From NCBI GenBank assembly GCA_964016885.1, contig OZ024755.1:18414001-18478000 (forward strand): 64,000 nt of DNA, given 5' to 3'. Position 1 is the stretch's first letter, and each line of letters begins with the position of its first letter. This stretch comes from Eledone cirrhosa (taxonomy: Eukaryota). Position numbers and translations under genes: made by a program. Of the stretch, positions 1 to 64,000 are shown piece after piece. The notes below the pieces were generated by a model, which was given only the letters and a program-made list of their open reading frames with translations, ran no database searches and had not been told where the DNA came from.

Positions 1-324
1 GTTTAGATAAAAATATCTTATATACACTTAAGAGAAAGCAACAGTGAGAAAGAGCAAAGAAAGGAACTGGTAAAGGGTCTTTTACAAGGCTAGCTTGAGC
101 TTCCAGAAATAAAGCAAAATCTTCCTAAAATTATATCCTACCATCTTACAAAAAGAAGGACACCATTGCATAATGTAGTTAAATGCCTGAAAAAAAAAAA
201 GACAAAAAAGAAAGAGGTGGTGGATCACTGTTGCAATGCATTTGATCATAGGTTTACTGTTTGACCAAGACTGACCTAGGGCTAAACAACAACATGAGAG
301 AGAGGATAGAAAAAAGACAAAGAG

Positions 325-502
325 TATATATACTCTGTGTGTGTGTGTGTGCATATTTCTATTCACACATTGTTTACATGATAGGAAATTTTTCTTAGAA
401 TTAAGTTAAAAAAAATTCTAAGAAGTTAAAAAAAATTCTAAGAAAAATTTCCCATCAGGTAAACAATGTGTGAACATAAATATGCACACACACACACAGA
501 GA

Positions 503-510
<8 letters not shown>
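325..510. repeat. Imperfect fold-back palindrome (~75-bp arms) including flanking microsatellite
   Basis: ttcacacattgtttacatgataggaaatttttcttagaatt (~362-402) is inverted at ~434-474. Symmetry extends through the (GT)n/(CA)n and atatatactct/agagtatatat. Confidence 0.8.
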
Positions 511-554
<44 letters not shown>

Positions 555-559
555 AATTT

Positions 560-656
560 GGGACCCCAAATATTTCACATTACCCACTCTACTACCCCTA
601 TTATCGAGTACTCTGGTGAGTAATGGTCTAACTGGTCTTTACTGCTTTCATTCTGA
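560..656 (+). mobile_element. Fragment of the same (AT)n-embedded element family as 998-1183
   Basis: attacccactctactaccc..tatcgagtactctggtgagtaatggtc aligns by eye with 1104-1160; flanked by (AT)n. Confidence 0.6.
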
Positions 657-867
657 TATATATATATACATATATATATTTACACACACCTACATATATA
701 TATATATATAGAGAGAGAGACACACACACATACATATATAAATACACACACACACCTACACATATATATATATACATATACATATACATATATATATTTA
801 CACACACCTACACATATATATATATAGAGAGAGAGATACATATATATATATATATATACACACACAT

Positions 868-900
<33 letters not shown>

Positions 901-917
901 AATACACACACACCTAC

Positions 918-948
<31 letters not shown>

Positions 949-959
949 CACACACACCT

Positions 960-997
<38 letters not shown>

Positions 998-998
<1 letters not shown>

Positions 999-1183
999 AA
1001 CCAGTAAGACCCCGACGGCTGAGCTCAAGCCGTTTCGACGGCTAATTCATCAATTAGCCGTCGAAACGGCTTGAGCTCAGCCATCGGGGTCTTACTGGTT
1101 CCTATTACCCACTCTACTACCCTAAGTATTGAGTACTTTGGTGCGTTATGGTCCACCTGGTTCCTTACCACATTTCCTTCGTT
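998..1183 (+). mobile_element. PLE-like non-coding element with 50-bp fold-back centred on a putative hammerhead stem II
   Basis: Arms 998-1047 and 1052-1101 (1 mismatch), loop CATC. Each arm carries the 3' half of an HHR: GAAAC-ggct..agcc-GTC/ATC. Inserted in (AT)n. Confidence 0.65.
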
Positions 1184-1331
1184 ATATATATATATATATA
1201 TATATATACAAACACACACATATAAATATACACACACCTACACATATATATATACATACAAACACACACACATATAAATATACACACACCAGCATATATA
1301 AAAATATTCCCCCCACACATATATAAATGAT

Positions 1332-1362
<31 letters not shown>

Positions 1363-1389
1363 GATTTATGATATATATATATATATATA

Positions 1390-1772
1390 TCATCATCATC
1401 ATCATCATCAGGTTTAGTGTCCGTGTTCCACGCTTGCATGGGTTTGGACGGGGGTTTTCCCACTTGAGGCAAGAGTGGTTGTCTTGCTCGCATAGGACTG
1501 TCTGGCGGGTTTTCTACAGTTGGATGCCCTTCCTAACACCAACCACATTTACAGTGTGGGGCTGGGAGGTTTTTACCGTGTTGCCTACATGGCCACATTA
1601 CAGCGTGGACTGTCTGGCGGGTTTTCTACAGCTGGATGCCCTTCCTAACACCAACCACATTTACAGTGTGGGGCTGGGAGGTTTTTACCGCGTTGCCTAC
1701 ATGGCCACATTTACAGCGTGCACTGTGTGTTTTTTTGTCGTGACACCTACACGATCTCATTTGTTTCGGCCT
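1390..1772 (-). mobile_element. SINE with RTE-type (GAT)n tail, internal duplication
   Basis: (CAT)n followed by the recurrent ctacagctggatgcccttcctaacaccaacc block, present twice; homologous to 15420-15735 and 47545-47815. Confidence 0.8.
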
Positions 1773-1810
1773 ATATATATATATATGATTTATGATATAT
1801 ATATATGATT

Positions 1811-1857
<47 letters not shown>

Positions 1858-4219
1858 TTATGATATATATATATATATATGATATATATATATATATAAA
1901 CAAAATTTAATATTTCTTTAAAGCTCTCTTTATTATTGAATCTCTTCACTCCTTTACCAGGTCTTTTAACCATTCATCTGTGACTTGAACAATATATTAT
2001 TTTCTATAAATCTTCACCTTCCCCCACAAACGTGTGTTACATTCAGTACACATCAATGGATTATTTCATATTGTGTATGTAACAGCCCAATAACTGCACC
2101 ATTTATTTGACATACACTAAATATACAATAACAACAACAACATCAACCTGTTACAGAAATCAATAAATTAATCACCCGATCAAACCCTCTTCATAATATT
2201 AAATAACAAGGTAGAATAAGAGAAAGAAAGTATCAATAGACCTTTTCTACACTAAATAAATATTGGCACAAGGCCACATCTTTTAGGGGTGGGTATGAAG
2301 AGTTGATTAAATCCTGTCCCTACCTCCCGTTTTATTTTATCGACCCCTACCAGAAGGATGAAAGGTAAATTCGAACTTCGAACTTTAAATGCCTGTAAAC
2401 ATATTTTACTACGCCGTGTTTTGTGTGATGCTCCAACTATTTAATTGATCCAATACTTTCCTCCCTTTAGATATATATTAATTACTAACTTGAGCATAAC
2501 ACTACAGTTTTGTAAGAGGTTGGTTGGGTGTATAATCAAGTGAAATAATTCCAGTAGATTGTTGTTAGCGGTAGTGTTGTTGTTAAAGCTCACACTCTAT
2601 GAAGGTCCCTGGGTCCTTTAATGATTAGAGACCCCGAGACCCCTGTCTTATCATGTCACCATTTTCCAGCACCAGGAGACATAATAATTTAAACTCAGAA
2701 CACACAAAGCCTACACCAGAAGGATTTGAATTGTAAATGTATTCCTTAAATTCCACATGGTATTTTAGATTTTAGTTCTTGATTATTTTCAACATTAATT
2801 GAAAATCATAGGCAGTGTTTTTTTTTTTTCCATTAGAAATATAGTTTCGAAAAGGTTAATAAAATTTGTAAAATAAGATAGGTTTGTGTGAGTTCTGGCA
2901 TTTTGGGTAGGGCCCTTTTTTTCAAAGAAATCTGAAGTGTGTTGGAAGATTATGAATAAATAGCCTTCTCATTTCTTCAAAACAAACGGCCCTGCCCAAA
3001 ATGCCAAAATTAATCTTTCTTCACATTCACAGCTTAGAAACTTATCTTGTTTTACAAATGTTATTACTAGTTTGAGTCTTCTGAAATACCCCTGAGTCTT
3101 ATAACAGCTGAGCCATGCACACCCGCACAAATACACACACTCTCTCTTCCTCAAGCAACAAGAAAACATACTCTAAACACTTCATATGTACAGAAAATAA
3201 TTCTTCTTCGGCTAAAAGTCAGACAAAATTAATTATACATGACAGCTCACACTATGTGATACAATTAATTGTATATATTTACATATATACAAAATGATGA
3301 GTAAATTCTTTTTATCCTCTCTGAAGAATTATAAGATTACAGTGCAGCAAAAGTGAAACACCAAAATGAACAGCAATGATGTTTTACTGGCTTGGCACTA
3401 TCCACCAATGTATATATATTTTTTTAAATCTTTGAGGTAATATGTAAAAATGAGATGCCGTAAAAATGCCAAGAACAATTAATACCAATAATAGAACTTT
3501 ATTGCCGAACACTGTTAGAATGTCAGAAGCCACATATTTATATGGAGACACACAGGAGATCTGATACAGATAGTGAAACAATACATTGGACTCCTCACAG
3601 CTGTAGAACACCTGACATAAACATAATAGAACCTCCATCAGTTTCAATGCTGGACTTTGATAGAATACAAAATACAATCATTCTATCAATTGGGTGGAAA
3701 GGGGTGGGTGGGTGAACTTGTGAATTAAAATATAAGTGGTTGAGTATTCCACAGATATGCGTACCCTTGTACCCTTAACACAACGCACAGGCAGAACCAG
3801 TGTGACACTGGTCAAGGCTTTTGTATTACAAAGTAAAAGACACTGGGTCAAGATTCCACACAGTGGAACCAAACCTGGAGCCTCATGATCCAGAAGTAAA
3901 CTTCTTACCCATTTAGCCATACTGTATCTATACTAGAAGTACACAGAAGCAGATTATTGGTACTTTCTTTCCTCTTTTGACTCATTTGTTTAAGAAAGAA
4001 AGAATACATGTTGGAAAGATCGATTGACAAGATCTTAGACCTACTTGCTTACCAAGTGAGATAGAACTTGTCAAATTGGACCAATAGAAAGACCAATGTT
4101 TCCATTGGTCTTTCTATTACTGATACTAACTCCTGGCAGAAAGAGCAACATGAAATAAAGTGTCTTGCTCAAGGACATAACACATCACCTGGTTCAGGAA
4201 TCGAACTTGCAGCCTCATT

Positions 4220-4410
4220 GTGGATTGGCAGTATCGGTAGAGGGTCGGACGGCATGATTTGCAGCAAAGAGTTACGGCCCTTTATGGTCTGAGTTCAAAT
4301 CCCGCCGAGGTTAACGTTGCCCTTCATCCTTACAGGGGGTCGATAAAATAAAGTACCAGTAATACACTGGGATAAATGCTGGCCTTGTGCCAAAAGTAGA
4401 AACAATTATT
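4220..4410 (+). mobile_element. tRNA-derived SINE family A (octopus-type)
   Basis: A-box-like tggcagtatcgg and B-box gagttcaaatccc, then the conserved gcctttcatccttacggggtcgataaaataaagtaccag body; about 20 copies or fragments in the window. Confidence 0.85.
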
Positions 4411-4510
4411 ATGAATCTAATCCTTTAACCACTAAACCTCACTTAGTGGATCTTAGTCATATAACCAAAAATGAAAATAGAATTATGCGTAACCTGTAGA
4501 GTCATAATAA

Positions 4511-4696
4511 GTGTTTCTACTTTTGGCACAAGGCCAGCAATCACCAGTGTATTACTGGTACTTTATTTTATCGACCCCGTAAGGATGAAAGGCAAAGTTA
4601 ACCTCGGCGGGATTTGAACTCAGAATGGCAAGGGCCGTAACTCTATGCGTCAAAGCATGGCGTCTGACCCTCTACCAGTACTGCCAATCCACCGCC
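4511..4696 (-). mobile_element. SINE family A with ~17-bp target-site duplication
   Basis: Full copy flanked by cctgtagagtcataata (from 4493) and cctgtagagtcatgata (from 4697). Confidence 0.9.
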
Positions 4697-4734
4697 CCTG
4701 TAGAGTCATGATAATGAAAGGAAATTATGTTAGC

Positions 4735-5133
4735 ATCATCATCAGCCCTACTACCACTCCACCATCACGACCGTCACCACCACCATCACCACCACCACCA
4801 CCACCACCAGCAGCAGCAGCAGCCCAGGAAATTGAACATTTCCAACAGCACCATCCTCATCATCCTCATCATCATCATCATCATCATTACCACTCACCAC
4901 CACCACCACCACCGCAACCGCCCAGGAAATTGAGCATTTCCAACAGCACCATTATCATCCCCAGCACCACCACCATCACTACCATCACTACTAACCACCA
5001 ACATCACCCCCACCAACACCACCACCACCACCACTACCACCATCACCACCACCATCACCACCACCACCACCACCACCATCACCCCCACCATCAACACCAC
5101 CACCACCAACACTATTACCCCTACCATCACCAC
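4735..5133. repeat. (CAC/CAT)n compound trinucleotide repeat
   Basis: Direct inspection; produces the poly-His/Pro ORFs. Confidence 0.9.
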
Positions 5134-5363
5134 TGATCCAGGATATTGAGTCTATTCAACGGCACTCAATGATTTATAAAAGTACACAGAAAGTGTAATG
5201 GAAACAAACAACAGACTTAGAGACTTCCTGATATCAAATTTTATTTTTAATTGGAAGGATATGAAAATAATTCATTGATTGTTGATAGAAACTCGCTATC
5301 AACAAACAATTAATAAACAAACAATTAATAAACAAACAATTAATAAACACTGTCTACAAAGTA

Positions 5364-6189
5364 ATAATTTCTACTATAGCACAACGCTAACAATTTGAAG
5401 GGGGTGGGGGTGGGTGGGTGAAATCGATTAAATTGACACCAGTGCATTACTGGTACTTTACTTTATTGACCCTGTAAGGATGAAAGGCAAAGCTAACCGT
5501 GGCAAGATTTGACCTAAGAATGTAAAGGGCCGTAACTCTATGCTGCAGAACATGGTGTCCGACGCTCTACGGGTTCTACCAATACCAAATAATTGTTTCT
5601 ACTTTAGGCACACGGCCAACAATTACCCAGTGCATTACTGGTACTTTATTTTATCGACCCCGTAAGGATGAAAGGCAAAGTCAACCTCGGCGGGATTTGA
5701 ACTCAGATCGTAAAGGGACGTAACTATGCTGGAAAGCATGGCGTCCGACCCTCTACCGATACTGCCAATCCACTGGTTTCTCATTTAGGTAGGAGGCCAA
5801 CAATTTTAGGGGAGGAGAAAGTCGATTAAATCGACCCTAGTGTATTACTGGTGCTTGATTTTATCGACCCCCATAAGGATGAAAAGCAAAGTTAACCTCG
5901 CCGATATTTGAACTCAGACTGTAAAGGGCCGTAACTCTATGCTGCAAAGCATGGCGCCTGACCCTGTACTGATACTGCCAATCCACTGTGATACAAAATA
6001 ACTGTTTCTACTTTAGGCACAAGGCCAGCAATTACCCAGTGCATTACTGGTACTTTATTTTATCGACCCCGTAAGGATGAAAGGCAAAGTCAACCTTGGC
6101 AGGATTTGAACTCAGATCGTAAAGGGACGTAACTATGCTGGAAAGCATGGCGTCCGACCCTCTAGCGATACTGCCAATCCACCGCCCTT
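5364..6189 (-). mobile_element. Cluster of four head-to-tail SINE family A copies
   Basis: Copies at ~5364-5585, 5590-5773, 5775-5986 and 6003-6189. The last is flanked by the TSD tgatacaaaataac (5989-6002 / 6190-6203). Confidence 0.85.
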
Positions 6190-6414
6190 TGATACAAAAT
6201 AACACTGAGTGCTTAGCAACTGTTCCTCTTGTGAATCTCATTATTAGTTAAAATACATCTTTAGACATTTTTGTCAATTTATTAGTTTGTTCTCTGTCTG
6301 CTCTTTAAATCAATTGATATTTTATTGAATATCAAAAATAAATCATTTTTCAAAAAGCCGACCATACCCAATTACACCTCTCAAAGGCGATGATACACGA
6401 CCGCGACCTGATAC

Positions 6415-6717
6415 AGAAGACCTGACCCCCACCCCCCACGGGTACAAGCTGAAGCGGAAGCATATAGACGATATTGACCCACACCCTCCCACTGCAAAGT
6501 GGACGTGTAGGCGCCATGGAAAAAAAGCACCCAGCACTCACTGTAAATGAGGTTGGTGTTAGGAAGGGCATCCAGCCACAGAAAACCTGCCAGATAGTCC
6601 TATACAAGCGAGACACAGTCACCCGACCAATCTTGCCTCAAGTGGGACAACTCCCGTCTAACCTATGCTAGTGCGGAAGAGAGACGTTAAACGATGATGA
6701 TGATGATGATGATGATT
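6415..6717 (+). mobile_element. SINE family B with 49-bp unit and (GAT)n tail
   Basis: cacccagcactcactgtaaatgaggttggtgttaggaagggcatcc block followed by a (GAT)n tail. Confidence 0.8.
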
Positions 6718-6846
6718 CTACCTAACTATAAAAACAACTAATTGTATATTTGATTATTTATCGAAGATTTATATCTAAGCTGAAAGGTTGGTAGTTTACG
6801 CTTGGTTTGTTAACAATACTCCCCTACAACCATGGCAAAGACACTT

Positions 6847-7059
6847 ACCATATTTACTCAAATATAAGCTGATCCGAATATAAGCCAACTTCTCCTATTT
6901 TATGTCTGAGAAATGGGCAAAAACCCAAACCCCATTCATAAGCCGAGGCAGCTAATCAACACCTTATTTAAATGGCATATATAAGCTGACCCCCCCCCCC
7001 ATTCTACCATCGATTTTTTGGTTACATATTCCTCAGCTTATATTCAAGCATATAAGGTA
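6847..7059. mobile_element. Tc1/pogo-like MITE
   Basis: Imperfect terminal inverted repeats taccatatttactcaaatataagctga / tcagcttatattcaagcatataaggta, with TA ends. Confidence 0.6.
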
Positions 7060-7965
7060 ATTTTCTTCTTAATATTTTTTATCGTTTAGTTAGACGGGTT
7101 AGATGGAAGTGTAATTCTCACCACTTCTATTCAGGTCTTCCTCTACTGTGACTTCCTTCCACTGGGATTACTTCACCCAACAATCATCATCCATGTGCAT
7201 CATGGTCGATCATACAAAGTACCAGTCAAAAACTGGGGTTGATTTAATCAATTTTGCTCTTTCCCCCACCAAATTTGTTGGCCTTGTGTTTCTAAATTAG
7301 GGATCAATATTTAATGATTATGATGAACACAAGCTTATACCTCATAAATACATGTTCCTACTACAAACAGTTGAGGAAAGAACAGTTTACAGATGGCACT
7401 ATGTTTAGAATTGTGAATTTGAAGAGGTTTTTTTTTTTCTTATTACAGTTGACTCAGTTATCTTAACTTATGCCTGTCTATTTGACAAGCGCTAACTAGG
7501 TTTACACAAATTATCAAATAGTCAAATAAAAAAAACCTGAGTACAATGAAGTGGGACAACAAACCATTTTTCACCAATATTTGTTCATATTAACTGGATA
7601 GCAGTATAAATAATAGAGTTGGGAGAAGGAGAGGAAAGTTCCATAGTTCTGTGTAGTTTATGAATGAATAGGAAATATTGTTATGAATGGTTAAATAGAA
7701 TGGTTATGTTTATTTAGCCAGATTCAAAACTGGGTAGAAAGCACAGACCATAAAACAATGCTTAATAACAATAGAGTTGAGAGAGAGGAGGGCGGGAGGT
7801 CCTAATATTAAAAAAATGTAGCAAAGATACAATAAATGACATGAGATTAAAGTAGATTTAAGGGATTACATAAAACAATATGGACAAGTAAAACATACAA
7901 ATACATTTCTTTGTGTGTTTGCATGTGTGTATGTGTGTGTGTGTGTGTATATAAATGTTTGTATG

Positions 7966-7997
<32 letters not shown>

Positions 7998-8096
7998 CGT
8001 GTGTGCATGGATATATACATATATGTATGTATCATTTAACGTCCATTTTCCCTAATATATTTGTTCATGTCTGTATATATATATGTATGCATGCAA

Positions 8097-8143
<47 letters not shown>

Positions 8144-8238
8144 AATTAATATTTGTGAGTGGTCAGGATGATTGATTTTGTAGTGTGTGTATATATATAT
8201 ATATATATAGTTATGTAATAAACAACATAAGATAATTA

Positions 8239-8298
8239 TTTCATTTACCAGTGGTTTCTTGAAAGCAAATAAATCTGCTTTCAGTCGTCAGAATGAAA
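8239..8298 (-). ncRNA. Type I hammerhead ribozyme motif
   Basis: Exact reverse complement of 8390-8449. Confidence 0.8.
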
Positions 8299-8389
8299 AA
8301 AACAGTGTTTTTTTATTAAATGTGGATTTGAAAACCCACATTTCAAAACCCATTTTTCAAATCCACATTTAATAAAAACACCATGTTTT

Positions 8390-8449
8390 TTTCATTCTGA
8401 CGACTGAAAGCAGATTTATTTGCTTTCAAGAAACCACTGGTAAATGAAA
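8390..8449 (+). ncRNA. Type I hammerhead ribozyme motif
   Basis: Stem I tttcatt/aatgaaa; CUGACGA (8397-8403); stem II tgaaagcaga/tttgctttca; GAAA; stem III acca/tggt; GUA cleavage triplet (8440-8442). Confidence 0.8.
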
Positions 8450-8541
8450 TAATTATCTTATGTTGTTTATTACATAACTAATAAGCTCTGTAACCTACAT
8501 AGAGCACTCTTTTTTCCTGTACCTTTCCGACGGAATTACTT

Positions 8542-8580
<39 letters not shown>

Positions 8581-9243
8581 ACACACATCCAACCATCTCG
8601 ACCACTCACAAATATAAACTTGAATAATGTTATTAACAGAAATATATAAAAAAAAAATTCCTCTTTAGTAAAACTTTCAGCTTGGTTGGAGGGGAAGGAT
8701 TTAGTAATGAAGGTGAGAACATGGCAGCTGTTTTCATCCTTTGATCTGGAGATTCTTGTTACCATTATCATTATTATTATTATTAAGCATTATTATTATC
8801 ACCATTATCATCATTATTATTTTATATTATTATTGCTCTTATCTCTATTTCCCTGTATTAGTCGGAATATGGATGGAACTCAACAATGTGCTGACGATAT
8901 TTTCTATATAGGAATATGCTGATGAAATTATACAAAAAGACTTGTGAATTCTTTCAAAAATTGTAGTGAATACAACGTATTAATTCTACGATCTTATATA
9001 AATGCTGCATCCCCTCACAACGATGATGATGATGATGATGATGAAGTTGGTGATAACAACAACAACAGCAGCAGCAGCAATAATGATGATGATGATGATG
9101 ATAATAATACTAATAATGATAATACCAAAAATCTAATAAACATAATTGTAGGCGCTTTTCAAAAAAAGCAATTTTCATCATAGAAAATTACTACTACTAC
9201 TACTACTGCTGCTACTACTAATCATAATTACTATTATTATTAC

Positions 9244-9283
<40 letters not shown>

Positions 9284-11982
9284 AATCTTTCAAACAAAGG
9301 AGTCAGACTACTCAAGTTAGTAACAAAAGCCATAATAATAATAAAAAAATGAGTGTAAAATCAAAGAGTAAGCTAAATAGAAAATTAATGGTTGGGGTGG
9401 GGGTAGAGATATAGTGGGGTAGGGATATGGTGGAGTGGGGATGGGGTAAGACCATTTGTCCAATTTTTCGTGTTTTACTAATTTTCAATATTATTCAACT
9501 AAATAAAAAGAACATATAAAAGAATAAATACTTATAAGAACAACTCACTTTCTAAAATCATATTATGGAAAAAAAATGAAATAAAATAAAAATGATAATG
9601 TTTTACCAAAAATGGACTGAAGGTTAAAGCTATTAAAAGCTTTATTTTTAGAAATGTTTAGAAAAAAAGGACAGAACTATTATTGGTCTTTTCCATTTTG
9701 GCTTGGAACAGCATGTAGAGATAGATAGTTCATTTAGTATAATAAATGTATTTGAGTAGTTTTGTGATTGGCTGATTGATTGGTTAAAGATGGTATAAAT
9801 ATGGCTGTTAAGTTAAACACACTGATGGTGAACAGATAAAGACAGAACAGCTGAGTTTGTCTCTTATAAAATATATTACAGCTGCTTCTGATTCACTAAA
9901 AACATACTAGTTTACCTACTATTCCCATTGATTGATAGTTGGTGTTCCAACTGATGATACTTTCTGAGCTTTTATGGAATTCAATTATTTGTATGGTGAG
10001 ATGGGAATCTGGAACATTGAAGAGATTCCATGTTCTCTGTTAATTTTAAACTAATGGATTCCAGCATTAGTTATGATGTTGAAGAGTGTCTGAACTGCTT
10101 TGATAAGTTATCAGACAACTATCTGAGGGATTGGTGGTTTATATATTTTCTCACTGGTAAAGTGTAGTGTCCATGACCAAGATATAGGCCCTCGTGGTCA
10201 AGATATAAGTCCTGTTGGCCACCCTCAACTCTTTAAGTCATTACCATGGGGTAATATGATGACAGTGGGCCCTTCGTTGGGTTCAGTGATTTGATTAACT
10301 GAAACATGTGTCATGTAAATTAACATGTAAGTAGTTGAGTATTCCTCAGGTTATGTATTTACTTATAGATAAGTTTCACTTTCATTTTACATACAACACT
10401 TACAATATACTATATATTTTGAATTGAGGTTTTGTAGGTCTAGTGGGGTGGAGGAACTGAGGAGGTTCAATGGCCACCCAGTAGTGTGTATAAAACAATT
10501 AGTAGACAAATCTCGGTTGGAAGACTGTCTAGGAGAAGGATCATTTTAATTTCAAAACTGGAGTAGATGGGACTCCTTAGTCACTTTGGTAACAACCTTT
10601 CAAGTAGCCAACGACTTTATCCTTGCAATGAAAGTGGGTAAGCTACGACTCAGTAGTCAGCTTCTGGGTAATGGTTGGACAAGGATTTGGGACCCACCCA
10701 ACGTCATTTTTTTCCTGAGGATAATCATGGACATAGAGCATCATATAGATTAGCATTGGTGTTACTGTCCATATCCAAATTAAAAGCTTCCACCATAATT
10801 TCATGTAACAACTGTCTTTGTATAGTTATGTTCCAAACTCAAACTTAATAACAGTTTTTAATGGTTTCTAATTTAGGCAGAAAACCAGTAATTTCAAGGG
10901 GAGGGGTAAGTCGATTATATTAACTCAGTACTTTACTGCTACTTTATTTCATCGACCCTGGGAGAATAAAAGGTAAAGTTGACCATGTTGGGATTTGAAT
11001 TCAGAATGTTAACAACCTAGAACAAATACTGCAAAACATTTTCATTTTTGTCTGACACATTACCAATTCTGCCAACCCTCCACCTACATCAACTTAATCA
11101 GGTAGAAGTTAGTTTTTTTTACTAAATCATTCGAAACTCAGGATTATTTTTGACGTAATTGAATCAGCTAAGCAGTGTATATTAATAGTAATATGTCCAG
11201 GAAAGCGTTAATGCTATAAATAAAGCACAACACTAATTTAGCAAAGACAGTGTGAGGGAATGAGGGAGATAGGTAGGGAAGAAGTTTTTGTCAAAGATAA
11301 AAGTATTAAGTAGATTGTCTAGAACATGTCTGAATACTTTAAATATAGCTGTTGTTTTTTGTGGTTCAGTTCATTTAATTGAATAATCAGGCATGAGAAT
11401 ATTTAGAACAACAACATTCAGTAATAAGCTAAACAATCTGAAGAACTCTTATCTTGAAAAAGAATGAAAAACTAGGAAAGAACAGTCTTGAAATTTTTAA
11501 GAATAGGAGGAAAGAATTTGAAACAAGATATAAACATACAGTAAAAGTAATACATGCACTCCCACATGTGTGTACATGGATGTGTGTGAGTGTATATCAT
11601 CATCGTCAATGTTTTATGTCTATTTTTCATGCTAGTATGGGTTAGACGAGTTGTCCTGTTGTGGGCAATGCTAGGTCAGGTGACCATGTCTTGCTCATAT
11701 AAAACTGCTTTTGGCTTGGTTTCTACAGCTCGATGCCATTCCTAATGCCAACCACATTTACAGTGTGTGCTGGGTGCTTTTTATCATGACCACTTTAATA
11801 ACAAATGTTTTGAAGAACCAAAACGGAGAAAGCAGGCTTTGCTAACATCAATTTTTTTTAATATCTTATACATCCTTTATACATATATACCAGGTGCGCT
11901 TTTCAAACCCTCTTTTAAAATCGTTTCCCTTATATAACATGATCTGTATAGAACGTTTTCTAACGTCCACACTTTCTTCCCA

Positions 11983-12201
11983 CATGGCTTAGTGGTTAGA
12001 GCATTGGCCTTGCAATCGAAAGGTTGTGTGTTCAATTCTCAGACTGGGTGATGTGTTGTTTCCTTGAGCAAGACACTTTATTCCCACATTGCTCCAGTTT
12101 ACTCAGCTGTAGAAATGAGATGATAGGGACTAGGGTCCCTATCATTCCACTGCAAAGTGGTCGTAGAGATGCCACGGCAAAAAAAGCACCCAGCACTCAC
12201 T
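11983..12201 (+). mobile_element. SINE family B, 3'-truncated (tRNA head present)
   Basis: catggcttagtggttagagca (A box) ... gttcaattctc (B box); matches 58546-58740. Confidence 0.8.
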
Positions 12202-12223
12202 AATAGTGAGTGTTGTTCTAGAG

Positions 12224-12900
12224 CAAAGGTTCTCAACGGGAGGCATATGCACCCCCGGGGGGGGGGGGGGGGGGGGCGTTTGGGAGCAAGGTCACGTTAG
12301 GGGGGCGTTTGGGGCTGGGGGGCTGGAAAGCTCTTTATTTTGGTAAGTTTTATAAGCCATATTTGTATGTCTTTGAGACAGCCAGTGTGAATGCATTTGA
12401 ATGAGCTTGCAGACAGCATAACTATAGTCTGACCGCAGCTGTGAGCAGGTGTGCAGGCATGTCCAGTAATTGAGACGTTAACCGGTAATTGAGATCCTAA
12501 AAATGGAAAAAAGCACAGTCAACTGGGTCAAGGACACTTTGAGCGCAGCCAGTTAGAATCTTATCTTTCCTTCATGGATACAATGTATTTCATGTCTAAA
12601 ATTATTGACTCAACCGTAACGAGTTAACACTATGTAGATCTATTTTATTCCCTATTGTATAAATAGAATAAAAAAAAGAAAAGAAAAAACAAAAGCGGGT
12701 CGCACACACATCTAGGACCACATACAACACATAATCAGATAATACACACATCTTTGGAATATTGTTAATCAATTTTTTAGTAATCTACTGATATAAAAAT
12801 CAGTAGTATATTGAAAAATGGAAAAATAGGGGGGGGGGGGGGGGATTCGTGATTTCGAGGGACAAAAGTGGGCGTTTGGCCTAAATGGGTTGAGAACCTG
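12224..12900. mobile_element. Non-autonomous hAT (Charlie-like) DNA transposon
   Basis: Termini caaaggttctcaac / gttgagaacctg and a perfect 8-bp TSD TTCTAGAG (12216-12223 and 12901-12908), the typical Charlie NTCTAGAN target. Confidence 0.85.
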
Positions 12901-39179: not shown

Positions 39180-40210
39180 TACCTCATCCAATGTAGGTGC
39201 AGGGATGGCTGTGTGGTCAGGAGTTTGTGGTGTAATAGGGCCCCCTCCTCACCCATGGAGGGAAAGAGATGGTTGTGTGGTCAGGAGTTTGTGGTGTAAT
39301 AGGGCCCCACCTCACCCACAATATACATGGAGGGAAAGAGATGGTTGTGTGGTCAGGAGTTTGTGGTGTAATAGGGCCCCACCTCACCCACAATATACAT
39401 GGAGGGAAAGCGATGGTTGTGTGGTCAGGAGTTTGTGGTGTAATAGGGCCCCACCTCACCCACAATATACATGGAGAGAAAGCGATGGTTGTGTGGTCAG
39501 GAGTTTGTGGTATAATAGGGCCCCATCTCACCCACAATATACATGGAGGGAAAGAGATGGTTGTGTGGTCAGGAGTTTGTGGTGTAATAGGGCCCCACCT
39601 CATCCACAATATACATGGAGGGAAAGCGATGGTTGTGTGGTCAGGAGTTTGTGGTATAATAGGGCCCCATCTCACCCACAATATACATGGAGGGAAAGAG
39701 ATGGTTGTGTGGTCAGGAGTTTGTGGTGTAATAGGGCCCCTACCTCATCCAATGTAGGTGCAGGGATGGCTGTGTGGTCAGGAGTTTGTGGTGTAATAGG
39801 GCCCCACCTCATCCACAATATAGATGGAGGGAAAGCGATGGTTGTGTGGTCAGGAGTTTGTGGTGTAATATGGCCCCACCTCACCCACAATATACATGGA
39901 GGGAAAGCGATGGTTGTGTGGTCAGGAGTTTGTGGTGTAATAGGGCCCCACCTCACCCACAATATACATGGAGGGAAAGAGATGGTTGTGTGGTCAGGAG
40001 TTTGTGGTGTAATAGGGCCCCACCTCACCCACAATATACATGGAGGGAAAGAGATGGTTGTGTGGTCAGGAGTTTGTGGTGTAATAGGGCCCCACCTCAC
40101 CCACAATATACATGGAGGGAAAGAGATGGCTGTGTGGTCAGGAGTTTGTGGTGTAATAGGGCCCCACCTCACCCACAATATACATGGAGGGAAAGAGATG
40201 GCTGTGTGGT
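39180..40210. repeat. 72-bp minisatellite (~14 units) with 561-bp higher-order duplication
   Basis: Unit tggagggaaagagatggttgtgtggtcaggagtttgtggtgtaatagggccccacctcacccacaatataca; the variant start unit recurs at 39180 and 39741. Confidence 0.95.
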
Positions 40211-40356
40211 TCAGAGAGTTTGTTTTGCAAACTATGTCCTTCTGAGTGTTCAGTCTGTGTGGCACCTCGGTAAAGTGGCTTCTAGTGTAGCCTGAGAGGA
40301 GTCTGGTAGATGGAACTTTAGAACCCCATCATATTATATTTATGTATGTATGTATG

Positions 40357-40636
40357 TAGGGGCCTCGTTTGCCTTAAAATGTGAGGGGGACAAACCAACA
40401 TTTGTTGACTCTTAAAGGGGCATGTTAGTATTGCTTATGGAGCCTTTCCTGGACCCTATCACCTGAGTAAAATTTTACGCTAATTAAATCTTATATATTC
40501 AAATGAAGTTCAGAATTAAAAAAATAAGCTTAAAAAGAATTTATTATATCAAATAAACAAAAAGTAAAACATAGACGTTTGAAAAAGTGGGGTGGGGGTA
40601 CTTGTCCCCTGGTACCCCCCTGAAACAAGGCCCTTG
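40357..40636. mobile_element. hAT-like MITE inserted in (TATG)n
   Basis: taggggcctcgttt / aaacaaggcccttg imperfect TIRs; tatgtatg on both sides. Confidence 0.55.
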
Positions 40637-40643
40637 TATGTAT

Positions 40644-40699
<56 letters not shown>

Positions 40700-40704
40700 T
40701 TGTG

Positions 40705-40751
<47 letters not shown>

Positions 40752-40763
<12 letters not shown>

Positions 40764-40855
40764 TGAACAATGAAAACAAAAGGTGAAGTTTAGTGCTTAA
40801 TCAGTGATTAAGCACTAAACTTCACCTTTTGTTTTCAATTGTTCAACACACACAT
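40752..40855. repeat. Near-perfect palindrome (~50-bp arms, 1-nt centre at 40804)
   Basis: tgttgaacaatgaaaacaaaaggtgaagtttagtgcttaatca-g-tgattaagcactaaacttcaccttttgttttcaattgttcaaca. Confidence 0.9.
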
Positions 40856-40877
40856 ACATATACATAAATATACATAC

Positions 40878-40920
<43 letters not shown>

Positions 40921-41213
40921 AACATATATATACACACATACATATACATATACACACATACATACACACCCACACACAAACAAACAAACACACACACACA
41001 TATATATATATATATAACTCTGTAGCATGTTTGAATGCTCAATGGAATCCAAATACAATGAAAGCCCACAACAACAACAACAACAACAAGAACACTCATC
41101 ACCTGATTTCATTGGACTTATAACTTCTGGACTACATGTAGTTCTAACAGTGTTATTGACCCTACCATAGACAGATAAATACCAGTGTGTGTATGTGTAT
41201 GTGATATATATAT

Positions 41214-43501
41214 ACCAGGTGATGTGTTGCTTCCTTGAGCAAGACACTTTATTTCACATTGCTCCAGTTTACTCAGCTGTAGAAATGAGATGATAGGGAC
41301 TGGGGTCCCTATCATTCCACTGCAAAGTGGTCGTGGAGGTGCCACAGAAAAAAAGTACCCAGCACTCACTGTAAAGTGGACGTGGAGGTGCCACTGCAAA
41401 AAAGCACCCAGCTCCCACTGTAAAGTTGACATGGAGGTGCCACGGCAAAAGAGTACCCAGCATTCACTGTAAAGTGGACGTGGAGGTGCCACTGCAAAAA
41501 AGCACCCAGCTCCCACTGTAAAGTGGACGTGGAGGTGCCACGGCAAAAAAGTACCCAGCACTCACTGTAAAGTGGACGTGGAGGCGCCATGGCAAAAAAG
41601 TACCCAGCACCCACTGTAAAGTGGACATGGAGGTGCCACGGCAAAAAAGTACCCAGCATTCACTGTAAAGTGGACGTGGAGGCGCCACGGCAAAAAAGTA
41701 CCCAGCACTCACTGTAAACTGGATGTGGAGGCGCCACGGCAAAAAAGTACCCAGCACTCACTGTAAACTGGATGTGGAGGCGCCACGGCAAAAAAGTACC
41801 CAGCACTCACTGTAAAGTGGACGCGCCACGGCAAAAAAGTACCCAGCACTCACTGTAAACTGGATGTGGAGGCGCCACGGCAAAAAAGTACCCAGCACTC
41901 ACTGTAAAGTGGATGTGGAGGCGGCACGGCAAAAAAGTACCCAGCACTCACTGTAAACTGGATGTGGAGGCGCCACGGCAAAAAAGTACCCAGCACTCAC
42001 TGTAAACTGGATGTGGAGGCGCCACGGCAAAAAAGTACCCAGCACTCACTGTAAAGTGGACGCGCCACGGCAAAAAAGTACCCAGCACTCACTGTAAACT
42101 GGATGTGGAGGCGCCACGGCAAAAAAGTACCCAGCACTCACTGTAAAGTGGATGTGGAGGCGGCACGGCAAAAAAGTACCCAGCACTCACTGTAAACTGG
42201 ATGTGGAGGCGCCACGGCAAAAAAGTACCCAGCACTCACTGTAAAGTGGATGTGCAGGCGCCACGGCAAAAAAGTACCCAGCACCCACTGTAAAGTGGAG
42301 GCGCCACGGCAAAAAAGTACCCAGCACCCACTGTAAAGTGGAGGCGCTATGGCAAAAAAGTACCCAGCACCCACTGTAAAGTGGGCGTGGAGGCGCCACG
42401 GCAAAAAAGTACCCAGCACCCACTGTAAAGTGGAGGCGCCACGGCAAAAAAGTACCCAGCACCCACTGTAAAGTGGAGGCGCCACGGCAAAAAAGTACCC
42501 AGCACTCACTGTAAAGTGGACGTGGAGGTGCCACGGCAAAAAAGTACCCAGCACTCACTGTATAGTGGACGTGGAGGCGCCACGGCAAAAAAGTACCCAG
42601 CACCCACTGTAAAGTGGACGTGGAGGCGCCACGGCAAAAAAGTACCCAGCACTCACTGTAAAGTGGACGTGGAGGTGCCACGGCAAAAAAGTACCCAGCA
42701 CTCACTGTATAGTGGACGTGGAGGCGCCACGGCAAAAAAGTACCCAGCACTCACTGTATAGTGGACGTGGAGGCGCCACGGCAAAAAAGTACCCAGCACC
42801 CACTGTAAAGTGGACGTGGAGGCGCCACGGCAAAAAAGTACCCAGCACTCACTGTAAAGTGGACGCGCCACGGCAAAAAAGTACCCAGCACCCACTGTAA
42901 AGTGGACGTGGAGGCGCCACGGCAAAAAAGTACCGAGCACTCACTGTAAAGTGGACGCGCCAATGGCAAAAAAGTACCCAGCACCCACTGTAAAGTGGGC
43001 ATGGAGGCGCCACGGCAAAAAATACCCGGCACTCACTGTAAAGTGGACGTGGAGGTGCCACGGCAAAAAAGTACCCAGCACTCACTGTAAAGTGGTCGTG
43101 GAGGCACCACGGCAAAAAAGTACCCAGCACCCACTGTAGAGTGGACGTGGAGGTGCCACGGCAAAACAGTACCCAGCACTCACTGTAAAGTGGGCGTGGA
43201 GGCGCCATGGCAAAAAAGTACCCAGCACTCACTGTAAAGTGGACGTGGAGGCGCCACGGCAAAAAAGTACCCAGCACTCACTGTAAAGTGGGCGTGGAGG
43301 CGCCACGGCAAAAAAAGTACCTATCACCCACTGTAAAGTGGGCGTGGAGGTGCGACGGCAAAAAAGCACCCAGCACTCACTGTAAATGAGGTTGGTGTTA
43401 GGAAGGGCATCCAGCTGTAGAAATCAAGCCAGAATCAGTTCCCTTCCCACCCTTGCAAGCAGGGAAAAGCAGACGTAAAATGAAATGATGATGATGATGA
43501 T
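41214..43501 (+). mobile_element. SINE family B with internal 43/49-bp unit expanded to ~40+ copies
   Basis: Normal SINE 5' part (41214-41320) and 3' part/tail (43380-43501) bracket ~2.07 kb of tgtaaagtggacgtggaggcgccacggcaaaaaagtacccagcactcac units. Confidence 0.95.
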
Positions 43502-43962
43502 ATGGTTTCTTCTACATGGAGTTGCGACGGATAGATAGTATTAGCAATTGGAAAGACCAACGGAAACATTGTTTCCTCGGTCCGATTTGATGAAAGTCGA
43601 TCGACAAATACATGGTTTGGTGTGTCTGAATCTCTCTTTCTGTCCCATTACTTAACGATTCAACAAAAGAGAAAGAAATACTGGGGTGCCTATGATTAGC
43701 TAAATGAAGGTGGTGTTCCAGTATGGCAGCAGTCTAATGAGTGAAACCAGTAAATGAGTGAAATAAATAAACAAAAAGGAAGAAAGCAAACATGTGAGTG
43801 AATGTTCAGTAGCAAGCAGTACTCTTATCCCTCCTTCTCCCCCCTCCTTCACCATCATCATAACCACAAAAAGAGAAAACATAAGAATGAAGCATAGTAG
43901 AATAGATAAAGACCAGATAATTTTTGTAACCTATGAAATTACATATGAGAGAGAGGTGTGTG

Positions 43963-44011
<49 letters not shown>

Positions 44012-44183
44012 GTGTGTGTGTATATATTTATATGTGTGTGTATATATATATATATATGTGTGTGTGTGTATATATGAGTGTGTGTGTGTGCGCGCGTACA
44101 TATATATATATATATATATATATAGATATATAATGATAATTAGGGAACAAAGAATCAGTATTGCATCATATACATATTTAATT

Positions 44184-44272
44184 ACATATTACATATGTTT
44201 CACTGCCGATCAGCTCGAGGTACGATCAATTGTTTATTTCTGATTCTGGAATCGAAAGCTCCTCAGATATGT
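44184..44272 (-). ncRNA. Type I hammerhead ribozyme motif in a ~165-bp insert within (AT)n
   Basis: Minus strand: acatat-CUGAGGA-58 nt stem II region-GAAAC-atat-GUA-atatgt. Perfect stem I and palindromic stem III acatatgt. Confidence 0.8.
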
Positions 44273-44329
44273 GTTCTCACATGTAGACTCACGTCTATAT
44301 ATATTATAGGTAATATGGGTGAAATGATA

Positions 44330-44805
44330 ACACTCACTGTCCATACTGTAAGGGGGGGGGGGGGGGCGCACACTAGTGCCACAACAAAAAGCACTCAGTT
44401 CACCTTATAAGGTGGTAGAGCTGGTGCCATGACAGAAAACACCCAGTTGCCCCTGTAAGGTGGTCATACTGGTACCATGGCAAAAAGTACTCAGTTCACC
44501 TTATAAGGTGGTAGAGCTGGTGCCATGACAGAAAACACCCAGTCGCCCCTGTAAGGTGGTCATACTGGTACCATGGCAAAAAGTACTCAGTCCAATCTGT
44601 AAAGTGGTAGAGCTGGTGCTATGCTATGACAAAGCTGCTAGTATGCACTGTAAAGTGGTTGCCATTAGGAAGGGCATCCAATCATAGAAAACTAAGCCAC
44701 AAATGAAACGTATGAGCAAGATGTGGTCAGCTGACCTGTCTAGCCTCAGTACATGAAGACTTGTCTAGCCTCAGTACGTGACAACCTGTCTAACATAGGA
44801 AAATA
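44330..44805 (+). mobile_element. Older SINE family B relative with diverged internal tandem units
   Basis: ctgtaaggtggt..ctggtgccatg units, then gccattaggaagggcatcc. Confidence 0.7.
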
Positions 44806-45388
44806 GACAATGATTATATATATATATATTTATATATAAATAGGGAAAGAGAGAGAGAGAGAGAGGGACGGAGTGGATAGATAGATAGATAAATAGATAG
44901 ATAGACAGGTAGATAGCTAGCTAGATAGACAACAGCCCATACCTAATCTGATTATAACTAATATTTAAAGCAGTTTAGATTGAGCCCACCAGCTTATTAT
45001 ATAGAACAGTCTGAAACTAAATGATAGTATAAAGATACAGATGAAAAATATATAATCATAAAAAGTTGAGATGGAAGTAATTTACATCTGTCAAATAGCA
45101 ACTGATAAATATTTGGAAATATTAGACAATTATGTCACAGACGATTTCTTTCAGACTAAAACTAATATGATTCCTGCTACAGCTCATTAGTTGAACCCAT
45201 TATAAGAATAGCTAAAATTTGAGAGTGACTCTGCAGCAATAACTATTGGAATCTTCTGTAGATCAGACAGCAAATGTTTTAAAAGGATGAATTCAAATAT
45301 TAATATTGTATCAATACAAGTAATCCATATTATTGATTTCAAATATTGGCACACAGCCACAAAATTTGGGAGAGGGGAAAATCAATCG

Positions 45389-45665
45389 TGGAGGCATGTG
45401 GTCTAGTGGTAAGAGTGTCAGACTTAGGATCATAATGTCATAGGTTCAATTCCTGGATTAGGTTGTGTGTTGTGTTCTTCAGCAAAGCATTTCATTTCAC
45501 ATTGCTCCAGTTTACTCAGCTAAAAATGAGTACCAGCAATAGCTGGAGGTTTAACCCTGTGATAGACTAGCATCCTGTCCAGGGGGTAGTCTTGTACTCT
45601 CAGTCACTTAACACCACAGAAACCGAGATAAGTACTGGCCTGATGGATTTCCAGACTTGAGACAT
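45389..45665 (+). mobile_element. tRNA-derived SINE with CORE-like body
   Basis: tggtctagtggtaagagt (A box), ggttcaattcc (B box), then aaccctgtgatagactagcatcctgtccagggg. Confidence 0.7.
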
Positions 45666-46399
45666 ACTTTAGACTTTTTGCCAATCAATTATATAGATTC
45701 CAGTAGTTTTTTGCTAATTATTTTATCAACCTTTGATGAATGAAAGGCTAAGTCGATAATACTGGGGTGGGGGTGGAGGGTGTACACTTTAGAAACCCAT
45801 TCTGTTAACTGGTAAAATCTTTAAGTTTATCTGTAAAGTAAAATTGTACAAAAAATACTGTTTTATGACAGGGATAGAAAATATTTAAAACTATATGAGA
45901 GTAATACGACCTATGTGTTCAGTTTAGAATAAATATACCATATCTCTGGTTGGCAACAGGAAGGGTATCTAGCTGTAAAAAATTGCCTCAAAAAGGACTC
46001 CATGATGAATATAAAACCTGTCATGAGGTCTGCATAGTTAATTCTTTCTTCAACTGAATCTATCAACAAGATCCCAGACCTTATTTGATTACCAAGTGGG
46101 GTGGGGTGGAACTCATCAATTCGGACCAACGAAACAATTTTTACCATTGGTCTTTCCATTATTGATACTATCTACTGGTTGCAACTCCTGGTAGAAAGAG
46201 CAACATGAAATAAAGTGTCTTGCTCAAGGACATAACACATTACCCAGTCCAGAATCAAATTTACAACCTTACAATCATGAATCCAATTCTCTAACCACTA
46301 AGCCGCACACCTTCAGCTTTTCTTAAACAGAGAAAATAACCTTAAAACACTTGTATTGTTGTTGTATATGTGAGTAAGTATATACTAAGGAATTTTCTT

Positions 46400-46785
46400 G
46401 CATACTAGCAGTAGATGTATGTATTATTGGTATACTAGCAGCAGATGAGTGTATAGTTTATATACTAGCAGTAGATGTGTGTATAGTTCTGTATACTAGC
46501 AGCAGATGAGTGTATAGTTTATATACTATCAGTAGATGTGTGTATAGTTCTGTATACTAGCAGATGTATGTATGTTTAATTGGTATACTAGCAGCAGATA
46601 GGAGTGTATAGTTTATATACTAGCAGTAGATGTGTGTATAGTTCTGTATACTAGCAGTAGATGTATGTATAATTGGTATACTAGCAGCAGATGAGTGTAT
46701 AGTTTATATACAAGATTATATACTAGTAGTAGATGTGTGCATAATTGGTATATTAGCAGCAGATGAGTGTATAGTTGGTGACTAA
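46400..46785. repeat. ~30-bp minisatellite
   Basis: tatactagcagcagatgagtgtatagtt repeated. Confidence 0.9.
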
Positions 46786-47164
46786 GATATAATAAATTCA
46801 ACTTTATTCATAGGAAATTTTAGAATCAATAAATGTTATTATAGTCCAAATGTTGTGTATGATGAAGATATGTGAGAGAGAAACACTGGGATGAGAAGTG
46901 GAGTCAACCAGGAAGATGACACTCATGTTTTCTTTGATCTATTTTGTAGAATATAAATTGGGAAATTCCCTAATTCTTGATAAACTGAGATATAGGGAAA
47001 GCTGAAAAATTATATTCAAACAGGTCCCAAACAAATTTCCCTTATCACCACCGCCACCATCACCATGAACATCAATCTTATTTTCGTCATCAATATCATT
47101 GTCCTACATCCATTTTCCATATTCTAAGTCTTGCTTATATGTTCCATTGTGGCATGGTTTCTGT

Positions 47165-48110
47165 GGCTAGATGACCCTTCCTAACAGCAACAACTTTACA
47201 GGGTGGACTGAGTGCATTTTATCATGGCACCAGCTTTACCACTTTACAGGGTGGATTGAGTGCCTTTTATCATGGCACCAGCTTTACCACTTTACAGGGT
47301 GGACTGAGTGCCTTTTATCATGGCACCAGCTTTACCACTTTACAGAGTGGACTGAGTGCCTTTTATCATGGCACCAGCTTTACCACTTTACAGGGTGGAC
47401 TGAGTGCCTTTTATCATTGTACCAGCTTTACCACTTTACAGAGTGGACTGGGTGCATTTTATCATGGCACCAGCTTTATCACTTTCAAAACCACCCTCTC
47501 TATAAAGTTGGTACCACAACATCCAGTCCAAATAAATGAGATAAATGAGATCGAGATCGTGTAGGTGTCACGAGAAAAAACACACAGACCACGCTGTAAT
47601 GTGGCCATGTAAGTAACATGGTAAAAAGTTCCCAGTTCCACACTGTAAATGTGGTTGGTGTTAGGAAGGGCATCCAGCCGTAGAAAACCTGCCAGATAGT
47701 CCTATATGAGTGAGACATGGTCACCTGACCAACCTTGCCTCAAGTGGGACAACTCCCGTCTAACCCATGCTAGCGTGGAAAATGGACGTTAAGCGAAGAA
47801 GAAGAAGAAGAAGAGTGAACTAAGTGCCTTTTATCATGGCACCAGCTTTAACACTTTACAGAGTGGACTGAGTGCCTTTTATCATGGAGCTAGCACTACT
47901 ACTTTACAGAGTGGAGTGGGTGTCTTTATCATGAAGCTAGCACTACTACTTTACAGAGTGGAGTGGGTGTCTTTATCATGAAGCTAGCACTACTACTTTA
48001 CAGAGTGGAGTGGGTGTCTTTATCATGAAGCTAGCACTACCACTTTACAGAGTGGAGTGGGTGTCTTTATCATGGAGATAGCACTATCACTTTACAGAGT
48101 GGAGTGGGTG
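47165..48110 (-). repeat. SINE-derived 46-47-bp minisatellite interrupted by a younger SINE (47545-47815, +)
   Basis: cactttacagagtggactgagtgccttttatcatggcaccagctttac units on both sides of the insertion. Confidence 0.85.
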
Positions 48111-48318
48111 CAACAAACAACATTCAATTTAATAATTTTCTTTATAATTTACTTCTAAAACAAATCCTTAACCTTCATTAATTAAATCCTCAATGTTAAA
48201 CTAATTACTTCCTGTGGAAGCACCAAAATATGTTTGACCCAGTATTCAGAGTGTATATAAAGTAATTCAAAGGAACTTATTGAAGTATATATAGTAGTGA
48301 TACTTATATAACAATCCT

Positions 48319-48355
<37 letters not shown>

Positions 48356-48380
48356 GTAGTGGTACTTTTTATAGCAATCT

Positions 48381-48445
<65 letters not shown>

Positions 48446-49096
48446 GTGATACTTATATATGAGACCTGGAGATATATTTGCATAAAACAGAAATATAACT
48501 ATCCTAGCTACTAGTGTGTACTTCTAACACTAATGTTTACTACCATCACTAGTGTTTACTACTAATCAGGTAATTAGAAGTTGTGACTGAATATCAAATA
48601 ACTTCATTGGTTACTTCCATAAATATGTGAGAGAGTGTGTATCCCACATTCTATTTTTGGGGCATAATTTTAACAATAGGATATCCTACCAAACACTAAT
48701 GACTTTACAGAGTGTACTGGGTGTACTTTATTGTGGCACCAACACTAGAGAGATTGTCAATGTTCTCGGCCAGACTAAAGAACCCTATCCATCCTACAAT
48801 GTTTCCATTGAATTGCAGACCACTTTACAGAGAGTACTGGGTGTGCTTTATTGTGGCACCAACACTAGAGAGGTTGTGATGGCAGCTATTTCTAGCAGTA
48901 GAATAATTAGTAATTTGAGTAATTAGACATTTGGAAGGATACCCTCCCCAGCCATCTTAAAACTTTTTTTTTCCAACCTTTTCTCTCTTTTCAAACTCTC
49001 CATTTCCTGAAGAAGGACTTATGTCTGACACACACAAAACATTCAAGCAAATTGTAAATAATATATAAATAAAATCGTTAATTTATATATAATAAA

Positions 49097-49495
49097 TAAT
49101 TGTTTCAGCTTTTTGGCACAAGGCCAGCAATTATCCCAGCGCATTACTGGTACTTTATTTTATCGACCCTGTAAGGATGAAAGGCAAAGTTAACCTCGGT
49201 GGGATTTGAACTCAGAATGGCAAGGGCCGTAACTCTATCTAATAAATAATATATACTATATACTATAGTCCACACTGTAAAGTGGTCATGTAGGTGCCAC
49301 GGTAAAAAAAAGCACCCAGTACTCACTGTAAATGAGGTTGGTGTTAGAAAAGGCATCCAGCTGCAGAAAGCAAGCCAAAATCAGTTCTATATGGGCAAGA
49401 CATGGTCACCTGACCTGGCATTGCCCACAACTGGACAACCCGTCTGACCCATGCTAGTGTGGAAGAATGGACGTAAAACTGATGATGATGATGAT
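49097..49495. mobile_element. Divergent pair: truncated SINE A (-) and SINE B 3' part (+)
   Basis: 49097-49238 matches family A; 49268-49495 matches family B with (GAT)n. Confidence 0.8.
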
Positions 49496-50339
49496 ACGTA
49501 TAAACAAATATTTTATATTTTTTATTTTACTATATTTATATATAATATATATCATTTGATATTTAATATACTATTAAATCATCTCTACCGCCCCCTTGGG
49601 CCCCAGCGCTCCCTGGGCCTTCGTCTCAATGCCCCCTGGAGGTAGGGGGGTAGCACCCACTTTTGAGAACCTCGGATCTATAATAACCAATCGCTATAGT
49701 TTGGACATCCTTGTAGCTATTATAGGAAATGTAACAAGTATGTAACACAATGTCTCTAGACAGAGAGAGAGAGAGAGAGAGAGGGAGGGAGAGTGGGAGT
49801 GGAGGGAGGATGGAGATTGATTGATTAAAGCAGCTGTGAATACCTCTGACCTTTTATTCTACCATACATACTCACTCACACACCCCTACATTAACCTCTG
49901 TCAGTGAAATATAGATTTTCAATGTCAAGAATGGTTCGAAAACTGAGTGGAGAGAGAGAGTGAGAGAGAGAGAGAGGGTGGGAGAGAGGGGGGAGAGGGA
50001 GGGGGAGATGAAATAAGAGTAACTGCCTGTGAATATGATTAAAAAGTAAAAAAGGCAGTGGTTGACCCAATTCTATCCAAAGACACACACTCTCTCTCTC
50101 TCTCTTTATATATATATCTATTATCTTTAATGTGTATGGGGAGGGGTAGTATATAAGAGTGGGAGGAGATAGAGAGAAAAGGGGGTAATTTAAAAGAGAT
50201 ATAAGATGTTTAAAAGTCATATTTATTCACCATGATTGTGAGAAATTAATATATAGTTTTCATTAAATAAAAATATAGAGCTACAATAGATTCTTTGTAA
50301 AAAAAACTAATAAAAATATATAAATATATAATATAAATA

Positions 50340-50700
50340 TAATATATAAATAAAATATATTATATTATATAAACAATTCTATAAATAAATATAAATAAAT
50401 AATTTAATAATATATAAATAATTTTATAAATAAATATTGCTAAAACTAAAGCAAAAATAATTTAATAATTATATAAATATAATATATAAATAATTTTATA
50501 AATAAATATTGCTAAAACTAAAGCAAAAATAATTTAATAATTATATAAATATAATATATAAATAATTTTATGAATAAATATTACTAAAACGAAAGCAAAA
50601 ATAATTTAATAATTATATAAATATAATATATAAATAATTTTATAAATAAATATTGCTAAAACTAAAGCAAAAATAATTTGATAATTACATAAATAAAATA
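50340..50700. repeat. AT-rich ~70-bp minisatellite
   Basis: aataattttataaataaatattgctaaaactaaagcaaaaataatttaataattatataaatataatatata, about 4 copies. Confidence 0.85.
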
Positions 50701-51451
50701 TAATAACATTATTCGAGGTTGACTTTGCCTTTCAACCTTACGGGGTCGATAAAATAAAGTACCAGTAATCTACTGGATAATTGCTGACCTTGTGCCTAAA
50801 GTAGAAACAGTTATTATAATATAAATATAATTATATATAAATATAGATTAAACTAAAGCTAAATAAATTAAGTATTAAGAAACTCTCAGAAGAGCTGGGC
50901 AGTAGGTCTTCAGAGAAGAAACCCCTACTCAAGAGAGTGTTTCAGCCCTTAATTTCTTACACTTTAATGCCCCCCCACTTCCAGGCTGCATCCAGGTCAT
51001 GACTCGTGGGTGCCCTTTTGCTGACATTTAGCCATTAGGATAATTGGAGACTTGCTGTGTACTTAAACCTTATGAAAATTTTGTTGACATAAAAGTAAGA
51101 TGTATGTATGGTCCCTGTAACTCCAAATAGAGTAGTAGGGGGTGTTGTATTTATATGGCATTTCTTGGGTATTTTTAGCCTGGTGGAGTCCATCCTTCTC
51201 CAGGCCTGAGTACAGTAGATTTCTTCCAGAGAGAGGAAGAATCGACCCCAATACTAGACTGGTACTTTTTTTTTTATTGACCTCGAAAGTATGAAAGGCA
51301 AAGTTGACCTCGGCAGGATTTGAACTTAGAGAGCAGAGATCTAGAACGAATACCAGAAAAAAATTCTAGCCGAAGTCCTAAAGACTCTAACAATTTACTG
51401 ATATGGGGATAGGGGACTTTAGTAAGTACTTATATGGTTTTTATATGTACT

Positions 51452-51710
51452 ACTGAGATGGTATGGACATGTGATGCGCATGGAGGATGACCGCTGGGTA
51501 AAGAAGTGCCTAGAAATCCCAGTAGAAGGAAGACGCAGTAGAGGTAGACCACGAAAAACATGGGCAGAGGTGGTGAGAGCAGACCTCAGATCGCTGAAAC
51601 TCACTGAGGAGATGACGAAGGACCGTGACAAGTGGAGACATGCTGTGCTAAATAGGACCCGTCCAACCCTTGCAAGCAGGGAAAAGCGAACGTAAAATGA
51701 TGATGATGAT
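51452..51710 (+). mobile_element. 5'-truncated RTE-clade LINE 3' end
   Basis: LRWYGHVMRMEDDRWVKKCLEIPVEGRRSRGRPRKTWAEVVRADL...EKRT* then (GAT)n. Confidence 0.9.
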
Positions 51711-52210
51711 ACTGAACATAGTTGTCTCAGAGATTTGAAACTGTGGCTCAATATCTGATATTTGTATGATACATTCACATTTCCAGCAGTAAACAATATT
51801 ACTACTAGTCAAGTATCATGTTTGGAGCTCAACTGAGTCTCAATAAGTAAACTAGCTAAATGATTTGGCTAACAGTGAAGGAAGGAAGAGGTAAGGCTGC
51901 AGGCATGTTAAGGCATGTAGAAAGAGAAAGGACCCCTTAGCTCCTGATGGAGTCATAGGGATGGCATCCTGACACACAGACTGATTAGAGCAGTTAAAAC
52001 ATGGTGGAGCCCATAATTCTCCAGGACGGAGCACAGCCGATTTGTTTCAGAGAAGGAGAGTGAGAAATAATTGACACCAGTATTGGTGGTACTTTATTTA
52101 TCAATCTCGAAAGGATGAAAAGCAAAGCTGATTTCGGTAGGATTTGAACTCAGAACACAAAGTATTTTTAATCTGACGCCCAATAAAAATAATTCTGCTA
52201 ATTCATCACT

Positions 52211-64000: not shown

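What the first reader, a model, noticed from the sequence alone, without database searches (positions are those of the whole stretch)
998..44272. Multiple hammerhead families repeatedly inserted in or beside (AT)n microsatellites
Seen: outside the array, HHR motifs with paired stems occur at 8239(-), 8390(+), 15066(+), 16657(-), 20269(+), 22844(+), 27275(-) and 44184(-), with partial ones at ~1037-1091 and ~29525. Most lie in 150-400-bp inserts bounded by (AT)n. They fall into families: 20269/27275 (tattttat stem I, AUA site) and 16657/22844/44184 (catat stem I, GAAAC-AWWT-GUA). That is about 17 motifs in 64 kb. Inference: (AT)n-targeting PLE-derived elements form a major ribozyme reservoir in this genome and may partly explain or exploit its microsatellite load.
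Basis: partly seen in the sequence, partly recalled or inferred. Interest (0 to 1): 0.75.

Follow-up and report, generated by a model that had tools for sequence, protein, structure and literature searches.

The report
Hammerhead retroelement fragments in TA microsatellites
This animal DNA holds several families of hammerhead ribozyme motifs, most of them sitting between TA microsatellites, likely left by Penelope-like retrotransposons and a retrozyme: a known kind of element, here unusually dense and with junctions that suggest how it was copied.

Summary
My type I hammerhead descriptor recovers 7 of the 8 dispersed motifs and all 9 array copies. Outside the array it gives 6 strict hits against 0.01 per shuffle. 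The 17 motifs come from 8 insertion events, 6 with a complete core. 22844 is dead, 16657 is decayed, and 29525 is not a hammerhead. Six of 8 events have (AT)n on both sides, against 9.5% by chance. Relatives covary in stems I-III, and helix III stays palindromic, as in dimeric hammerheads. The inserts show the Penelope-like (PLE) insertion pattern of head-to-head arms. The 310-bp array also has a 35-nt tail, and one of its arms starts one base after the predicted cut. No PLE reading frame was found, and activity and expression are untested. Hammerheads in PLEs, retrozymes and (TA)n targeting are all published. New here are the host (octopus-like, from recall), the density, and the PLE footprint on a retrozyme array. 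'Exploits microsatellites' fits the data; 'explains them' does not.

The parts
997..1182 (.). Foldback insert between (AT)n tracts. Arms 994-1047 and 1052-1105, 79-nt extension on the right arm. Each arm holds the 3' half of a hammerhead; it is intact on the minus arm (about 1010-1047), and the 5' half is lost at the inversion.
8208..8546 (.). Head-to-head insert (arms 8208-8334 and 8354-8480, 98% alike, 66-nt extension) between (AT)n tracts
8236..8301 (-). Type I hammerhead, complete core, C.A mismatch at the base of stem II, GUA site
8387..8452 (+). Same hammerhead on the other arm
15067..15151 (+). Type I hammerhead with long hairpin helix III, extended stem II, A.C mismatch at the base of stem I, GUC site; (AT)n on the right side only
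15939..16136 (+). U3-A8 core at 15977, palindromic helix III, covarying stem I, U16.1C and broken stem II; same 3' end as the array's right arm.
16657..16749 (-). Family B hammerhead, decayed (C3U, G.G at the base of stem II)
20212..20374 (+). 163-bp insert between (AT)n tracts with hammerhead 20269-20339; palindromic helix III, AUA site
22727..22928 (+). Family B insert between (AT)n tracts. Hammerhead remnant at 22844 with about 45 nt of stem II deleted; 19-nt TSD-like duplication in the flanks.
27232..27523 (-). Insert with hammerhead 27275-27335(-), a 26-nt inverted arm starting at 27409 with about 89 nt of extension, and a TSD-like (TC)n(TA)n duplication; high copy in run X1
29650..32578 (.). 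310-bp retrozyme array between (AT)n tracts: 7 units plus 12 nt on the minus strand, 2 units plus 129 nt on the plus strand, head to head at 31830. 9 hammerheads (U.U at the base of stem II, palindromic helix III, GUA site). The 3' ends differ by 35 nt; the plus arm starts 1 nt after the predicted cut.
44133..44296 (-). Family B insert with the intact hammerhead 44184-44272; its 3' homology with the 22844 copy ends at about the same place, next to TA repeats

Best explanation
These are real type I hammerhead motifs in short non-coding inserts, likely 3'-end (pseudo-LTR) fragments of Penelope-like retrotransposons plus one 310-bp non-LTR retrozyme array, likely copied into pre-existing TA microsatellites by the enzyme of an autonomous Penelope-like element encoded elsewhere in the genome.

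Shown here: the motifs, their covariation, the (AT)n flanks, head-to-head arms with 3' ends facing out, unequal 3' ends (35 nt in the array; 66, 79 and 89 nt in three foldbacks), and the absence of a coding frame.

Inferred from published PLE biochemistry: a GIY-YIG endonuclease nicks both strands of a (TA)n target. Each nick primes reverse transcription at one of two internal sites in the RNA, which gives the two arms and the tail. Most cDNAs stop early, leaving 150-400 bp around the ribozyme.

Predicted: motifs with a short palindromic helix III cut as dimers, and 15067 could cut as a monomer. The cut would set the 5' end of at least some templates, as in the array's plus arm. Most dispersed copies are decaying passengers without a host function.
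For: 6 strict motifs against 0.01 per shuffle. Compensatory pairs among relatives: 3 between 44184 and 16657, with 4 positions paired in only one; 6 between the array and 15977, including the core 3-8 pair, with 5 paired in only one; 4 between 20269 and 27275, none broken. In X1, the two common stem variants shown for the 27275 family turn G.U into A-U (70% at 27279, 45% at 27320), and none of the 40 rows shown falls in the core; 18 rows were not shown. Helix III is palindromic in 5 motif sequences, and predicted dimer folds form it between strands for the array, 20269 and 8387. Double (AT)n flanking: 6 of 8 events, against 1 of 20 tRNA-SINE and 4 of 16 RTE-SINE cores. The inverted 5'-truncated arm, 30-40 bp tail and (TA)n bias are described for PLEs in PMC8557442. 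Two-strand priming and two internal start sites are shown in PMC11167929. Opposite-strand hammerhead pairs, palindromic helix III and the U3-A8 variant are in PMC4209133. Other copies in X1 also show opposite-strand joints.
Against: No RT or GIY-YIG remnant in 143 reading frames of >=55 aa (shorter or low-complexity frames were not scanned), and no loose end led to one. Three of four tails (66-89 nt) are longer than the published 30-40 bp. TSD-like flanks occur at only 2 of 9 loci, with null rates of 7 of 541 and 22 of 541. RTE-type SINEs also lie near (AT)n (8-9 of 16), so proximity is not specific. Monomer folding z-scores of the seven full motifs and the array unit are weak (-0.06 to -2.8). 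The predicted dimer folds of 27275 and 15067 do not give the active dimer. PMC11167929 found that hammerhead cleavage was not needed for insertion in vitro and found no RNA ends at the cut. Only 1 of 8 arm starts examined lies at a predicted cut.
Confidence: 0.8

Rival explanations
1. The inserts are monomers and fragments of stand-alone circular-RNA retrozymes, copied by a non-PLE reverse transcriptase such as the RTE-type LINE that is common in this window; the (AT)n flanks reflect that LINE's habits.
For: RTE-type SINE cores lie within 200 nt of (AT)n in 8-9 of 16 cases. LINE fragments are present: homologues of the frame at 36734-36961 include an RT plus endonuclease protein. No PLE frame in the window.
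Against: RTE-type copies here end in (ATG)n tails, and the hammerhead inserts do not. Head-to-head arms with a 35-nt tail are the PLE pattern. The 2026 preprint derives animal retrozymes from PLE pLTRs.
Confidence: 0.1
2. The elements create the microsatellites: (TA)n is added or seeded at each insertion, so they explain the genome's microsatellite load.
For: Tracts abut the inserts on both sides in 6 of 8 events. The array's right end falls at an internal short AT run of the monomer.
Against: 120 tracts of >=5 units against about 10 hammerhead loci. Compound flanks with non-TA letters are duplicated on both sides at 27275 and 22844, as expected if the target existed first.
Confidence: 0.05
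3. The motifs are chance matches in AT-rich low-complexity DNA, and the foldbacks are library or assembly chimeras.
For: The descriptor was tuned after inspection. No Rfam hit at gathering score. The array units are identical.
Against: Shuffles give 0.01 hits. Covariation among relatives. The arms of the 8.2-kb, 1.0-kb and 0.4-kb foldbacks differ by 2-6%, so they are older than the library. An independent run holds the family with pair-keeping variants.
Confidence: 0.03

Closest known systems
Minimal and palindromic-helix-III hammerheads in pseudo-LTRs of Penelope-like elements (Cervera & de la Pena 2014, PMC4209133; first 2 of 4 parts read)
   Same: Type I topology, long helix II, short palindromic helix III, many divergent families per genome, mostly single truncated copies, pairs on opposite strands 100-700 bp apart, U3-A8 core variant.
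   Different: No parent ORF found here. Helix III inserts are longer (4-6 nt) and one motif has a stable hairpin. Local density is about 1 per 10 kb. Cephalopods do not appear in the parts I read.
Non-LTR retrozymes of animals (Cervera & de la Pena 2020, PMC7229834, passages read; Li, Clavereau & Pollet 2026, bioRxiv 10.64898/2026.07.22.740005, first 3 of 5 parts read)
   Same: 310-bp low-GC tandem unit with one type I hammerhead per unit and no ORF; U.U mismatch at the base of helix II as in axolotl HHR_Amex2.
   Different: Here the array carries a PLE insertion footprint (head-to-head arms, 35-nt tail, (TA)n on both sides, one arm starting at the cut). I saw no such footprint described in the parts read. 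Circular RNA and cleavage are not shown here.
(TA)n-biased EN+ PLEs, Neptune and Naiad clades (Craig et al. 2021, PMC8557442; passages and section 6 read)
   Same: (TA)n targets, heavy 5' truncation, inverted 5'-truncated arm, tail at one end.
   Different: Naiads lack canonical hammerheads and are only remnants in cephalopods, so a Neptune-like parent is the better guess (inference). The clade cannot be assigned without an ORF.
PAc Poseidon element of Anolis (Frangieh et al. 2024, PMC11167929; main text read)
   Same: Cuts and extends both strands at AT-rich DNA; two internal RT start sites define the tail.
   Different: Its hammerhead is dispensable for insertion in vitro and no RNA ends map to the cut, whereas one arm here starts at the predicted cut.

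Membership tests
Type I hammerhead ribozyme | Core CUGANGA ... GAAA ... NUH | tested here: met
   Met at 8236, 8387, 15067, 20269, 27275, 44184 and 9 array copies. C3U at 16657; U3-A8 with U16.1C at 15977; core present but stems lost at 22844.
Type I hammerhead ribozyme | Three helices with covariation among relatives | tested here: met
   3, 6 and 4 compensatory pairs in three pairwise comparisons, with 4, 5 and 0 positions paired in only one copy; pair-keeping variants in X1. Few sequences, so no formal covariation statistic.
Type I hammerhead ribozyme | Match to a curated Rfam hammerhead model | tested here: inconclusive
   None at gathering score; array copies at 19.2 bits against 52 for HH9, E 3.8. 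Rfam models likely fit these variants poorly (inference).
Type I hammerhead ribozyme | Self-cleavage at NUH | not testable with these tools
   Indirect only: the array plus arm starts at 31830, and the predicted first base after the cut is 31829.
Autonomous Penelope-like element | ORF with telomerase-like RT and GIY-YIG endonuclease | tested here: not met
   No such Pfam hit in 143 frames of >=55 aa. The inserts are therefore not filed as autonomous PLEs.
PLE-mobilised non-autonomous fragment | Inverted 5'-truncated arm next to the main copy | tested here: met
   Array, 8208-8546, 997-1182 and 27232-27523: 4 of the 10 hammerhead-bearing loci; opposite-strand joints in X1.
PLE-mobilised non-autonomous fragment | 30-40 bp tail at one end | tested here: inconclusive
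   35 nt in the array; 66, 79 and 89 nt in the three foldbacks.
PLE-mobilised non-autonomous fragment | Homology to the pLTR of a full-length PLE | not testable with these tools
   No genome held; two metagenome pattern scans were empty; the loose ends shown were uninformative.
PLE-mobilised non-autonomous fragment | (TA)n insertion bias | tested here: met
   6 of 8 events flanked on both sides, null 0.095.
Non-LTR retrozyme (array only) | Tandem unit of 150-450 bp, low GC, type I hammerhead in each unit, no ORF | tested here: met
   310 bp, GC about 0.33, 9 motifs in 9.4 units.
Non-LTR retrozyme (array only) | Expressed as linear and circular monomer RNA | not testable with these tools

The most novel reading that the evidence does not exclude
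This genome may hold tens of thousands or more of hammerheads in many TA-targeting families, at a higher density than the published animal counts I read and invisible to Rfam. Its retrozyme insertions would record in DNA that hammerhead-cut RNA is the template that the Penelope enzyme copies, giving a genomic readout of ribozyme cleavage in vivo and a direct mechanistic link between retrozymes and Penelope-like elements.
Probability: 0.25. Interest if true: 0.65.

Novelty: new member of a known kind. Interest (0 to 1): 0.42.

Why it matters
Two questions are open in the papers read: what PLE hammerheads do in vivo, and which enzyme moves animal retrozymes. The 2026 preprint argues from phylogeny, and the one in vitro study found cleavage dispensable. 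A retrozyme array with the PLE tail and inversion, one arm of which starts at the predicted cut, makes both questions testable by mapping arm starts across a single genome. The motifs are missed by Rfam, so ribozyme counts for such genomes (235 Hammerhead_1 hits in giant squid, PMC6962438) are probably underestimates. As a system it is not new.

Tried and rejected
Whole-genome scan: no genome is held, so genome-wide counts were impossible.

Rfam: nothing relevant at gathering score; the E-value hits were microsatellite hairpins.

Pfam on 143 frames: two sub-threshold hits, no PLE.

Minimal-hammerhead and U3-A8 scan with strict stems: 0 hits in the window. It needs 4 unbroken pairs in stem II and so also misses the known motifs; uninformative.

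Metagenome pattern scans: 0 and 0. Earlier findings by place and by sequence: nothing.

Run search with the array monomer: 20 of 24 listed runs hold half or more of its words, from 16 studies and 17 organism labels; no RNA holder listed. I considered horizontal transfer and found no support. Of 4 runs laid, X6 and X11 gave 17 and 39 records that include the window's SINE at trace depth, and X21 gave 6 reads under 90% alike. This looks like trace DNA of the host in other samples.

A step in depth at the predicted cut of the 27275 family: not supported. Depth falls near the stem II/GAAA border (my reading, tables 2 and 3). One X1 joint reaches the cut position 27282, but a 5-nt microhomology explains it equally well, and the other joints shown lie elsewhere.

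29525 as a type II hammerhead: rejected by eye, since no GAAA adjoins the pairing strand.

Host identity: homologue searches gave no organism names, and the cluster look-up could not be made. 'Octopus' is recalled from SINE and microsatellite patterns and comes from no call.

Lunse et al. 2016 (dimeric PLE hammerheads) is not held. I saw only its citation and a summary in the review PMC6765202, so it may list cephalopod motifs. No supplements were read for any paper, and they may list octopus hammerheads.
Full report
Setting. The window is AT-rich, repeat-dense animal DNA with 167 tandem-repeat rows. No Pfam family reached its cut-off in 143 frames of 55 aa or more. It is full of SINEs and LINE fragments; homologues of one frame include an RT plus endonuclease protein. 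I take the host to be an octopus from recalled SINE and microsatellite patterns; no call named it. No genome is held.

Are the motifs real? A first strict scan found three dispersed motifs. I then allowed one stem mismatch and one core mismatch. This recovered 8236-8301(-), 8387-8452(+), 15067-15151(+), 20269-20339(+), 27275-27335(-) and 44184-44272(-) with complete cores, 16657-16749(-) with C3U, and 9 array copies. It also gave three overlapping noise hits in an (ATG)n tract. With the array removed, counts at scores 8/10/12/14 were 10/6/5/5 (any core) and 6/6/5/5 (strict core). In 100 dinucleotide shuffles the means were 0.14/0.03/0.02/0 and 0.02/0.01/0/0. The thresholds were set after looking, but the gap is over a hundredfold. 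22844 was not recovered: alignment shows a deletion of about 45 nt in stem II and a broken stem I. The 17 motifs are 8 events, because 8236/8387 are two arms of one foldback and the array units are identical. Rfam missed them all at gathering score and gave the array 19.2 bits on HH9.

Partial motifs. The foldback at 994-1105 carries a clean 3' half on its minus arm. 29525 has only the first box; it belongs to a two-copy family with 29111-29327 (z 35) that has a covarying hairpin but no hammerhead topology that I could find. I found one more decayed motif, at 15977, in a relative of the array monomer (z 10).

Families and covariation. 16657, 22844 and 44184 are homologous (z 8.0-19.7). 20269 and 27275 share a 15-nt match and nothing detectable outside the ribozyme (z 1.3). 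Compared in register, 44184 against 16657 has 3 compensatory pairs, 1 one-sided change, 11 the same and 4 paired in only one. The array against 15977 has 6 compensatory (including C3-G8 to U3-A8), 1, 2 and 5. 20269 against 27275 has 4, 3, 11 and 0. Helix III is palindromic in 20269, 27275, 44184, 16657 and the array. Predicted dimer folds form helix III between strands for the array, 20269 and 8387, but not for 27275 or 15067. Monomer folding z-scores are weak.

(AT)n. With tracts of 5 or more units, 6 of 8 events lie within 200 nt (null 0.24-0.27, p 0.006). With 4 or more units, 6 of 8 are flanked on both sides within 250 nt (null 0.08-0.095, p 2e-5). For controls, tRNA-SINE cores are near a tract in 2-6 of 20 and doubly flanked in 1 of 20; RTE-SINE cores are near in 8-9 of 16 and doubly flanked in 3-4 of 16. 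Proximity is therefore shared with another retroelement, and double flanking is stronger for the hammerhead inserts. Flank duplications that include non-TA letters occur at 2 of 9 loci: 27275 (12 letters; 7 of 541 random pairs reach this) and 22844 (10 letters; 22 of 541 reach 8). This favours a pre-existing target.

Insertion anatomy. Four loci are head to head, with 3' ends facing the (AT)n on each side and one arm longer: by 35 nt in the array and by 66, 79 and 89 nt at 8.2, 1.0 and 27.3 kb. Craig et al. describe this arrangement and a 30-40 bp tail for PLEs. Frangieh et al. trace the tail to two internal RT start sites with both strands primed. The array's plus arm begins at 31830; the first base after the predicted cut, in register, is 31829, with a 2-nt microhomology at the junction. 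This is 1 of 8 arm starts examined. By a rough hand estimate, a hit this close somewhere among 8 arises 15-20% of the time, so it is a lead and not proof. It runs against the Anolis result that no RNA ends map to the cut.

Outside evidence. The array monomer is held by 20 of 24 listed runs. I laid 4 runs on 26870-27655. X1 gave 44,072 contigs. Summed depth was 2.3-4.2 million on the SINE piece, 1.9-2.4 million on the 3' side of the 27275 hammerhead (AT-rich, so probably inflated), 0.5-0.8 million at its core and stem I, 0.26 million in loop II, and 0.02-0.08 million further 5'. That pattern fits a large family with a conserved core, a variable stem II and 5' truncation. The tool states that these sums are not copy numbers, and the stretch had no single-copy control, since the flanks proved repetitive too. 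The two common stem variants turn G.U into A-U; 18 variant rows were not shown. No listed piece spans the stretch, so the empty-site test failed. X6, X11 and X21 held traces only.

What is known. PLE hammerheads, thousands per genome in many families, opposite-strand pairs and the U3-A8 variant are in PMC4209133 (parts 1-2 of 4). Retrozymes are in PMC7229834 (passages: over 6000 motifs in a coral, about 5000 in a mussel, 126,247 in axolotl). Their PLE origin is argued in the 2026 preprint (parts 1-3 of 5). (TA)n bias is in PMC8557442 (passages and section 6). An O. vulgaris repeat annotation lists 31 recently active Penelope-like families and never mentions hammerheads or ribozymes in its main text (PMC13282606, passages). 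Searches for hammerhead with octopus, ribozyme with cephalopod (26), retrozyme with mollusc (25) and PLE with hammerhead and microsatellite or TA repeats listed no paper on octopus hammerheads, judged from listings. The giant squid paper gives 235 Rfam hits (passage). The library lacks most subscription papers, and no supplements were read.

Verdict. The finding is real and mostly as described, but there are fewer events than motifs, one named family is unproven, and the parent element was not found. It is a new set of members of a known kind. The density of about one complete dispersed motif per 10 kb comes from one window chosen for attention and may overstate the genome. The most useful new point is the PLE footprint on the retrozyme array. 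Interest 0.42.

Noticed in passing
window 29111-29327 and 29352-29549: Two related inserts (76% over 113 nt) between (AT)n tracts. They share an 8-bp hairpin with 3 compensatory and 1 one-sided change, enclosed by a conserved 4-bp stem, and a (C/U)UGAUGA box on the plus strand, but no complete hammerhead and no Rfam match. Possibly another structured RNA of a PLE-like element.
   Followed up: partly
window 325-511 and 40760-40849: Two more foldback inserts in or beside microsatellites (arms about 94-96% alike), without a recognisable hammerhead.
   Followed up: partly
window 550-655: Second copy (84% over 58 nt) of the extension of the 997-1182 element, also between (AT)n tracts.
   Followed up: partly
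window 34829-35356: Four copies of a unit of about 100 bp separated by (AT)n(AC)n, with 33 nt similar to the RTE-type SINE; no hammerhead found.
   Followed up: no
window 32617-32965: A 350-bp complex insert between (AT)n tracts right of the array, with no other copy in the window and no Pfam hit in the one frame scanned.
   Followed up: partly
window 32280-32587 in public runs: The array monomer turns up under 17 organism labels in 16 studies, even in a run of 4 million letters. This suggests a very high copy number and that it marks trace DNA of this host.
   Followed up: partly
window 41318-43386, 18605-19045, 47193-48110: A 47-49 bp internal unit of an RTE-type SINE has expanded into long minisatellites (43 copies at 41318).
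   Followed up: no
window 27005-27190: The left flank of the 27275 insert is itself a high-copy repeat in run X1 (summed depth 0.03-0.8 million).
   Followed up: no
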